A stretch of DNA of 64,000 bases from Nitrospinota bacterium (GTDB lineage Bacteria > Nitrospinota_A > UBA7883 > JACRGQ01): NCBI GenBank assembly GCA_016212275.1, contig JACRGR010000032.1, positions 367 to 64,366 of the forward strand, in the 5' to 3' direction. This document shows positions 1 to 64,000 of this stretch, in pieces (positions within the stretch are counted from its first letter, which is position 1; the number at the start of each line of letters is the position of its first letter). Under the pieces are notes generated by a model. The model ran no database searches. It saw only the letters and a program-made list of their open reading frames with translations, and had not been told where the DNA came from. Both the position numbers and the translations under genes were made by a program.

Positions 1-752
1 GTCCGCTTTTGCGTCGGGGTTTGGAATATCTTGGCCGTGGCGTCCATCTCCACCAGCTTGCCCAGGTAGAAAAACGCGGTGTAGTCCGAACACCGCGCGG
101 CCTGCTGGAGATTGTGGGTAACGATCACTATCGTGTAGTTGGTCCGCAGTTCCTGGATGGTCTCCTCGATCTTCGCGGTGGAGATCGGGTCGAGCGCGCT
201 TGCCGGCTCGTCCATCAGGATTATTTCCGGCTCGTTCGCCAACGCGCGGGCGATGCACAGCCTCTGCTGTTGCCCGCCGGAAAGGTCGAGCGCGGAGCGG
301 TTCAGCCTATCTTTCACTTCCTGCCACAGATCGGCTTGCTTGAGCGAGCGTTCCACGATCCCTTCCAACTGCGCCTTTTCCCTCAATCCGCGCATCCGCG
401 GGCCGAACGCGATGTTCTCGAAGATCGTCATCGGAAAGGGGTTGGATTTCTGGAACACCATCCCCACCCGCTTGCGGAGCGACTCCAGCCGCGTACCTTC
501 GCGGTATATGTCGCTCCCGTGGATGAGGATGTCCCCCGCGATGCGGGTGCCGAGCAACACCTCGTTCATCCGGTTGAAGCACCGGAGCAATGTGCTTTTG
601 CCACACCCCGATGGTCCGATGAAGGCCGTCACCTGCCGGGGCTTGATATTCATATTGATGCCGAACAGCGCCTGCACCTGGCCATAGTAAAAATCCAGGT
701 TGCGCACATGCACCGCCACGGCGTCCAGTTCATTCACAACGGTCTGTTCCAT
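1..752 (-). CDS. pstB: Phosphate ABC transporter ATP-binding protein (3' end outside window)
   Basis: Manual translation from ATG at 752: [54 protein letters not shown] (Walker A), [19 protein letters not shown]; directly downstream of pstA. Confidence 0.95.
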
Positions 753-793
753 CAATCCGCCAATCCATTACTCATTTTTAATTCCCAAAATCA

Positions 794-2446
794 TTATAGT
801 GCCGAGCCGCGGTATTTGTTACGCAACTTGTTGCGCAAAACTATCGCCACGAGGTTCAGCGCCACCACGATGAGCAGGAGCAGTCCGGTGGTGGTGTACA
901 CCATCGGTTTCGCCGCCTCCACGTTCGGCGACTGGAAACCCACGTCGTAGATATGGAACCCCAGATGCATGAACTTCCGGTCGAGGTGGAAGAACGGCCA
1001 TGAAGCGTCCACGGGAAGCTCCGAAACCAGCTTCACCACGCCGGTGATCATCAGGGGGGCCACCTCGCCCGCGGCCCGGCTGATGGCAAGTATCACGCCG
1101 GTCAGTATCCCCGGCATGGCGTTGGGCAGGACCACGTTCCAGATGGTCTGGAATTTCGACGCGCCCAGCGCCAGCGACCCCTCGCGGTTGGCGCGCGGCA
1201 CCGCGGCAAGCCCTTCCAGCGTCGAAACCACCACCACGGGAACGGTAAGCAAGGCCAGCGTGAGCGAGGCCCACAAAATGCCGCCGGTGCCAAACGTGGG
1301 TTCCGGCAGTTTGTCGGCGAAGAACAGCGCGTCCAGCCCGCCGCCGACGAAATACACGAAAAAGCCGAGGCCGAAAATGCCGAACACGATGGACGGCACG
1401 CCCGCGAGGTTGTTCACCGCCATCCGCACCGCGCTCAACGCCGGGCCTGGCTTGGCGTACTCGTGCATGTACAGCGCGGTCATCACCCCCAGCGGGGTAC
1501 AGATGATGACCATCAGGAACACCATCATCACCGTGCCGAAAATGGCGGGATATACCCCCCCCTCGGTATTGGATTCACGCGGCCAGTCCACAAGGAACGA
1601 AACCGCCTTGCCCGCGTAGTAGGCGGCTTTTGAAAACGGCCCCATCCCGTTCGGACGGTAAATGTCCACCGCGTTCATCAGGGGGACCGTTTTTGTGCTT
1701 CCGTCCGAGATGGCCACCTCCACCTCGCAACATGCGGCCAACGCCTCCAGCCGTTCCAGTTCCCGCTCCGGCCCCTGAAGGGACGCGGCAAGTGTCTCTG
1801 ATTTTGCATCGAACTGCTTTTGCATTTCATCCAGCCGGACTTTTGTTTCCGGCAGGTCCGAAGCGGGGCCGCTCGAAAGCTTGCGCATGGCGATCTCTAT
1901 TTCCGTGAGCGAACGGCGTTCGTGCGTGATGCGTTCCTGAACCGATTTCATCTCTTCCCGCGCCTCGCTTACCTGCCGGTGTTTCGCGGCGACCATATCG
2001 AAAAACCCCGCCGAGGTGGCGGGCGTCACCGTATCCCCTTCCTTGAAGGAAAGGATGAACCCCTGCAGGTGCCCATACTCCATCCGTTCGATGACCGCCG
2101 CGTCGGCGGGGTATTCCGTTTTCACGATCTCCGAATCGTCAACCCATTTGAAGTCGAGGCCGAACACGTCGCGGTTGGCTATCTTCACCTGCGTACGCGC
2201 GGCCGCCCCCTCCTCTTCCCGGTCCGTGACGGGGCCGAGCAGGTAGGAACCGTCTTTCAAGGTCAGTTTCGCCACATTCGCGGGCCAGAAGTTGCCCGCG
2301 CCGCTTGCCACGATGATGCCGATGAGTCCCGCGATCATCCCGATAAGAAGCAGGACGGTGATGCCGCTGATCCAGATGAACGGCACCCCCTCGGCCCAGA
2401 AGCCGCGGCGGAACTCCCTGTACCCTTTGTTTTCAGAAACGGGCAT
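794..2446 (-). CDS. pstA: Phosphate ABC transporter permease PstA, long form with periplasmic coiled-coil insert
   Basis: NLAGVPSIVFGIFG, REGSLALGASKFQT, SRAAGEVAPL motifs; operon context. Confidence 0.95.
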   Translation of the reverse strand: MPVSENKGYREFRRGFWAEGVPFIWISGITVLLLIGMIAGLIGIIVASGAGNFWPANVAKLTLKDGSYLLGPVTDREEEGAAARTQVKIANRDVFGLDFKWVDDSEIVKTEYPADAAVIERMEYGHLQGFILSFKEGDTVTPATSAGFFDMVAAKHRQVSEAREEMKSVQERITHERRSLTEIEIAMRKLSSGPASDLPETKVRLDEMQKQFDAKSETLAASLQGPERELERLEALAACCEVEVAISDGSTKTVPLMNAVDIYRPNGMGPFSKAAYYAGKAVSFLVDWPRESNTEGGVYPAIFGTVMMVFLMVIICTPLGVMTALYMHEYAKPGPALSAVRMAVNNLAGVPSIVFGIFGLGFFVYFVGGGLDALFFADKLPEPTFGTGGILWASLTLALLTVPVVVVSTLEGLAAVPRANREGSLALGASKFQTIWNVVLPNAMPGILTGVILAISRAAGEVAPLMITGVVKLVSELPVDASWPFFHLDRKFMHLGFHIYDVGFQSPNVEAAKPMVYTTTGLLLLIVVALNLVAIVLRNKLRNKYRGSAL

Positions 2447-4733
2447 ATTTCCTCCGGAGCCGCTGGCTCACCAGTTCGGCGACGGTGTTGATGAGGAACG
2501 TGAACACGAAAAGAATGAATCCGGTGAGGAACAGGATGCGGAAAAGGCTCCCGCCCACGGGGGCTTCCGGCATCTCCACCGCGATGGCGGCGGACATGGC
2601 CCTCATGCCGTTAAAGATGCTCAGGTCCATCACCGGCGTATTGCCGGTGGCCATCAGCACGATCATCGTCTCGCCCACCGCGCGCCCCAAGCCAAGCATC
2701 ACCGCGGCGAAAATGCCGGGGCTGGCCGCCGGGAGCACGACATAAAGCGCCGTTTGCCAGCGAGAAGCCGCCAGGGCGAACGAGGCGGAAGTAAGCGACG
2801 GCGGCACCGCCGAAAGCGCGTCCTCGGCTATCGTGAAAATGATGGGTATCACCGCGAATCCGAGCGCGATCCCCACCACCACGCAGTTGCGCGGGTCGTA
2901 CAAATATCCCATAACGGTGTACAGCCACTGCTTGAGTTCCCCGTGGAACAATACCCGCTCCGTGACCGGTCCCAAAGCGTATCCCGCCGCCAGCGCGGTG
3001 ATCAGCACCGGCAGAATGTACAGCAATTCCCGCTTGCCCCCGGTTTCCGGCCTCAACCGGTGGGGCAAAGCCCACCAAACGCATACGAAGAGAAACCATG
3101 CCGCCGGCACGGAAAGAACCAGCGTAAAAAATCGCCCCAGGTTGTCGTTCAACGCGGGGGCCAGCCACAACCCGGCCAAAAAGCCCACCACCACGCTGGG
3201 GATGGCGGCCATCAATTCGATAAGCGGCTTGATAACGTTACGCAATGCGGTCGGCGCCATTTGCGAGAGGTAAATCGCCCCCAGGATGGCGATCGGCACG
3301 GAAAATATCATGGCGTACAGCGTCCCTTTAAGCGTGCCGAAAATAAGCGGCCACAGGGAGAGCTTCGCCTCGAAATCGTCCGTTCCGCCGCTGGACTGCC
3401 ACACAAATTCCGGTTTGGTGTACCCTTCGTACCACACTTTCGCAAAAAGGGTTTTCAAGGTCACTTCGGGGTGCTTTTCGTCCAGATCGTAACTGTACAG
3501 CATCCCTTCGCCGCCAAGCGCCACCAGGCTGTCGGACTTCGGCCCTATAACGGCGAACCGCGCGGCTTGCCCCGGCTTGAACCGGGCATACGTCCGTCCG
3601 GAGGTGGAATAGTGGTAGACGATGGTCCCGTCCGCTCCGGTGGTCACAAACCCTTTGTTGCGGGGAGAAGGGGCGATAGCCGTCACCGGTGAGGAGTGGC
3701 TTTTGAACTGCCGCACCTGCATGTAGCGGAAGCCCAAGGGACTCACGGAGAGCGCGGCTTTACCGCCGTAATTGTCATCCGGCAGTTCGCGCTCCTCGCC
3801 GGGTTTGATCGCGGCGCCATCGGCAAGGGGGAACGCGGCGGCGCCGCCGTTCTTCACTCGCACATAGCGCACCGGGAACCACTCCGATATGCCCCCCTTC
3901 TCATCCCCCACTATCAGCGCTTCGTCGCCAACGAGGAACGCAAGGGACGAAATGGCGCCCTCGGCGGCCTTGAATTGCTCCACCAAGCTATAGGAGCCGT
4001 CCTCAGGGGCGAAAACCATCAGTTCCCCCCGCGCGGTGCCCGCTATCACGCCGCCGGAATGCCGCATGGCCAATGCCGTGACGGATTCGCCGCGCCCGTC
4101 CACCGGCGTTTTTTTCGGCTCCTCGCCCGGCGCGAACTTCACGGTGAACAGGCCGGTCTCTTTCACCAGCCCGGCCACGGTAACGGCCCCCTCGTCGTCC
4201 ATCAGGCCGGTGGCAAGCGATACCGCGCCACCGTCGGACAGGCGGAACGGCCGTCCGTATTCAACCGAAGGCTCCACCCGGCGTTTTTGGCCGGAATAGT
4301 CCGCGCGGTATTTTACTTCCATAAAACCTACCTGCCCATCCGCGGTGCCGTAGGCGATCAAATTGCGCCGGGCCGTGCGGCTGGCGGCGGTAATGGTTTT
4401 TCCTTTTAGCGCCGGATCGCCGAATGTTTGCAGATGGTCGCCCGTTTCAAGCGAGAGGAACTCCACCCCGCCATTGGCGTCCACGCGGAAGGCGGTATTG
4501 CGGTATTCGTCGGTGCCGATAGCCACGGCGGTGGCGGGGGTAAGCCGTTTGCCCACCACCCATTCGCCGGATTTCTTCACTGCGGGATTGCTGATAAGGG
4601 GCGAGGCTTCCCAAGCGATAAAAAGCATGATGGCGAATACGGACACGAGCGTAAGGAGGCCCCCGGCGGTGATCGCCCGGCGCGCCCAGGCATCGGCCCG
4701 CGCCACCTTTTTATCGTGCCCCGCAATTTTCAT
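2433..4733 (-). CDS. pstC: Phosphate ABC transporter permease PstC, long form with WD40-like periplasmic domain
   Basis: ELMAAIPSVVVG, GRAVGETMIVLMATGN; start trimmed to MKIAGH because the upstream extension runs into the intergenic region. Confidence 0.92.
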   Translation of the reverse strand: MKIAGHDKKVARADAWARRAITAGGLLTLVSVFAIMLFIAWEASPLISNPAVKKSGEWVVGKRLTPATAVAIGTDEYRNTAFRVDANGGVEFLSLETGDHLQTFGDPALKGKTITAASRTARRNLIAYGTADGQVGFMEVKYRADYSGQKRRVEPSVEYGRPFRLSDGGAVSLATGLMDDEGAVTVAGLVKETGLFTVKFAPGEEPKKTPVDGRGESVTALAMRHSGGVIAGTARGELMVFAPEDGSYSLVEQFKAAEGAISSLAFLVGDEALIVGDEKGGISEWFPVRYVRVKNGGAAAFPLADGAAIKPGEERELPDDNYGGKAALSVSPLGFRYMQVRQFKSHSSPVTAIAPSPRNKGFVTTGADGTIVYHYSTSGRTYARFKPGQAARFAVIGPKSDSLVALGGEGMLYSYDLDEKHPEVTLKTLFAKVWYEGYTKPEFVWQSSGGTDDFEAKLSLWPLIFGTLKGTLYAMIFSVPIAILGAIYLSQMAPTALRNVIKPLIELMAAIPSVVVGFLAGLWLAPALNDNLGRFFTLVLSVPAAWFLFVCVWWALPHRLRPETGGKRELLYILPVLITALAAGYALGPVTERVLFHGELKQWLYTVMGYLYDPRNCVVVGIALGFAVIPIIFTIAEDALSAVPPSLTSASFALAASRWQTALYVVLPAASPGIFAAVMLGLGRAVGETMIVLMATGNTPVMDLSIFNGMRAMSAAIAVEMPEAPVGGSLFRILFLTGFILFVFTFLINTVAELVSQRLRRKYARF

Positions 4734-4766
4734 CAGGCTCTCCCCACAAACGCCCAAAACGGCAGA

Positions 4767-4794
4767 GCCGGGAACGATGACAATCGTCCCCGGC
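4767..4794 (-). other. pstS-pstC intergenic stem-loop (mRNA stabiliser or attenuator)
   Basis: On minus strand GCCGGGGACGAT-TGTC-ATCGTTCCCGGC, 12-bp stem with one G-U pair. Confidence 0.6.
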
Positions 4795-4818
4795 GTCCGT
4801 CACGAGAGGTTAGTCCGT

Positions 4819-5793
4819 TTATTTCAGTTGCGCAAGTTCCTTATCCGCGTTCTTGGCAAGCATCGGCATAAAGCCGTCTTTCACGACCACCGCCTGCCCT
4901 TCCTTGCTGTAGATGAACTTGATGAATTCCTTCACCAGCGGATCGAGGCCCTTCTTCGGGTCAACCGCCACATACAGGTTCAAGTAGCGCGAGAGCGGGT
5001 AATTGCCGCTATATACGTTGGCCGGCGACTCGTCGAACACTTCGCCGCCATCCTTATCGGAAAGCGGAACGGTGCGCACGCCGGAGGTCATGTACCCCAT
5101 GCCGCTGTAGCCGATGGCGAACTTGTCTTCGCTCACCCCTTGCACCACCGCGGCGGAGCCGGGCTGTTCTTTCACGGTGTCCTTGTAATCCCCTTTGCCC
5201 AACGCATGTTCCTTGAAGTAGCCGTAGGTGCCGGAAGCTGAATTACGGCCGAACATGGTGATCGGCTTGCCCGCGAAATCGCCGGTAAGGCCAATCTGGT
5301 CCCATGTGGCGACGTCCGCCGCGGCGCCGCGCTTGCGCGCCTTGCCGAATATGGCGTCAACCTGCGTGAGCGAAAGGCTCTTTACCGGGTTGCTCTTGTT
5401 CACATACACCGCCAGACCGTCGACCGCCACGCGGAACCGGGTCGGCTTGAAACCGCGCTTGGCCTCGAAACCGTCCGCCTCGGCCGGCTTCATATCGCGC
5501 GACATCGGCCCAAGCTGGGCAACCCCTTCGGTCAGGGCGGGGGGCGCGGTGGCGGAGCCTTTGCCTTCCACCTGCACGTTCACGCCCGGATACATCTTCT
5601 TGAACCCTTCGCCCCACAGCGTAAGGAGGTTGTTCATCGTGTCGGAACCCACCGAGTTGAGGTTCCCGGAAATGCCTTTCACTTTCTTGTACGGCTGAAG
5701 GCCGCTGTCCAGCTTAACCACGTCGGCGCTGGCCGTTGCCGCGAACGTAAATACGGCGGCGGTGGCCAAGACCTGCTTCAATCCCGTTTTCAT
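4819..5793 (-). CDS. pstS: Phosphate-binding periplasmic protein
   Basis: Signal peptide; SVGSDTM, EGKGSATA, GRNSASGT, YPLSRYL motifs; GGAGG Shine-Dalgarno upstream. Confidence 0.96.
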   Translation of the reverse strand: MKTGLKQVLATAAVFTFAATASADVVKLDSGLQPYKKVKGISGNLNSVGSDTMNNLLTLWGEGFKKMYPGVNVQVEGKGSATAPPALTEGVAQLGPMSRDMKPAEADGFEAKRGFKPTRFRVAVDGLAVYVNKSNPVKSLSLTQVDAIFGKARKRGAAADVATWDQIGLTGDFAGKPITMFGRNSASGTYGYFKEHALGKGDYKDTVKEQPGSAAVVQGVSEDKFAIGYSGMGYMTSGVRTVPLSDKDGGEVFDESPANVYSGNYPLSRYLNLYVAVDPKKGLDPLVKEFIKFIYSKEGQAVVVKDGFMPMLAKNADKELAQLK

Positions 5794-5873
5794 CCACTTT
5801 CCTCCAGTTTAATTACTTCAGGACGTTGTTAACTTTTTCGCGCGGACCGGAATCCCTTTCCGGTCAGGCCACA

Positions 5874-5927
5874 CTCTACTCAAGGGCAATGAAGGGATAA
5901 TGAATGGATTGTTAAGAAACGGTGAAT
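5874..5927 (-). promoter_or_regulatory. Pho-box-like array (four 11-bp-period units) plus -10 element of the pstS promoter
   Basis: Minus strand ATTCACCGTTT/CTTAACAATCC/ATTCATTATCC/CTTCATTGCCC followed by TAGAGT at 5879-5874. Confidence 0.65.
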
Positions 5928-5942
5928 GTTGGATTCCTTGTT

Positions 5943-5955
5943 TATCAATAGGTTA
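5943..5955 (+). promoter_or_regulatory. IHF-like site
   Basis: TATCAATAGGTTA matches WATCAANNNNTTR. Confidence 0.45.
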
Positions 5956-6045
5956 AGGAGGACTCCAAGGGAGCGGAATCTCCCCGATTCCCCATTCAAT
6001 GCCCCGAAGATGGCTTTGACTGTAGCGACGGAAAAGAATACACTC

Positions 6046-6073
6046 TCAAGAGAAATGCGCGGTTGCCCGATAT
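6046..6073 (+). promoter_or_regulatory. Possible sigma28 (FliA) promoter
   Basis: TCAAG-N15-CCCGATAT upstream of GAGG SD and the ORF at 6089. Confidence 0.35.
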
Positions 6074-6088
6074 GTATCCAAGAGGTGA

Positions 6089-6535
6089 ATGATGAAGATT
6101 GATGGATTGACTCCCGCGGAAAAAGGCGGCGAAACGCCGAAGAAAACGGATAAAGTAACCGGCCCTTCGTTTGATTCCATACTCAAGGAAACCATGACCT
6201 CCGCCCCGGCGGGCAAAACGCAAGCCGCGCAGATGGCGGCGCCCCTCATGCCCACGCATTTCGCGCCCTTTAAATCAACCAACCCGTTCGCCGCCGAAGC
6301 GGTGAATCAGCTTGACGGGGTGTTGGGAGATTTGCAGATATACCTCAACTCCCTCGCGAACCCCGATGTTCCAACGTCGCGGCTGGCCCCGATGGTGGAC
6401 GGCCTGATGGAGAAAAAGGACAAATTGGTGTCCTTGCTATCGCATCTGAACGATCCGGCGTTGCAAGACCTCGTCACGCAAACCGCCTCGCTGATATTGA
6501 GCGAGAATACGCGGATACACACGGCCAAAGCCTGA
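6089..6535 (+). CDS. Hypothetical protein, possibly flagellar regulon (MKID...SFDSILKE N-terminus)
   Basis: 148-aa ORF with GAGG SD and normal composition; fills the intergenic gap. Confidence 0.7.
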   Translation: MMKIDGLTPAEKGGETPKKTDKVTGPSFDSILKETMTSAPAGKTQAAQMAAPLMPTHFAPFKSTNPFAAEAVNQLDGVLGDLQIYLNSLANPDVPTSRLAPMVDGLMEKKDKLVSLLSHLNDPALQDLVTQTASLILSENTRIHTAKA

Positions 6536-6563
6536 CGAACCCGCCGGACTTTTCAACAGCCTT

Positions 6564-7709
6564 CTAGAACGATATCTGCCACTGCATGCTGGTTACGCTG
6601 TGGTTTTTCCGGTCCCACGTCGCCCCCTCGGTGGGAAATGAAATCTGTTCAAAGTCGAACACCAGTTTGGCGTCAAACCCGCTAAGGAGATAGTTGAACC
6701 CCAGCGCGGTGCTCCGCTGGCTTGCGCCCGACGAGGCGCTTTCCGCGTCCCATACCACATACCGCGCATACGGCTGAATGCCGCCCTGCTTCTCCATGCT
6801 CATCCAGGCCAGCGTCGCCTGCCACCCCTTCCCCTGCACATAATTTCCGCTTGAATCTTTTTTGCCGGGATTGCTCCAGTCATACGAATAATATGCGCCG
6901 ACCAGCGACATCACGCCGCTTTCGGTGCGCCCCTCCATCGCCACGTCGGCGGTCCACGCCGAGTAGCCAGCGGGCTTGCCCGCGACGTCGGTGGACGCCT
7001 TATCCTGCCGGTCGAACCCGTAGCCGATGGTGAAAATATCTTTTCCGCCCTGATAGCTTTCCTTGTAGAGGAAGTCCTCTTCGCCATCCATCAGTGAAAT
7101 ATGCACACGCCCGTGATAGCGGATGGTCTCCGCGCCGGTCTCCTGCGGTTTCGCCCCTTTGCCAGCCGCCAAGCGGTACTGGAACCCGCCAATGTTCCCC
7201 CACAGCAATAGCCCGCGGTCGCGCTTGCCGTCCAGAGCGGTGGAGTCCAACTGCAATTCGTCAATCGCCGCGCGGTCCAACGCAATGGAGCTGAACGGCG
7301 AGGTAAGCCTGCTCCGGGAAAACTGCACGGGGAATATGCCCGCCATTACCTTGCCCGCCGTGCCGGAGTCCAGCTCTATCCATCCATCGAGCGTTTTTAC
7401 CCCGGTGGACGCGGCATAGCTTTTCCCCCGGTTGTCATCAGCGAGTTGCAGGAAGAAATTGACCCCCGGCGCGGCCTGTCCGCCCACCAAAAGCCTGCTC
7501 CGCCGCAGATACAGGTCGGTGTGGTCGCCACTTACCGTCGGATCGCCGGCGGCGGCTCCGGCCTGGTTTTGGCCGATTTGCGTAAGCACTTGCAGTCGGT
7601 AGCCGATCTGGATGAACCGGTCTTCCCCCGCCTTTAGCGTTATGCCGCCCGCGTGCGCGGTAATGGAGGCGGAAAGCAATATGATTGCGATTGCGAACAT
7701 TCGGTACAT
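6564..7709 (-). CDS. Outer-membrane porin (phosphate/oxyanion-selective OprO/P-like)
   Basis: Signal peptide MYRMFAIAII...AHA, LRRSRLLVGG, RDRGLLLWG, C-terminal WQISF; start trimmed to ATG 7709. Confidence 0.8.
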   Translation of the reverse strand: MYRMFAIAIILLSASITAHAGGITLKAGEDRFIQIGYRLQVLTQIGQNQAGAAAGDPTVSGDHTDLYLRRSRLLVGGQAAPGVNFFLQLADDNRGKSYAASTGVKTLDGWIELDSGTAGKVMAGIFPVQFSRSRLTSPFSSIALDRAAIDELQLDSTALDGKRDRGLLLWGNIGGFQYRLAAGKGAKPQETGAETIRYHGRVHISLMDGEEDFLYKESYQGGKDIFTIGYGFDRQDKASTDVAGKPAGYSAWTADVAMEGRTESGVMSLVGAYYSYDWSNPGKKDSSGNYVQGKGWQATLAWMSMEKQGGIQPYARYVVWDAESASSGASQRSTALGFNYLLSGFDAKLVFDFEQISFPTEGATWDRKNHSVTSMQWQISF

Positions 7710-7887
7710 GGTTATTCCCCCTTGAGGGGATAAGCATAACATTTCAAGGGGCGATTCAGTAACCTTTCGGGAGAGCCGTCCAATGCTGTAGGGTGGTTGG
7801 CTTTTTGAAACACAAAAAAAGGAACGTGGAGGCCGCCCCAAAATGTGACATTTGGCGCAAACGCCCGCTTGGGTGTAGAATTCCACA

Positions 7888-8628
7888 ATGGCCTCCATAG
7901 TTCAGGTCGAAAAAGGGAAGGACGAAAAGCAGGAGCCAGCGGCGCCGCCGCCGGTCATACCTCCTTCGCTCACCACTCCTTTATTCATAAAGGGGTTCAA
8001 GGAACTGTTGTCCACGTTCCTCGGCAAGATGGTGGCAAGCGGCGTCCCGCGCGACAAGCTGAACAAGGCGCTTTCCGAAATGCCGCCCGAGATCCAAAGG
8101 ATCGCCGCGGGCATGAACGCCACATTTTTGGAAGGGGTGGCGGACTACCTGCGCCGCAAGGAGCAGGAGGAACTGCGGAACGACTACCTGGGGCGCGCGC
8201 TGGTGTACGACATCGAAAAGCTTTTTCCGCCCGACCACGAAACGGCGCGCAAGCTAACCACCGAGCCGGTGAAGGGAATGTTGCCGTATCAGGTGGCGGA
8301 CGGGCTTATCGCCGCGCTGAAAGCCGCGCACGGGCTGGACACCATAAAGGAGTACAGCCAGACCTGCAAGGCGAAGGCGGAGCAGTACCGGAGCGAAGCG
8401 GACTTCCTGATAGACATCGAAAAATTCGTCAACGACCCCGACGTGAAACGGATAACCACCGACGTGACCACGCGCTTCAAGCTCCTGATGCACAAAAAGC
8501 CGGAAGCCGACCAGCGGAAGTGGATACTGAACCAGATACACACCTCATTCTCGTTCCGCGAGATGAAGCGCGACCTTTCGGAAGAGGAGCTGGGGACCAT
8601 CACCCACACGTTCCTGAAAGCGAAGTAA
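7888..8628 (+). CDS. Hypothetical protein (helical)
   Basis: 246-aa ORF with high-GC3 codon usage; TAGAAT 6 nt before ATG. Confidence 0.8.
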   Translation: MASIVQVEKGKDEKQEPAAPPPVIPPSLTTPLFIKGFKELLSTFLGKMVASGVPRDKLNKALSEMPPEIQRIAAGMNATFLEGVADYLRRKEQEELRNDYLGRALVYDIEKLFPPDHETARKLTTEPVKGMLPYQVADGLIAALKAAHGLDTIKEYSQTCKAKAEQYRSEADFLIDIEKFVNDPDVKRITTDVTTRFKLLMHKKPEADQRKWILNQIHTSFSFREMKRDLSEEELGTITHTFLKAK

Positions 8629-8682
8629 GCTACCCTTCTTGTGTAACGGGCCAAACGCTTCTTTACATGAGGAAACAACGAT

Positions 8683-8938
8683 AATCCGCAGATTGCGCAG
8701 ATGGACGCAGATTTAAGAGACGAACAAACCACGCCATCATTGCCGCGGCGATAGAGGTTCATCGCCAGCTAGGCCAAGGGATTCTGGAAGCCGTATATCA
8801 GGAGTCGTTGGCAATCGAGTTCAAAGCCAAATCTATCCCCGTTGGAGCGAGGGCTTCTTTGGAATTTCGGTAGCCCTAGCCTTGAATTCAAACGATTGGT
8901 GTTTTCAAATCTGCGTCCATCCGCGCAATCTGCGGATT
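8683..8938. repeat. 32-bp inverted repeats (8683-8714, 8907-8938) with internal CGCAGAT periodicity enclosing the GxxExxY remnant
   Basis: aatccgcagattgcgcagatggacgcagattt versus reverse complement of aaatctgcgtccatccgcgcaatctgcggatt: 31/32 identical. Confidence 0.9.
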
Positions 8939-8940
8939 GA
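8701..8940 (+). pseudogene. GxxExxY (PD-(D/E)XK-like) protein remnant with frameshift and internal deletion
   Basis: MDADLRDEQT / HAIIAAAIEVHRQLGQGILEAVYQESLAIEF / GLLWNFGSPSLEFKRLV in shifted frames; central part missing. Confidence 0.85.
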
Positions 8941-8983
8941 TTTAACTTTTTAATAAATTGTTGCCGCTCCACCTTGGAACTCC

Positions 8984-9193
8984 AAGGCGATAGCGGTGCC
9001 GCCCATCCGCATTAACGAAGTAGTGCTGGGCAAACGGGCCGTTTCGGCCGATACGGCCCTGCGGCTCGGAAAATATTTCGGCACCACCGCGCAATTCTGG
9101 ATGAACCTGCAAACCGGCCACGAACTGGAACTGGCGAAGGACAAGGCGGGCGACAGTCTGCGGAAACTTGTCCCGCTGAAAAAAGCGGGCTGA
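8984..9193 (+). pseudogene. higA: HigA/VapI-family antitoxin, N-terminally truncated
   Basis: KAIAVPPIRINEVVLGKRAVSADTALRLGKYFGTTAQFWMNLQ; lacks the PGEIL N-terminus seen in the 26938 copy. Confidence 0.8.
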
Positions 9194-9222
9194 AGTTGAA
9201 AATTGCAATAGCTGTTTATTAT

Positions 9223-10962
9223 TTAAGTTCTAGGTCTTGCTTTTTTTGCTACAGTGACTATGGCATCTAGTTTCTCCGAAATTTCAGAATCCAAGTTCTC
9301 GATAGGCATTAGGCTTGCGAGAACATGGTACTCGGATTTCCGTAGTTGCAACGGAAGATTCCTTTTCTTGAAGAATTTATTAAAAAGTGGATCAAGAAAC
9401 TCATCCGTCACCTTGATGTCAGGTGACCAAGGTTCGGGCTTGTTGAGGTCAATCAAAGCATCTTTTATCTCATCGATGGAATCACGCATTGCCTGTTCAC
9501 GTTCCTTTATTTCAGCACGACTGAACAAATCGTCCGGAGCATCCGGCAAATCATGTCCCGCGTAGGCAACCAATACCTCATTCGAACAAAAGTAGTTTTC
9601 AATTTCCCGGCGCTTCCACATCATTTCGTAGAGGGCACCAGTAGATTGAAGTTCACGATCCAAGCGATCAAATATGGCGATTCCCACCAAATCCTGCTTG
9701 GCCGCCCTTAACCCATAAAAGTGATCACGGGCTTTTTGTGGAAGATTGGTCTCTATGTATTTCACAAAGGGGCGCTCCAAGTATTGACTTGCCTCATGAT
9801 TTAGGGTTTTTGAAAAGGACTGTAGGATCGCAAGGTCTGTGGAATTCTCCAAGTACAACACCCACCCGGTTTCCTCGGCCTGTAGGTAATGGTCAAAGCC
9901 AATATCCGCTAATGATTTCAGTATTTGCTGGGGCCGATCATCAATTCGATGGGGGTTCCCTACAAATGCAATAACAACGTCTCGCCCAACCGCTTCTTGG
10001 AGCACCACTTCGGAATGGCTCGCGGCAATAATCTGAGATCCTTGCTGTTCTCCAACTTGAATAAGGAGCTTGTAGGTCTGGCGTTGGCGCAATATCTCAA
10101 GGTGCGCATCAGGTTCATCCAGGAGAAGGACGGCCCCAGGATTGGCATACATATGGGCGAGTAAAAGTAACGTCTGTTGCAAACCCCTTCCTGAAGACGA
10201 TAAATCGAGCTTGTTATTATACGCATCTCTGTAAGCCATCGTGATTTCACTGCGCTCAGAAATAAACTGTGGGGCTAAAAGCTCCACACCAAAGAAATCC
10301 CGAATGTTTCTTACAAGTTCTTCCCAATGCCCATTGCCACTACTATAAAGTTGAAAGCACAAGTTGCGAAGAACCTGGGCAGTTTGCCCTTGACCTATGA
10401 GTACTCCTATCTCGCCTGGTTGCTTGACAAACTCCCTATCAGAAAGACCTGACATAGGAGGAAGGAAAGCGATTCGGACATTTTCCATCTCATCGGGAAC
10501 TGGCATGCGCCCTGGAATCCCTCCCGTTCTCGAAGGCCGACAATAAAAAGACTCCTCGTTAAAATAGTCGAATTCAAGACCGCAAGACCATGCCCGATCG
10601 TGAGTCACACCATCCACGATTATTTCAACGCGAACATTCTGTGTTTTGGATGATTCCTTGCCGTTTTTCTTTACCCGCTCGCCTTCACGCACATGCAAAT
10701 TTCTCCAAAGGAGTTTAGCATCCGGAACAGGAATGGAAACCAAATCGCGCCGATTTAGCGGGACTCCGGACTTTTTCTCCGGAGATGGCTTGCCCTTTCG
10801 TTTTTCATTCCAACGTCGCAATCCGATATCCCAAAGAGCCAACGACTGCAAGGCCGTCGTTTTACCAGAATTATTTGGCCCTATCAGGACAACGGCCTTT
10901 CCAAGTTCAATTTCTACATCATCGAATCGTTTAAAGTTTCGAATTCTTAACCTGGTTAACAT
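9223..10962 (-). CDS. ABC/AAA ATPase fused to TOPRIM-like domain (OLD-like ATP-dependent nuclease candidate)
   Basis: IRNFKRF, GPNNSGKT, SGRG signature, LLLDEPDAHL, ASHS; C-terminal YLENSTD, IFDRLD, REIENYF; lower GC than flanks; alternative start 10992. Confidence 0.85.
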   Translation of the reverse strand: MLTRLRIRNFKRFDDVEIELGKAVVLIGPNNSGKTTALQSLALWDIGLRRWNEKRKGKPSPEKKSGVPLNRRDLVSIPVPDAKLLWRNLHVREGERVKKNGKESSKTQNVRVEIIVDGVTHDRAWSCGLEFDYFNEESFYCRPSRTGGIPGRMPVPDEMENVRIAFLPPMSGLSDREFVKQPGEIGVLIGQGQTAQVLRNLCFQLYSSGNGHWEELVRNIRDFFGVELLAPQFISERSEITMAYRDAYNNKLDLSSSGRGLQQTLLLLAHMYANPGAVLLLDEPDAHLEILRQRQTYKLLIQVGEQQGSQIIAASHSEVVLQEAVGRDVVIAFVGNPHRIDDRPQQILKSLADIGFDHYLQAEETGWVLYLENSTDLAILQSFSKTLNHEASQYLERPFVKYIETNLPQKARDHFYGLRAAKQDLVGIAIFDRLDRELQSTGALYEMMWKRREIENYFCSNEVLVAYAGHDLPDAPDDLFSRAEIKEREQAMRDSIDEIKDALIDLNKPEPWSPDIKVTDEFLDPLFNKFFKKRNLPLQLRKSEYHVLASLMPIENLDSEISEKLDAIVTVAKKARPRT

Positions 10963-11028
10963 GAGCGAAAAAGCTTTCCCAACCAAGGGCATATAACAGG
11001 ATATATTTTCGACTTGTCCATCGGCTAC

Positions 11029-12300
11029 CTACCGCGTGATGCCCTTCTTCTTCAGCTTTTCGACGAGCGTGGTGCGGTTCAATCCCAACAAAGTGGCGGC
11101 CTTGTTCTTCACCCAATTGCACTTCTCCAGCGCCTGGAGGATAAGCGCCATTTCGTACTCTTCCACCACCTCTTTCAGGTTGATTCCGGTCTCCGGAATC
11201 TCCATCACCGGGCCTTTTTGCGCGGGCGTTTCCAGTTCCGCCTCCTGCGCGCCAACCAACAGCATGTCCTGATACAGCATTTCCTCCGCCGACGAATCGG
11301 AACGGAACTGCATCGGCAGGTCGTCCACCTCTATCACGCCCTCGCCCTTTATGACCGCCATCCGCTCGCAGATGTTCTCCAGTTCGCGCACGTTGCCGGG
11401 CCAGTCGTACTCCTGCATCAGCGCCATCGCCTCCGGCAATACGCCGGTGATGTTGCGGTTCTTGCTCTTGTTGAACCGCTTCATGAAGTGGTCTATCAGC
11501 AGGGGCAGGTCGTCCTTGCGGTCGCGCAAGGGCGGGAGCTTGAGCGGGATGACGTTCAGGCGGTAGAACAGGTCCTCGCGGAACCGCTTTTCCTTGATCG
11601 CCTTTTCCAAGTTCTGGTTCGTGGCGGCAAGCACCCGCACGTTGGTCTTTATCACCTGGTTGCTCCCCACGCGCTCGAACTCCTGCTGTTGCAGAATGCG
11701 CAGGAGCTTCACCTGCAAGGTGGGGCTCATGTCGCCGATCTCGTCCAGGAATATCGTTCCCTCGTGCGCCATCTCGAACTTGCCGATGCGCGTGCGGATG
11801 GCGCCGGTGAACGACCCCTTCTCGTGGCCGAACAGCTCGCTCTCCAAAAGCTCTTCCGGGATCGCGCCGCAATTGACGGTCACGAAATTCCGGTCGCGCC
11901 GCGGCGAGTGCCAATGGATGGCGCGCGCGAAAAGCTCTTTGCCGGTGCCGGATTCGCCCAGCACCAACACGGTGGAATCGGTATCCGCCAAGCGCGTGAT
12001 GACGTTGAAAATATCCTTGAGCTTGGTGGATTGCCCGATGATGTTCGAGAACCGGAACGGCATTTTTCGCGGCGAGGATTTTTGAGCAATTTCCGGCGGC
12101 GCTTCCGGCGCGATTTCCGCCACCGGCTCCGCGACCGGTTCCGCAATAATTTCCGCCGGAGGTTCCTCGTCTAATTCAGAGGGCGGCTCCGCTCCTTCGT
12201 CTTCCGCCCGCACCGGCTCTGATTCATCGGCTGATGTCGGCGGTGGAACGGACTCTTCGATGTTTTCGGCTAAATCGAGATATTCATCGTTCGCGTTCAT
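11029..12300 (-). CDS. Sigma54-dependent enhancer-binding protein (Fis-HTH) with acidic Pro-rich N-terminus and no receiver domain
   Basis: GESGTGKE, ESELFGHEKGSFTGA, FLDEIGDM, WPGNVRELEN, AATLLGLNRTTLVEKLKK. Confidence 0.95.
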   Translation of the reverse strand: MNANDEYLDLAENIEESVPPPTSADESEPVRAEDEGAEPPSELDEEPPAEIIAEPVAEPVAEIAPEAPPEIAQKSSPRKMPFRFSNIIGQSTKLKDIFNVITRLADTDSTVLVLGESGTGKELFARAIHWHSPRRDRNFVTVNCGAIPEELLESELFGHEKGSFTGAIRTRIGKFEMAHEGTIFLDEIGDMSPTLQVKLLRILQQQEFERVGSNQVIKTNVRVLAATNQNLEKAIKEKRFREDLFYRLNVIPLKLPPLRDRKDDLPLLIDHFMKRFNKSKNRNITGVLPEAMALMQEYDWPGNVRELENICERMAVIKGEGVIEVDDLPMQFRSDSSAEEMLYQDMLLVGAQEAELETPAQKGPVMEIPETGINLKEVVEEYEMALILQALEKCNWVKNKAATLLGLNRTTLVEKLKKKGITR

Positions 12301-12555
12301 GAATTTGACGCTCTCGCGCCCCCCACGTTAGTTAATTCCATCAAATTAGATGTAATTTACTTAACAATTAACCAAAATTCAAGCAAATAAATTTAGACAA
12401 TAGTAGCATGACAAAATAAAATCGTCAAATAACCATCCATCTGATGATTCCTATTTAAAGTCCCTTTTTATGCACTAGCTTTACCATGCGTATGCAATAG
12501 TGAACATTACATGCCGACAGATATTCATAAGATATTGTTTATTATTTAAATATTC

Positions 12556-12572
12556 TTGGCACACCTTGTGCT
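12556..12572 (+). promoter_or_regulatory. Sigma54 (-24/-12) promoter divergent from the activator gene
   Basis: TTGGCACACCTTGTGCT with correct GG-N10-GC spacing after an AT-rich region containing TGAC-N11-GTCA (12409-12427). Confidence 0.7.
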
Positions 12573-12585
12573 TTTTCATTAGGGC

Positions 12586-12720
12586 ATGGAAGCAAACGTT
12601 ACGCACATAAATGAAAACGGAACCAGAAAGTGCCCTACAGCCAAGGGAAAAAGCTCCGATATGTCATTGGTAAAACTGGAGAGCAAGGAAATGGGATTGA
12701 AAGGAAGGGATGAGCGATGA
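12586..12720 (+). CDS. Possible 44-aa small protein
   Basis: MEANVTHINENGTRKCPTAKGKSSDMSLVKLESKEMGLKGRDER; starts near the predicted sigma54 +1 and its stop overlaps the next start (ATGA). Confidence 0.35.
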   Translation: MEANVTHINENGTRKCPTAKGKSSDMSLVKLESKEMGLKGRDER

Positions 12721-12884
12721 AACGGCATGAACGGCTTCCCCTGTTCTGCAAAAAATGCGCAAACGTGCGGGAGACGATTTTCAGCGGCGAACAGTACTGC
12801 AAATTGCAGTGCAAGTACAACCCCGCGCACCGGATTTCCGCGTGGCGCTCTTTCTATAAAAAGAAACAGGGGGTGGCCGCCTAG
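12717..12884 (+). CDS. 55-aa Cys-rich basic small protein (CxxC...CxxxC)
   Basis: MKRHERLPLFCKKCANVRETIFSGEQYCKLQCKYNPAHRISAWRSFYKKKQGVAA; purine-rich SD-like region upstream; below the ORF-track size cutoff. Confidence 0.6.
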   Translation: MKRHERLPLFCKKCANVRETIFSGEQYCKLQCKYNPAHRISAWRSFYKKKQGVAA

Positions 12885-13011
12885 CAGGGCGCGGCCCACG
12901 GCGGATGTCCCGAATCGCCTCATTGGAAATGAAAGGCAGTCCACCGCGCTCCGGCATTTTTGTCCCTCGCTCCCCTGTGTCTGCGGTGGATTATTGGCTA
13001 TAATCCTCCCT

Positions 13012-14037
13012 ATGAAAAACGGCCATTTGAAACGGTGCTGGGAGATTCTTCCCGCCGTCTCGCGCAGTTTCGCGCTGTGCATCCAAAAGCTCCCCGCCGG
13101 GCTGGACGAAAAGATCATGCTCGCGTACCTCGTCTTCCGCGTCATTGACACGATAGAGGATTCCTCCGCGCCGCTTGAAACGAAGGAAGAAGCCTTCGCT
13201 GAATTTTTGGCGCTCATGGAACAGCGCCCCGTGGACGAAAAACGGTTCGGACTGCACCGCGATATGCTGGTGGCGCGGATAGACCACACCTACGAGCGAG
13301 CGCTATTCGACAACGTGCCAAGCGTGTTCGAGGTATTTTACGGATTCGGCGCGGAGGAGCGGGCGGTGATTTTGAAATACGCGCGCGAAATGGTGGAGGG
13401 GATGCTGAAATTCCAAAATACCCCCATCGCCGATTTCAAGGCGCAGGAGGAATACTGCTACTACGTCGCGGGCATCGTGGGATACCTGAACACCCACCTA
13501 TTCCACCTGTCGGGGCATATCGGCGCGGAACTGCGCGACGAACTGCTGGGGCTTTCAAAGAACTTCGGCATCGCACTGCAAAAGGTGAACGTCCTGCGCG
13601 ACGTGGCATACGACATCCCCCAAGGACGCAAGTTCTGGCCACTGGACGTTTTGCAAAAACACGGGCTAACTTACGAAACGCTGTGCGCCCCGGAGCGCCG
13701 CGCCGACGCGATGAAGGTGCTTGCCGAAATGGTGGAGAACGCCCTGCCCTATCTGGAGGACGCCATCGAATACACCACGCGACTGCCCCGCTTCGAGGTG
13801 CGCGTGCGGGTGTTCTGCCTCATCCCGCTGTTCATGGCGCTGGAGTCGTACGCGAAATGCGTGGGGAACGAGGACATCTTCAATTCCGGCAAGACCGTGA
13901 AAATATCGAAGGAAGACGTGGCCCGCATCGTGCGCCACTCGTTCGTACTGTCGCCGTTCAACGGCGCCTTGCGCCGGTGGTTCCGCTCCTGCACCGCCGA
14001 TGTCCGCCAGAAACTTTCCGCTACCAACGGAAGATAA
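13012..14037 (+). CDS. Squalene/phytoene synthase family (single-enzyme squalene synthase type)
   Basis: VSRSFAL, YLVFRVIDTIED, YCYYVAGIVG, LQKVNVLRD, FCLIPL; start trimmed to ATG 13012. Confidence 0.9.
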   Translation: MKNGHLKRCWEILPAVSRSFALCIQKLPAGLDEKIMLAYLVFRVIDTIEDSSAPLETKEEAFAEFLALMEQRPVDEKRFGLHRDMLVARIDHTYERALFDNVPSVFEVFYGFGAEERAVILKYAREMVEGMLKFQNTPIADFKAQEEYCYYVAGIVGYLNTHLFHLSGHIGAELRDELLGLSKNFGIALQKVNVLRDVAYDIPQGRKFWPLDVLQKHGLTYETLCAPERRADAMKVLAEMVENALPYLEDAIEYTTRLPRFEVRVRVFCLIPLFMALESYAKCVGNEDIFNSGKTVKISKEDVARIVRHSFVLSPFNGALRRWFRSCTADVRQKLSATNGR

Positions 14038-14164
14038 GCCACAGAGTCACGGGAAAAAACTCCATCCGCAGATTGCACAGATTTCACAGATTTTGGTTCA
14101 CAGGCAATTTCTCCATCTGCGCCATCGGCATAATCTGCGGATAGCTTTCTCCGTATCTGTGGTT
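14037..14164. repeat. Nested REP-like inverted repeats between convergent genes (inner CGCAGAT family, outer CCACAGAG family)
   Basis: atccgcagattgcacagatttcacagattt ... atctgcgccatcggcataatctgcggat inside agccacagagtcacggga ... ctccgtatctgtggtt. Confidence 0.75.
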
Positions 14165-14963
14165 ACCCCTTTCTTGTGAAGGCAAAGGTAGTCATGGAGA
14201 GGGTGCCGTACTGCCAGCCGCGGAAAATGATCTCCAGCGAATCGTTTTCATTCGCGCATCCCAGCGCGAAAAACAGCGGCAAAAAATGATCCGCTTCCGG
14301 GTGCGCAAGCGGTGCGTTCGGCGCGTCCGCCATGAAGCGCGAAAGCGCGTCCACATCCCGCGCGGCCACTTTCTCCATCACCCATTGTTCAAATGAGGCG
14401 TACGCCGGTTCCGGCGGAGCGTTTTTCCCGCGCCAGTTGAGCGCGCCAAGATTGTGCGTCATGCTCCCGCTCCCAATGAGCAGGATATTTTCCCCTCGCA
14501 AGAGGGCCAGCGCCTTTCCCATTTCCATAACCGTTTCGGGCTTGGCGGGATATGGCATGGAAACCTGCACCACCGGCACGTCCGCCGATGGATACAGTAT
14601 CTTCAGCGGCACCCATGCGCCGTGGTCCAGCCCCCGCTTTTCATCGAGCGCCGCATCAACCCCCGCGTTGGAAAGTATCCCCGCTATCCTTTCCGCCAGC
14701 GCGGGATAGCCGGGTGCGGAATATTCCATAGCGAACAGTTCCTTGGCGAACCCGCCAAAATCGTAGATGACATGGTTCGCCGCGCATGAGGTAATACCGA
14801 TTCTCCCGCTGGCGGGCAAGTGCGCGGACAGAACAACAATGGCGGCGGGTTTCGGGATACCCGCCGCGAACCGTTTCAGCCCTTCGTGGAAACCGTCCTT
14901 TTCCAACAGGACGGTCGGCGCCCCGTGCGAGATGAACAGCGCGGGGGCGACAACCGTTTCCAT
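14163..14963 (-). CDS. DODA-type extradiol ring-cleavage dioxygenase (LigB/YgiD family)
   Basis: LFISHGAP, GLDHGAWVPL, GSGSMTHNL, AHPEADHFLPL. Confidence 0.92.
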   Translation of the reverse strand: METVVAPALFISHGAPTVLLEKDGFHEGLKRFAAGIPKPAAIVVLSAHLPASGRIGITSCAANHVIYDFGGFAKELFAMEYSAPGYPALAERIAGILSNAGVDAALDEKRGLDHGAWVPLKILYPSADVPVVQVSMPYPAKPETVMEMGKALALLRGENILLIGSGSMTHNLGALNWRGKNAPPEPAYASFEQWVMEKVAARDVDALSRFMADAPNAPLAHPEADHFLPLFFALGCANENDSLEIIFRGWQYGTLSMTTFAFTRKG

Positions 14964-14967
14964 CACG

Positions 14968-15555
14968 TCACTTTTGCTGTACCCCTTCGATCTCAAGGGA
15001 AAGCTTCACCTCGTTCCCCACTACCAAGCCGCCGGTCTCCAGCACCTTGTTGAAACTGACCCCGAAGTCGTTGCGGTTGATCGTGCCGGATGCGGTGAAC
15101 CCCGCCCGCTGGTTGCCCCACGGATCCTTCACCGCGCCGAGGAATTCCCCTTCCAGCGTCACTTCTTTCGTCACGCCGCGGATGGTCAGGTCGCCGGTCA
15201 CGCGCAGTTTGTCGCCCGTGGCGGCGGCCTTCTTCATGACAAAGGACATTTCCGGGAATTTTTGCGCGTCGAAAAAATCGGGCGAGCGCAGGTGGTCGTC
15301 GCGCTTTGGCTCGTTGGTATTGACGCTCGCGACTTTGATGACCGCGTTCGCGGCGGTAAGGGCCTTGCTCTTCTCGTCGAACGAGAACGTCCCGGCGAAG
15401 TCGCCAAAGTTCCCCTTCACGTTCGATATGACCATGTGCTTCACCGAAAACCCGACGTTGGAATGTGCTTTATCCACCGCGTATTGAGCCGCGAATACCG
15501 GCTGGAAAAACACGGCAAGCGCCAGTGCGAACGAAATGAATATCGCCTTTTTCAT
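14968..15555 (-). CDS. yceI: YceI family polyisoprenoid-binding protein
   Basis: Signal peptide; VDKAHSNVGFSVKH, RDDHLRSPDFFD, GDLTIRGVTK. Confidence 0.93.
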   Translation of the reverse strand: MKKAIFISFALALAVFFQPVFAAQYAVDKAHSNVGFSVKHMVISNVKGNFGDFAGTFSFDEKSKALTAANAVIKVASVNTNEPKRDDHLRSPDFFDAQKFPEMSFVMKKAAATGDKLRVTGDLTIRGVTKEVTLEGEFLGAVKDPWGNQRAGFTASGTINRNDFGVSFNKVLETGGLVVGNEVKLSLEIEGVQQK

Positions 15556-15568
15556 TATTCCTCCCTGT

Positions 15569-15823
15569 TCACGGCAGTTTTGTATGCGCGCCATCGCACC
15601 ACGGGGGCATTTTGGTATTCTTGCACGCGCACCACGGTTTCTTGCCGTCTTCGTCCACTTCCACCTTCAGCGGAGCGTTCGGCTGGTTGGCGAATCCGGC
15701 GGCTTTGTGCGCGCCGTCGCAGTACGGCTGTTTTTGCGAGTGGCCGCACCCGCACCAGTAGTAGGTCCCTTTCGGGGTCTCCATAACAATGGGACCTTTT
15801 TTCGCCACCTTCGGTTCCGGCAT
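15569..15823 (-). CDS. CDGSH iron-sulfur domain protein (two CDGSH motifs)
   Basis: WCGCGHSQKQPYCDGAH and WCACKNTKMPPWCDGAH. Confidence 0.93.
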   Translation of the reverse strand: MPEPKVAKKGPIVMETPKGTYYWCGCGHSQKQPYCDGAHKAAGFANQPNAPLKVEVDEDGKKPWCACKNTKMPPWCDGAHTKLP

Positions 15824-15918
15824 CGTTTCCTCCCTTCAAAACAGGTTGCTCATTCCGGGCCTTCCACCGGCCCGCCGGACTTACTAAACCATTTAGAACG
15901 TCTTGATTCAAGTGGCGG

Positions 15919-16257
15919 TCATTTCCCCGCCTGGTACACCGTTTCCCCCTCTTCCGCGAACTGCGTGAACAGCGATCCGCCGGTCTCGAACTCCTCGGTG
16001 GTGAGCGTGATGATGTCGAACGGCACCTGATATTTCCGCATCGCGGTCATCTCGGCGTTTTTCGTCAGGCGGGCGCGCTCGAATATCGTTTTACCCTTGA
16101 AGTCCTCCGACATGATGAGGATGTCAATATCGCTTTCCTCCTGCAGGTCGCCCCGCGTGCGTGAGCCGTACAGGACGATCTTTGAAAGGTTCACGCCGTC
16201 GGCGATCAGGGTGTCCTTCAGGCAGTTGATGGCCGCTATAACCGCGTCTTTATCCAT
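15919..16257 (-). CDS. Minimal nucleotidyltransferase (MNT) antitoxin
   Basis: LYGSRTRGDLQEESDIDIL. Confidence 0.9.
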   Translation of the reverse strand: MDKDAVIAAINCLKDTLIADGVNLSKIVLYGSRTRGDLQEESDIDILIMSEDFKGKTIFERARLTKNAEMTAMRKYQVPFDIITLTTEEFETGGSLFTQFAEEGETVYQAGK

Positions 16258-16616
16258 ATCAGGGCCTCCCTGCTGTGGGTGATCAATTGGCGGGTCTTTT
16301 CCTCGTCAAAGTTGTTCAGCATCTTGTGCAGGTCGTCCGGGTAGCGTATCTGCGTACTGATGCGGTTGAGGGTGTACATGAAGTCCTCCAGATGTTCGGG
16401 CACATGCAGGCGCATCCGCTCGATGAGGTAGATGAGGCTGTGCGTCTTGGGGGGTATCTTGCCCAGCTTGGCGGTGAAAAGCCCCTTGAGCGCCTTTTCC
16501 AGCGAAAGGTGGCACATGAACACCGCGTAAAAAAAACGTCCCACGTTGCAGATCAGCTCGGCGGTGTCCATATCGAACTCCGCCTGCCGGAACCATTCGT
16601 TGGGCCGTTTTTTCAT
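16236..16616 (-). CDS. HEPN domain protein (HEPN/MNT pair)
   Basis: WFRQAEFD, FMCHLSLEKALKG, KTHSL, RYPD. Confidence 0.9.
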   Translation of the reverse strand: MKKRPNEWFRQAEFDMDTAELICNVGRFFYAVFMCHLSLEKALKGLFTAKLGKIPPKTHSLIYLIERMRLHVPEHLEDFMYTLNRISTQIRYPDDLHKMLNNFDEEKTRQLITHSREALIWIKTRL

Positions 16617-16670
16617 TTCACCGCCGTTCGGATATTGGTGGTTTCAAACACTCCTGACGAATCAACAAAA

Positions 16671-16730
16671 TGTCATGCCCGTAAAAACGGGCCTCCAGAA
16701 TACTGGATTCCCGCCTGCGCGGGAATGACA
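16671..16730. repeat. REP/dRS3-like palindrome doublet
   Basis: tgtcatgcccgtaaaaacgggcctccag-aata-ctggattcccgcctgcgcgggaatgaca. Confidence 0.8.
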
Positions 16731-16757
16731 TCGTAATGAGCTATTGTTTAAATCGCC

Positions 16758-17231
16758 TTACATATCCCGGTTATGGATGGTGACGAGCTTGTTGATCATG
16801 TACTCCCGTTTGCCCGCCGGAAGCACCACGGAAAACTCGTCCCCCGCCTTTTTCCCCAGCATCGCCTTGCCTATCGGCGCCTGGATGGAGATCTTTCCCG
16901 CCGCGGCGTCCACCAGGTCTGCTATCACCAGTTCGTATTTCACCTCTTTACCGGTGTCCAGGTCTTCAAGCGTCACCAGCGAGCCAAGCCCCACGGAATC
17001 CCTGGCTATCTTCTCGAAATCTATCGAGCGCAAAAAGCGGATGCGCTCGCTTATCTGCGCGCCGCGCGCCTCGGTGTTGCGCTTCTTCTCGCGGGCCGCG
17101 TGGTATTCGGCGTTTTCCTTCAGGTCGCCCAGCGAGGCGGCCCGGTTTATCTCGTTCGGTATTTCGGATGCCAGCAGGCGCTTGATGTCCCCCAACTCCG
17201 CTTCCAGTTTCGCGATGGTATCTTTCAACAT
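16758..17231 (-). CDS. greA: Transcription elongation factor GreA/GreB family
   Basis: AASLGDLKENAEYHAARE, ISIQAPIGKAMLGKKAGD. Confidence 0.9.
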   Translation of the reverse strand: MLKDTIAKLEAELGDIKRLLASEIPNEINRAASLGDLKENAEYHAAREKKRNTEARGAQISERIRFLRSIDFEKIARDSVGLGSLVTLEDLDTGKEVKYELVIADLVDAAAGKISIQAPIGKAMLGKKAGDEFSVVLPAGKREYMINKLVTIHNRDM

Positions 17232-17427
17232 AATAACCGTGTCCTTTTCGATGGTTGATGGATTTCCGCCTACCGGTATATATAGCACACCACGGGCGGG
17301 ATTCGCACCCGCCACCGCGCTAAATCATTGAAATTTGCCTTGTTTCCATCCGCCGGAAAATGTTACAAAGGTCGTGACGCATGGTTGGTGTTTTGCGGTG
17401 CGGGAAAAATCACATGAAAGATATGAA

Positions 17428-17802
17428 ATGAGAAAACGGCCGATACTGGTCATTGACGACGAATTTCACGTCACCCGCGCGCTTGCTTTCCTGCTTGAGG
17501 AAAACCATTTCGGATGCATCGCGCAAAACAGCGCGGAAAACCTCCATGAAATCCTGGAAAAGAACATGCCCAAGGTGGTGGTGCTGGACATTAACATGCC
17601 GAAGATGGACGGCTTCGAGGTATGCCAGAGCATCCGCGCCGACAACAAATACGACGACGTGGTGATCATCATTCTTTCCGGCAGGAGCCAAAAAGAAGAT
17701 ATGGATAAAGCGTTCCAGTCCGGCGCGAACGAATATTTTGTAAAGCCGTTCAGCCCGCTGGCCTTGCGGGACAAGATACTGAGCATCTACGGGGAAGCGT
17801 AG
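17428..17802 (+). CDS. Single-domain response regulator
   Basis: ILVIDDE, LDINMPKMDG, YFVKPF. Confidence 0.9.
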   Translation: MRKRPILVIDDEFHVTRALAFLLEENHFGCIAQNSAENLHEILEKNMPKVVVLDINMPKMDGFEVCQSIRADNKYDDVVIIILSGRSQKEDMDKAFQSGANEYFVKPFSPLALRDKILSIYGEA

Positions 17803-17807
17803 CCCCC

Positions 17808-20396
17808 CTACCCTTCCAGCGCCTCTTTGAGCTTGTGCAAAAAGTTGAGCGCGTCGAGCGGGGTCATCGAATTGGTATCCGCGTTCTTCAACAGTTCCAC
17901 CGCCGGGTGGCGGCGCGCGTCGAATAGCGAGATCTGCGGCTCGTCCGCGCTGTCCGCCCCTTTCAGCACCGGCTTGCCGTCCGCGCCGAACTCCATTTTT
18001 TCCAGTTGGCGCAGAACGGCGCGAGCACGTTTTAATACGTCCTTCGGCAATCCCGCCAGCCGCGCCACCTGTATGCCGTAGCTCTTGTCGGCTGGCCCCG
18101 CTTCCACTTTCCGCAAAAAAACCAGATGCTCGCGGTACTCTTTCACCGTGACGTTATGGTTGGAAACGCCCGGCTCGGTGAGCGCAAGGTCGGTCAGTTC
18201 GTGGTAATGCGTGGCAAACACGGTCCGCGCCTGCAGGCGCGCCAGGAATTCCGCCACCGCCCACGCTATCGAAATGCCGTCGAACGTGCTGGTGCCGCGC
18301 CCGATCTCGTCCAGCACCACCAGCGATTTGCCCGTGGCGTTGTTCAGGATGTTCGCCGTTTCCACCATCTCCACCATGAAAGTGGAAAGCCCCTTTTGCA
18401 AACGGTCCTGCGCCCCCACGCGGGTGAAGATGCGGTCCGCCACGCCGACGCGCGCGCTCTTGGCCGCCACATAGCTCCCCGCCTGCGCCATCAGAACCGC
18501 CAGCGCCACCTGCCGCAGGTAGGTGCTTTTGCCCGCCATGTTCGGTCCGGTGATGACCATAAGGCGCGGCGCGCCCTCGTCCATCTTGATGTCGTTCGGC
18601 ACGAAATTCTCTTCCGTCATCAGCCGCTCGATGACCGGATGGCGCGAATCTTCCAGCGCCAGTTCGTTCCCGTCCGTGACTGCCGGCGCGCAATAGCCGT
18701 GCAGGGCCGCCGCCTCCGCCAGAGCGGAGGCCACATCCAGCCGCGCCACGGCCGACGCCGCCGCGCGGACGCGCTCAAGGTATGTGGCGGTGGCGGCGCG
18801 CAGTTCTTCCGTCAGCCGCGTTTCTATCACCCGCGCGCGCTCCTCGGAAGAGACGAGCTTTTCCTCGATCTCCTTCAACTCCGGCGAGATGAACCGTTCG
18901 CAATTCACCAGCGACTGCTTGCGGATGTAGCCAGCCGGGACCTTCTCCGCGTGCTTGCTCGTCACCTCGATGTAGTAACCGTAGATTTTGTTGTAGCCGA
19001 TCTTGAGCGTGGAAATGCCGGTTGCGGCGCGCTCCTTCTCTTCCATCGCGCGGACAGCCCCCGCCGCGTTCTCCCTAAAAAACCGAATCTCGTCCAGTTC
19101 CGCGTTGTACCCTTTGCGGATGAAGCCGAGGTCCTTGAACGTGGCGGGATGGTTCGGGTTCACCGCTTTTTCCAACAGGGTTTTCAGATCATCCACGTTG
19201 TCCCATTTTTGCATGATGCCCGCCAGAGCCTCCATGCCGTCCACCGCAACGCGCAAGTCCGGCAGTTGCTTCAGCGAGCGCAAGAGCGACGAAAAGTCGC
19301 GCGGGGTGCAACTCTTCCCCGCGATCCGCCCGATGCATCGCTCGAAATCGCCGACATCGGACAATAGCGCGCGGTACTTCTCGCGCACCGCGCCATCGTC
19401 GAAGAACGCCGTCACCGCCCCCTGCCGTTCCATCACCCCCTTCGGGTCTTTCAACGGCTTCACCAGCCGCTCGCGCAAAAGGCGCGCTCCCATCGGGGTG
19501 CGGGTCTTGTCCAGCACTTCCACTAGCGTCCCTTCGCGTCCGCCGTCGGCTAGGTTTTGGAGTATCTCCAGATTGCGGAGCGTGGCGGCGTCCAGCTCCA
19601 TCTCCTCGCCGGGGTGTATCCAGCGCACTGCGGTTAGCGCGTTTAGCGCGTCCGGCGCGTTCTTCTTCACATACCAGACCACCGCCCCTGCCGAGGCAAT
19701 GGCCAACGCGCGCCCGGCAAGGCCGAAACCGTCCAGCGACGCGACGCCCAAATGCCCGGTGAGCCGCTTGCGCGCCTCTTCCTCATCGAACGCGAGGAAA
19801 TCGGCTTTTTCCAAACGATACCCTTCCAGCAAATTCTCCATTTCTTCCGGCGGTTCGGCGGGCAGGAGCACTTCGCGCGGGAGGATGCGCGCCAGTTCGT
19901 CCGCCAATTCCTCTCCCTTCTTCGGCCCGTGGAATTCGCGCGCGGTGAACGCGCCGGTCGAAAGGTCGGCGCAGGCAAGGCCGATGCCTTCCGCGTCGAA
20001 CGAGACGGCGGCCAGCAGGTTGGCCTGCTTTTCGTCCAGCAGGTAATCCTCGGTGAGCGTGCCGGGGGTGACGACGCGCACCACCTCGCGCCTCACGATC
20101 CCCTTTGCCTCTTTCGGGTCTTCCACCTGTTCGCAGATGGCAACCTTGTGTCCGGCCTTCACCATCCGCGCGAGGTACGTCTCCAGCGCATGATACGGCA
20201 CACCGCACATCGGTGTTTTGTCGGTATCCTCCCCCTTATCGCGCGAGGTGAGCGCGATGTTGAGCGCGCGCGCGGCCACCTTCGCGTCCTCGAAGAACAT
20301 TTCGTAGAAATCCCCCATGCGGAAAAAGAGCACGCAATCGGGGTACTGCTCTTTGATCGCCAGATACTGGCGCATGAGGGGGGTAAGCTGGCTCAT
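17808..20396 (-). CDS. mutS: DNA mismatch repair protein MutS
   Basis: FRMGDFYEMF, TGPNMAGKST, DEIGRGTST, ATHYHEL. Confidence 0.98.
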   Translation of the reverse strand: MSQLTPLMRQYLAIKEQYPDCVLFFRMGDFYEMFFEDAKVAARALNIALTSRDKGEDTDKTPMCGVPYHALETYLARMVKAGHKVAICEQVEDPKEAKGIVRREVVRVVTPGTLTEDYLLDEKQANLLAAVSFDAEGIGLACADLSTGAFTAREFHGPKKGEELADELARILPREVLLPAEPPEEMENLLEGYRLEKADFLAFDEEEARKRLTGHLGVASLDGFGLAGRALAIASAGAVVWYVKKNAPDALNALTAVRWIHPGEEMELDAATLRNLEILQNLADGGREGTLVEVLDKTRTPMGARLLRERLVKPLKDPKGVMERQGAVTAFFDDGAVREKYRALLSDVGDFERCIGRIAGKSCTPRDFSSLLRSLKQLPDLRVAVDGMEALAGIMQKWDNVDDLKTLLEKAVNPNHPATFKDLGFIRKGYNAELDEIRFFRENAAGAVRAMEEKERAATGISTLKIGYNKIYGYYIEVTSKHAEKVPAGYIRKQSLVNCERFISPELKEIEEKLVSSEERARVIETRLTEELRAATATYLERVRAAASAVARLDVASALAEAAALHGYCAPAVTDGNELALEDSRHPVIERLMTEENFVPNDIKMDEGAPRLMVITGPNMAGKSTYLRQVALAVLMAQAGSYVAAKSARVGVADRIFTRVGAQDRLQKGLSTFMVEMVETANILNNATGKSLVVLDEIGRGTSTFDGISIAWAVAEFLARLQARTVFATHYHELTDLALTEPGVSNHNVTVKEYREHLVFLRKVEAGPADKSYGIQVARLAGLPKDVLKRARAVLRQLEKMEFGADGKPVLKGADSADEPQISLFDARRHPAVELLKNADTNSMTPLDALNFLHKLKEALEG

Positions 20397-20400
20397 GGCG

Positions 20401-20883
20401 CTAGAAGCGGGAGAAGACTTCTTTCAGGCTGTCGTAAGTGGATTCGATGTGCTGGGGCATCACCTTCGTTTCCGCCAGCACCGGCATGAAGTTCGTGTCG
20501 CCGTTCCAGCGCGGCACCAGGTGCATGTGCAGATGGTCGGCGATCCCCGCCCCCGCCGCCGCGCCAAGGTTCATGCCCACGTTGAACCCCTGCGGATGGA
20601 AGCGCTCCGTTATCGCCGCCACGCTTTTTTGCGTGAGCGCCATCATCTCGGCCCCCTCGTCGGCGGTCAGTTCGGTGAGGTCGCCAAAATGGCGGTACGG
20701 CACCACCATCAGGTGTCCGTTGTTGTACGGGAACAGGTTGAGGATGATGTAATTGAGCTTTCCCCTATGGAGGATAAGGTTCTTCCTATCGTCGTTTTCC
20801 GCCACCTTGGCGCAGAATACGCACCCCTTCTCCTTTTCGTTCAAAATGAAATTCAGCCGCCACGGAGCCCACAGGAACTTCAT
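20401..20883 (-). CDS. HIT family hydrolase (Fhit/Ap4A-type)
   Basis: LWAPWR, CVFC, NLFPYNNGHLM, HLHMHLVPRW. Confidence 0.93.
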   Translation of the reverse strand: MKFLWAPWRLNFILNEKEKGCVFCAKVAENDDRKNLILHRGKLNYIILNLFPYNNGHLMVVPYRHFGDLTELTADEGAEMMALTQKSVAAITERFHPQGFNVGMNLGAAAGAGIADHLHMHLVPRWNGDTNFMPVLAETKVMPQHIESTYDSLKEVFSRF

Positions 20884-21314
20884 GCGCCATACACCGCGGT
20901 GAACAGGCGTTTTTGCTCGTCCGCCATTTCATGCGCGGCCCTCGCGCTTTTCTCATGATCGTACCCCATCAGGTGCAAAAGGCCGTGGATGAGCAGGAAA
21001 AGAGCTTCTTTCTCCATTGACCAGCCGGCTTTGGCGGCCTGTTTCCGCGCCACCGGGACCGAGATCACCACGTCCCCCAGCGTATCCGGTCCCGGCCCGC
21101 CCCCTGCGGGGAACGCCAGCACGTCCGTGGTTTTGTCCTTGCCGCGCCATTGGCGGTTGAGGGTTTTCATCTCGGCGTCGCCGGTGAAAAGAACGGAAAG
21201 CTCGCCGGGCGGATCACCCAACGCGCTTAATATTGACTGGAGCCTTTTGCGTATCCGGGCGGGACTCGGCGCCTTGACCCGCGGCCTTGAGGTTATCAGC
21301 ACTTTCGTCTTCAA
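20880..21314 (-). CDS. ybeY: rRNA maturation endoribonuclease YbeY
   Basis: LNRQWRGKDKTTDVLAF, HGLLHLMGYDH; start uncertain (TTG 21314 or GTG 21302), overlapping the upstream HD gene. Confidence 0.9.
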   Translation of the reverse strand: MKTKVLITSRPRVKAPSPARIRKRLQSILSALGDPPGELSVLFTGDAEMKTLNRQWRGKDKTTDVLAFPAGGGPGPDTLGDVVISVPVARKQAAKAGWSMEKEALFLLIHGLLHLMGYDHEKSARAAHEMADEQKRLFTAVYGA

Positions 21315-23730
21315 TCTTGTCTCCGGGATACTCCACCCTGTAGTGAAATATACCGTGAAGGATGCGGACAAAGCTATCCCCTATTTTGTTGATGTCGTGC
21401 AAGGTGAGGTGAGAATCGTCCAGCTGGCCGCTGACGAATTTGTCGTTGATGATCTTGGACACCAGCTGTTGCAGGCGGACCGACGCGGGGTTCTTCAGCG
21501 TGCGCGAGGCGGCCTCCACCGCGTCCGCCAGCGCCACGATGGCGGACTCGCGCGTGTGCGGCCTTCTGCCCGGATAGCGGAAATTCTGCTCGCTCACCGC
21601 GCCGTCTTTTTCCATCTCGCGCGCGCGGTGGTAAAAATACTGTATCACCTGCGTGCCGTGGTGCTCCGCTATCATGTCCTGTATCTGCGGAATGAGCTTG
21701 TGCTCCTTGGCCATCTCCAATCCCCTCGTCACATGCGAGGTGAGGATGAGGGCGCTCATGGTGGGGTTCAACGTGTCGTGCTTGTTCAGGCCGTCCCGCT
21801 GGTTCTCGATGAAGTATTCCGGCTTGTGCAGTTTGCCTATGTCGTGAAAATACGCGCCCACCCGCGCCAGTAGCGGGTTCGCGCCAATGGCTTCCGCCGC
21901 GTCCTCGGCCAGGTTCCCCACGATGATGCTGTGGTGATAGGTGCCGGGCGCCACCACCGCCATCTTTGCCAGCAGGGGGTGGTTGAGGTCCTGCAATTCC
22001 AAAAGCTTGATGTCGGACACGACGGGAAAAACGGATTCGATGAGCGGCGGGAGCGTGAGCACGAACATTACCGCGAGCACCGCCCCCAAAATGCCAAACA
22101 GAACGGCGTGGAACGATTCCATCATGAGCAACGAGCCGTCCATCAGTTTTATCATCACCAAGACCAAGGTGTTCACCGCCATCAGCCTGCCGCCCACACG
22201 CCACACTTCCGAGCGGCGGGTGATGCGTCCGGTGTGGAACACCGCCACAAGACCGCCCGCGAATGCGAACATCACATAGGCGTGCATTGGCTTGAAGAGG
22301 ATACCGGCGGAAACCGCCGTGACGATGGAAACAAGGACCGCCGCTTCGAGCGAAAAGAACATGGCGGCCAAAAGCGGGGCCACCGCGAACGGCGCGGCGT
22401 ACAGGTACGCGCCCAGCGCCGCGGCGGGGTTATGCGTGGCGAACACCTCCGCCGCCCCCCCGAACAGCCGCAACAGCGCCGCCTGCCCCACGAGGATGAT
22501 CGCCAACAACGCCACATTGGACCGCGCGGCGGCGAATTCCGGCATATAGATCCGCACATAAAAACCGCAGGCCATTATCACCAGCGCGATGAACAACAAC
22601 GTCCCGGCCAACGTCTGCGCGTTGCCGCCGAACCGCAGGCCGGACCGCATCCGCTCTATCTTCGCCAAGTGTTCGGGGGTGATCTTCTCCCCCTCCCGCA
22701 CCACCAGTTCCCCTTTTTTCACTTCGTAAGCGATGGGCGCGATCGCGTCGCGCACCTCTCTGCGGGACTCGATGGTGTGCGCCCGGTTGAAGGTGAGGTT
22801 CGGCGTGACCAGTTTTTCGGCGATGCCAACCACCCCTTTCTGGAGCGACAACGGTTGCGAGGCCATCAATTGGTCCAAGCGGGATTTCACGAATGCGCGT
22901 GCCCCCGCCACGTCCGCCACGTCCCGGTAGTCCATCACCCCGCCATTTTTGCCGGTGGCGAGGTCTATGATGGCAATGCCACTTTTGCTCGATACCGGGA
23001 GAAGTTTCAGGTCCGCCACCACGCCGGCCTGCATCGCTTCGGAAAGCGCGATGGAAAGCCACTCGGCGATATGCGGACGGTAGTGGTGGGCGCGGAGCAC
23101 CGCCGTGGTTTCGGCGGGAAGCGAAACGCCCAGCGCGGCGTGGAACGATTTTTCCACCGCCGCGAAATCCGGCGATTCCTCATACGCCCGCAACGCTTCA
23201 TGCGCCGCCAGCCGTGTCTCCGCCCCCGCCCCGGTGGCGGGGCCGAATTCCATCAACTCGCGCTCTTCTATTTCGCGCAACACATACCTGTAGGCAAGAG
23301 GTTGGTTCTTCAGGTATCCCTGCTGGACGATCCCGAACGCACGGCGTATCCGGTCAACCACCGTCCGCCCCGCCGCGGCGTCCAGGTCATAACTGTCTTG
23401 CACTTTCGCCGAGGCCTCGCTCCGTTTTTTCTCGGTGCTGGCCTCGTCCTCCACCGTGATGTCGGCGGGGGCGTAGATGTTCCGGTGCGCCACTTCCCCC
23501 TCGCTGAACACCTCGGATGAAAGGCGGCTGGACGGGATGAACACCGCCGCCGAAACGGCGAACACGATAACGCCGAACGCCGCGTAGAACCGCGGGCCGC
23601 TGGCGAAGATCTCCGCCAGCCCCTCCTTCAGGTTGTCAATGACGCGCCGCCGCCCGATGTAGATGTTCTTCAGTTGCTCGGCGCCCGCTTTGAGCTTTTT
23701 AGGTTTTTCTTTTCCGCCTTGGCCCGTCAT
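21214..23730 (-). CDS. 7TM-HD (HDIG) membrane phosphohydrolase, PgpH-like
   Basis: Extracellular domain, seven TM helices, APGTYHHS, YFHDIGK, EHHGT, ADAVEAASR; conserved phoH-HD-ybeY order. Confidence 0.93.
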   Translation of the reverse strand: MTGQGGKEKPKKLKAGAEQLKNIYIGRRRVIDNLKEGLAEIFASGPRFYAAFGVIVFAVSAAVFIPSSRLSSEVFSEGEVAHRNIYAPADITVEDEASTEKKRSEASAKVQDSYDLDAAAGRTVVDRIRRAFGIVQQGYLKNQPLAYRYVLREIEERELMEFGPATGAGAETRLAAHEALRAYEESPDFAAVEKSFHAALGVSLPAETTAVLRAHHYRPHIAEWLSIALSEAMQAGVVADLKLLPVSSKSGIAIIDLATGKNGGVMDYRDVADVAGARAFVKSRLDQLMASQPLSLQKGVVGIAEKLVTPNLTFNRAHTIESRREVRDAIAPIAYEVKKGELVVREGEKITPEHLAKIERMRSGLRFGGNAQTLAGTLLFIALVIMACGFYVRIYMPEFAAARSNVALLAIILVGQAALLRLFGGAAEVFATHNPAAALGAYLYAAPFAVAPLLAAMFFSLEAAVLVSIVTAVSAGILFKPMHAYVMFAFAGGLVAVFHTGRITRRSEVWRVGGRLMAVNTLVLVMIKLMDGSLLMMESFHAVLFGILGAVLAVMFVLTLPPLIESVFPVVSDIKLLELQDLNHPLLAKMAVVAPGTYHHSIIVGNLAEDAAEAIGANPLLARVGAYFHDIGKLHKPEYFIENQRDGLNKHDTLNPTMSALILTSHVTRGLEMAKEHKLIPQIQDMIAEHHGTQVIQYFYHRAREMEKDGAVSEQNFRYPGRRPHTRESAIVALADAVEAASRTLKNPASVRLQQLVSKIINDKFVSGQLDDSHLTLHDINKIGDSFVRILHGIFHYRVEYPGDKIEDESADNLKAAGQGAESRPDTQKAPVNIKRVG

Positions 23731-24713
23731 TCCGGCTCCCCCGCCTTTGATTCTTCCAGCCCCTCGTAGGCGCGGATGATCTTTTCCACCAGCGAATGGC
23801 GCACCACGTCGCGCCGCGAGAAGAAGATGATGTCTATCCCTTCCACCCCGGCGAGTATGTTGCGCGCCTCCACCAGCCCGGAAGGGCGCCCGCGCGGCAG
23901 GTCTATCTGCGTCACGTCGCCGGTGATGGCGGCCTTCGAGTTCGTGCCCAGCCGCGTCAAGAACATCTTCATCTGCTCCGAAGTGCAGTTTTGCGCCTCG
24001 TCCAGGATGATGAACGAATCGTTCAGCGTCCGCCCGCGCATGTACGCCAGCGGGGCCACTTCTATCTGCCCCTGCTCCATCATGGTGCGGAGCTTGTCCG
24101 GCCCCAACAGGTCGTAGATCGCGTCGTACAGAGGACGCAGGTACGGGGTGATCTTCTCGTTCAGGTCGCCCGGCAGGTATCCCAGGCTCTCCCCCGCCTC
24201 CACCGCGGGCCGGGTGAGCACGATGCGGGCGATCTTCTTTTTGAGGAGGTCGTTCACCGCCACCGCCATCGCCAGATACGTCTTGCCCGTCCCGGCGGGG
24301 CCGATGGCCACCACGATGTCGGTATTCAAAAGCGAGTGTACATAGCTCCGCTGGGCGATGGTGCGCGGAACAACGACTTTGCGCGCCGTTTGCACCCGCA
24401 CATCGTCCGAAAAAATGCGCGTGACCGAGTTTTCACCCCGGTTCTCGTAAAAATACCGGATGATGAACTTCATGTCGTCCGAGGGGATGGAGGCCCCTTT
24501 GGAGAGAAGTTCGTCCAGCTGGGCGAGCAGGTCGGACACCCGCTGAACCTCCGCCTCGCTCCCGGCGATGTTGATGGAGTCGTTGCGCGCCACAATCCCC
24601 ACGTTGAACACCTTTTCAATGAAGCGCAGGTGCTCGTCGTTGATGCCGCACAGATCGCGGAAATGCTCGAAATGGGGGATTTCGACCGTGCGCTTGCCGC
24701 TATCGGTAACTAT
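23727..24713 (-). CDS. phoH: PhoH family ATPase (YbeZ-like); start probably non-canonical (ATA 24713 or ATT 24716)
   Basis: GPAGTGKTYLA, RPAVEAGESLGYLPG, MRGRTL, DEAQN; frame open upstream of GTG 24611 encoding DLCGINDEHLRFIEK. Confidence 0.9.
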   Translation of the reverse strand: MVTDSGKRTVEIPHFEHFRDLCGINDEHLRFIEKVFNVGIVARNDSINIAGSEAEVQRVSDLLAQLDELLSKGASIPSDDMKFIIRYFYENRGENSVTRIFSDDVRVQTARKVVVPRTIAQRSYVHSLLNTDIVVAIGPAGTGKTYLAMAVAVNDLLKKKIARIVLTRPAVEAGESLGYLPGDLNEKITPYLRPLYDAIYDLLGPDKLRTMMEQGQIEVAPLAYMRGRTLNDSFIILDEAQNCTSEQMKMFLTRLGTNSKAAITGDVTQIDLPRGRPSGLVEARNILAGVEGIDIIFFSRRDVVRHSLVEKIIRAYEGLEESKAGEPE

Positions 24714-24981
24714 AATGCCGTCCTGAATGTTCGGCCGTCCGGGAGGCTATCTCCCCGCGCACCACGCCCGGCGAACCAATCCCCTTCTCCGGTTAAGGGG
24801 GGAACGAACCTTGTCAATGCATTAAATTCCGTTTCCAAGATTAGTTTGATTTTACCATACCGGGACCGATGAACCAAAGATTTCAATGGAAGAATTCGAT
24901 GGATAATACCTTAATGTTTATCAATAGGTTCTAGTCATTGGAGGAAGGTAAGCGCTGGCAGTTTGACCAATTTCCAACCCG

Positions 24982-25064
24982 CTATTTTGGGGACACAATA
25001 CTAAATTCACCCCTCCCTTTACCCTTTTCCCACATCTAATTTTAGTATTGTGTCCCCAAAATAG
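24982..25064. repeat. Perfect 24-bp inverted repeat (REP/MITE-like)
   Basis: ctattttggggacacaatactaaa (24982-25005) / tttagtattgtgtccccaaaatag (25041-25064). Confidence 0.88.
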
Positions 25065-25169
25065 GGGATGCGGCGGTTGACAATTATTACCCCCAGGTTT
25101 ATCCTTCCGTAAGAGGGAGAGGTTCTGATTAATTGGCACTGGGGCAAAGCCACTATTAGGGGGAATCTT

Positions 25170-25958
25170 ATGTTCTTGAAAAGGGGAATCGGGTATTCCG
25201 TTCTTGTCCTCTCTATGCTCGTGATCGCCTGCGCCACGACCTCACAAAATACCGAAGGGGTTAAGTCCGTCTCTCGCGGCATTGCAATCATGGTGGACGC
25301 CTCCACGGTGAACCAATCCACCATCGGCAATGACGACTTCCCGATAGCCGATAACCGGGCGGTTGCGGAGTTGACCGCTGGAACGGTAAAAACGGTTCTT
25401 GAGTCAAAGGGGATGACGTTGGCGGGAACGCCGCGGACCTCCATCGGCGCGCGCACCACTGGTTCCCAATACAAACTCATCAACCCCGATGGCACCAAAA
25501 CAGAGACCTCTGAAAGCGTTCAACCCCCTTTCGCCGCCTCGCCGGAACTGGACGTGAACGGGCGCAAACAACTGAACGAACTGTACCGTAGCCTGGTCCG
25601 CAAACATACCGCCCCCCTTGCCCCTCCCTCGCCGCCAACCTCCATTGACCCTTCCCTGTTGTCCAATGTGCAAGGTGACGGGGTGCTGGTGGTGATTTGC
25701 GAAGGACGCTCGCCCAGCGCGGGATCGCGCGCGGCGGCGGTGGGAACGGCTTTTGTGGCGGTGGTTGCGGCGGCCGCCGGAGGTTCCTCCGACGTTAAAG
25801 GAGAGATACGCACACAATCAAAAGCGGAGATTTACCTCATCAGGCGGAGCAACGGGGCGGTGCTGTGGCACGATGAAGAGGAGGCGCACGACCTCACCCC
25901 GCAATTTTTCGCCGAAAGCGTGAAGAGAATGCTGGAAAAGCTCCCTCGAGCGAACTAA
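25170..25958 (+). CDS. Hypothetical lipoprotein
   Basis: Lipobox-like VIAC after a hydrophobic stretch; GGGG SD; 262 aa. Confidence 0.75.
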   Translation: MFLKRGIGYSVLVLSMLVIACATTSQNTEGVKSVSRGIAIMVDASTVNQSTIGNDDFPIADNRAVAELTAGTVKTVLESKGMTLAGTPRTSIGARTTGSQYKLINPDGTKTETSESVQPPFAASPELDVNGRKQLNELYRSLVRKHTAPLAPPSPPTSIDPSLLSNVQGDGVLVVICEGRSPSAGSRAAAVGTAFVAVVAAAAGGSSDVKGEIRTQSKAEIYLIRRSNGAVLWHDEEEAHDLTPQFFAESVKRMLEKLPRAN

Positions 25959-25978
25959 CGGTAGCCCAATAGAGCGGA

Positions 25979-26007
25979 TGTCATCCTGAGCCGCAGGCGA
26001 AGGATCT
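25979..26007 (+). repeat. REP-like half element (TGTCATCCTGAG...GCGAAGGATCT family)
   Basis: tgtcatcctgagccgcaggcgaaggatct. Confidence 0.6.
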
Positions 26008-26074
26008 GCGATTATTTTCTATATTTGGATTTCGTTTTGTCCGGCCCCTCGTTTATAGTGGCGGGGAAGGAAAC

Positions 26075-26608
26075 ATGGAAATGAAGAATGTCATACCCGT
26101 AAAAACGGGAATACGGTGCGCGTTGACCGCAATCTGTTTTATCGTTCTTTCAGCGCATGGAGCGTTGGCGCACGAAAAACATAGCCACGGCGCTCCGGCA
26201 ACTCCCGCGCCGCCGCCGGACAACCCGCAAAAAGCGGCATTGGTCGCGATTGGCGCGCGCTACGCGGCGGAGATCGAGCCGGTGTTCAAGCGGGTCTGCT
26301 TCGACTGCCATTCAAGCAAAAACCGCTACCCGTGGTACTACGCCATCCCCGGTGCAAAACAGCTAATTGACTATGACATCCGCGAATCGCGCGAGCACCT
26401 GGACATGGATAAAGGGTATCCGTTTAAATCGCACGCCACCATGCGGGAGGACCTGGAGGAAATAGCCAAAACGGTGCGGAAAAATAAAATGCCGCCGTGG
26501 CGCTACCGCATCTTCCACCGCGAAGAGGCATTGACCGAAGCCGAGCGGGACAAAATCGTGACTTGGGCCGAAGAAAGCCTCAAGCAACTGGTCAACGCCG
26601 GAAAATAA
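26075..26608 (+). CDS. Exported haem-binding (Haem_bd) c-type cytochrome domain protein
   Basis: Signal peptide, CFDCHS, YPWYY, MPP motif. Confidence 0.85.
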   Translation: MEMKNVIPVKTGIRCALTAICFIVLSAHGALAHEKHSHGAPATPAPPPDNPQKAALVAIGARYAAEIEPVFKRVCFDCHSSKNRYPWYYAIPGAKQLIDYDIRESREHLDMDKGYPFKSHATMREDLEEIAKTVRKNKMPPWRYRIFHREEALTEAERDKIVTWAEESLKQLVNAGK

Positions 26609-26638
26609 TCCAGTATCCATTTGCTGACAATGCCCTCT

Positions 26639-26813
26639 GGTGGCACGGTCACTCTTGCCCGTGACGCGTCCATAGGACGCGCGCATTCCCTGCGCCTGAT
26701 TTGCTTGCGCCCACCAGGCGCCCTGTTTGCCAAGATGCGCACAGGACGAGGGTTGTGGTCAAAACAGTCATGACCGCACTGCGGTCATCGCGGACAAGAG
26801 TGTCCGCGCCACC
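26639..26813. repeat. REP-like inverted doublet (GGTGGCGCGGACACTCTTGTCCGCG family)
   Basis: ggtggcacggtcactcttgcccgtga ... tcgcggacaagagtgtccgcgccacc, with internal hairpin atgaccgcactgcggtcat. Confidence 0.75.
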
Positions 26814-26937
26814 GTAGAAATCGGAACAACATTTCAAGGCCCTTATCGAGAGTTCGCGGCCCTATCCGCCGACCAACAGTTTGACAAAATATCCCATATC
26901 GCTATAAGTTTTACCATTAATGAAGGAGATTACGGTC

Positions 26938-27237
26938 ATGAATAAGAAGATAACGCCGGTAACGCCGGGAGAGATTTTGTTGGAAGAATTCCTTATCCCG
27001 ATGGGAATAAGCCAGAACGCGCTGGCGCGGGCCATCGGGGTACACGCCCGCCGGATAAACGAGATCGTGCTTGGCAGGCGCGGGATAACGGGGGATACGG
27101 CCTTGCGGCTGGGGAGGTATTTCGGGATGGAACCCGAATTCTGGATGAACCTGCAAGCCAGCTACGATCTGCGTATGGCGCGGCGAAAGCTGGGAACCGC
27201 CTTGGAGAAGAAGGTGCGCCCCCGCGCCGCCGCGTGA
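26938..27237 (+). CDS. higA: HigA/VapI-family antitoxin (orphan)
   Basis: PVTPGEILLEEFLIPMGISQNALARAIGVHARRINEIVLGRRGITGDTALRLGRYFG; AAGGAG SD. Confidence 0.92.
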   Translation: MNKKITPVTPGEILLEEFLIPMGISQNALARAIGVHARRINEIVLGRRGITGDTALRLGRYFGMEPEFWMNLQASYDLRMARRKLGTALEKKVRPRAAA

Positions 27238-27291
27238 CGCATTATCTCCCCGGTTTCCTGTGAAAAATGGAATTGTCCAGCTAAAAATGGC

Positions 27292-27954
27292 CTATAAGAA
27301 ATGCTCGATTAGTTCACGCACTCCGGATATTAGCTCCCCGGCATCTTTATTATCAAATTTATCCCATTCGGCATGCAAGGCCCCGTTTCTTACACCCGCA
27401 TAGGCCTTAACTCTTTTAGCCTTTACAGGGGTGAATACTCCTATTTTGACAAGTTCATCAATTATCGGATCCAGCGTTTTGCCTGAGGGCGAAAGATCGT
27501 TCTTGGAGGCAATCTTTTTCACCGTATCCTCCAGAACTATCGCCGCAAGCACTCCAGCTTCTCGCGGTTTATTCGCTTTATGGAATGACTCAGCATGATC
27601 AAGGAAGTCATCAAGAGTGGTGGCAATTACAATGTATTCAAGTTTCCTTACCATTCCACGAGATGCTTCCTCTTTAAGAGAATTAAGAAGACCATGAAGC
27701 TTTTGGACAATTTCGAACGGAATGCCATTCTTCAAATTTTCATTAGCCATGAGACGCTTAAGCTCATCAATGTAGAAATTGTTTTGGGGAGTGATGAACT
27801 GTATGGAATTCGCAACGGAGCTTATCCAAGAATAGGTTTGGCTGATTAGATCGGGTTTAATCCAGTAACCATTGCTGCCATCACATCCGTTGGCTATTAA
27901 AGTGCTTCCTTCTGCTAGCAAGGATTCGATTCTGTCCAGCACCTCCTTTTCCAT
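27292..27954 (-). CDS. HEPN-superfamily protein (DUF4145-like)
   Basis: AGVLAAIVLED, VRNGALHA (RxxxxH); AT-rich relative to flanks. Confidence 0.75.
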   Translation of the reverse strand: MEKEVLDRIESLLAEGSTLIANGCDGSNGYWIKPDLISQTYSWISSVANSIQFITPQNNFYIDELKRLMANENLKNGIPFEIVQKLHGLLNSLKEEASRGMVRKLEYIVIATTLDDFLDHAESFHKANKPREAGVLAAIVLEDTVKKIASKNDLSPSGKTLDPIIDELVKIGVFTPVKAKRVKAYAGVRNGALHAEWDKFDNKDAGELISGVRELIEHFL

Positions 27955-28084
27955 AAACGACAGGATAGCAGAATTCCCGATTTAACAAAATTCAGGGGAC
28001 GTAACAATTGCAAAGGACTACCCTAAGAGGAGGTATCCTGCTTTTGTGGCAAGCCAAGTAAACCTCGATTTGACTCAAGTGGTG

Positions 28085-28124
28085 GGAAAAAATCGAACCC
28101 TCAAAGAGGGGTTTGGTTTTTTCC
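28085..28124 (-). terminator. Intrinsic terminator-like hairpin after mdh
   Basis: ggaaaaaatcgaaccctc-aaa-gaggggtttggttttttcc. Confidence 0.65.
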
Positions 28125-28133
28125 TGTCCTACC

Positions 28134-29066
28134 TCACACCTTCAGTTGGGAGACGGATTTTTTCACGCCGTCGGCGGACTTGTTCAACAACGCCTTTTCC
28201 TCGCCGGTCATTTCCAGTTCGATGATCTTCTCCACGCCGTTCATGCCGAGCACGCAGGGCACACCCATGAAGATGCCGTTCAGCCCGTACTCCCCTTCCA
28301 GGTACACCGGGCAGGGCAGAACGCGCTTTTTGTCGCGCACCACCGATTCCACCATCTGCGCCACGGACGAAGCCGGGGCGTAGTAGGCGCTCCCGGTCTT
28401 GAGGTACTTCACTATCTCCGCGCCGCCGTCCTGCGTGCGTTTGCACAGGTCGGCGATGCGCTCCTTGCTCATCAGTTCGGGAAGCGGAATGCCGGACACG
28501 GACGAATGGCTCGGCAGAGGCACCATGTCCTCCCCGTGGAGGCCCAGCACCATCGCCTGCACGTCGCCGTGGCTCACGCCAAGCTCCAGCGAAATGAAAT
28601 GGCGGAAACGGGTCGCGTCCAGCACGCCCGCCATGCCCACGACACGGTTCTTGGCAAGCTTCGCGTACTTCATCGCCACCCACGTCATGGTGTCCACCGG
28701 GTTGGTTACGACGATCATGAAACAGTTGGGCGAATGCGCCGAGACCTTTTCGGCCACGTCTTTCACTATCCCCGCGTTCACGTCGCGCAGGTCTTCGCGG
28801 GTCATGCCCGGTTTGCGGGGAAGGCCGGCGGTGATGACAACGATGTCGGAATCTTTCGTGTCGGCGTAATCGTTCGTGCCGGTCACGCGCATATCGAAGT
28901 TCTCCAGCGGTGCCGATTCCATCAGGTCGAGCGCCTTCCCCTGCGGGATGCCCTCCACCACGTCTATCAGCACCACGTTGCCGAGCTTTTTGTACGCGCA
29001 CAATTGGGCCGTGGTCGCGCCCACATGCCCGGCCCCGACGATCGTTATCTTCCAGCGCTTGTTCAT
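28134..29066 (-). CDS. mdh: Malate dehydrogenase (LDH-like)
   Basis: IVGAGHVG, TAGLPRKPGMTREDL, VTNPVD, GVLDATRF. Confidence 0.96.
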   Translation of the reverse strand: MNKRWKITIVGAGHVGATTAQLCAYKKLGNVVLIDVVEGIPQGKALDLMESAPLENFDMRVTGTNDYADTKDSDIVVITAGLPRKPGMTREDLRDVNAGIVKDVAEKVSAHSPNCFMIVVTNPVDTMTWVAMKYAKLAKNRVVGMAGVLDATRFRHFISLELGVSHGDVQAMVLGLHGEDMVPLPSHSSVSGIPLPELMSKERIADLCKRTQDGGAEIVKYLKTGSAYYAPASSVAQMVESVVRDKKRVLPCPVYLEGEYGLNGIFMGVPCVLGMNGVEKIIELEMTGEEKALLNKSADGVKKSVSQLKV

Positions 29067-29086
29067 TGCAATCTTCCCCTAATAAA

Positions 29087-31594
<2,508 letters not shown>

Positions 31595-31620
31595 TTACCC
31601 TTTAATGTTTTGGTTGTTCC

Positions 31621-33534
31621 TTACTTCGCCTGCTTCGCCAAACCCAAGGCGCCGCCCGCGCGTACCTGATCCTTTTCCCGGTCCGAAAGCTTGTGCTTCA
31701 CCGGAATATCCAGGCCCTTCGTTTCGTTGCGCACCACGATGTCGTCGTTCTCCACGTTCCCCACCACGATGGTCAGCTTGTCCCCCTGGGCGATCTTGTC
31801 GTAATCCGCTTCGTGGAGGAAGGTGAACGGGATGATGCCAAAGTTGACGAGGTTCGAGCGGTGGATGCGGGCGAACGCCTTGGCGATGACCGCTTTCACG
31901 CCCAGCGACATGGGTGCCAGCGCCGCGTGCTCGCGGCTGGAGCCTTGCCCGTAGTTCTGCCCGCCGACGATGAAACCGCCGCCCGCCGCTTGCGCGCGGT
32001 CGTGGAATTTCGGGTCCACCGGGGCGAACACATGCTTGGAAATTTCGGGGATGTTGGAGCGCAGGGGCAGTATCTTGGCCCCCGCCGGCATGATGTGGTC
32101 GGTGGTGATGTTGTCGCCCACCTTCAAAAGCACCTCGCCGGACAGCGTGGGCTGGAGCGGCTTGGTTTCGGGGAGCGGCTTGATGTTCGGGCCGCGCACC
32201 ACTTCCACCGGTTTTTTGGCCGGCTTGATGACCATGTTGTCCGCCACGGGGTAGCTCTTGGGCTGGATGGTTTTCGGCGCGGTCTTGCCCAGCTTGCGCG
32301 GGTCGGTCAGTTCACCGGTGAGCGCCGCCGCGATGCAGGTCTCCACGCTGGCGAGGTATACCTGCGCGTCCTTGGTGCCGGAACGTCCGGTGAAATTGCG
32401 GTTGAACGAGCGGACCGAAACGGCCCCGCTGTTCGGCGCGAAGCCCATGCCTATGCACGGGCCGCACCCGGATTCCAGTATGCGCGCGCCGGACGCGATG
32501 ATGTCCTTCAGCGCGCCGTTGGCGGAGATCATCTCGTACACCTGTTTACTGCCGGGGGCCACCGCCAGCGAAAGCCCCGGATGCACGCTCTTGCCTTTCA
32601 GCATTCCCGCCACCGTCATCAGGTCCTTGAACGACGAATTGGTGCAGGAGCCAACGGCCACCTGCGAAACCTTGGTGCCTTTCAGGCCTCTCACTTCGGT
32701 CACGTTGTCCGGGCTGTGCGGCTGGGCAACCAGCGGCTCCAGCTTGCCCAGGTCAATTTCCACCACTTGGTCGTAGGTGGCGTCGGCGTCGGCGGACAGC
32801 GCCTTGAAGGCTTTGCCGCGCTTTTGCGCCGTGAGGAACTTTTTGGTCACATCATCGGACGGAAACACCGAGGTGGTGGCGCCCAGTTCCGCCCCCATGT
32901 TGGTGATGGTGGCGCGCTCCGGCACCGAAAGCGTTTTCACGCCCGGTCCGGTGTACTCGATGACCTTGCCCACGCCGCCTTTCACCGTGAGTTTCCGCAG
33001 GACTTCCAATATCACGTCCTTGCCCGCCACCCACGGCCGGAGTTTGCCGGTGAGTTTCACGTTCACGACGAACGGCATGTTCAAGGAAAACGGCTGTCCC
33101 GCCATCGCCAGCGCCACGTCAAGGCCGCCCGCGCCAATCGCTATCATGCCGATGCCGCCTTGCGTGGGGGTGTGGCTGTCCGACCCCAAAAGGGTGCCGC
33201 CCGGCTGGCCGAACCGCTCCAGGTGTACCTGGTGACAAATGCCGTTACCGGGGCGTGAGAAATACAGGCCGTACTTCGCCGCGACGGTCTGCAAATAGAT
33301 GTGGTCGTCAGCGTTCTTAAAGTCGTCCTGGAGCATGTTATGGTCAACGTAACTGACTGAAAGTTTTGTTTTTACACGCGGAACACCCATCGCCTCGAAC
33401 TGGAGATAGGCCATGGTGCCGGTGGCGTCTTGCGTCAGCGTTTGGTCAATGCGGATGGCAATTTCCTTACCAGCCACCATTTCGCCGGATACGAGATGAG
33501 CTTTCAGGATTTTTTGGGTTAGGTTAAGACCCAT
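31621..33534 (-). CDS. acn: Aconitate hydratase (short ~640-aa type)
   Basis: DQTLTQDATG, GSDSHT, GSCTNSS, CGPCIG, TTDHI, YGQGSSREHAA; start trimmed to MGLNLTQK. Confidence 0.95.
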   Translation of the reverse strand: MGLNLTQKILKAHLVSGEMVAGKEIAIRIDQTLTQDATGTMAYLQFEAMGVPRVKTKLSVSYVDHNMLQDDFKNADDHIYLQTVAAKYGLYFSRPGNGICHQVHLERFGQPGGTLLGSDSHTPTQGGIGMIAIGAGGLDVALAMAGQPFSLNMPFVVNVKLTGKLRPWVAGKDVILEVLRKLTVKGGVGKVIEYTGPGVKTLSVPERATITNMGAELGATTSVFPSDDVTKKFLTAQKRGKAFKALSADADATYDQVVEIDLGKLEPLVAQPHSPDNVTEVRGLKGTKVSQVAVGSCTNSSFKDLMTVAGMLKGKSVHPGLSLAVAPGSKQVYEMISANGALKDIIASGARILESGCGPCIGMGFAPNSGAVSVRSFNRNFTGRSGTKDAQVYLASVETCIAAALTGELTDPRKLGKTAPKTIQPKSYPVADNMVIKPAKKPVEVVRGPNIKPLPETKPLQPTLSGEVLLKVGDNITTDHIMPAGAKILPLRSNIPEISKHVFAPVDPKFHDRAQAAGGGFIVGGQNYGQGSSREHAALAPMSLGVKAVIAKAFARIHRSNLVNFGIIPFTFLHEADYDKIAQGDKLTIVVGNVENDDIVVRNETKGLDIPVKHKLSDREKDQVRAGGALGLAKQAK

Positions 33535-33694
33535 TTGTATTCCCCCCTTGGTTGTTTTACCTCTCATTTTTGTACCGCGCCGCCCGCCTCTCTCAAAGGC
33601 GGCTTTAGCCCGGAAAGGATAACAGATTGCCAATTGAAAATAAACAGTTTTTGGATGCACGGAAAAGAGGGAATATGGATGGAAATTCAGCGCA

Positions 33695-34156
33695 TCAAGG
33701 AAGTGTTTTTTCGAACTGGAAGGCCGGTTTTCCGCGCCCGTAGTAATGCTTGAGCGTCTTCATGTTGCGGTAGCCGTGCTTTTGGTAAAACGCGATGGCC
33801 GGGTGATTCTCCACCGCCGTTTGCAAAACGACCTTTTGGGCGCCGCGCTTGATGAGCGCCTCTTCCGCCAGTGCAATAAGCCTGCTCCCGATCCCCTTGG
33901 CGCGCCATTCCGGCAGAAGGTCAATAGTCACGATCAGCCCTTCGTCCCGTTTTTCCATCGCGGTCATCACGAAGCCGATGATCCGCCCGTTCTCTTCCGC
34001 CACGAACGCCGGGTCGCGATGCACCAGCATGTGAAAATAGAACACGTCCACCGCGTAGGCGATGCCGGGGTCGAAGCAGACCTGGTCAATCTCCCACATC
34101 CGCTGGATGTCCGGCGATGCCGCCGGACGGAAGGCTATTTTGCCGCTGACATCCAT
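33695..34156 (-). CDS. GNAT acetyltransferase (RimI-like)
   Basis: EWRAKGIG, NHPAIAFYQKHGY, HYYG. Confidence 0.88.
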   Translation of the reverse strand: MDVSGKIAFRPAASPDIQRMWEIDQVCFDPGIAYAVDVFYFHMLVHRDPAFVAEENGRIIGFVMTAMEKRDEGLIVTIDLLPEWRAKGIGSRLIALAEEALIKRGAQKVVLQTAVENHPAIAFYQKHGYRNMKTLKHYYGRGKPAFQFEKTLP

Positions 34157-34186
34157 ACCCTATCCCTTTCACTGCCTTTCATTTCT

Positions 34187-34317
34187 GGTAGGTGCGAATT
34201 CATTCGCACCGGGTGCGACTAAAGTCGCACCTACCAAGGAAAATGGGATTCTCGGCAGGTACGATTTTAATCGCACCCCTCCCCCGAACCACTGGTGCGA
34301 ATGAATTCGCACCTACC
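34187..34317. repeat. GTAG-type REP cluster (four palindromic units)
   Basis: ggtaggtgcgaattcattcgcacc, ggtgcgactaaagtcgcacctacc, ggcaggtacgattttaatcgcacc, ggtgcgaatgaattcgcacctacc. Confidence 0.88.
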
Positions 34318-35013
34318 AGTGGCATCGGTAATGGTTTTCAACAGATTTTCAGTTTCACCTTTTACCCTATCCATTACACCATTACTTACCGTGGACAATG
34401 GTAGCGGGTTACGGCCGTTGTGAAACATCTGCCACAAGGCTTCATAAAATCCCTGCAAGGATCCCACGAGTTGTTCAAGTTCAATGATATTTGTATTCTT
34501 AAAAAGCGCCTCAACATCACGTTCATGGTCACTATGGGCAAATACTTTGTGTCTAATGGGTTGGTACTTCCCAAAGACTTCCTTCAACCTGTTTAAAAGT
34601 TCTTCTAGTTCGTCGAAATCCTTTTTACTAGGCACATGCACATCGGAAAGATATGCCCGCAGGTTTTCTTCACTGATATTGTCCCTTCGTTTTCTTTCCG
34701 CAAGCGAGTCCTTTGAAAAAATCACTTGGTTCTTCCGGGCATACTCTAATAACTTTTCAATACTGTGAGATCTTGAATCAGGATCAAAAACCCTTCCGAG
34801 CGCAATGAAAAAGGAGGTTTGAAGCGCCCCCATCACCGTCTTCCAGAAATGAGGAGCTTTATTAATCGCATTCAATAAGTCACTATCGCTGGCCGCGGTC
34901 GCATCAACAGTCAATGAAATTTGAAAAAACTGGAGACATGATTCTAAATCCACGCTGAACACTTCTAGCTTTTCTAGAAATTCTTCTTCAGCGGACATTT
35001 TCTTTTCAGCCAT
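34267..35013 (-). CDS. AbiU2-like HEPN protein
   Basis: FFIALGRVFD, IRHKVFAH (R-x5-H); AT-rich; C-terminus reads into the REP. Confidence 0.75.
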   Translation of the reverse strand: MAEKKMSAEEEFLEKLEVFSVDLESCLQFFQISLTVDATAASDSDLLNAINKAPHFWKTVMGALQTSFFIALGRVFDPDSRSHSIEKLLEYARKNQVIFSKDSLAERKRRDNISEENLRAYLSDVHVPSKKDFDELEELLNRLKEVFGKYQPIRHKVFAHSDHERDVEALFKNTNIIELEQLVGSLQGFYEALWQMFHNGRNPLPLSTVSNGVMDRVKGETENLLKTITDATGRCEFIRTSGSGEGCD

Positions 35014-35054
35014 CTAAACCCTGCCTGGCAATTTACCCCTCTGTGTCTCTGTGG

Positions 35055-36101
35055 CTACTCCGCCTTCGCCAGGCGCTCATGCACATAGGTAGGCGTGATG
35101 GCAAGCGTTTGGCCGCGCATGTTCGGCGCGTCGAACAGGTGGTCGTGCAGTACCTCTTCCATCAGCCCCCGCAGGCCGCGCGCCCCCACCTTGCGTTTTT
35201 GGCATTCCGCCACCATGGCCTTCAGCGCCTCAACTTCAAATACCAATTCGATGTCGTCCGCCTTCATCAGTTCCTTGTACTGGTTCACCAGCGAATCGGG
35301 CGGCTCGGTAAGCACGCGGAGCAGGTCTTCGGGCGAAAGCTCGTCCATCCGCACCATCACCGGCAATCGCCCCAACAGTTCCGGTATCATGCCGTGGCGC
35401 GTCAGGTCTTCGTTGGTGATTTTTTTGAACCGCGCTTTTTCCGGCAGTCCCTTGGTGGAGAACCCCGGCGGGTTCGGTATCTTTTCCGCCCTCAAATCGG
35501 AAAACGTCCCGGCGCAGATGAACAGGATGTTCGTGGTGTCCAGAAGGACGAAATCGTGCTTGTTCCAGTGCTGAGTCACGTTTTCGGGGATGTACATCTT
35601 CTGCCCTTCCAGCATCCGCAGGAGCGATTGCTGGACCCCTTCGCCGCCGATGTCTCGCCCGCCCGATCCGGTGCGCCCGTGATCGCTTTTGCGGGCCACC
35701 TTGTCTATCTCGTCAATGAAGATGATGCCCATCTCTGCCAGCGCCACGTTCCCCCCGGCGCGCTGGAGCAGTTCGCCCGCCATCACTTCCACATCCTTGC
35801 CGTAGTAGCCCGCCTCGGTGTACTCGGTGGCGTCGGCAATGGCGAACGGAAGTTCCAGAATCTCCGCCAGCCGCCGCGCGAGGTACGTCTTGCCGCACCC
35901 GGTGGGGCCGATGAGGAGCACGTTCGATTTTTTCACGATGCCGCTTTTTTTCAGACCGGGGTGGCTGATCCGCTTGATGTGCTGGTACGCGGCGATGGCG
36001 ACGGCCCTTTTTGCCTTTTCCTGCCCGACGACGTAGCGGTCGAGGTGCTTGTATATCTGTTCGGGGGTCAGCTCAACCGGCGTGGGCTTTTGCTTTTTCA
36101 T
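35055..36101 (-). CDS. clpX: ClpX-family AAA+ ATPase lacking the N-terminal zinc-binding domain
   Basis: YVVGQEKAK, KSNVLLIGPTGCGKT, DEIDK, GEGVQQSLL, GARGLR; start trimmed to MKKQKP. Confidence 0.88.
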   Translation of the reverse strand: MKKQKPTPVELTPEQIYKHLDRYVVGQEKAKRAVAIAAYQHIKRISHPGLKKSGIVKKSNVLLIGPTGCGKTYLARRLAEILELPFAIADATEYTEAGYYGKDVEVMAGELLQRAGGNVALAEMGIIFIDEIDKVARKSDHGRTGSGGRDIGGEGVQQSLLRMLEGQKMYIPENVTQHWNKHDFVLLDTTNILFICAGTFSDLRAEKIPNPPGFSTKGLPEKARFKKITNEDLTRHGMIPELLGRLPVMVRMDELSPEDLLRVLTEPPDSLVNQYKELMKADDIELVFEVEALKAMVAECQKRKVGARGLRGLMEEVLHDHLFDAPNMRGQTLAITPTYVHERLAKAE

Positions 36102-36354
36102 GGGGATATTATCCCCCTTTTCCCCACCGGTTCCAAAATTTCCGCGCTGTTCCGGCGCCCCGTTTTGCAGACCGCTAATAAGTGGCTCCCAAGCTTGATG
36201 AGGAAAAATGTTGTTCAACTGCCCGCCATATCGGGAGCAGTAATTTGACTTACTTTCTGTAGGAATATATTATTACACTTATTCCGGAAAGACGTTGCAC
36301 AGGGGTCATCCGGAAAATATTTGTTCAGTTGGCAAAAATATTTTTGGAGGACTT

Positions 36355-36897
36355 ATGAATATTTCGGGACGTTTTCTAGCAATTTTAACGCTCGGCCTGG
36401 CTCTCGTCCTCCCGGCTCAGGCATTTGCCGATGTGGGCATCCAACTCCGGGTTCCGTATCAAGCATCGGCCAACGATACCAAGGTTGGCAGCGCCATGGG
36501 ATCCGGCATTTTGATCTCTTTCGACCTTGATGCCAACACCTCGGTCGGACTTCTTTCGGAGCAGGTATCTTTCACTGAAAAACCGGCCGCCGCTGGCGCG
36601 GTTGACGTAAACAGCACCTATATGGTGAACGCCATCCGCCTGAGCAAGTTCGTCAACGAATTGTATTACGCGGCGGTGGATCTCGGCTCCGGCACGAACG
36701 CGGTGGCGCAGGCCCCTTTGGCGGATATCGTATTTGGTACGCACATCACCGGAACAAAGGGGGGAAAGATGACGTCGTTTTTTGCCGGTGAATTGATGTA
36801 CCGGATGTTCAATCCGGGAAAAACGATGGTCGCCGGTGGTTCCGCCACCAACTACGGCGGTGTGGTTTTGGCCATCAGCGCCGGACTCTCGTTCTAA
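36355..36897 (+). CDS. Exported small beta-barrel-like protein
   Basis: GGAGG SD, signal peptide ending AQAFA, alternating strands, C-terminal GLSF. Confidence 0.78.
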   Translation: MNISGRFLAILTLGLALVLPAQAFADVGIQLRVPYQASANDTKVGSAMGSGILISFDLDANTSVGLLSEQVSFTEKPAAAGAVDVNSTYMVNAIRLSKFVNELYYAAVDLGSGTNAVAQAPLADIVFGTHITGTKGGKMTSFFAGELMYRMFNPGKTMVAGGSATNYGGVVLAISAGLSF

Positions 36898-36916
36898 ATA
36901 TAATTTAATTTCCGCG

Positions 36917-36960
36917 GTTATTGGGGGTTCTCCTGCAACCTCAGGGGATTCCCCAATGGC
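36917..36960 (+). terminator. Long stem-loop after the beta-barrel gene
   Basis: gttattgggggttctcctg-caacct-caggggattccccaatggc; no U-tract. Confidence 0.45.
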
Positions 36961-37143
36961 CTCCAATTCCGCGCCACGACATGCCGGACACAACCCGGTG
37001 CAAATCGATCGCCATACATTCCCCCCGCCGCGGATTTTTCCCGTTTTATGATGATCGCGAACCTCCGCCTCAAGTCCCTAAAAAGTACGGAAACCCAAGA
37101 CACGGAAGAATCCTCCTGAAGATGCGCGGGCCAAGCCAACCGG

Positions 37144-37917
37144 CTATGCGCGGGCGGCTACGGCGCAGATGACGGACTTCGCGCCCGCTTTCTTCAGCGT
37201 TTTCGCCGCTTCCGCAAGCGTGGCGCCGGTGGTCATTATGTCGTCCACCAGTATCACGGTATTGCCTTCCACCATCTCCGGGCGCGCGACAGCGAACGCC
37301 CCCTTGATGCTCTTCAGCCGTTCTGCCCGCGTTTGCTTCGATTGCGGATCGGTGTACTTCGCCCGGATCAAAACCCCCGTTTCGACGGGGAGCGAAAGCG
37401 CCATTCCCACCTCTTCCGCCAGCAGGAACGATTGGTTATAGCCCCGCGCATAGATACGCTTGCGGTGCAGGGGAACCGGAATAACAATAATATACGCCGC
37501 CTGCGCATGAAGCTTCGCGTACAGCCGGGCGCACAGCGTGGAAGCGAGAAATCGGCTCAGCCCGGTCTTTCCCTGGAACTTGAACCGGTGAACAAGCTCG
37601 CGCGTTTTGCCGCCGTACCCCATGCCGCTCACCGTCAGATCGAACGGCGGGAGGGAGATCCGGCAATCGCCGCACAGCAGTATCCCCGCTCCGGCCACCT
37701 CGCCATCTATCGGCATGGCGCAGGCCAGGCACGCATGCTCCGCCGGTTGCACCAGCCCTTCCTTGCATTGGGGACAAATGCCGAAAAGCTCTTCAGCGGG
37801 GAGCGGCGCTTTGCACACGGCGCACGACGCGGGGAACACGATGCCCGAAAAAGCGTCCCAAATGTTTTTCAATACCGCTTTGGGATTTCCGGGCATCGTC
37901 ACCTCATTTGGTAGCAA
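37144..37917 (-). CDS. comF: ComF family protein
   Basis: Double zinc ribbon CAVC/CPQC/CLAC/CGDC, PVPLH, RGYNQS, LVDDIMTTGAT; start may be ATG 37896. Confidence 0.92.
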   Translation of the reverse strand: MLPNEVTMPGNPKAVLKNIWDAFSGIVFPASCAVCKAPLPAEELFGICPQCKEGLVQPAEHACLACAMPIDGEVAGAGILLCGDCRISLPPFDLTVSGMGYGGKTRELVHRFKFQGKTGLSRFLASTLCARLYAKLHAQAAYIIVIPVPLHRKRIYARGYNQSFLLAEEVGMALSLPVETGVLIRAKYTDPQSKQTRAERLKSIKGAFAVARPEMVEGNTVILVDDIMTTGATLAEAAKTLKKAGAKSVICAVAARA

Positions 37918-38023
37918 CGGCCTTTAGGCTGTTGTTGCCTCCCCACAGAGGCAAGACTCATTGCCCCGCCGGGACAATATATACCCTGAAGGGTGTACCT
38001 ATCGGCAAACGGGCCTGCCAAAC

Positions 38024-38734
38024 CTACTCTCCCGCGGGGGGAGGCGGGGGCTGTTGCAACGACGGATGGCGCGAAAGGAACGTCTTGATGTCCTGCTTGA
38101 TCTGGTCGGTGGCCTGTAGCCACTCCAGCCCGTAATCCCCCTGCCCGTCCTCGGCGATGGAAACGCGCCGCACGATGGAAAACATCTCCACGTTGCGCGG
38201 CTCCTTGGTATGCGAAAGGTTCACGAACACCCGCACCTTGTCCCCCTTCGTCAATTGAACCTTCGAGAAAAGACTGCATCCGCCGTCGCTCAGGTCCGTG
38301 ATGATGCCCATGCCGGTGGTATCGCGCGGGACCAGCACGTTGTCCCGCTTGCGCAGGATGATGGGGGTGGACATCCGGATGAACAGCCGCTTGGTGCCGC
38401 GCACGAAGCCAGGCTCTTCCTTGTCCGGGAATGAAATAATGACTCCCGGCAGTTTTTTCTGGAGGAGCCGCACGGGGAAAATGTTGACCGGCCCCTGCAT
38501 GGAGAACACGCGGAGCTTGCAGTATTCGTATTTGGGGGGCACGTTCACCAGCCCCTGGTACGGTTTTTTTATCTTGATGAGCACATATTCACCGATGCGC
38601 ATTTCGATGATCTCGGCTTCGTATTTGTGCTCGTCGAACTCGAAGAACATGTTCTTCGCGTTGTTCAGGATATTGTAGATGGGCCGGTAATCCGTTCCCT
38701 CCGGCACATTGCCGTTCTTCGCCTCTTCCGCCAT
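38024..38734 (-). CDS. PilZ-domain (flagellar-brake-like) protein
   Basis: RGTKR and DLSDGG c-di-GMP motifs. Confidence 0.85.
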   Translation of the reverse strand: MAEEAKNGNVPEGTDYRPIYNILNNAKNMFFEFDEHKYEAEIIEMRIGEYVLIKIKKPYQGLVNVPPKYEYCKLRVFSMQGPVNIFPVRLLQKKLPGVIISFPDKEEPGFVRGTKRLFIRMSTPIILRKRDNVLVPRDTTGMGIITDLSDGGCSLFSKVQLTKGDKVRVFVNLSHTKEPRNVEMFSIVRRVSIAEDGQGDYGLEWLQATDQIKQDIKTFLSRHPSLQQPPPPPAGE

Positions 38735-38770
38735 TATTCCCCTTTCCCGTTTTCCGCGCCGATTATAGCA

Positions 38771-39823
38771 TTACCCGGCGATCCCGTTTTTCCCTTCTTC
38801 TTCCGCCGCGGCGCGGTGCCGCTCCACGCGGGCCGCCTTCACCGCCGCATGAACCTGGCGCACCAACGGCTCCATCCCCTCCCCCGCCACGCTGGAGATG
38901 GCAAGCACCGTAAACCCCTTTTCCTCGAACATCCTCTTCAACGGTTCCAGCGGGGCGCGGTCATGCAGGGAATCGATCTTCGTCAATAGAACGAACATCC
39001 GCCGCTCCAATAGGCCGGGATCGAAGCTGGCCAGCTCGTTCTCTATCACGGTGAAATCGCGCAATACGCGCTCCGGATCCGGGTCGCTCACGTCTATCAG
39101 GTGGCACAGCACCGCCGTGCGCTCGATGTGCTTCAGGAACCGGATGCCCAACCCCTTGCCGCCGTGCGCCCCCTCGATGAGTCCCGGCATGTCCGCCATC
39201 ACGAAAGAATCGTTGTCCGCTTGCACCACGCCGATCTTCGGCGAGAGCGTGGTGAACGGGTAATCGGCGATCTTCGGCTTGGCGGCCGTCAGGCGCGAGA
39301 TGAGCGTGCTCTTCCCGGCGTTCGGCAGGCCGATGATCCCCACGTCGGCCAGCAGGCGCAGTTCCAGGTGCAATTTGCGCCCGTCGCCCGGCATGCCGGG
39401 CTGGGCGAATTTCGGCGCCTGCATGGTGGACGACTTGAAAAATGCGTTCCCCTTGCCGCCGATGCCCCCTTTGGCGGCGATGAACTTCTGGCCGTCCTCC
39501 ACGAGGTCGGCCACCGTCTCGCCGGTTCCGGAATCTTTTATCAGCGTGCCGGGGGGGACCGGCAGTACCAGGTCTTCGCCGTCCTTGCCGTGGCAGTTGG
39601 ACCCCATGCCGTATCCGCCGCGCTGGGCCTCGAACTCCCGTTTGAAGCGGAACTTCAGCAGGGTGCTTTCGCCCCGGTCGGCCACGAAAATAACGTCGCC
39701 GCCTTTGCCGCCGTCGCCGCCGTCCGGCCCGCCGCGATCAACATACTTCTCGCGCCGCCAGCTCACGGCCCCCGCGCCGCCGTCGCCGGCCTTGATGGAT
39801 AATTCCGCCTCATCTATGAACAT
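38771..39823 (-). CDS. obgE: GTPase ObgE/CgtA
   Basis: MFIDEA, GGPDGGDGGKGG, GLPNAGKST, DYPFTT, DMPG, TKID. Confidence 0.98.
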   Translation of the reverse strand: MFIDEAELSIKAGDGGAGAVSWRREKYVDRGGPDGGDGGKGGDVIFVADRGESTLLKFRFKREFEAQRGGYGMGSNCHGKDGEDLVLPVPPGTLIKDSGTGETVADLVEDGQKFIAAKGGIGGKGNAFFKSSTMQAPKFAQPGMPGDGRKLHLELRLLADVGIIGLPNAGKSTLISRLTAAKPKIADYPFTTLSPKIGVVQADNDSFVMADMPGLIEGAHGGKGLGIRFLKHIERTAVLCHLIDVSDPDPERVLRDFTVIENELASFDPGLLERRMFVLLTKIDSLHDRAPLEPLKRMFEEKGFTVLAISSVAGEGMEPLVRQVHAAVKAARVERHRAAAEEEGKNGIAG

Positions 39824-39898
39824 GGCGGAATTGTAGCAGGTTTGAGCACCCGCCCACTCATCTTTCCGATATAATTTCCGAAATAGAATGGAAGAGCA

Positions 39899-42220
39899 AT
39901 GACCATAGCCATCACCCTCACCGCGATCGCCGCATTTTTATGCAAGCTTCCCTTCCTGCGTTTTCCGATGGACGAGGACTTCGCGTTTTACACCTACGTC
40001 CCCCACTTCCGCAAAGACGGGATACGGGTAAAAAAGGATTACCTGGCGCTGTTGCCCGCGTGGCGCACCAACCTCCTGTCGCTCGTGTACGGGAACGGGG
40101 GCTGGGAAAAAGGCGTGTTCCGCATACGCCTTGCGCTCGCACTGGCGCACGCGGCCACCGCGCTGGTGGTGCTGTGGGCAGGATTCGCGCTCACCCATTC
40201 CGTTTGGGCCGCGGCGGCGGCAGGCCTTCTGTACGCCCTGTTCGGCACGGCGCCCGCCCTTTCCTGCCACACCGTGAACATGGAGCAGGTATACCTCCCC
40301 TTTGCGCTGGGCGGAATGGTGATGTTCCTCGATGGAAGCTACGAAGTCTCCGCGCTCATGTTCGGCGTCGCCGCCATTCCGAAGATCGCGTCCGGCATAT
40401 ATGTTCCCCCGCTGACGCTCCTGCTGTGGCACCGCGCCGACCTTCCCACCGCGCTGGCCTTCGCCCTCATTTCCGCCATCCCGTCCGCGATATCCCTCGC
40501 CGCCGACCTGCTGGCCGGGTACGGCGACGCCGAGAGCCGCAATCAGATCCGCACACGCCTCGCCGTCGCCGTCCGGTTGCCGAAACTGAAAACGATCTAC
40601 GGCTCCATAAGGGACGACATCCGCGCAATCGTGCATGAAACATTGCCGGTGTGGGTGATCGGAGCGCCCGCCCTGGCGTTCGTCCCCTTCACCGCGGAAG
40701 GAATGGCGCTTTCCCTCTTCATCCTCATCACGCTTTCCATGATCTGGTTTCAAGGAGGCTATTCCCGGTACCACTATCTGCCGGTGGTGGCCCTGCTATG
40801 TGTAGCCACCGCGGCGGGGTTAAGCCACGCGGGACAATTCGCCGCCGGAATAATGGCGGCGTTTGCCGCCGCGTCCCTTCTCACCGCCTTCCGGCTATTC
40901 CCCTTTTATGCGCGGCCCCTCCATCCGCGCACACTGGCGCGGTACGACAAATTCGACCAGTACCTGTACCTCCCCCGGCTGGGAAAAGCGCTTGGGCGGC
41001 TCATGAAGATGCGCAAGGAAAATGGACGCATTTTCGTGTGGGGGAACTTCACCCAGCTTTACCAGTATGCCGGGCGACCCGCGTCGGATGAGTTCATCCA
41101 TTATGCCGTCGGCCCGTGGAACGACGAACGTCTGGCGGGGTATTTCGATACCATCATCGGCGGCATAATGCGGCACCGCCCCTTGTACATAATAAAATCA
41201 TTCCCCGACTTCGATATGGAACTTGTTGGAAAGACCACCGGATTGCGATACCGCCTGCTGAAGATATGGCTGGGCCGCTTCCCCGTCTATCGGATGGTTT
41301 CAGTTACAACCCCCGCGCAAGACCCGCTCACGCTCGACTGGCGAAAAAAAATGGACTTAATGGAGCAATTGACCAAAGGGAAACATACTCCGTGCATGGT
41401 GGAAAACGGCCAGCCCCCGCGGACGGCGATTAAAGAATGCCGAAGGCTTATCCGATTAAATTACAGCGATACCGAAGGGTTGTTTCATCTGGCCCGCCTG
41501 TATGAAGAAGCGGGGATCGAGGATTCGGAACTGGCGACGCTTTTTAAGCGGTTGATTGACGAGCGGCCCGGCCAGAAAATGGCGCGGCTGGCCTTGGCGA
41601 AACTCTGTATTAAGGGGAAGGATACAGCAACCGCCGCGTTGTATATCGCGGACGAAGAGCGTTTGTTCGGCGTTAGCGCGTCCACCCTTTTTTACCGGGG
41701 GCACTTGCTGAAAGGCGCCGGAGAGCCGCAAAAGGCGGCGGAGACATTCGCCGAACTTTGCCGGCGGGAACCCCTTAATGGCGAGTACGCCTTGTACCGT
41801 GCCGAGTGCCTGCACACGGCCGGGGAATATGCCGAGGCCCGGAGATCGTTCCTGCGGGCGTGGGACATGGGCGAACAACAGGAATGGATACGCACCCGCG
41901 CCGCGCTGGGGATCGCCGCGCTGGACGCGCCGGAAAAACGGGAGCATGAAACCATCGGGGAATTTATGGCAAAGGATGCCAAGAACCTGCCGCTGGCGTA
42001 TGCGCGCGCATCGGCGCTGGAACGGGACGGGCGGGCGGAAGCGGCGCGAAAAGAATTTTCGGACATCGCGGCATCGGACGCCGCCCCCGACATCAAGGGA
42101 GCCGCGCTATTCCGCCTTGCGCGGCTTTCCGCAAACGGCGCGCGCGCGGGACTGGCCCGGCAATGCTTGAAAATACTGCCGCACCACGGCGGCGCCAGGG
42201 AGCTTTTGAAGAATGGTTAA
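39899..42220 (+). CDS. GT-C-fold (ArnT/PMT-like) membrane glycosyltransferase fused to C-terminal TPR-like repeats
   Basis: DED in first loop, multiple TM helices, IFVWG, helical repeats (GLFHLARLY, TLFYRGHLL, ALFRLARL). Confidence 0.72.
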   Translation: MTIAITLTAIAAFLCKLPFLRFPMDEDFAFYTYVPHFRKDGIRVKKDYLALLPAWRTNLLSLVYGNGGWEKGVFRIRLALALAHAATALVVLWAGFALTHSVWAAAAAGLLYALFGTAPALSCHTVNMEQVYLPFALGGMVMFLDGSYEVSALMFGVAAIPKIASGIYVPPLTLLLWHRADLPTALAFALISAIPSAISLAADLLAGYGDAESRNQIRTRLAVAVRLPKLKTIYGSIRDDIRAIVHETLPVWVIGAPALAFVPFTAEGMALSLFILITLSMIWFQGGYSRYHYLPVVALLCVATAAGLSHAGQFAAGIMAAFAAASLLTAFRLFPFYARPLHPRTLARYDKFDQYLYLPRLGKALGRLMKMRKENGRIFVWGNFTQLYQYAGRPASDEFIHYAVGPWNDERLAGYFDTIIGGIMRHRPLYIIKSFPDFDMELVGKTTGLRYRLLKIWLGRFPVYRMVSVTTPAQDPLTLDWRKKMDLMEQLTKGKHTPCMVENGQPPRTAIKECRRLIRLNYSDTEGLFHLARLYEEAGIEDSELATLFKRLIDERPGQKMARLALAKLCIKGKDTATAALYIADEERLFGVSASTLFYRGHLLKGAGEPQKAAETFAELCRREPLNGEYALYRAECLHTAGEYAEARRSFLRAWDMGEQQEWIRTRAALGIAALDAPEKREHETIGEFMAKDAKNLPLAYARASALERDGRAEAARKEFSDIAASDAAPDIKGAALFRLARLSANGARAGLARQCLKILPHHGGARELLKNG

Positions 42221-43874
42221 AAAGAAGATCGCCGTTTTCGCCACCGAGCCGGTGACGGGAAACATCGGCGGGCTGGGCATCCGCCAGCTCGAGGTGGCGC
42301 GCGAACTTCACCGCAAGGGGTTCAGTGTGCGGCTCATCACCCCGTTCCCCGTGGGGGAGCACCGCGAAAAATTCCCGGTGGAGCATATTCAGTTTTTCCA
42401 CCACCCCGCGCTGGCGGAAGAACCTCTTCGGTGGGCCGACGCGCTATACGCCAGCCAGCCGTCGCCCCATTTCCTGCGGCTGGCCCGCGACATGAACAAG
42501 CCGGTGGCGGTGGACCTTTTGGCCCTGCTGTATTTCGAGGAACTGGAGCGGCTTCCCGTGGAACAGATGGGCGCCGCGGAACAGGGGGAATATTTTTCCT
42601 CCCGCGCATGGCTGGCGCAAAACCAGCTCGCGCTCGGCGATTTCTTCCTGTGTTCCAACGAGCGCGAGCGCGACTACTACCTCGGTTGCCTCACCCAACT
42701 CGGCAAACTCCCGCCGGACGTGTACCCGCGCGACCCGCTCTTCCGCTCCATAATTGACATTGCGCCGTTCGGCATCCCCCGGCGCGCGCCCCGGCGCGGA
42801 AAAAACCGCCTGCGCGGGGTGGTGCCCGGCATCGAAAAATACGATTTCATCCTGCTGTGGGGCGGCTCGCTATGGAACTGGTACGATTGCATCACCCCGG
42901 TGAAAGCGATGACGCGCCTTTTACGAAAATGCCCAAAGGCCAAACTGGTGTTCCTTGGCACCCAGCACCCCGCCACCTCGAAACCGACCGAAGCGTACCT
43001 GGAAGTGAAACGGTACGCGGAAAAGCACAAGCTCCTTGGCAAAAACGTCTTTTTCCACTCCCAATGGGTGCCATACGGCGAACGGGACCATTTTCTCACC
43101 GAATCAGACGCGGGAGTGGCCACGTTCCGGGACCACATCGAAAACCGTTTCTCGTTCCGCATCCGCCTCACCGACTGCCTGTGGGCGAACCTGCCGATCA
43201 TCACCAACCCCGGCAATACGGTAAGCGGCCTGATAGAAGGGAAAAACCTCGGAGTCATCGTTCCGTTCGGCGACGACAAGGCGGTGGCGGACGCGGTGGC
43301 CTGGATGGCGGCCCATCCGGCGGAAATGAAAAAAATGCGCCAGCGCGTCGCGTCCGCGAAAACGGCGTTCCATTGGGACCGGGTGCTCGCGCCGCTTATG
43401 CGGTTTTTCAAAAACCCGCAAAAGCGGCTCCCCGTCTTCCACCACGCGCTGGCGCGCCTTTCGTTCACCGAATTCAACCGGCGGGACTTCAAGCGCGTGC
43501 TATTCCTTCGCTCCGCGCCCATGCCACAGTGCGCCGAAGCGTTGAAGGCGGTCAGGAGCATCGCGCCACATGCCGCCATTGACCTCGTCATCCAGCCCGG
43601 AACGGATGCGGCGGCATTGGGTGGGGGGCTGAACCTCATCCCCCTGCCGGAAAACGGCTTCAGGCCGGAACATGCCGCCCTGGTGGCCGGCAAGGAGTAC
43701 GACCTGGTGCTATGCGCTTTCAACACGAACGATATGACCTTTTACGCCAATGTCGCCGCGTTCGCCAATAACGTGGTTGCGGGGCATTACTGGGCATTCG
43801 GGCACGACGGTCATTTCATGGACATACGCCCCCTGATGTCCGGCGGTGGTATAATCCCGGCGGTAAAACCATGA
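42213..43874 (+). CDS. GT4-like glycosyltransferase with extra C-terminal ~120-aa domain
   Basis: GGLGIRQ, LWGGSLWNWYD, SFRIRLTDCLWANLPII. Confidence 0.82.
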   Translation: MVKKKIAVFATEPVTGNIGGLGIRQLEVARELHRKGFSVRLITPFPVGEHREKFPVEHIQFFHHPALAEEPLRWADALYASQPSPHFLRLARDMNKPVAVDLLALLYFEELERLPVEQMGAAEQGEYFSSRAWLAQNQLALGDFFLCSNERERDYYLGCLTQLGKLPPDVYPRDPLFRSIIDIAPFGIPRRAPRRGKNRLRGVVPGIEKYDFILLWGGSLWNWYDCITPVKAMTRLLRKCPKAKLVFLGTQHPATSKPTEAYLEVKRYAEKHKLLGKNVFFHSQWVPYGERDHFLTESDAGVATFRDHIENRFSFRIRLTDCLWANLPIITNPGNTVSGLIEGKNLGVIVPFGDDKAVADAVAWMAAHPAEMKKMRQRVASAKTAFHWDRVLAPLMRFFKNPQKRLPVFHHALARLSFTEFNRRDFKRVLFLRSAPMPQCAEALKAVRSIAPHAAIDLVIQPGTDAAALGGGLNLIPLPENGFRPEHAALVAGKEYDLVLCAFNTNDMTFYANVAAFANNVVAGHYWAFGHDGHFMDIRPLMSGGGIIPAVKP

Positions 43875-45658
43875 AGATAGTGATAGCAAACCCGCCCGGA
43901 CACTTTCCGGGCAACCGGTTCCCTTGCCCGTTCCCCAGCCGGTGGACCTCCTTGTTCAAGGATTATCCGGTATTCACCTTCTTCCCCTACGAACTTGCGT
44001 ACCTTTCGTCCCTGTTGAAACGGGAACTGCCACAGGCACAGGTGAAAATGGTGGATGGAACATGGCTCCGCTTCACCGCCGAGGAATACATCCGCTGGCT
44101 GGAATGGCAAAAGCCGGATTGGCTGGTCTTTGAGACCGATACCGTCACCTACAAGGAAACGCTCAAGGTGGCCCGCGGTATCAAGCAAAAACTCGGCACG
44201 AAAATCATCATGACGGGGCAATACCCCACCGTTTTCCCGCACAAGGTGATTGAAGACGGCGCGGACTACGCCTGCATCGGCGAATACGAGGCGACGGTGC
44301 TCGACATCCTGAAAGGGAACGACCCGGCAACCATCCCCGGCCTGTTCCCGAAATCCCACCGGAAGGTGCTGGACATTGATTGGCTCCCCGACCCGGAGGA
44401 CGACGACATCCGCAGAATTGACTACAGCTATCCCGGCGGGTGCCGGTGGACCCGCTGGCGCTCCGTGGAAGTCCACGCCGCGCGCGGGTGCCCCTATTCG
44501 TGCGACTTCTGCGTGGCGGGCACCGTGTACTACGAAAAGAACAACTGGCGGTTCCGCAAGCCGGAGCGGATCATCGGCGAGATACAGAACCTGCGGCGCA
44601 AGTACCCCGGCATCGAAGGGGTGTTCTTCAACGAGGAAACGCACATCGTCAAGAAGAAAACCATCCTGGAATTCTGTGACGCCATTATCGCGTCCGGCAA
44701 CAACGACCTGCACTTCGAGGCGATGGCCAACCACCAGCTCCTTGACGACGAAATACTGGAAGCGCTCAAGCGCGCCGGGTATTACAAACTGCGCATCGGC
44801 ATCGAAACGGTGGATCCCGGCACGGCAAAAAGCATCGGACGGAAAACAAAAGCGGACAGCCTGTACCGCCTTTTGCAAACCGCCCGGAAGCTGGGGATCG
44901 AGATGTACGGCACCTTCATCATCGGCGCGTCCGGCTCCACCCAAAAAGGGGACTTCGCCACGGTGGAGTACGGCGGCAAACTGCTGGAAGAGCGACTCCT
45001 TTCAAGCTGGCAGGCTTCCATCGCGGTGCCGCACCCCGGCACGCCGTTCCACGAAAAGGCCCGGACGAACGGGTGGCTGGCCGAGGACGATCCGGAACAA
45101 TACAACGGCATCAACGGAAGCGTGCTCAATTATCCGAACTACCCGAAAGAACAGATACGGGAGACCATCCGTGTCATGGGGGATCGTTTTGCGTGTGCCG
45201 TGCAAACGCAAGAGCGGGACACGGTGCATTCGGAAGCGGGGAAAATAACGTGGCTGTCGCCGGAAGAAAGGGACGCGGTGCGCCCCCGGATGAAAGCGCT
45301 TGCCGCGGCGTACGATGCGGGTGACGATAACGGCGCGTTGGCCCAGGCACAAGAAATCCTCGCCGAATACCCCCAGGCATTGCGGCCACGATATGTCACT
45401 GCGGCGGTAAAGGAACGGACGGGCAACAGGGAGGCCGCGCGCAAAGGGTTCGAGGAGATCATCGCCCTCGCGCGGGATTACAACGACGCGATCCAGTTCG
45501 CGGGAGGGGCGCATTTCCGCCTTGGCGGGATGGCGCGCGATGAAGGGCGCGCCGAGGACGCTTTGCGCCACTTTAAACAGTGCATGCACCTGTATCCGGC
45601 CCACGAATTGGCGCGGCGGAACTATTGGGAACTGGAAACCGGAAACGGCAAGGCATGA
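43871..45658 (+). CDS. B12-binding radical SAM protein with C-terminal TPR
   Basis: FFPYELAYL, ARGCPYSCDFC, IGIET, PHPGTPF; TPR AHFRLGGMA. Confidence 0.9.
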   Translation: MKIVIANPPGHFPGNRFPCPFPSRWTSLFKDYPVFTFFPYELAYLSSLLKRELPQAQVKMVDGTWLRFTAEEYIRWLEWQKPDWLVFETDTVTYKETLKVARGIKQKLGTKIIMTGQYPTVFPHKVIEDGADYACIGEYEATVLDILKGNDPATIPGLFPKSHRKVLDIDWLPDPEDDDIRRIDYSYPGGCRWTRWRSVEVHAARGCPYSCDFCVAGTVYYEKNNWRFRKPERIIGEIQNLRRKYPGIEGVFFNEETHIVKKKTILEFCDAIIASGNNDLHFEAMANHQLLDDEILEALKRAGYYKLRIGIETVDPGTAKSIGRKTKADSLYRLLQTARKLGIEMYGTFIIGASGSTQKGDFATVEYGGKLLEERLLSSWQASIAVPHPGTPFHEKARTNGWLAEDDPEQYNGINGSVLNYPNYPKEQIRETIRVMGDRFACAVQTQERDTVHSEAGKITWLSPEERDAVRPRMKALAAAYDAGDDNGALAQAQEILAEYPQALRPRYVTAAVKERTGNREAARKGFEEIIALARDYNDAIQFAGGAHFRLGGMARDEGRAEDALRHFKQCMHLYPAHELARRNYWELETGNGKA

Positions 45659-47013
45659 ACCTCGTCTTCTGCTCCGCGCGGGCCGAGATCGTGGAGGCGG
45701 CGGTGAAAACATTACTCCCCGATGCGATGGAAGACGCCGTCCTGTTCACCGGCCCGGACAATTCACCTCTGCGCAGGCGCTACCCCAACCGTTTTTTAAG
45801 CTGGGGAAACGGTTACTTCAATTGGTCGGCGGCGATGGAACTGTGGAGCAGGCTGGAAGGCAATGCGCCGACCCGCTCGATCCTCCCGTTGAACAACGGC
45901 GAAGGCGAAGGATACGAAAAATTGCGGGCATTCGCCCGCCTCGTGACGCGCGGCGAAACCACCGAATTCACCCCGGACGGCGGCGCACGCCCGCTGACCG
46001 GCGGCGCGCTCATGCTCATGGTCAGGCCGGAGGAGCGGTGGCACGCCGGGATCATCACCCTGCTGGAACTGGCACGCCCCCTGCTCGGTTTTTCCGGGAA
46101 AGACGTTCCCGCCGCCATGCCGTGCGCCGTCACGGAATGCGCCACGGTCAGGGAGATGGAAACAGCGCCGGACATTTCGGTGGTCATCCGCGCCTTCAAC
46201 GAAAAAGAACTGCTGGAAAAAACGCTCTCGATGGTGATGGCCCAGGAAGGGGTGCGCGCCGAGACCATCCTCATCGATTCGGGATCCACCGATGGCACGA
46301 TGGAGATAGCAAAGAAATTTCCCGTGAGGATATTTTCCATCCCCAAAAACTCGTTCAGCTACGGCGCGGCGCTCAACCTCGGCGCGCGGCTGGCGCGCGG
46401 CAAGACTGTGGTGAACCTGAGCGCCCACGCCGTCCCCGCGGACATCCGTTGGTTGAAAGAGCTTACCGCGCCGCTGGCAGATGCGCGCATCGCGGCGGTG
46501 TACGGACGCGAACTGCCGATGGAGAGGCGGTGCGGCCACTTCGAGCGCAAGATACTTGCCGATTCGTTCGGGGAAACACCGAACGAAAGCTCGTCGAACC
46601 CGTTTTTCTCCAATGCCAATTCCGCCGTCCTGAAAAAACTCCTTATCGAACTGCCGTTCGACGAACAGGCGGGCTGGGCCGAAGACCAGATATGGGCGTA
46701 CGGGGTACAAAAGCGCGGCATGACCATCCGCTACCAGCCCGCCGCCGCCGTCCACCATTCGCACAACCTTTCGATGGCGGGAAACTTCGCCCGCTGTTAC
46801 AAATACCACCGCGCGATGTTCGGCGGAGCGTGGCAAGGGAAAGAAAGGGAAGTACAAAAGGCGTTCCGCGCCCGGTTGGCGCGCCGGAGCCTTTCCTTCC
46901 GCAGATTCCTGTGCGCAAATCGGCTGATGGGGACTATGGGGGCCGCGTTCTACGCGCCCTACTGCGAATTTGTGAACTACCTCGGATGCCGGGAAGCCGC
47001 GAACGGACAATAG
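45655..47013 (+). CDS. GT2 glycosyltransferase (rhamnosyltransferase-like) with extra N-terminal ~115-aa domain
   Basis: ISVVIRAFNE, IDSGSTDGT, FSYGAALNLG, FSNANSA, AED, HSH; ATGA overlap at 45655. Confidence 0.88.
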   Translation: MNLVFCSARAEIVEAAVKTLLPDAMEDAVLFTGPDNSPLRRRYPNRFLSWGNGYFNWSAAMELWSRLEGNAPTRSILPLNNGEGEGYEKLRAFARLVTRGETTEFTPDGGARPLTGGALMLMVRPEERWHAGIITLLELARPLLGFSGKDVPAAMPCAVTECATVREMETAPDISVVIRAFNEKELLEKTLSMVMAQEGVRAETILIDSGSTDGTMEIAKKFPVRIFSIPKNSFSYGAALNLGARLARGKTVVNLSAHAVPADIRWLKELTAPLADARIAAVYGRELPMERRCGHFERKILADSFGETPNESSSNPFFSNANSAVLKKLLIELPFDEQAGWAEDQIWAYGVQKRGMTIRYQPAAAVHHSHNLSMAGNFARCYKYHRAMFGGAWQGKEREVQKAFRARLARRSLSFRRFLCANRLMGTMGAAFYAPYCEFVNYLGCREAANGQ

Positions 47014-47015
47014 AA

Positions 47016-48557
47016 ATGAGATCCACCCGCACCGCGGATGACGACTGGAAAGAACGGGCCGTCCACGTCTCCTCCGGTCCCGCGTATCTGACCGTCCTCT
47101 CCACCGGAAGGTGCAACCTCGCCTGCTTCATGTGCAGTCACAGTTTCATCAAGGAAACGCCGGTCGTGTTTACCGTGAATATGCTCACACCGTGGCTGAA
47201 GAACGCCCGGCGCGTGTTTCTGGCGGGCGGGGAACCCTTGTGGATGACCGATGCCGTGAACCGCGCGGCAAAGGAGATATTCGAATGCCTTGTGCGCGAC
47301 CACCCGAACGTAAAGATCAACGCCTATACCAACGGCGTCCTTCTGGACGAACGGATGGCGGAGATGGTCATGGAGCGGTTCGAGACCATCCAGTTCTCGG
47401 TGGATTCTGTAAACCCGGCGGTGTACGCGAAAGTGCGCGGCAGGCCGCTTTTGACGACGGTGCTGGAGAACATGGAACGGCTGGCGGAGATGAAACGCAA
47501 ACGCGGGCTTGCCTCCGCCGACCATCCGCACATCAACATGAATACCATCGTCATGCGCTCCACGGTGAAAGGATTGCCCGATGTGGCGCAAATGCTGGCG
47601 CGTCTGGGAGGAAACAAACACTGCCTCGTGAAACTGCGCGACACAATCGGCCATGATCACGCGAAGATGGCGGCGGACATGCTGAAGGAAAACCGCATGC
47701 CGGATACCCCGGAAAACCGCGCGGCGGCGCTCAAAACGATAGCCGCGAACCAAGCGGCGATACTGGAGGAAATTTATCCGGCGGAGACGGTGCCACCCGC
47801 GGTCGCTGAACGCCTGAACGGGATATATGCCGCGAACGGTATCACGGTGGAAGACCAGGGATATTTCCTCGGCGGCGGAGTGGCGAAACCTCTTCCCTCC
47901 GGGGCCGATGCGGTCTGCTCCGCCCCGTGGGTAACGGCCGACATCCGCGAGGACGGCAACGTGTACTGCTGTTGCGCCCACACCGAAATACTGGGAAACG
48001 TGAAAGAGCGGAGCTTCGACGAGATTTGGAACGGCCCGAAGATTAAAGCCATCCGCGCGGCGTTCATCCGGGGCGAAATGAAGGGGTGCATCCAGAGCGG
48101 GTGCCCTTCCGTGTTCGACTACTTCAAGGTGGGGCCGCAATCATACTCTTCCCTCCTGCTGGACAACCTTTTGCGGGAATGGGACGGCACGAAACCGCCA
48201 AGTTCGATCATAATGTTGCGGAGCGCGCCCGACTACCAGTCGCATCTGGTCGCGCGCACTTTGCTGAGGGCGTTTCCCGGAGCGCGGCTGACGGTGGTCA
48301 CGAATCAAGCGGGAGAAGCTTCCTGCCGGGCTTGGGGCGTCGAAAACATGGCGGTACTCGCCTACCCCGGCGCCACCTTCACGCCGGAAGAGTTTTCCCG
48401 GTGGTGGCGACCGCCGAATGGCGATCATTCCCTCGCGGCGCTTTTGTACAACCGTGAGGATCACACCGGTTATGGAAGCGTGGAAGAAGTCTTGCGTTCT
48501 ATCGGCGCGGGCCGCGCCCTCGGCATCGCGCCGGGCGGCGCCCTCACCCGCCTTTAG
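47016..48557 (+). CDS. Radical SAM/SPASM(Twitch) protein with extra C-terminal ~120-aa domain
   Basis: CNLACFMC, GGEP, YTNG, CSAPW, DGNVYCCC, SFDEIWNG; start trimmed to ATG 47016. Confidence 0.88.
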   Translation: MRSTRTADDDWKERAVHVSSGPAYLTVLSTGRCNLACFMCSHSFIKETPVVFTVNMLTPWLKNARRVFLAGGEPLWMTDAVNRAAKEIFECLVRDHPNVKINAYTNGVLLDERMAEMVMERFETIQFSVDSVNPAVYAKVRGRPLLTTVLENMERLAEMKRKRGLASADHPHINMNTIVMRSTVKGLPDVAQMLARLGGNKHCLVKLRDTIGHDHAKMAADMLKENRMPDTPENRAAALKTIAANQAAILEEIYPAETVPPAVAERLNGIYAANGITVEDQGYFLGGGVAKPLPSGADAVCSAPWVTADIREDGNVYCCCAHTEILGNVKERSFDEIWNGPKIKAIRAAFIRGEMKGCIQSGCPSVFDYFKVGPQSYSSLLLDNLLREWDGTKPPSSIIMLRSAPDYQSHLVARTLLRAFPGARLTVVTNQAGEASCRAWGVENMAVLAYPGATFTPEEFSRWWRPPNGDHSLAALLYNREDHTGYGSVEEVLRSIGAGRALGIAPGGALTRL

Positions 48558-49732
48558 CGGTTTTTCAGGAACGTCTCGAACTCGCGGCGCACGGAGGCCG
48601 CCAGCGTTTTATCCGCGAACAGTTTGCATACCGTGGCGGCAAGCGCGGTGGTTGCCTTTAGCAGGGCATCCTCGCCGCGTTTTGAGACCACCGCCTTCAA
48701 AAATTCGCGCGAGTGGTTCACGATATGCGGATCGCTCACCGCGAACTCCGGGTGCAGGCACGGCACGACCTGCGAGAGGTTGCCGATGTCGGAAGAGCCT
48801 ATTTCCTCGTTCTCCGGGATGCCCGCGTCCTTCAGCCCCAGCGCTTCGGCGTACGGACGGAACACCTTGCCCAGCGTCCGGTTCGGCTCGAACGGCTGGT
48901 ACACCAGCGGGTTTTTCACGACTTTCAGTTTGCACCCGGTGGCGCGCGCGGACGCTTTCGCGCAGTCCGTCACTTTCGCCAGCATGTAGCGGAAATCCGC
49001 CATCGTGATGCCGCGCACGAAGAACTTCGCCGACGCGAACTCCGGGATGATGTTCGGCGCGTCGCCGCCGTGCGTCACAATGCCGTGTACCCTGCTGAAA
49101 TTCGGCGTCTGCTGGCGCAGGGCGTTGATGGAATTGAACAGCATGATCACCGCGTCCAGCGCGTTTATCCCCAGTTCCGGGTGCGCGGCGGCGTGCGACG
49201 CCTTGCCGTAATACTTGAACTCTATCTCCATTACCGCCAGCATCCGGGCAACGGTGCGGGTGTGGTTCGCCGGATGAACCATCAGAGCGGCGTCCACCCC
49301 TTTGAACCATCCTTCCTTTATCATCATCAGTTTGCCGCCGCCCCCTTCCTCGGCGGGCGTGCCTACCACCTTCAGGGTGCCGCAGTTTTTCCCCAACAAA
49401 CGCCGCACGGCGACCGCCGCGCCGAACGAGGCCGCGGCGATCATGTTGTGCCCGCAGGCATGGCCGATGTTTGGGAGCGCGTCGTATTCCGACAGGATGG
49501 CGACGACCGGCCCCTTGCGCGATCCGCGCCACGTCGCGTCGAACGCCGTTTTCAGCTTCCCCGCCCCGGCCCGCACCGCAAACCCTTCCTCCGCAAGCGC
49601 GGAGGAAATGTGCCCGGCGGCGAACCGCTCGTTGAAGTTCAGTTCCGGCCTTTCGAAGATGCACCGGTTCATTTCGATGATGCGGGGGGCCAGGTCCCGC
49701 ACCGCCTTTTTCGCTTCCGATAAATGCTTCAT
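48554..49732 (-). CDS. M20 family amidohydrolase (PM20D2/AbgB-like)
   Basis: EYDALP, HACGHN, GTPAEEGGGGK, GKASHAA, GSSDIGN. Confidence 0.92.
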   Translation of the reverse strand: MKHLSEAKKAVRDLAPRIIEMNRCIFERPELNFNERFAAGHISSALAEEGFAVRAGAGKLKTAFDATWRGSRKGPVVAILSEYDALPNIGHACGHNMIAAASFGAAVAVRRLLGKNCGTLKVVGTPAEEGGGGKLMMIKEGWFKGVDAALMVHPANHTRTVARMLAVMEIEFKYYGKASHAAAHPELGINALDAVIMLFNSINALRQQTPNFSRVHGIVTHGGDAPNIIPEFASAKFFVRGITMADFRYMLAKVTDCAKASARATGCKLKVVKNPLVYQPFEPNRTLGKVFRPYAEALGLKDAGIPENEEIGSSDIGNLSQVVPCLHPEFAVSDPHIVNHSREFLKAVVSKRGEDALLKATTALAATVCKLFADKTLAASVRREFETFLKNR

Positions 49733-51111
49733 GTCATGATGTTCCTTGCAACGCGGATGTAATACAGTTCCTTGGGGATCTGCTCGTTCTCGCAGTAGTT
49801 GCAATCCGCGAGGAGTTTGATGTCCGCCAGCGTGCGCTCGTCCCCTTCGAACTCAACCATCTCCAGTCCTTCATCAGCCGTCACCCCACCCGCCTCCAGC
49901 AGATCCAGCACCGAGCGCGCGTCGAACTTGCGGTCCCCGACCACCAAGAAGGCGTCGGTGCCGTGTTCTTCAACCACCAGCGTGACGTAGTATGCGGGGC
50001 GCGCGTGGAACCCGGCGGGCTTGGGAACCGGCACGGAAATGCGCGTGATGCGGGAAAGCCGGGTCATCACTTTTTCCGATACGCTTTTTCCCATCATCAT
50101 GTAGCGGTGCGCGTAGAACAGACCGAAATCGGATATGAGTCCCAGCACGATTTTCTTGTCCACCAGCCCCGCGATGCGGTCGCGGCTTTGGTCGGAATGG
50201 ATATCATTCTCATGCCGCTCGTAGAAATGGATGAGCCAGCGGGCCATCTCGAACAGGTGCATGGGCGCCGATATGAACGCCCGTAAACTCACCAGGTCCG
50301 GATCGCCCATTTCCTCCCGCGTCTGGCGGATGTGGGTGTCGTATTCCGACTGGATGTTGTGCAGGGCGCTTTCCAGAATTTTAACCTTTGTCTCGTTGAT
50401 CCGCGCCGGGATGAGTTTCGCGAACTCCTCCGCCGGCGTCTTTTTGCCGTACCGCTCGCGGTTCACGCGGACCGCCACCTTGCGGTAACTCTCCACGATG
50501 TGCATGATCATCCGGTCGCTGGTCTTGTACACTTCCGTTTCCATGTTGCGCGGGAGCTTGGCCCTGCTGACGATCTCTTTGAAACCGCCGGGCGCGAGGC
50601 TGGGCATACCTATGTCGCACCCCCGGCGCTTGAGTTCTTCCACCGCCTCGCCGGCGAGGGCCGTCACGATGCCGTTGATATACTCCATCGCCTCTTCGCC
50701 GTGGGCCAAAAACTCTTCGGTGGAATGTTCCGGCTCCGCCGGGTGGTAGTCGTGATACCGGCTGAGCAAATGGCTGAGTTGGAACGCCGCGATGGCGAAA
50801 TTGCGGATGCTGGCGACAAGCTCCCGGAAATAGACCCACGTGCGGTTTTCCTTCGCGCCGTGGTCGTCCAGAAACACCTCCAGCTTCTCCGCCTCGTTCA
50901 TCAGGTTGAAGTAGAACCGGTTGTTGAATATCCGCTTGTCGATGGTGGGGAGCAGGGCCAGCCGGAAAAACGGCAGGGAGGTTTCCTCCAGCGGCTTGAG
51001 GAACTCCTCTTCGCTGATAATGGTATGGAGCGACCGGTGCAAAGGGAGTGTCCCTCCCGTCCGGCTTTGCACATCAACGCCGCCGGCGGGCGTGGTATTT
51101 TCTTCCGTCAT
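49729..51111 (-). CDS. Large helical domain fused to C-terminal HPr domain
   Basis: GFHARPA (His15 motif) and DARSVLDLL (Ser46 motif) in the last ~100 aa. Confidence 0.82.
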   Translation of the reverse strand: MTEENTTPAGGVDVQSRTGGTLPLHRSLHTIISEEEFLKPLEETSLPFFRLALLPTIDKRIFNNRFYFNLMNEAEKLEVFLDDHGAKENRTWVYFRELVASIRNFAIAAFQLSHLLSRYHDYHPAEPEHSTEEFLAHGEEAMEYINGIVTALAGEAVEELKRRGCDIGMPSLAPGGFKEIVSRAKLPRNMETEVYKTSDRMIMHIVESYRKVAVRVNRERYGKKTPAEEFAKLIPARINETKVKILESALHNIQSEYDTHIRQTREEMGDPDLVSLRAFISAPMHLFEMARWLIHFYERHENDIHSDQSRDRIAGLVDKKIVLGLISDFGLFYAHRYMMMGKSVSEKVMTRLSRITRISVPVPKPAGFHARPAYYVTLVVEEHGTDAFLVVGDRKFDARSVLDLLEAGGVTADEGLEMVEFEGDERTLADIKLLADCNYCENEQIPKELYYIRVARNIMT

Positions 51112-51204
51112 ATTCAATCCTCGACACATTCTAATTCCTAATCGTGTGCGCTTTCAAACCATTCCTCAAACCGGTGTACAATAGCCGCCAGACGCAAGGA
51201 GGAT

Positions 51205-51471
51205 ATGATGAAAAGCGCCCTGGAACTTGCAATGGAAAAGACCGCCCAAAAGGAGGGCGCGAAACCGACCGAAAAACAAAAACGGGAGATCGAGGAGATA
51301 CGTTCCATCGCCAAGGCAAAGGCGGCGGAAGAGGAGATCATGGCGCAAGGGCAGATCGCTTCCGCCGACCCCGCGAAGGCGAAGGAACTGAAAGAACTGT
51401 CCGCCGCGCGCATCCGAAAAATAATGGCGGATGCCGAGGCGAAGATCGAAAAGGCGCGGCAGTCCCGATGA
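51205..51471 (+). CDS. Small helical hypothetical protein
   Basis: AAGGAGG SD; MKSALELAMEKT; ATGA overlap with rlmN. Confidence 0.8.
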   Translation: MMKSALELAMEKTAQKEGAKPTEKQKREIEEIRSIAKAKAAEEEIMAQGQIASADPAKAKELKELSAARIRKIMADAEAKIEKARQSR

Positions 51472-52490
51472 CCGTAAACCTGAAGGACCTCACGTTCGCT
51501 CGGCAGGACGAACTTATCGCCGCGCTGGGGGAACCGAAGTTCCGCGCCAAACAGGTGCGCGACTGGCTGTACGCGAAAAACTGCCGCGACATAACCCTTA
51601 TGACCAACCTCTCGAAACCACTGCGCGAAAAACTGGCGGTGGAGCATACCGCCGAAGGGCTGAAAACCCTGCACCGGCGCGCCGCGGCGGATGGGACGAT
51701 CAAATACCTCTTCGGGCTTGCCGACGGGCTGAGCGTGGAAACGGTGTACATTCCGGAAGAAAAGCGCAAGACCGTCTGCGTTTCAACACAAGTGGGGTGC
51801 AAGTTCTCCTGCGCGTTTTGCGCCACGGGGAGCCAAGGGTTCACCCGCAACCTGTCGCTGGGCGAAATACTCAACCAGGTGATCGAGGCGCGGGTGGACG
51901 CGGGCGACGTGACCAATGTGGTGTTCATGGGTATGGGGGAGCCGCTGGACAATTACCAAGCGGTGGTGGAAGCCGCGCGGATGTTGAATGCCAAAGAGGG
52001 GTTCAATATCGGCGGACGGCGCATCACCATCTCCACGGCGGGGCTTGCCCCGCAAATCGAAAAACTGGCCGGGGAAGGATTGAACGTGAATATCGCCGTA
52101 TCGCTCCACGCGGCGGATAACGCCATCCGCACGCGGCTGATGCCAATCAACAAGAAATTCCCGGTTGAAAAACTGATGGATGCCCTCACGCACTACCCCC
52201 TGAAAGAGGGGCGCAGAATAACGATGGAGGTGATCCTCTTCGACGGCGTAAACGATTCGGCGCAAGACGCGAAAAAGCTGGTGCGCGCCCTGCACGGACT
52301 TCGCGCGAAGGTGAACCTCATCCGGTTCAACCCGGTGGCGGGCGCGGAACTGCAACCCTCCCCCAGAGAGCGCGTGGAACAGTTCAGGCAATCGCTGGAA
52401 AATAGCGGATTGGACGCAACCATACGGATAAGCAGGGGGGGAGACATCGAGGCGGCCTGCGGTCAATTAAAGTCAGCAAAAATGGGGTAG
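51468..52490 (+). CDS. rlmN: Dual-specificity RNA methyltransferase RlmN
   Basis: CVSTQVGCKFSCAFCATG, VFMGMGEPL, SLHA, IEAACGQL. Confidence 0.96.
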   Translation: MTVNLKDLTFARQDELIAALGEPKFRAKQVRDWLYAKNCRDITLMTNLSKPLREKLAVEHTAEGLKTLHRRAAADGTIKYLFGLADGLSVETVYIPEEKRKTVCVSTQVGCKFSCAFCATGSQGFTRNLSLGEILNQVIEARVDAGDVTNVVFMGMGEPLDNYQAVVEAARMLNAKEGFNIGGRRITISTAGLAPQIEKLAGEGLNVNIAVSLHAADNAIRTRLMPINKKFPVEKLMDALTHYPLKEGRRITMEVILFDGVNDSAQDAKKLVRALHGLRAKVNLIRFNPVAGAELQPSPRERVEQFRQSLENSGLDATIRISRGGDIEAACGQLKSAKMG

Positions 52491-52567
52491 CATTTCCCCA
52501 TATTTTATTAGTATTCAATACATTCAACCAGATGAAGTCAATTGAGTCTAATCTAAAACACCACAAA

Positions 52568-52585
52568 TGATACGAAAACGTATCA
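52568..52585. promoter_or_regulatory. Palindromic candidate enhancer (UAS) for a sigma54 activator
   Basis: TGATACG-AAAA-CGTATCA about 190 bp upstream of the predicted +1. Confidence 0.5.
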
Positions 52586-52720
52586 CTTTTTTCAGTTATA
52601 TATAATCATTTGTTTTCATTGATATTTATTTAATATAAATCATTAAGTGCGGCAAAAAGGTTTCATTTAAATATAGAGTTATGGAAGTGCAAAAATAGAA
52701 AATCTATACTCCACTAAATA

Positions 52721-52733
52721 AATCAATCAGTTG
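52721..52733 (+). promoter_or_regulatory. IHF site
   Basis: AATCAATCAGTTG matches WATCAANNNNTTR, immediately upstream of the -24 element. Confidence 0.7.
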
Positions 52734-52738
52734 ATATT

Positions 52739-52755
52739 TTGGCACGCCGCTTGCT
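52739..52755 (+). promoter_or_regulatory. Consensus sigma54 promoter
   Basis: TTGGCACGCCGCTTGCT matches TGGCACG-N4-TTGCW. Confidence 0.88.
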
Positions 52756-52765
52756 AAATAGATAA

Positions 52766-52867
52766 GTGGAACAACGCTTCTCGCCAGAGAGGCTAGTTTC
52801 GTTAGATCACCCTCTAACCTCCCCTTAGAAAAGGGAATCATCGCCCGATGATTCCCTTTTTATTTTT
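52766..52867 (+). ncRNA. Candidate sigma54-dependent small RNA (~100 nt)
   Basis: Bounded by the sigma54 promoter and a strong terminator; 5' hairpin and C/U-rich single-stranded stretch. Confidence 0.7.
52829..52867 (+). terminator. Intrinsic terminator (potentially bidirectional)
   Basis: AAAAGGGAATCATCG-CC-CGATGATTCCCTTTT then TATTTTT. Confidence 0.88.
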
Positions 52868-52945
52868 CCGCCATATTATATCGCATTGAAACCGCCATGC
52901 GTAAAACCATATCGGAAAGCGGAAAAGAAAGAAGGCGGGAATTAG

Positions 52946-53230
52946 TTAGACCTCTTGCACCGAGCAGAAAACGGAGCACCGGTCATAGGTGCCGCTCTGG
53001 GCGCAACTGGCGATGATCTGGAACTTGGCATCGTAAACAAGGCTGTTACGGTGCCGTTCCGCCATGAACCAGCAGTAGGTGGCGATTGGAACATGCCGCG
53101 CGGAGGAATACGAATCCGCTTCCACGGCGAAGGGGCACACCAGCCGTTCCCGCTTCAGGAAATTGAAAAGGGAGTTCCCGGCGGGGCTATCGGAACCGCA
53201 CGAACTCAAAAAAACCACGTTTTGTTCCAT
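52946..53230 (-). CDS. Small Cys-rich hypothetical protein (94 aa)
   Basis: ATG 1 nt after the HD-GYP stop; MEQNVVFLSSC...CPF...YCW...CAQ...CSVFC. Confidence 0.65.
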   Translation of the reverse strand: MEQNVVFLSSCGSDSPAGNSLFNFLKRERLVCPFAVEADSYSSARHVPIATYCWFMAERHRNSLVYDAKFQIIASCAQSGTYDRCSVFCSVQEV

Positions 53231-53231
53231 G

Positions 53232-54449
53232 TTACGCCATCCCCATGTATTGGAGCAGATTGATCCCATACGCATCCGCTTTCTCATACCCGGTTATTTT
53301 GCCGTGGCCATGGTCGGGGTCCGATAGGTCAACATCCTTTGGCCGTATCTTCGCGTTTTTCCGGGGATCGTACACCAAGCGCACCTTCGGCAGGTGCGTC
53401 CCTTTGGCGGAGGGTTCCAGCACCAGCGCCAAAAAGCCGCTTTCCAGCCGCACCAGCGAGCCGGAGGGATAGATGCCGACGCATTTGATGAAGTGCTCCA
53501 CCATTTCCTTTTTGAAATGGTACTGCGCCCATTCGTACATCTTGCGCAAAGCCTCCGAGGGGGTCAGGCCCTTGTGGTAGCACCGGTCGGACGTTATCGC
53601 GTCGTACACGTCCACCACCGAGGCCATCTGGCCTATCGGCGTTATCTCCTCCCCCTTCAGCTTAAAGGGGTAACCGCTCCCGTCGAACCGTTCGTGGTGC
53701 TGAATCATCACGCTCACCGCGTTCGCCGAAATGTCGTTAAAATTCTTCACCGAGGTTTTCCCCAGCAGGACGTGGCTTTTCATCATGTCGAATTCGCCGT
53801 CCGAGAGTTTGCCCGCCTTGTTCAGCACCTCGTCGGGCACCTTCATCTTTCCCAAATCATGGAGCAAGGCGCCGGTGGCCACCTCGCGCACCTTCTCCTT
53901 CTCCATCTTCATGGCCCGGCAAAACGAGATCATCAAAATGCAAACATTGACGGAATGCTGGAAGGTGTATTCGTCCCGGCTCTTGAGCTGGCTCAGGCAT
54001 ACCAGCGCGCTGGAGTTGCGGAACACCGAGTCCACCAGGTTGTTCGCGGCGTCGTCCACCACGGCGAAATCCACCTGCTTGCCCAGTTTCACGTCCCCCA
54101 TGATGCTGGTGACCACCTTTTTCGCCTCGTCGCGCACTTCCTTGGCCTTGGTCACTTCCTCCATGAAAGAAAGCGGGGCGTCTTCCCGAATCGCTTCCTT
54201 GGCAACCGCCATGATCTCCTTTTCCACCACCTTTTTCACTTCGGCAAGCGGAAGCGCGTCCGCCACGTCTTTGCCGCGGGCCGTGTCTATGTACACTTCG
54301 CGGATGTGGTTCGCGAGTATCTTTTGCACCATCGCGTCGTCCGTCACCATCAGCGACCGGCGCATGAACGGCACTTCCATCCATCCGCAGTCGAAATCGT
54401 GTATGTACATACCGGGCTGTAACTGCTCGGTCTTCACTTTCTTTATCAC
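53232..54449 (-). CDS. HD-GYP c-di-GMP phosphodiesterase with DUF3391-like N-terminus
   Basis: LQPGMYI, YTFQHSVNV, HDLGK, HHERFDGSGYP, DVYDAITSDR; GTG start with GGAGG. Confidence 0.93.
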   Translation of the reverse strand: MIKKVKTEQLQPGMYIHDFDCGWMEVPFMRRSLMVTDDAMVQKILANHIREVYIDTARGKDVADALPLAEVKKVVEKEIMAVAKEAIREDAPLSFMEEVTKAKEVRDEAKKVVTSIMGDVKLGKQVDFAVVDDAANNLVDSVFRNSSALVCLSQLKSRDEYTFQHSVNVCILMISFCRAMKMEKEKVREVATGALLHDLGKMKVPDEVLNKAGKLSDGEFDMMKSHVLLGKTSVKNFNDISANAVSVMIQHHERFDGSGYPFKLKGEEITPIGQMASVVDVYDAITSDRCYHKGLTPSEALRKMYEWAQYHFKKEMVEHFIKCVGIYPSGSLVRLESGFLALVLEPSAKGTHLPKVRLVYDPRKNAKIRPKDVDLSDPDHGHGKITGYEKADAYGINLLQYMGMA

Positions 54450-54466
54450 ATTGCCTCCATGAGTGG

Positions 54467-55081
54467 TCAATTGGTTAGCCATTTTCTGCAGAACTCCAGA
54501 TAGGCCAGGACTATCTCTTCGCCCGGTTTGTTCAGTTCCACGAACGAACCGTAATACTCGAATTTTCCCGCGGTCGCCTTGATGCGGGAAACCTTCACCA
54601 GCTGTGAATCTATGTGGCCCATCTCGCCGATGTGGAAGCTGACCTTTATCGCGTTATGCGCGGGAATGTCCAGCCGCTCCGTGGAGTAGAACGCGATGCC
54701 GCCGAGGCCGATATCGAACACCATCCCCTCCCCCAGCCTGACGCCGGTTTCCACATCAGTCACCTGCACCGGCAAAAAGCACGAAAAGCGCTCCATCGCC
54801 AGAAGGGAGCTGATGACCGTTTCGTCCTCCGTCGCGAAAAGCAGTAGCCCGGTGTGCTTGAGCGGCTCAATATACACCGCGGAAAGGCCGAACACGCTCC
54901 CGCCGGTTCCCAGGTTCACCGTAACTTCCTCGCCCGGCAAGGGGGTCACCACCCCGTTCTTGGCCTGCGGCGGTTCGAAAAACAAAAAGCCCTTGCGTTT
55001 TTTCAATTTCCAGCCCACCAGCTTGCTCACCGCGCGTTTGCCGCCGATTTCCAAAACAACCTCTTTGCCAATTTGCAACAC
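54467..55081 (-). CDS. PilZ-like protein with degenerate c-di-GMP motifs
   Basis: YcgR-like N-domain; LAMER in place of RxxxR, DIGLGG in place of DxSxxG. Confidence 0.75.
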   Translation of the reverse strand: MLQIGKEVVLEIGGKRAVSKLVGWKLKKRKGFLFFEPPQAKNGVVTPLPGEEVTVNLGTGGSVFGLSAVYIEPLKHTGLLLFATEDETVISSLLAMERFSCFLPVQVTDVETGVRLGEGMVFDIGLGGIAFYSTERLDIPAHNAIKVSFHIGEMGHIDSQLVKVSRIKATAGKFEYYGSFVELNKPGEEIVLAYLEFCRKWLTN

Positions 55082-55091
55082 CTCTTACCCC

Positions 55092-55814
55092 TTAAACGTA
55101 GCCGAGGCATTTTTGGTAATATTGCGCCACCGCCCGCGCCGGGGCGGAATCCCCCTCGGCGAAATTCAGGCCTAAATGGAACTTCCCGCAATTCTCGCGC
55201 ACGCTTTTAATGAGGCCGGAAAGCCCGCTTATCCCTTTGCCGTCCGGCAAGGCCCCGAACAGCGACAGGGTGCTTCCCACATCCCATCCATCGCGCTTGT
55301 CCAGGGCGACCCGCGCCCCAACGGCGGAAACATCGAGAATCGCCCCATTTTGCCGGGCGGGGGCGGAGGGATTCCCCACCTCCACCGGCACCATCACGTT
55401 TATCCGTTTGGATTTCCGCAGGCAGAATTTTTCTATGTTGTTTGGATATTCAAGCACCACGAGGCCCGCCTTGGGGTGTATCCGCAGGAAAAAGGTTTTG
55501 AACCCGTACACCACCCCTTCGGAAAGGAACCGCACCACCACCGAGGAGTTGAACTCCATCGGCGCCGGTTTGCCGTCCGCCATCGGAACGTCCACCAACA
55601 GATACCCCTGCTCGGCGATCTGCATGATCGGCTTGCCGCCGCCCGACGTGATGTCCGCGAACACATAGGTGTTTTCCTTCGCCCCTCGGAAGGTGGTGGG
55701 ATATTTTATCCCCTTCCACTCCACCGACATCGGTTCGCCCACCGCGCACAACGATTCGAGCTCCAGTTTCGTTTTCGCCCCGGATTCAGCGGCAACTGCA
55801 CTGTTCATTTTCAT
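55092..55814 (-). CDS. PilZ-domain flagellar-brake-like protein
   Basis: RKSKR, DVSAVG; VVVRFLSEGVVYGF N-domain. Confidence 0.85.
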   Translation of the reverse strand: MKMNSAVAAESGAKTKLELESLCAVGEPMSVEWKGIKYPTTFRGAKENTYVFADITSGGGKPIMQIAEQGYLLVDVPMADGKPAPMEFNSSVVVRFLSEGVVYGFKTFFLRIHPKAGLVVLEYPNNIEKFCLRKSKRINVMVPVEVGNPSAPARQNGAILDVSAVGARVALDKRDGWDVGSTLSLFGALPDGKGISGLSGLIKSVRENCGKFHLGLNFAEGDSAPARAVAQYYQKCLGYV

Positions 55815-56066
55815 TACCCCTTTTTGCTTGCCAACTACGCTGAAAGACGTATTCAAAAAATTGGACGTTTCAGTTATCGCAATTGTAACTAATTCATTAT
55901 CAAAAGAGTTGGTGGTTATTTAGGGGGTTGGTGTAAATGCCATAAATGGGTTATTCACCCCCCAATTCCGCCACTATCTATTGGCTTTTCTCTGTGACGA
56001 AATGGCGCGGTTCATTACTCGCGCGCAACGGCGCAATACGGATGGAATGGGGAATGGAATAATCGT

Positions 56067-59000
56067 TTACGCGGCGGTTTTCCGCGCGGCGCGTTTTTCC
56101 AGCCGGTGCATGATGAGCGAATAGACCGCCGGCACCACCACCAGCGTGAGGAACGTGGAACTGATCATGCCGCCGATGACGGCGATTGCCAGCGGGCCGT
56201 TGGTATCGGCCCCCGCGCCCAGCCCCAGCGCCGCCGGGAGCATGGCGAAGATGACGGTGAAGCTCGTCATCAACACCGGGCGCATCCGTATCGGGCACGC
56301 TTCGGTCAATGCGGTATCTATGTCCTTCCCTTCTTCGCGCAGTTGGTTGGTGAAATCCACCAGCAGGATGGAATTTTTCGCCACCAGCCCCATCAAAAGC
56401 ACAAGGCCAATCATCGAATAGATGTTCAGCGTGTTCCGCGTGACCCACAACGCCGCCAAACCCCCGATGATCGCCAGCGGCTGTGCCAGCATGATGATGA
56501 ACGGCTGAACGAACGAATTGAACTGGCTGGACAGCACCATGTACAAAAGGACGATGGCCAGCGTGAACGCGAAGAGCATGTACCCCATCGTCTTGCCCAT
56601 TTCCTCGGCCTGTCCGCGCAGGCGCACTTCGTACCCCGCGGGCAATATCTCGCGCCCCACGGCCCGCACTTTTTCCGCCGCGTCGCCCAACGGGACGGTG
56701 GGAGTGCTGAAGAAATTCGCCGCATAGCGAAGGTCCAGCCGCGATATGACGGCGGGTCCCACCTCCGCCTTCACATCGGCCACGGTATCCAGCCGCACCA
56801 GTTTTCCTTCCTTGCTCCGCACATATATCCGGCTCATGTCGGCGGGGGATTCCAGTTGTCCTTCCGCCGCTTTCATGCGCACGTCGTACCGTTCGCCGTC
56901 CCCCGGCTCGTCGTTGTACTTCGCCACGTCGAACCCGCCCATCAGCACGTTCACCGCCTGCGTGAGGTCCATCGAGCTGATGCCCAGGCTGGCGGCGCGG
57001 GTGCGGTCAATGTGCAGGTTTATCTGCGGCATGTCGAGTTGCACGTCCAGATCAACCCTCCCCAGCGCGCCGTCCTGGTTCACCTTGCGTTTCATCTCGT
57101 TCGCCAGGCGCGAGACCTCGCCGAGGTTCGTGCCGGAAAGCGAGAACTGCAAAGGCTCCCCGCGCTGGCCGCCCACTATCGGCACAATGGCGGGAAACGC
57201 CATCACGCCGGGAATCGCCGAGAACTTCTTGCCCAGTTCAGCCATGATCTCCTGTTGGCTGGGCTTCCGCTCACCCCGCGGGGTGAGCCGCACGAACGCA
57301 AGCCCCTGGTTCACCTGTCCCGCCTGCCCCAGCCCGATGGCGGTGAAATAGGTCGCTATTCCCGGCTGGGCGCCGAGTATTCCCTCGATCTGTTTGAGCC
57401 GCCCGTTCGTGTATTGGATGCTGGAACCCAGCGGCGTCTTGAAGAACACCAGAAAGCGACCTTCGTCCTCCTGCGGCACGAATTCCTTGCCCACCCCCGC
57501 GAAAAAGAGGCCGCTGGAAAGCACCGCCGCCACCGTGAACGCCACCACGCGCCAGCGGTACTTGAGCGAAAGCCCCAGCAGGTATTGGTAATGCTCGTCC
57601 ATCTTCCTGAATATCCGGTCGAAGAACCGGTACAGCTTTCCGTGCTCTTCCTCCTTCGCCACGCGCAGGTAGCGCGAGCAGAGCATCGGCGTGAGCGTCA
57701 TGGAAACGAACCACGAGGCCATCACGCCAACCGTGACCACCACGGCGAACGACTTGAAGAACCGCCCGATGATGCCCCCCATGAATATGACCGGGAAAAA
57801 GATGGATACCAGCGTGAGCGTGGCGGCCAGCACGGCGAACACCACCTGCCGCGATCCGTTGATGGCCGCGCTCATCGGCTCCGGATCTATCTCCTCGCGG
57901 TGGCGGAAGATGTTTTCCAGCACCACTATCGCGTCGTCCACCACCACGCCGATGAGGAGCAGAAGGGCCAAAAGCGTGAGGGAGTTGAACGTGAAGCCCG
58001 AAAAGTACATGGCGGCGATAGCCGAGAGCAACGACACCGGGATGGCGGTGATGATGATGGCGGTGGCGCGGAAACTCTTGAGGAACATCAGCACCACCAA
58101 ACCGGCGAGGATAACGCTCTCCACCAGATGTTCCTTGAGGGAGTTCACCATCTCCTGAATGAACAGCGCGTCGTTGGACGCCTGCTGTATCTTCAGACCC
58201 GGCGGGAGGTTCGGGATGATCTCCTTGTTCAGCCGTTCCCACACCGCGTCCACCACCGCCACGGTGTTCGCCTTGCTCACCTTCACGATGCCGAGACCCA
58301 CGTTCGGCTTGCCGTTGAAATTGGCCAGCTGGCGGAAATCGGCAAGTCCGTCCTCCACCTGCGCCACGTCCGCCAGCCGCACCGGGGCGCCCTCGCGGTA
58401 GCCCACGATCATCTGGCGTATGGCGGGAAGGCTGTGGAACTCGGCGTCCAGCTTTATCAAGAATTCCACATCGCGCCCGGACAAAAAGCCGCCGGGTTGC
58501 ACCACATGTTCCGCGTTGAAGGCGTTGAGCACGTCCTGTATCGCCACCCCGTAGGATGCCAGCGCGGAAAGGTTCAGGTTCACCCGTATCTGCCGCTTGC
58601 GCTCGCCGCCCAGCCGCACTTCGCCCACGCCGTTGATGTTCTCCAGACGCTTCTTGACCACGTTGCGCGCGTACAGGTTCAGGTCCTGCAAGGTGCGGTC
58701 CCCCTGCAACGACAGCCACATCACCGGCTGGGCGCCGACCTCCACCTTGGCCACCACCGGGGGATCGGTGCCGCGCGGGAGCTGGTTGAGCACCTGGTTC
58801 ACCTTCGCCTGCACCTCGTTGAAGGCCACGTCGGCGTTCTTGTCCAGATCGAACTCGATGGCGACGATGGAGATGCCGGGGGAGGAGGTGGACTGGATAT
58901 GGTTGACGCCGGGCACGGCGTTCACCGCCGACTCGATGACGTTGGTGATGTTGGAATCCACGATGTTCGGGTTCGCCCCGCGCAGGGCGGTCATCACGGT

Positions 59001-59135
59001 GATGACGGGGAACTCGATCTGCGGGAAGCGGTCAACGCCCAGCCGCTGATAGCCGATGATCCCCATCAGCATGAGTACGCCGCTCATCATGAACGCCAGC
59101 ACATGCCGGCGTATGGATAATTCCGGTAAGCTCAC
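56067..59135 (-). CDS. RND efflux permease (AcrB/AcrD/AcrF family)
   Basis: GVVVDDAIVVLENI, KNSILLVDF, RMRPVLMTS. Confidence 0.96.
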   Translation of the reverse strand: MSLPELSIRRHVLAFMMSGVLMLMGIIGYQRLGVDRFPQIEFPVITVMTALRGANPNIVDSNITNVIESAVNAVPGVNHIQSTSSPGISIVAIEFDLDKNADVAFNEVQAKVNQVLNQLPRGTDPPVVAKVEVGAQPVMWLSLQGDRTLQDLNLYARNVVKKRLENINGVGEVRLGGERKRQIRVNLNLSALASYGVAIQDVLNAFNAEHVVQPGGFLSGRDVEFLIKLDAEFHSLPAIRQMIVGYREGAPVRLADVAQVEDGLADFRQLANFNGKPNVGLGIVKVSKANTVAVVDAVWERLNKEIIPNLPPGLKIQQASNDALFIQEMVNSLKEHLVESVILAGLVVLMFLKSFRATAIIITAIPVSLLSAIAAMYFSGFTFNSLTLLALLLLIGVVVDDAIVVLENIFRHREEIDPEPMSAAINGSRQVVFAVLAATLTLVSIFFPVIFMGGIIGRFFKSFAVVVTVGVMASWFVSMTLTPMLCSRYLRVAKEEEHGKLYRFFDRIFRKMDEHYQYLLGLSLKYRWRVVAFTVAAVLSSGLFFAGVGKEFVPQEDEGRFLVFFKTPLGSSIQYTNGRLKQIEGILGAQPGIATYFTAIGLGQAGQVNQGLAFVRLTPRGERKPSQQEIMAELGKKFSAIPGVMAFPAIVPIVGGQRGEPLQFSLSGTNLGEVSRLANEMKRKVNQDGALGRVDLDVQLDMPQINLHIDRTRAASLGISSMDLTQAVNVLMGGFDVAKYNDEPGDGERYDVRMKAAEGQLESPADMSRIYVRSKEGKLVRLDTVADVKAEVGPAVISRLDLRYAANFFSTPTVPLGDAAEKVRAVGREILPAGYEVRLRGQAEEMGKTMGYMLFAFTLAIVLLYMVLSSQFNSFVQPFIIMLAQPLAIIGGLAALWVTRNTLNIYSMIGLVLLMGLVAKNSILLVDFTNQLREEGKDIDTALTEACPIRMRPVLMTSFTVIFAMLPAALGLGAGADTNGPLAIAVIGGMISSTFLTLVVVPAVYSLIMHRLEKRAARKTAA

Positions 59136-60229
59136 TGTTGTCTTTTTTCCTGTATTTTCACCGGCGCGCCGTCGGTCAAAAAGCCCGCGCCGTCCGCCGC
59201 CAGCGTCTCGCCTTCGCGCACGCCGTCAACGATCTCCACCATGCCGTCCTGCCGCGCGCCGGTGCGGACTATCCGCTGGGCCGCTTTTCCGCCCTCCACC
59301 ACATACACCACTTCGCCCGCCGGACGCAGTACCACGCTCAGCGCCGGGACCACCACCGCGTTGTGGTGCTTGCCCACCAGCACGCTCCCGTTCACGCTGG
59401 CGCCGGACTTCCAGCCGCCGGGGTTGTGCTTGTAAACGATGGCGTCTATGGCGCGGCTCCCCGCCGTTATGGTCGGTTTTATCTCCGCCACCACGCCGTC
59501 GTGCTCCCTGCCGGGATCAACCGGGGTGGAAAGCCGCACCGGCTGGCCCGCCTTTATCCGGTGTGCCGCCGTTTCGGGGAACGGCAGGTGTATCTGAAAT
59601 TTTTCCTCGTTGCTCACCACGAACAGCGGCTTGCCCACGGCAAGGTAGTCCCCCACCGATACCATCCGGTTTTGCACCTTGCCGGAAACGGGGGCCATTA
59701 TCCTGCTCTTCCCCAAATCGCGCTCAGCCCCCGAAAGCTGGGCGCGCGCGCCGGTCAGTTGCTCCTTGATCGCGGATAGCTGGGCCTCCGCGTCGTCCAC
59801 CTGGCTTTGGGAAACCACCTTTTGCTCCAAAAGCGACCTCAGCCGCTCGATGTTCTTCTGCTGGTTCGCGGTCAAGGTCTCCAGCCGCGCCGCATCGGCC
59901 CTCATGGAGGAAAGGCGCAGTTTCAGGTCCGCGTCGTCCAATAGGGCGAGTGTCTCACCCTCGTTCACCGTGTCGCCGTTATCCACCATCACCTGAGCCA
60001 CGCGGCCCGCCACCTCGGCGGACACGGTGGGGGCATTGCGGCTTTCGATATAGCCCACCGATTCCTCGCGCAGTTCCACCGGGCGCAACACCGCTTGCGC
60101 GGCGGTGATGGGGGTGGGGCGAGGCCCCTTCTGCGCGTCACCGCCCGATTTTTTGTTGCAGGCGGCCACAGCCAACGCCGCCACACAGGCGGCAATGATG
60201 GCCACCGTCCTCGCCACTCCGGTTTTCAT
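59132..60229 (-). CDS. RND periplasmic adaptor (MFP) lipoprotein
   Basis: VAAC lipobox, AEVAGRV, IMAPVSG, coiled hairpin. Confidence 0.94.
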   Translation of the reverse strand: MKTGVARTVAIIAACVAALAVAACNKKSGGDAQKGPRPTPITAAQAVLRPVELREESVGYIESRNAPTVSAEVAGRVAQVMVDNGDTVNEGETLALLDDADLKLRLSSMRADAARLETLTANQQKNIERLRSLLEQKVVSQSQVDDAEAQLSAIKEQLTGARAQLSGAERDLGKSRIMAPVSGKVQNRMVSVGDYLAVGKPLFVVSNEEKFQIHLPFPETAAHRIKAGQPVRLSTPVDPGREHDGVVAEIKPTITAGSRAIDAIVYKHNPGGWKSGASVNGSVLVGKHHNAVVVPALSVVLRPAGEVVYVVEGGKAAQRIVRTGARQDGMVEIVDGVREGETLAADGAGFLTDGAPVKIQEKRQQ

Positions 60230-60909
60230 CGTGCCGTTCTCCTTATTTTTTTTGCTGGGGCCTTCACGCCGGACAAAATGATGTCCGAAAGGGTTTTCAC
60301 ATACCGCGCGGGATCGTCCGTCAGGCGGAATTCCTTGTAGTGGCGCAGTACGTCGCGGTTCAGGAAAAAAAAGACGTTCGCGGCGATGATCATCACGGCC
60401 ACCGCCGCCGGGTCCATGTCCTTGCGCAGTTCACCGCTCTTTTGACCGTCGCGGATGACCTGGGTGAGCATGCTGAAGTTCCGCGCGAAACCGCCCTCGG
60501 CAAGCTCCCGGCTCCGGCGGGGGCTGTCCAGCAATATCTCGGTAAGCACCAGCCGGGCGATGTCGGAATGGTCCAGCAACGCTTTCAGGTGCGCCTCGGC
60601 GAAACGGGGGAGCCGCTTGGCGAGCGGTTCATGGTCCGATTCGAAATCATGGATGAGTTCGCGCACCCCTTCGGAAGCGGCCTGGATAACGGCGGCGTAC
60701 AGGCCGTCCTTCGTGGGAAAATGGTGATAGATGTTCGCCTTGCTCACGCCGGCCTTTTTTGCGATGGCGCTCATGGAGGCGGCGGAGAACCCGCGCTCGG
60801 CGAACAGGCTTTCGGCGGCGCACAGGATGCGCCGGGCGCCCTGGGAGGGGCCGCAGGTTGTTTTCTTTTTCGCTCGTGCCGTTTTCGTGTGCGCCTCCCT
60901 GGGTTGCAA
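60226..60909 (-). CDS. TetR/AcrR family regulator
   Basis: LFAERGFSAASMSAIAKKAGVSKANIYHHFPTKDGL; start uncertain. Confidence 0.93.
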   Translation of the reverse strand: MQPREAHTKTARAKKKTTCGPSQGARRILCAAESLFAERGFSAASMSAIAKKAGVSKANIYHHFPTKDGLYAAVIQAASEGVRELIHDFESDHEPLAKRLPRFAEAHLKALLDHSDIARLVLTEILLDSPRRSRELAEGGFARNFSMLTQVIRDGQKSGELRKDMDPAAVAVMIIAANVFFFLNRDVLRHYKEFRLTDDPARYVKTLSDIILSGVKAPAKKIRRTAR

Positions 60910-60916
60910 GTTGCCT

Positions 60917-60932
60917 TACCGAACGGTCGGTA
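60917..60932. promoter_or_regulatory. Putative TetR operator
   Basis: TACCGA-ACGG-TCGGTA palindrome between a TATATT -10 and the tetR start. Confidence 0.65.
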
Positions 60933-61053
60933 GATTTAAATATACCATAAAAACCGCCCGGCCAAAACGGGTTTCCGGAAGATGATGGAAGATCAAGGAA
61001 GCGGGCTTTCAATTTCCGTCCGCCGGGGGTAGAATCAGGCCGAGGGAACAAGT

Positions 61054-61236
61054 ATGGCTATTATGTCGGTAAGCACGTCGCCAAGTCCAAAGTACGAACC
61101 CGCCACGGCGAACAACACGGTGGAACAGCGCGACCGCGCGGAAAACCGCGGAAAGATCGAAAAGAAGGAAGAAAGCGTTCAACGCTCGGAACAAAAGATC
61201 GCCGAGGCCCACAGCCGCGTCAATGTGACCGTTTAA
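61054..61236 (+). CDS. Small hypothetical protein (60 aa)
   Basis: GAGGG SD; charged helix; ends RVNVTV. Confidence 0.6.
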   Translation: MAIMSVSTSPSPKYEPATANNTVEQRDRAENRGKIEKKEESVQRSEQKIAEAHSRVNVTV

Positions 61237-61280
61237 CCCCGCCGGAAAGAGCTATCCGCGCAAAAAAGGCGCGGAAATAT

Positions 61281-61622
61281 TTACCAGTCTATATCGTCCT
61301 GGGGAACCGGTACGCCCGCTATCTTGGCACCCTGGATGGACGGCCCGTTCGGAAACAGCCGGTACAGGTAACGCGCGCTCCCCTTCTGCGCGCCAAGGGT
61401 TTTGCCCACTTCACGCATGAGGTCTTTCACTTTCAGGGGAACCTGATGCTTCTGGTAGTACTCTCTTATAAACGTCAGAATCTCCCAGTGGTACTCCGTC
61501 AGTTCCAAGCCTTCTTCGCGGGCAACACGATCGGCCGAAGCCTTGTCCCACGATGGCAGTTGAACCTTCGCGTACCCTTTTCCTGTGCCTGTTTCGCTTG
61601 ATTCAGCCGTTCCCATAAACAT
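61281..61622 (-). CDS. TusE/DsrC-family protein lacking all cysteines
   Basis: LELTEYHWEILTFIREYY, LYRLFPNGP, KIAGVPVP; GGAGG SD before ATG 61622. Confidence 0.85.
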   Translation of the reverse strand: MFMGTAESSETGTGKGYAKVQLPSWDKASADRVAREEGLELTEYHWEILTFIREYYQKHQVPLKVKDLMREVGKTLGAQKGSARYLYRLFPNGPSIQGAKIAGVPVPQDDIDW

Positions 61623-61832
61623 ACTGTCCTCCAATCAATGGCGACATTGTAACACATACAAACACAAATTTTACTAACACCAAATATAATTTTATTTAGT
61701 AGCCACTTATTTTTCAATGCAATAAGCAGGGAGAATAGTAAATAAACGTTCCATGATTATCTGAATCATTACAATATGGGCTGGACTTTTAGGGGTAGAT
61801 TTAAGCTAGCCTATTTCTCAAAATGAGCCGGA

Positions 61833-62054
61833 TCAGGTCCGGACGAACTGCAGATACGCTTTCACCGCCATCAAAATGAACGGAGAGGCGTGGAGGAAAA
61901 GGTCGAAAATATCAATCGGTCGCTTGAGGTTCCCCTCATACAGCAGACCGATCTTCTCAATAAGGTGCGGGGTGTGGCCGAGCGGCGCGGTCCCCAGAAG
62001 CACCGCCGCGATGATTAGGTAACTCCACGGAATATTCCCGATAGCGTTCAGCAT
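61833..62054 (-). CDS. Small two-helix membrane protein
   Basis: LLGTAPLGHTPHLIEKI...RPIDIFDLFLHASP. Confidence 0.75.
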   Translation of the reverse strand: MLNAIGNIPWSYLIIAAVLLGTAPLGHTPHLIEKIGLLYEGNLKRPIDIFDLFLHASPFILMAVKAYLQFVRT

Positions 62055-62065
62055 TGGCGTTTTGT

Positions 62066-62164
62066 TCAGCCCCTTTTTCCCCGGCGACGCTCAACCCTTG
62101 CTTGAGCCAAGGGTGGCAACGTACACAGCGCCAAGACCGCCGTAAGGAGCATCATTACTGTCAT
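62066..62164 (-). CDS. Possible leaderless 32-aa hydrophobic peptide
   Basis: TATACT 7 nt before ATG; MTVMMLLTAVLALCTLPPLAQARVERRRGKRG; ends 12 nt before the next gene. Confidence 0.3.
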   Translation of the reverse strand: MTVMMLLTAVLALCTLPPLAQARVERRRGKRG

Positions 62165-62267
62165 CATACACAGTATAGAGCCGCAAACCGGCGGAACGGT
62201 TCTTTCCCCGACACACCCCAATAAAAGTGTTTGCCGGAGCGGAGGTTGTCGTAGAATATGGGGCCTT

Positions 62268-64000
62268 ATGACGGACTTTAACAAGATATTGGAAAGCATG
62301 GACAAGGAATTCGACCACACCGCGGTCGAAAACCGGTGCCGGACGCTGTGGGAAGAAAGCGGCATCCACCGCTACGATCCCAACAAAGGCGGCGAGGTGT
62401 TCTCCGTGGACACTCCCCCGCCCTACGTCTCCGCGGCGCACCTGCATGTGGGGCATGCGATGAGCTACTCGCAGGCGGAATTCATCATCCGCTTCCAGCG
62501 GATGAAGGGAAAGAACATCTACTACCCGATGGGGTTCGACGATAACGGACTGCCCACCGAGCGGTATGTGGAACAGACCCACAAGATCAACAAGCGTACC
62601 ATCAGCCGGGCCGACTTCATAAAGCTGTGCCTCGAAGAGACGAAAAAAGGGGCCGCCGAGTACGAAGAGCTGTGGCGCGCGCTGGGGCTTTCGGTGGACT
62701 GGAGCCTGCGGTACTCCACCATAGACCCGCTGTGCCGGAAGACCGCCCAAAAATCGTTCATCGAACTTTTCAACAAGGGACTCATCTACCGCGCCAACGA
62801 GCCGGTGCTGTGGGACACGCATTTCGAGACCGCGCTCTCGCAGGCGGATCTCGACTCCCTCACCCGCAAAACACAACTCAACGACATCGCGTTCAAGGCG
62901 CCGGACGGCACGGCATTGGTCATATCCACCACCCGGCCCGAACTTCTGCCGGGATGCGTGGCGCTGTACTGCAACCCGAACGATGAGCGCTACAAGCGCC
63001 TCATCGGCTCCCGCGCCATCGTCCCGCTGTTCGGGTTCGAGGTGCCGGTGCTGGCCGACGAGGAGGTGCTGGCCGATTTCGGCACCGGGCTGATGATGGT
63101 CTGCACCTTCGGCGACAGCGACGACGTGCGCCGATGGAAACGCGACAACCTGAACACGCGCATCTGCCTGAACCCGGACGGACGCTTTAACGACTTGGCG
63201 GGCAAATACGCCGGGATGAAAGGCGAGAACGCCCGCAAATCAATATTGGAAGACCTGAAAGCGGGCGGCCACTTCATATCCGCCAAAACGGTGGAGCAAA
63301 ACGTGGCCGTTTCCGAGCGCTCCGGCACGCCGGTGGAGTTCCTCATCTTCCCGCAGTGGTTCATCAACGTCATGGGCGTGAAGCAGGAACTGCTGGAACG
63401 GAGCGGCCAACTGAAATGGCACCCCGACCTTATGAAGGTGCGGCTGGACCGCTGGGTGGAAGGGTTGAAATACGATTGGAACATCTCCCGCCAGCGGTTC
63501 TACGGCGTGCCGTTCCCGCTGTGGTACTGCGCCAAGTGCGGGCACCCCGTGCTGGCGGACGAAGGCAGTCTGCCGATTGACCCGACCGAATCCCCCTGCC
63601 CCGCCGCGCAATGCGCGCAGTGCGGCGGCGCGGAGTTCAAGGGGGAAGCGGACGTGATGGACACCTGGATGACCTCCTCGCTCACCCCGCTCATCAACAG
63701 CCGGTGGGCCGATGGCGCGGGCGCGCGGGACGGAATTTACCCGATGACCGTCCGTGTGCAGGCGTTCGAGATCATCCGCACCTGGCTGTTCTACACGCTG
63801 GTGAAATCGCACTTCCACACCGGTTCGCTCCCGTGGAAAAACGTGATGATCTCCGGCTGGGGACTGAACGAGCAGGGAAAAAAGATAAGCAAGCGCGACC
63901 TGGAGCAGTACACCGACGCGAAAGGCTACAACCGGTACAACCCGTATGCCGTTGTCCGCTCCTTTGGCGCGGACGCCCTGCGCTACTGGTCCGCCGGTAG
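62268..64000 (+). CDS. valS: Valine--tRNA ligase, archaeal/type-2 form (3' end outside window)
   Basis: FSVDTPPPYVSAAHLHVGH, YPMGFDDNGLPTER, DWNISRQR, DVMDTWMTSS, EIIRTWLFYT, GADALRYW. Confidence 0.93.
   Translation, partial: MTDFNKILESMDKEFDHTAVENRCRTLWEESGIHRYDPNKGGEVFSVDTPPPYVSAAHLHVGHAMSYSQAEFIIRFQRMKGKNIYYPMGFDDNGLPTERYVEQTHKINKRTISRADFIKLCLEETKKGAAEYEELWRALGLSVDWSLRYSTIDPLCRKTAQKSFIELFNKGLIYRANEPVLWDTHFETALSQADLDSLTRKTQLNDIAFKAPDGTALVISTTRPELLPGCVALYCNPNDERYKRLIGSRAIVPLFGFEVPVLADEEVLADFGTGLMMVCTFGDSDDVRRWKRDNLNTRICLNPDGRFNDLAGKYAGMKGENARKSILEDLKAGGHFISAKTVEQNVAVSERSGTPVEFLIFPQWFINVMGVKQELLERSGQLKWHPDLMKVRLDRWVEGLKYDWNISRQRFYGVPFPLWYCAKCGHPVLADEGSLPIDPTESPCPAAQCAQCGGAEFKGEADVMDTWMTSSLTPLINSRWADGAGARDGIYPMTVRVQAFEIIRTWLFYTLVKSHFHTGSLPWKNVMISGWGLNEQGKKISKRDLEQYTDAKGYNRYNPYAVVRSFGADALRYWSAG

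Follow-up and report, generated by a model that had tools for sequence, protein, structure and literature searches.

The stretch of DNA analysed here (the window, 64,000 nucleotides from a Nitrospinota bacterium, contig JACRGR010000032.1 of assembly GCA_016212275.1) contains an operon of five tightly packed genes, in which neighbours overlap or are separated by 2 bases (Table 1). The product of gene 1 has six hydrophobic segments and a C-terminal TPR region recognized by Pfam. Its N-terminal ~470 residues look like a PMT_2/ArnT-type GT-C glycosyltransferase in structural comparison, with an ESM Atlas feature score of 0.99 and a TM of 0.80 against PMT_2 clusters. Enzymes of this type use polyprenyl-phosphate-linked sugars as substrates. 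In the GT4 protein, the Pfam domain Glycos_transf_1 covers residues 230-378, and in the GT2 protein Glycos_transf_2 covers residues 175-285; the radical SAM/SPASM protein matches Radical_SAM at residues 29-160 and SPASM at 301-358. The B12-binding radical SAM enzyme encoded by gene 3 is HpnJ-like in NCBIfam, with a score far below the cutoff. The start codon of the GT2 gene overlaps the preceding stop and the same start is found in its orthologues; the start of the radical SAM/SPASM gene was taken from the reading of the sequence.

Each of the five proteins has either a TPR region or a copy of a domain designated here as X. A reading of the DNA made from the sequence alone (the sequence-only reading) had quoted similar segments from the GT4, GT2, and radical SAM proteins, and all three were found where it had placed them. 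Copy 1, at the C-terminus of the GT4 protein (GT4-C), contains the family-conserved residues R433, S434, F483, D497, N504, and Y511, as read from a conservation table, and lacks the two family glycines. Copy 2, at the N-terminus of the GT2 protein (GT2-N), is the most divergent of the three, with Cys in place of the family Arg after strand 1, and retains N80, N81, G84, and Y87. Copy 3, at the C-terminus of the radical SAM/SPASM protein (rSAM-C), conserves R402, S403, F455, N479, and Y486. No model from the Pfam and NCBIfam copies used covers X in the three window proteins, of which only the catalytic parts were matched.

Table 1. Genes of the operon and copies of the X domain (positions in the window).
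Feature	Position	Strand	Description
Gene 1	39899..42220	+	Polytopic membrane protein, 773 aa; C-terminal TPR region, without X domain
Gene 2	42213..43874	+	GT4-type (GT-B) glycosyltransferase, 553 aa; C-terminal X domain
Gene 3	43871..45658	+	B12-binding radical SAM enzyme, 595 aa; C-terminal TPR region (Pfam), without X domain
Gene 4	45655..47013	+	GT2 (GT-A) glycosyltransferase, 452 aa; N-terminal X domain
Gene 5	47016..48557	+	Radical SAM/SPASM (twitch-like) enzyme, 513 aa; C-terminal X domain
X copy 1 (GT4-C)	43485..43835	+	GT4 residues 425-541; from family alignments, hhalign, AlphaFold model
X copy 2 (GT2-N)	45655..46014	+	GT2 residues 1-120; from family alignments, hhalign, AlphaFold model
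X copy 3 (rSAM-C)	48195..48554	+	Radical SAM residues 394-513; from family alignment, hhalign

The similarity of the three segments might be a matter of chance or composition, and single-sequence comparisons could be read in this way. BLASTP related GT4-C to GT2-N (E 7e-5), whereas the other two pairs were not significant, with E 0.33 for rSAM-C against GT2-N and nothing at E<=100 for GT4-C against rSAM-C. Among 1045 candidates in a word-indexed search for homologues of the GT4 tail, only the query itself came back, and searching the own genome with a single sequence likewise recovered the query alone, a family profile being needed to find relatives. Profile-profile comparison, in which each copy was combined with its orthologues from eight genomes of the same family, gave significant matches for all three pairs: 98.0% and E 2e-13 for GT4-C with rSAM-C, 84.7% and E 7e-6 for GT4-C with GT2-N, and 80.1% and E 1e-5 for rSAM-C with GT2-N (hhalign). 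These alignments run end to end in a single register, and reversed-sequence controls reached at most 0.7%. An outside profile of 80 short family members, which includes neither the window sequences nor their orthologues although its members were recruited with a profile containing the three window groups, matched the three copy groups at 99.6%, 99.7%, and 98.8% (E 1e-24, 7e-26, and 1e-16). The pairwise comparisons, the outside profile, and the reversed controls, together with two concordant structural models, contradict the explanation by chance, which is scarcely credible, and they bear out the proposal of the sequence-only reading that one domain of ~120 residues is attached to three enzymes of the operon.

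X is predicted to adopt a Rossmann-like fold, a three-layer alpha/beta sandwich of alternating strand-helix units with a parallel sheet. The AlphaFold models of GT4-C (model 1, pLDDT 94.5) and GT2-N (model 2, pLDDT 92.2, built exclusively from GT2-N-type sequences) agree in the order of their elements, E-H-E-H-E-H-E-H-E-E. The best VIA-align matches of the models were to Rossmann-like domains with Z of 8.9-9.0, and the tool itself notes Z values of 7-9 as the usual background in fold searches of this kind. Model 1 matched best the GT9 structure 3tov_B (Z 8.9, rmsd 2.9, 107 residues aligned), followed closely by structures of the universal stress protein (USP) or CARF type (3tnj and 9jxw, both Z 8.7, and 7bdv, 8.5). 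For model 2 the top match was 8bao (Z 9.0), again of the USP or CARF type, with 3tov_B at rank 25 (Z 7.0) and 1psw at rank 47 (Z 6.6). The fold search thus shows no specificity for GT9, as USP, CARF, and the NAD domains of dehydrogenases tie with GT9 for model 1 or outscore it for model 2. With Foldseek, no PDB entry matched at E<=1e-3, and the rows returned were all generic Rossmann-like ones.

Sequence profiles are more discriminating. The X family (alignment A6) aligned by hhalign with nine N-lobes of GT9 proteins from the phylum at 99.2% (E 3.7e-19, 121 columns), while six control domains (the GT9 C-lobe, the GT4 N- and C-lobes, a B12 domain, and the GT2 and radical SAM cores) all remained at or below 13%, the GT9 C-lobe itself giving 1.1%. 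Subsets of the family gave 92.8% (A1, GT4-C), 95.7% (A2, rSAM-C), and 97.0% (A4). The GT2-N group alone (A3) gave 0.3%, its link to GT9 passing through the wider family. Among solved structures, the family profile matched best RfaF (1psw, E 5.7e-5) and then other GT9 entries, and it also picked up the PF01075 heptosyltransferase of the own genome (E 2.6e-7). Weak, in-register N-terminal matches to heptosyltransferase models were present in six of ten stand-alone X proteins. PF01075 covers chiefly the later part of GT9 proteins, with the C-terminal ADP-heptose-binding lobe; it matched five true GT9 proteins of the phylum at 1e-25 to 6e-39, and neither the three window proteins (E<=1) nor the ten stand-alone members (E<=10). 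The resemblance to the N-terminal Rossmann lobe of GT9 enzymes that had been suggested from the sequence has thus become a stronger statement, one of homology, and we are highly confident that the three copies are homologous and kin of the GT9 N-lobe. An origin of X from the GT4 enzyme's own N-lobe was considered and rejected, as hhalign against the GT4 N- and C-lobes gave at most 0.7%. Kinship to USP, CARF, or dehydrogenase domains found no support in sequence profiles, none of the 17 matches of the family profile to solved structures being a USP or CARF protein.

The homology with GT9 heptosyltransferases (WaaC/RfaC and WaaF/RfaF; PDB 1psw, 2h1f/2gt1, 6dfe, and 3tov) spans strand 1 to strand 5/6. 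The two share the Rossmann-like fold and the motifs hLhhR after strand 1, FPxAxIxhL at strand 2, and (Y/F)DLhh at strand 4. Unlike GT9 enzymes, X has no C-terminal donor lobe and occurs on non-GT9 enzymes or alone with a hydrophobic tail, and its hallmark after strand 4, NNxxGxGYxNV, is its own. It also lacks the Gly-Asp motif that follows strand 1: where GT9 proteins of the phylum have R-x-x-x-I-G-D, X has R-S-A-x-M-x-Q with a loop three residues shorter. The Asp of this motif is the catalytic base of WaaC. As judged from these sequence features, X is a non-catalytic relative of the GT9 acceptor lobe, either a descendant or a sister.

The X family is rare, accounting for 231 clusters in a set of 1.84 billion representatives. 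The Pfam and NCBIfam copies used contain no model of it, and a full-text literature search, judged on titles and the openings of abstracts, found no description of it there. X is carried at either end by GT2, GT4, B12-radical SAM, radical SAM/SPASM, and methyltransferase enzymes. Of 61 long matches, 25 have X at the N-terminus, 33 at the C-terminus, and two in an internal position, the HMM finding no X in the remaining one; partner families in these matches were Radical_SAM (17), GT1/GT4 (15), SPASM (12), GT2 (nine), B12-binding (five), methyltransferase (two), and DegT (one). X thus occurs fused to six or more unrelated catalytic folds, at one terminus or the other, and in stand-alone forms as well. 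A hydrophobic C-terminal segment occurs in 50 of 71 complete-looking stand-alone proteins, and one stand-alone X with such a segment is encoded in the same genome (contig C41, 16234-16758). Of the 33 genomes of the phylum that were searched, 11 have at least two X matches outside GT9 proteins within 20 kb of each other; the copies within a cluster sit on different enzymes, often next to a stand-alone anchored X.

The sequence-only reading had named a known integral catalytic subdomain as the finding that would speak against a shared module. X could be such a part, for instance an additional, enzyme-specific substrate-binding subdomain, and, in agreement with this, every orthologue of the three enzymes in eight related genomes has it as well. 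The objection was not borne out. The catalytic Pfam domains lie outside X, X combines with unrelated folds and stands free, and homologues of the catalytic domains occur without it. A GT4 homologue of 389 residues (genome G033) covers GT4 residues 2-401 only, so that the GT4-C copy is best regarded as an add-on, and radical SAM/SPASM homologues without X also exist. On these domain assignments, X is an autonomous, non-catalytic domain, and its being an integral catalytic part is very improbable.

The best-conserved polar positions of X follow strands 1, 2, and 4, whatever the host enzyme. In Rossmann-like folds, positions after such strands form the ligand crevice, which in the N-lobes of GT-B enzymes is the acceptor face. 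A candidate crevice in X would comprise Arg-Ser after strand 1, Gln after strand 2, Tyr/Phe after strand 3, and Asn-Asn-x-x-Gly-x-Gly-Tyr after strand 4. We infer that X binds a ligand, and propose that this crevice holds a common, membrane-proximal, and probably phosphate-bearing compound, which may be a lipid-linked sugar or glycolipid intermediate produced by the operon. The link to the membrane is drawn from the hydrophobic segment of the stand-alone members; the likely use of polyprenyl-phosphate-linked sugars by the gene 1 enzyme and the presence of several X copies per cluster also speak for the proposal. If the ligand of X is common, all three enzymes (GT4, GT2, and radical SAM) would act on a single substrate bound to a carrier on the cytoplasmic side of the membrane, and the product would then be used by the PMT_2/ArnT-like membrane protein that gene 1 encodes. 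A single identical ligand site in all copies is not assured, since GT2-N lacks the Arg and GT4-C lacks the two glycines. The suggestion of an acceptor-recognition or docking module, made from the sequence alone, is compatible with the distribution of X; as a whole, the mechanism proposed here, with X as a portable targeting module for a shared membrane-proximal substrate, seems to us plausible at slightly less than an even chance.

The main rival to this proposal is that X is a protein-protein docking module, binding another X, a TPR region (of the gene 1 or gene 3 product), or an anchored stand-alone X to assemble a membrane-associated enzyme complex in which ligand binding would be secondary. 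Besides the occurrence of several copies on different enzymes of a cluster, often beside an anchored stand-alone X, this reading is favoured by the finding that homologous B12-radical SAM enzymes end interchangeably in X or TPR, every operon protein having one or the other. A homologue of gene 3, P0020 (phmmer 1e-120), has X at residues 463-582, in the position of the TPR region, and TPR regions are protein-binding modules. Alg13/Alg14 offers a precedent, an anchored N-lobe-like protein recruiting its partner. From general knowledge of the fold, however, the conserved residues of X delineate a classical crevice for a small ligand and not a flat surface, a stand-alone anchored X is missing from the window operon, and we know of no GT9 N-lobes that serve as oligomerisation modules. 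A complex prediction of GT4-C with rSAM-C, made without controls (score 0.00, mark 0.32), argues neither for nor against binding. Docking is a possibility to be taken seriously, if somewhat less likely than the targeting reading. A further reading takes X as a sensor of a small molecule (a nucleotide, second messenger, or cofactor) regulating the attached enzymes in the manner of USP or CARF domains, which are among the best structural matches of both models. Those matches fall within the background range of Z, sequence profiles favour GT9 N-lobes over USP and CARF, the partner enzymes belong nearly all to sugar pathways, and stand-alone X proteins lack an effector domain, all of which make a sensor role improbable.

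Two known systems resemble the arrangement proposed for X, a targeting module shared by several enzymes. Alg14, the membrane-anchored N-lobe-like half of a split GT-B enzyme that recruits the catalytic half Alg13, is, like stand-alone X, a free, anchored GT-B half that is non-catalytic by itself. In X, however, the anchor is C-terminal, whereas that of Alg14 is N-terminal, and X is paired with radical SAM, GT-A, and other folds instead of a GT-B C-lobe; no Pfam family, Alg14 included, matched the ten stand-alone X members at E<=10. The RiPP recognition element (RRE, PqqD-like) is likewise a small non-catalytic domain found on several tailoring enzymes of a cluster, including radical SAM/SPASM enzymes, as well as free-standing. 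Its fold, a winged helix, is unrelated to the alpha/beta Rossmann-like fold of the X models, and the partners of X are mostly glycosyltransferases and sugar-type enzymes. A RiPP cluster was considered for the window operon and rejected, as no precursor-peptide gene or adjacent small ORF is present and the gaps leave no room for one. X might be a carbohydrate counterpart of the RRE, a portable, heptosyltransferase-derived means of carrier recognition tagging all enzymes, (B12-)radical SAM enzymes included, that act on one lipid-linked intermediate, possibly LPS-core-like or heptose-containing; in this specific form the idea is tentative and less likely than not.

Radical SAM and B12-radical SAM enzymes are abundant in glycan clusters, and few of them have a known substrate. 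A common recognition or docking domain would provide a handle, showing which enzymes deal with the same intermediate; X could be employed as a small soluble bait for that intermediate or for a partner protein, and as a sequence signature to locate such clusters. If these views are correct, the reuse of X would illustrate how half of a GT-B glycosyltransferase can become an accessory module on unrelated catalytic folds, and, should carrier recognition be its function, X would define a new class of glycoconjugate tailoring clusters rich in radical SAM enzymes and make it possible to mine for them.

Five tightly packed genes (39899-48557, plus strand) form an operon in which three different enzymes carry a domain of about 120 residues, here called X, at the C-terminus of a GT4-type glycosyltransferase (GT4-C), the N-terminus of a GT2 glycosyltransferase (GT2-N) and the C-terminus of a radical SAM/SPASM enzyme (rSAM-C). 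In genes 2, 4 and 5, Pfam and NCBIfam models cover the catalytic parts alone, and none was found for the ~120-130 C-terminal residues of genes 2 and 5 or the N-terminal ones of gene 4. The neighbours of the operon are unrelated to it: upstream, the opposite strand encodes Obg and a PilZ protein, and downstream lies an M20 peptidase. The membrane part of gene 1 has no Pfam match and resembles a PMT_2/ArnT-type GT-C enzyme in the ESM Atlas (score 0.99, TM 0.80), a class whose substrates are polyprenyl-phosphate sugars. Its architecture, a PMT_2/ArnT-like GT-C membrane domain joined to a long TPR region, is known from the eukaryotic TMTC protein O-mannosyltransferases. The window also encodes a 466-aa protein of no Pfam family at E≤1e-4, with a sub-threshold PTS-HPr-like stretch near its C-terminus (residues 365-414, E 0.003).

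Features of the operon, its surroundings and related X-bearing loci
Feature	Location	Strand	Description
Gene 1	39899-42220	+	773-aa polytopic membrane protein; C-terminal TPR region
Gene 2	42213-43874	+	553-aa GT4-type glycosyltransferase; Glycos_transf_1 at 230-378; X at 43485-43835
Gene 3	43871-45658	+	595-aa B12-binding radical SAM enzyme; C-terminal TPR region
Gene 4	45655-47013	+	452-aa GT2 glycosyltransferase; Glycos_transf_2 at 175-285; X at 45655-46014
Gene 4, X and following helix	45655-46100	+	Helix at GT2 residues ~120-150
Gene 5	47016-48557	+	513-aa radical SAM/SPASM enzyme; Radical_SAM 29-160, SPASM 301-358; X at 48195-48554
466-aa protein	49729-51129	-	
Stand-alone X, same genome	G000:C41:16234-16758 (L033:8234-8758)	+	174 aa; hydrophobic C-terminal segment; start overlaps stop of a GT2 gene
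Second cluster, same genome	G000:C15:15269-19583 (L034:6269-10583)	+	GT2+TPR (349 aa), B12-radical SAM+X (587 aa), GT4 (502 aa)
X-rich cluster, related genome	L064 (G015:C33:28000-44000)		GT2-TPR, B12-radical SAM-X, anchored X, two X-radical SAM genes
Long gene 3 orthologue	L017:8495-11137 (G011)	-	Similar long forms in L019 and L020
Tandem radical SAM/SPASM-X genes	L018:826-4187 (G005)	-	Two diverged genes, 39% and 36% identity to the window protein

All of the motifs from which the sequence-only reading had proposed one domain on three enzymes were found at these termini. Pairwise BLASTP was nearly blind to the kinship, giving E 7e-5 for GT4-C and GT2-N (28% identity over 114 residues), E 0.33 for rSAM-C and GT2-N, and no match at E≤100 for GT4-C and rSAM-C; a word-indexed homologue search with the GT4 tail returned the query itself as the sole match. 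The profile-profile comparison (hhalign) suggested by that reading was run with orthologue alignments of GT4-C (A1, 8 rows), rSAM-C (A2, 7 rows) and GT2-N (A3, 6 rows). It gave 98.0% for A1/A2 (E 2e-13), 84.7% for A1/A3 (E 7e-6) and 80.1% for A2/A3 (E 1e-5), each over 102-114 columns in a single register, and six reversed-partner controls stayed at ≤0.7%. In the merged 21-row alignment one Phe and one Tyr are invariant, and one Pro and one Gly nearly so. An outside profile, drawn from 80 short members of the family and free of window and orthologue rows, matched A1, A2 and A3 at 99.6%, 99.7% and 98.8% (E 1e-24, 7e-26 and 1e-16; 117-118 columns), although the profile that had retrieved these members itself included the A1-A3 groups. 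Together with two concordant structural models, these results bear out a single domain on all three enzymes.

The models were built with AlphaFold2 from GT4-C with the merged alignment (pLDDT 94.5, pTM 0.89) and from GT2-N with 13 rows of GT2-N-type sequences only (pLDDT 92.2, pTM 0.87). Both have the same four strand-helix units followed by a strand hairpin, so that X is predicted to be a Rossmann-like alpha/beta sandwich. Foldseek returned no match at E≤1e-3, and the proteins that it listed were generic Rossmann-like ones. When both models were compared with 48,161 chains by VIA-align, the top match of the GT4-C model was the GT9 enzyme 3tov_B (Z 8.9, rmsd 2.9, 107 aligned, residues 2-147) and RfaF 1psw ranked seventh (Z 8.3), with universal stress proteins and CARF domains tied within 1 Z. 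The GT2-N model was led by a CARF domain (Z 9.0) and a dehydrogenase NAD domain (8.9), with 3tov_B at rank 25 (Z 7.0) and 1psw at rank 47 (Z 6.6). Since these matches are generic or tied, the modelled structures define X as Rossmann-like and nothing narrower.

Sequence profiles, unlike structure, are specific for the N-terminal lobe of GT9 heptosyltransferases, to which X had initially been likened. A 96-row profile of the family matched nine GT9 N-lobes from the phylum (five checked, all PF01075) at 99.2% (E 3.7e-19, 121 columns), and the GT9 C-lobe, the GT4 N- and C-lobes, the B12 domain, the GT2 core and the radical SAM core at 0.3-13%. Among all PDB sequences its best match was RfaF 1psw (E 5.7e-5, residues 14-90, in register), followed by two PnsB1 entries, which we take to be GT9-like, and four further GT9 entries; the resemblance thus held. 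The same profile detected, besides the X copies of the genome, a 356-aa PF01075 heptosyltransferase (E 2.6e-7), and six of 10 stand-alone X members gave weak in-register matches to the N-terminal part of NCBIfam heptosyltransferase models. Taken singly, A1 and A2 matched the GT9 N-lobes at 92.8% and 95.7% and A3 at 0.3%, and the GT2-N copy is therefore linked to GT9 solely through the wider family. GT9 and X have in common the motifs hLhhR (strand 1), FPxAxIxhL (strand 2) and (Y/F)DLhh (strand 4). After strand 1, however, R-x-x-x-I-G-D of GT9 is replaced by R-S-A-x-M-x-Q with a shorter loop, and after strand 4 X has its own NNxxGxGYxNV. X is accordingly a homologue of the GT9 acceptor lobe and not a GT9 enzyme; it is non-catalytic, donor lobe and GD motif both being absent.

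The merged profile retrieved 231 clusters at E≤1e-3 among 1.84 billion representatives (31 at E≤1e-10), and the family is therefore rare. Among the best 150 of these 231 matches, 89 proteins are shorter than 250 aa and 61 longer. Pfam domains of the 61 long proteins include Radical_SAM (17), Glycos_transf_1 (15), SPASM (12), Glycos_transf_2 (9), B12-binding (5), methyltransferases (2), GT20 (2) and DegT aminotransferase (1), in architectures such as X-GT4 with a second X, GT2-TPR-X, GT2-X, methyltransferase-X and a doubled B12-radical SAM with X. Of the same 61, 25 have X at the N-terminus, 33 at the C-terminus and two internally; in one the HMM found no X. Stand-alone forms are membrane-anchored in most cases, a C-terminal hydrophobic segment being present in 50 of 71 complete-looking proteins. 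Ten stand-alone members matched no Pfam family at E≤10, and the ESM Atlas clusters of such proteins are unnamed "hypothetical protein" entries with no Pfam 38.1 family. X-GT2 proteins have a conserved amphipathic helix (PEE+WHA...) directly after X, at the position of the hydrophobic tail of stand-alone forms; this conserved helix may lie at the membrane interface.

The genome of the window has two X-containing genes besides the operon copies. Downstream of the stand-alone gene lie an ATP-grasp (PylC-like) gene, a Gfo/Idh/MocA oxidoreductase and a CTP_transf_3 cytidylyltransferase; the B12 enzyme of the second cluster bears X at the position of the TPR region in gene 3. Matches at E≤1e-8, some of them true GT9 enzymes, occurred in 24 of the 33 phylum genomes searched, and 11 of the 33 have at least two non-GT9 X copies within 20 kb. 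One cluster examined contains two X-radical SAM/SPASM genes, two X-tailed radical SAM genes (one with a Pfam B12-binding domain) and one anchored X, beside three further radical SAM and two GT4 genes. The L064 cluster includes ADP-heptose-synthesis-like genes (a PfkB kinase fused to a cytidylyltransferase-like domain, and a SIS-domain protein), which may hint at heptose chemistry alongside a heptosyltransferase-derived domain. Other genes there encode an APS-kinase-like protein and a 964-aa protein whose only matches, to NHL/beta-propeller domains, are faint.

The entire five-gene operon is kept, with gene order unchanged, in same-family genomes. A search of 13 other same-family genomes found full-length GT4 orthologues (49-64% identity) in 8, and in four of these 8 the GT4 tail directly matches that of the radical SAM orthologue (E 7e-8 to 5e-5). 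The gene 3 orthologue of some related genomes reaches ~880 aa; its B12-radical SAM and TPR parts are followed by a class I SAM methyltransferase domain (Methyltransf_25, E 1e-22) that is absent from gene 3 of the window.

X is autonomous, since it is found alone and at either end of its hosts. The catalytic folds that bear it are unrelated to one another and belong mainly to sugar pathways, with multiple copies per cluster, and X is very unlikely to be an integral catalytic subdomain. Among its polar positions, conservation is highest after strand 1 (Arg-Ser), strand 2 (Gln) and strand 4 (Asn-Asn...Gly-x-Gly-Tyr). This edge forms the ligand crevice of Rossmann-like folds and the acceptor face of GT-B N-lobes. 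As the patch persists regardless of host enzyme, it is a predicted site for one common ligand or partner, and the Gly-rich helix start and Arg-Ser point to a phosphate group in the ligand. With the PMT_2/ArnT-like gene 1, these features lead us to favour, tentatively and at a little under an even chance, a model in which X would hold a lipid-linked, phosphate-bearing intermediate at the inner membrane face while GT2, GT4 and radical SAM enzymes work on it successively. Weak points of a common ligand are that GT2-N lacks the family Arg and GT4-C the glycines. The main rival, which we consider rather unlikely, is docking, whereby X-X or X-TPR contacts would build a membrane complex; it draws on homologous B12-radical SAM enzymes in which X and TPR replace each other at one position, X of the homologue P0020 corresponding to the TPR region of gene 3.

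The fold of X and its parent family, GT9, are already known. The Pfam and NCBIfam copies used contain no model of the accessory domain, and full-text literature searches turned up no published description of it by title or abstract opening. What is new is that X serves as a portable accessory to GT-A, GT-B, radical SAM and methyltransferase enzymes and also has an anchored stand-alone form.

What the first reader, a model, noticed from the sequence alone, without database searches (positions are those of the whole stretch)
52560..52867. Complete sigma54-dependent small-RNA locus hidden in an intergenic region
Seen, in canonical order: palindrome TGATACG-N4-CGTATCA, AT-rich spacer, IHF consensus, perfect TTGGCACGCCGCTTGCT, predicted +1 at G52766, hairpin CTTCTC-GCCA-GAGAGG, C/U-rich ATCACCCTCTAACCTCCCCTT, then a strong terminator. 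No long ORF follows on this strand. Known: Qrr, GlmY/Z and CrcZ are sigma54 sRNAs, and CU-rich seeds pair with SD sequences. Inference: a new trans-acting sRNA with an anti-SD seed (CCUCC), converging on the PilZ/HD-GYP operon. A 20-codon leaderless GTG ORF (MEQRFSPERLVSLDHPLTSP, 52766-52828) spans the same region, so a dual-function RNA or micropeptide is possible.
Basis: partly seen in the sequence, partly recalled or inferred. Interest (0 to 1): 0.8.

Follow-up and report, generated by a model that had tools for sequence, protein, structure and literature searches.

The report
New sigma-54 small RNA in Nitrospinota
This intergenic stretch holds a small non-coding RNA gene, conserved in one uncultured family of Nitrospinota bacteria, that is switched on through a sigma-54 promoter with two enhancer sites and carries an invariant C/U-rich stretch suited to block ribosome-binding sites; its targets and activator are still unknown.

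Summary
Window 52568-52867 carries two 18-bp enhancer-like sites, an IHF-like site, a perfect -24/-12 sigma-54 promoter, and a ~100-nt RNA made of a 5' stem-loop, a 28-nt invariant C/U-rich element and an intrinsic terminator.

The evidence is comparative. A covariance model finds the RNA in 13 of 33 genomes of the phylum: the window's genome and 12 of 13 others of its family, 0 of 19 outside it. Five more variants come from metagenomes.

Across 19 distinct copies:
- the -24/-12 elements are present in 19/19;
- a proximal enhancer site lies at -100..-122 in 19/19;
- a distal one lies at -183..-190 in 14/19;
- both helices covary (16 of 22 pairs with compensatory changes);
- the core CCCUCU-N-ACCUCCCCUUA never varies.

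No Rfam family matches. Hfq was found in 0 of 14 family genomes.

Not supported:
- The 20-codon ORF exists in only 2 of 14 copies.
- The PilZ/HD-GYP neighbours are not conserved; rlmN lies upstream in 10 of 19 loci.

Not resolved:
- No target with conserved pairing was found; spoVG is the best candidate in this genome only.
- The activator among 17 enhancer-binding proteins is unidentified.
- No expression data could be had.

This is a new member of a known kind.

The parts
52568..52585 (+). Distal enhancer-like site (UAS), perfect palindrome TGATACG-AAAA-CGTATCA, centre about -189 from the predicted start
   Evidence: Read. A weight matrix trained on 7 other genomes only ranks it first in the whole 2.19-Mb genome (23.5 bits, next hit 16.2). 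An equivalent site has its centre at -183..-190 in 14 of 19 copies.
52648..52665 (+). Proximal enhancer-like site TGCGGCAAAAAGGTTTCA, centre about -109
   Evidence: It is the third-best hit genome-wide for a matrix trained on 12 other copies (20.6 bits). An equivalent site has its centre at -100..-122 in 19 of 19 copies.
52721..52733 (+). IHF-like site AATCAATCAGTTG between enhancer and promoter
   Evidence: It matches the recalled consensus WATCAANNNNTTR exactly. Among 14 copies, another exact match occurs only in G003a. One-mismatch sites at -58 occur in G004, G010 and G003b. Support is moderate, because the region is AT-rich.
52740..52755 (+). Sigma-54 promoter, -24 TGGCAC / -12 TTGC
   Evidence: It is the only perfect consensus match in the window. 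GG-N10-GC with flanking consensus is present at the same distance from the RNA in 19 of 19 copies. An rpoN gene is present in the genome.
52766..52867 (+). Predicted small RNA, about 96-102 nt; the +1 at G52766 is inferred from the promoter geometry and not mapped
   Evidence: Covariance model R1 scores it at 110.7 bits. MFE is -40.9 kcal/mol with z = -7.05. No Rfam family reaches threshold.
52768..52800 (+).
   Evidence: A 5' stem-loop starting 1-4 nt after the predicted +1 is folded in 13 of 14 copies; in G001 the SL1 stem starts at nt 10 inside an outer helix that starts at nt 1. There are four unrelated stem sequences. All 7 modelled pairs show compensatory changes.
52802..52829 (+). Invariant element TTAGATCACCCTCTAACCTCCCCTTAGA, the putative seed with CCUCC anti-SD core
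   Evidence: The core CCCTCT-N-ACCTCCCCTTA is identical in 19 of 19 copies. CCUCCCC is predicted unpaired, mean probability 0.88, minimum 0.55.
52828..52867 (+). Rho-independent terminator: 15-pair stem, 4-nt loop, T run
   Evidence: In the model alignment, 9 of its 15 pairs show compensatory changes and 96-98% of cells are paired.
52766..52828 (+). 20-codon GTG ORF, judged not to be a gene
   Evidence: An ORF of 20-21 codons exists only in G000 and G004, that is 2 of 14 copies. The other 12 copies have no ORF, or unrelated short ones.

Best explanation
Window 52568-52867 is an independent gene for a ~100-nt non-coding RNA, restricted to one uncultured family of Nitrospinota.

Inferred mechanism:
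1. An NtrC-type enhancer-binding protein binds two 18-bp sites centred near -189 and -109.
2. DNA bending at an IHF-like site brings the activator to sigma-54 RNA polymerase held at the -24/-12 promoter. Transcription starts near G52766 and ends at the intrinsic terminator.
3. The RNA has a protective 5' stem-loop and a terminator hairpin. Between them lies a 28-nt invariant C/U-rich element whose CCUCCCC core is unpaired.
4. This element most likely base-pairs with purine-rich Shine-Dalgarno regions of several mRNAs and blocks translation initiation, without Hfq.

Shown here in silico: the gene, its conservation, the promoter and enhancer architecture, the covarying structure, the lack of coding potential, and the failure to find Hfq.

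Inferred only: transcription itself, the start site, the activator, base-pairing as the mode of action, and the targets.
For: Distribution:
- Model R1 finds the RNA in 13 of 33 genomes of the phylum: the window's genome and 12 of 13 others of its family, 0 of 19 elsewhere.
- One genome carries two copies.
- Five further distinct variants were found in metagenome contigs.

Promoter and enhancer:
- The -24/-12 elements are present in 19 of 19 copies.
- The proximal site lies at -100..-122 in 19 of 19; the distal site lies at -183..-190 in 14 of 19.
- In the 6 copies not used to build the matrices, both best hits fall at these same positions in 6 of 6.
- The window's own distal site is the top hit in its genome for a matrix built without it.

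Structure:
- 14 of 14 copies fold as 5' hairpin, middle element and terminator, with z from -4.9 to -7.2.
- On 19 copies, 94.5% of cells are paired and 16 of 22 pairs have compensatory changes. 0 of 500 shuffles reach this, and slid controls stay at or below 62% paired.

Seed:
- The core is invariant in 19 of 19 copies and the CCUCCCC stretch is predicted unpaired.

Machinery and known families:
- rpoN is present, with 17 enhancer-binding proteins and 4 HU/IHF-family genes.
- Hfq was found in 0 of 14 family genomes.
- No Rfam family matches.

Precedents, from passages read:
- Qrr1 has a sigma-54 promoter with two upstream activator regions (PMC10162802).
Against: - There is no expression evidence of any kind.
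- No target was found whose extended pairing is conserved. The best translation-start match in this genome is spoVG, with 11 contiguous pairs. Its orthologues give 9, 8 and 7, and 6 in the other seven, which is little more than the SD itself. The one family genome without the RNA also has 6.
- trpD (10 pairs) is not conserved, and yajQ (9 pairs) only partly.
- Words complementary to the seed are not enriched. About 7 copies of GGAGGTTAG were seen, against roughly 17 expected from base composition by hand calculation.
- A 28-nt invariant block is longer than a usual seed and could instead be a protein- or ribosome-binding site.
- No enhancer-binding protein gene lies next to any copy.
- None of the 17 reaches a curated NCBIfam cut-off, so the activator is unassigned.
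- The alignment used for pair counts was fitted to the model, which favours pairing.
Confidence: 0.6

Rival explanations
1. The RNA acts on a protein or on the ribosome rather than on specific mRNAs. The invariant element would be a binding site or a mimic. Its GAUCACC...CCUCC...UU resembles the 3' tail of the organism's own 16S rRNA, so it could titrate a factor that recognises that tail, or compete broadly for strong Shine-Dalgarno sequences.
For: - 28 nt are nearly invariant across genera whose RlmN proteins are only 58-68% identical. This is more than most seeds need.
- One 16S 3' end in the assembly reads GGATCACCTCCTTTCTAAGG, and shares GATCACC and CCTCC with the element.
- No conserved mRNA target was found.
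- UCUAA can pair with either flanking UUAGA, giving two alternative C-rich loops.
Against: - The likeness to the 16S tail is two short words and may be chance.
- No candidate binding protein is known.
- A long invariant pairing region used for several targets is, from recall, what Qrr RNAs show.
- Target search here was limited to one whole genome plus three sets of orthologues.
Confidence: 0.15
2. It is a dual-function RNA or a micropeptide gene, encoding the leaderless 20-codon ORF at 52766-52828.
For: The ORF exists here, and as 21 codons in G004.
Against: - It is absent from 12 of 14 copies. Starts, frames and lengths differ, or no ORF of 10 or more codons exists.
- Conservation follows RNA pairing with compensatory changes, not codons.
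Confidence: 0.02
3. It is a cis-acting element: a leader or attenuator of a downstream gene, a 3' element of rlmN, or an antisense brake on the convergent HD-GYP/PilZ operon.
For: - rlmN lies upstream on the same strand in 10 of 19 loci.
- In this genome an HD-GYP/PilZ operon converges on the terminator.
Against: - It has its own conserved promoter and enhancer 100-190 bp upstream.
- A strong terminator follows directly.
- Downstream genes differ; the largest shared downstream group covers 4 of 19 loci.
- HD-GYP and PilZ are near no other copy.
- 9 of 19 loci lack rlmN upstream.
Confidence: 0.04
4. It is a chance cluster of motifs in AT-rich spacer DNA and is not transcribed.
For: A single promoter match in 64 kb is not significant alone. 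No RNA data exist.
Against: The same ordered architecture, with fixed spacing, covarying helices and an invariant core, recurs in 19 distinct copies across at least 10 genera of the family.
Confidence: 0.03

Closest known systems
Qrr1-5 quorum-regulatory RNAs of Vibrionaceae (Rfam Qrr)
   Same: - About 100 nt.
- Sigma-54 promoter with two upstream activator regions between about -175 and -60 (PMC10162802, passages read).
- A long invariant unpaired region, and several copies in some genomes (recalled). Here one genome has two copies.
   Different: - No Rfam match at any threshold.
- The enhancer half-sites here differ from the LuxO sites as recalled.
- No activator gene lies next to any copy.
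- Hfq, on which Qrr depends (recalled), was found in 0 of 14 family genomes.
- The phylum is different.
CJnc230 (FlmE) of Campylobacter jejuni
   Same: It is 98 nt, with two stem-loops flanking a conserved single-stranded stretch that holds an anti-SD motif. It is RpoN-dependent and represses targets (PMC11187230, abstract and passages read).
   Different: - CJnc230 is cut out of the RpoN-dependent flgE mRNA and also has an RpoD promoter. The RNA here has its own sigma-54 promoter with enhancer sites.
- The seed here is CCUCCCC within 28 invariant nt, against CCUU in 12 nt.
- No sequence relation is known.
GlmY/GlmZ of Enterobacteriaceae
   Same: Small RNAs with sigma-54 promoters (PMC3045617, listing and abstract only). 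The GlrR activator and IHF sites are recalled.
   Different: - There is no Rfam match.
- GlmY acts by sequestering the protein RapZ, and GlmZ activates glmS (abstracts in the listing).
- Here a C/U-rich anti-SD element points to repression.
C-rich-seed small RNAs of Hfq-independent bacteria (RsaE/RoxS, RNAIII loops, RepG); recalled, not tested
   Same: Unpaired C-rich motifs pair with G-rich ribosome-binding sites without Hfq.
   Different: Those RNAs use sigma-70-type promoters and are unrelated in sequence and lineage. The comparison rests on recall only.

Membership tests
Any Rfam 15 family (Qrr, GlmY_tke1, GlmZ_SraJ, CrcZ and others) | Score at or above the family's gathering threshold | tested here: not met
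   There were 0 matches at gathering score over the whole window. The best sub-threshold match over the locus is L20_leader, 24.1 bits against 58.7, driven by the terminator.
Sigma-54-dependent promoter | -24 GG and -12 GC elements with fixed spacing, conserved in position | tested here: met
   TGGCACGCCGCTTGCT lies at 52740-52755. GG-N10-GC with consensus flanks is present in 19 of 19 copies.
Sigma-54-dependent promoter | Host encodes RpoN and enhancer-binding proteins | tested here: met
   The genome holds one Sigma54_DBD gene and 17 strong Sigma54_activat genes.
Sigma-54-dependent promoter | Upstream activator sites about 100-200 bp from the promoter | tested here: met
   Two 18-bp sites lie at fixed positions: 19 of 19 for the proximal and 14 of 19 for the distal. 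They were recovered in 6 of 6 held-out copies.
Sigma-54-dependent promoter | Transcription depends on rpoN and an activator | not testable with these tools
   This needs a reporter assay or RNA data from an rpoN mutant or a heterologous host.
Trans-acting base-pairing small RNA | Own promoter and terminator, non-coding, conserved structure | tested here: met
Trans-acting base-pairing small RNA | Conserved, accessible seed | tested here: met
   The core is invariant in 19 of 19 copies, and CCUCCCC has a mean unpaired probability of 0.88.
Trans-acting base-pairing small RNA | Targets with complementary sites conserved across genomes | tested here: inconclusive
   For spoVG, cytochrome c, trpD and yajQ orthologues, extended pairing is not conserved family-wide. 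Only one whole genome could be scanned.
Trans-acting base-pairing small RNA | The RNA is expressed | not testable with these tools
Qrr family | Dependence on Hfq (recalled) | tested here: not met
   The Hfq Pfam family was found in 0 of 14 family genomes. Ten of them are at least 90% complete, and the control rang in 5 reference genomes.
Qrr family | Activator gene beside the RNA gene, as for qrr1-luxO (recalled) | tested here: not met
   No enhancer-binding protein lies within the flanks of 23 loci. Only receiver-domain matches were seen, in one genome.

The most novel reading that the evidence does not exclude
The invariant element is a bistable mimic of the ribosome's anti-Shine-Dalgarno tail. 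UCUAA pairs with either flanking UUAGA and so exposes one of two C-rich loops (UCACCC or CCUCCCC). When an environmental signal activates its sigma-54 enhancer, the RNA competes with 16S rRNA for the strongest G-rich ribosome-binding sites genome-wide. That would be a global, Hfq-free translational brake rather than a regulator of a few targets.
Probability: 0.1. Interest if true: 0.75.

Novelty: new member of a known kind. Interest (0 to 1): 0.5.

Why it matters
Nitrospinota include the main nitrite oxidisers of the ocean and are almost unstudied genetically.
- Two literature searches turned up no paper on a small RNA of this phylum. Four papers hold both search words, and the two that were listed are on other subjects.
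- Rfam has no matching family.

The locus offers three things:
- a ready-made, well-delimited regulatory module (enhancer sites, sigma-54 promoter, RNA) that can be tested in a heterologous host;
- a handle to deorphanise one of 17 enhancer-binding proteins;
- an example of sigma-54-driven riboregulation in a lineage where Hfq was not found.

It also supplies 19 sequences with covariation, enough to seed an Rfam family and annotate the RNA in metagenomes.

Tried and rejected
- **RNA-seq evidence.** No RNA holder was listed for the locus, so expression is untested.
- **Earlier findings of this scan.** Nothing by place, sequence or words.
- **Activator.**
  - No enhancer-binding protein gene lies beside any copy. 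The receiver-domain proteins next to the G010 copy are a REC-HATPase protein and a hybrid kinase, not EBPs.
  - None of the 17 EBPs reaches an NCBIfam equivalog cut-off.
  - The distal palindrome pattern occurs elsewhere in the family no more often than its reversed control, 11 against 10 hits. No second regulon member was found that way.
- **Second proximal-like site.** One lies 71 nt upstream of another sigma-54 promoter in this genome (C26), ahead of a 30-codon ORF. It is not conserved at DNA level in relatives, and no such pairing was seen in 9 cytochrome c loci of relatives, whose 1.5-kb flanks may not reach it. A third hit (C38) is part of a sigma-70-like promoter of a CarD-like gene.
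- **Targets.**
  - Unconstrained RNAduplex over 1906 gene starts gave long loopy duplexes and mostly internal starts, so it was judged uninformative.
  - Exact 9-mer complements gave 177 sites, mostly inside genes or repeats.
  - A 14-mer complement with up to 1 mismatch found only the RNA genes themselves plus 3 other sites in 14 genomes.
  - Orthologue checks of spoVG, cytochrome c, trpD and yajQ showed no family-wide conservation.
- **Chance matches.** An exact seed match in a Deltaproteobacteria MAG (L021) and one metagenome contig (L140) lack promoter and structure and get no model hit.
- **Papers.** Supplementary files of papers were not consulted.

Full report
**What is in the sequence.**
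- The perfect palindrome TGATACG-AAAA-CGTATCA lies at 52568-52585.
- An AT-rich spacer follows.
- AATCAATCAGTTG at 52721-52733 fits the recalled IHF consensus WATCAANNNNTTR exactly.
- TGGCACGCCGCTTGCT lies at 52740-52755. It is the only perfect match to the recalled sigma-54 consensus in the 64-kb window.
- The usual 12-nt distance from the -12 C puts the start at G52766. This is an inference.
- The hairpin at 52776-52793 is the tip of a longer 5' stem-loop, 52768-52800.
- The C/U-rich stretch follows, then a 15-pair terminator at 52828-52861 with a T run.

The RNA folds at -40.9 kcal/mol, z = -7.05, and 0 of 200 shuffles fold as well. No sigma-70-like promoter was found on the + strand. The promoter match alone is not beyond chance: with up to 1 mismatch there are 2 matches against 0.76 expected, and 19 of 100 shuffles do as well. 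The case therefore rests on comparison.

**Known families.** Rfam 15 gives nothing at gathering score over the whole window. With permissive thresholds over 51500-54000, the best hit is L20_leader at 24.1 bits against a threshold of 58.7, and it aligns mainly to the terminator.

**Distribution.** The window lies in a 2.19-Mb, 81-contig, 83%-complete genome, in which BLAST finds one copy.
- BLASTN finds relatives in 11 of 13 other genomes of the same family and in 0 of 47 outside it.
- A covariance model built from 8 copies (R1) finds the RNA in 13 of the 33 genomes held for the phylum. These are the window's genome and 12 of 13 others of the family, and 0 of 19 from eight other families. One genome has two copies. 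The one family genome without a hit is 86% complete.
- An exact 19-base scan of one genome for each of 185,579 species returned 11 stretches. Ten are this RNA gene, in MAGs titled Nitrospinota or Nitrospinales (7), 'Nitrospirae bacterium' (2) and 'bacterium' (1). The eleventh, in a Deltaproteobacteria MAG, has no promoter or structure.
- A metagenome scan returned 7 stretches. Six are hit by the model; five of these are new variants and one equals the G005 copy. The seventh is a chance match.

This gives 19 distinct copies.

**Promoter and enhancer.** Positions are measured from the predicted start.
- All 19 copies carry GG-N10-GC with consensus flanks.
- All 19 have a site of the type TGCGGTA-N6-TTACA centred at -100..-122.
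- Fourteen of 19 have a palindrome of the type TG(A/C)TACG-N4-CGT..CA centred at -183..-190. The five without it are the four genomes of one genus, which instead carry a third palindrome near -95, and G002.
- The two site types share the outline TG-N14-CA and lie about 80 bp apart.

Two controls speak against over-fitting.
- Matrices built without the window's sites rank its distal site first in the whole genome (23.5 bits, next 16.2) and its proximal site third.
- In the six copies not used for the matrices, the best-scoring distal and proximal sites fall at -183..-190 and -106..-112 in 6 of 6.

The IHF-like site is less certain. Among 14 copies, exact matches occur in G000 and G003a, and one-mismatch sites at -58 occur in three more, all in AT-rich DNA.

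**RNA structure.** Each of 14 copies folds into a 5' stem-loop, a middle element and a terminator, with z between -4.9 and -7.2.
- The 5' stem uses four unrelated sequences in different genera.
- It starts 1-4 nt after the predicted +1 in 13 of the 14 copies, which fits that start. In the G001 copy it starts at nt 10, enclosed in an outer helix that starts at nt 1.
- On the 19-copy model alignment, 94.5% of cells are standard pairs and 16 of 22 pairs show compensatory changes. No shuffle of 500 reaches the observed values.
- Sliding the partners by 1-3 columns drops pairing to 50-62%. The alignment was fitted to the model, which favours pairing; the slid controls share that bias.

The middle element, TTAGATCACCCTCTAACCTCCCCTTAGA (52802-52829), is nearly invariant. 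The core CCCTCT-N-ACCTCCCCTTA is identical in 19 of 19 copies, and CCUCCCC is predicted unpaired with mean probability 0.88, minimum 0.55. UCUAA can pair with the UUAGA on either side, giving alternative loops UCACCC or CCUCCCC. These letters never vary, so the small hairpins cannot be tested by covariation.

**Coding potential.** The 20-codon GTG ORF is present here, and as 21 codons in G004. The other 12 of 14 copies have no ORF of 10 or more codons, or unrelated ones in other frames. The micropeptide reading is rejected.

**Context.**
- Upstream lies rlmN (Radical_SAM plus RlmN_N).
- Downstream, on the other strand, lie an HD-GYP-type protein (DUF3391 plus HD_5), a 204-residue protein without Pfam match, and a PilZ protein.
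- rlmN precedes the RNA on the same strand in 10 of 19 loci.
- HD-GYP, PilZ and their neighbours are near no other copy.
- The largest shared downstream gene group covers 4 of 19 loci.

The convergence on the PilZ/HD-GYP operon is therefore a feature of this genome only, and a leader function for a downstream gene is unlikely.

**Machinery.**
- The genome has one rpoN, 17 strong enhancer-binding proteins and 4 HU/IHF-family genes.
- None of the 17 reaches the cut-off of a named NCBIfam equivalog.
- None lies beside any copy of the RNA.
- The distal palindrome pattern is no commoner in the family than its reversed control outside the RNA loci.

The activator therefore seems to have a very small regulon and remains unassigned. 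Hfq was found in 0 of 14 family genomes, ten of them at least 90% complete, while the control rang in 5 reference genomes.

**Targets.** I called 1908 genes in the window's genome with a home-made codon-usage caller.
- Unconstrained duplex energies were uninformative.
- Counting contiguous Watson-Crick pairing in SD-bearing start regions gave spoVG first: 11 pairs, GGGAGGUUAGA directly before AUG. Then came trpD (10), and yajQ, a cytochrome c and others (9).
- In orthologues, spoVG keeps 9, 8 and 7 pairs in three genomes and 6 in seven, including the genome without the RNA.
- trpD is not conserved.
- yajQ keeps 8, 8 and 7 pairs in three genomes.
- The cytochrome c keeps only its SD.

No target is shown. 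spoVG is the best guess for this genome only.

**Comparison with known systems.** By function the closest are three.
- Qrr RNAs have a sigma-54 promoter with two upstream activator regions (passages of PMC10162802).
- CJnc230 of Campylobacter is 98 nt and RpoN-dependent, with two stem-loops around a single-stranded anti-SD stretch (passages of PMC11187230).
- GlmY/GlmZ have sigma-54 promoters (abstract of PMC3045617).

It is a member of none of them. There is no Rfam match, the enhancer sites differ, no activator gene is adjacent, and Hfq was not found. Two literature searches for small RNAs of Nitrospinota found none. Supplementary files were not seen, so a transcript list there could have been missed.

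**Verdict.** This is a real, conserved, previously undescribed small-RNA family with a complete sigma-54 control region. I put about 0.9 on the gene being real and non-coding. I put about 0.6 on the whole statement, including anti-SD base-pairing without Hfq. The activator, the signal and the targets are unknown.

Noticed in passing
G000 contig C64, about 78493-78589, minus strand (L061:1454-1550), outside the window: A second, diverged element with the same layout lies directly after the stop codon of a 236-residue ORF without Pfam match. It has a hairpin, then 15 bases identical to the seed (TCACCCTCTAACCTC), then CCCCTT and a terminator. It aligns full-length to model R1 at 22.1 bits and has no sigma-54 promoter. 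It could be a 3'UTR-borne sibling RNA. Read on the other strand, it could be a 15-nt target site behind an OppC-like permease gene. It was not found in relatives by the 14-mer scan.
   Followed up: partly
G000 contig C26, minus strand, about 17271-16960 (L080): Another AT-rich intergenic region holds a proximal-type enhancer site (19.8 bits) 71 nt upstream of a sigma-54-like promoter (CGGCACATCAATTGCT). It is followed by a 30-codon ORF for a hydrophobic peptide (MINVKDF...) and a terminator, upstream of two cytochrome c genes. It is not conserved at DNA level in the family.
   Followed up: partly
G000, several contigs (e.g. C23:555, C27:1749, C53:27677 and 34423, C57:4269, C64:31480): Composite palindromic repeats contain CCTCCCCTT-loop-AAGGGGAGG next to TCCCCTCCTT-loop-AAGGAGGGGA hairpins. 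The 9-mer CCTCCCCTT occurs 73 times against about 24.5 expected. One arm equals part of the RNA's seed, so these repeats could be decoys or targets, or simply share composition.
   Followed up: partly
G000 contigs C43, C69, C33, C1, C37, C26: The terminator-like palindrome behind the C26 peptide gene (GAGAGACCCTTTTTCGGGAAAAAGGGTCTCTC plus flank) is a dispersed repeat, with at least 7 further copies at 82-94% identity.
   Followed up: no
G000 contigs C39 (minus strand) and C72 (plus strand): The assembly holds two different 16S rRNA 3' ends...GGATCACCTCCTTTCT and ...GGAATACCTCCTTTCT. One may come from another organism in the bin.
   Followed up: no
window 52946-53287, minus strand: A 113-codon ORF without Pfam match overlaps the 3' end of the HD-GYP gene by 55 nt. 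A terminator-like hairpin on the minus strand lies at 52993-52975. Whether this ORF is a gene is unclear.
   Followed up: no
G003 (L013 and L015; named MAG contigs L024 and L018): One family genome carries two copies of the RNA gene. Their RNAs are nearly identical but their upstream regions differ. One copy lies behind rlmN and one elsewhere, and each has its own -24/-12 and both enhancer sites.
   Followed up: partly
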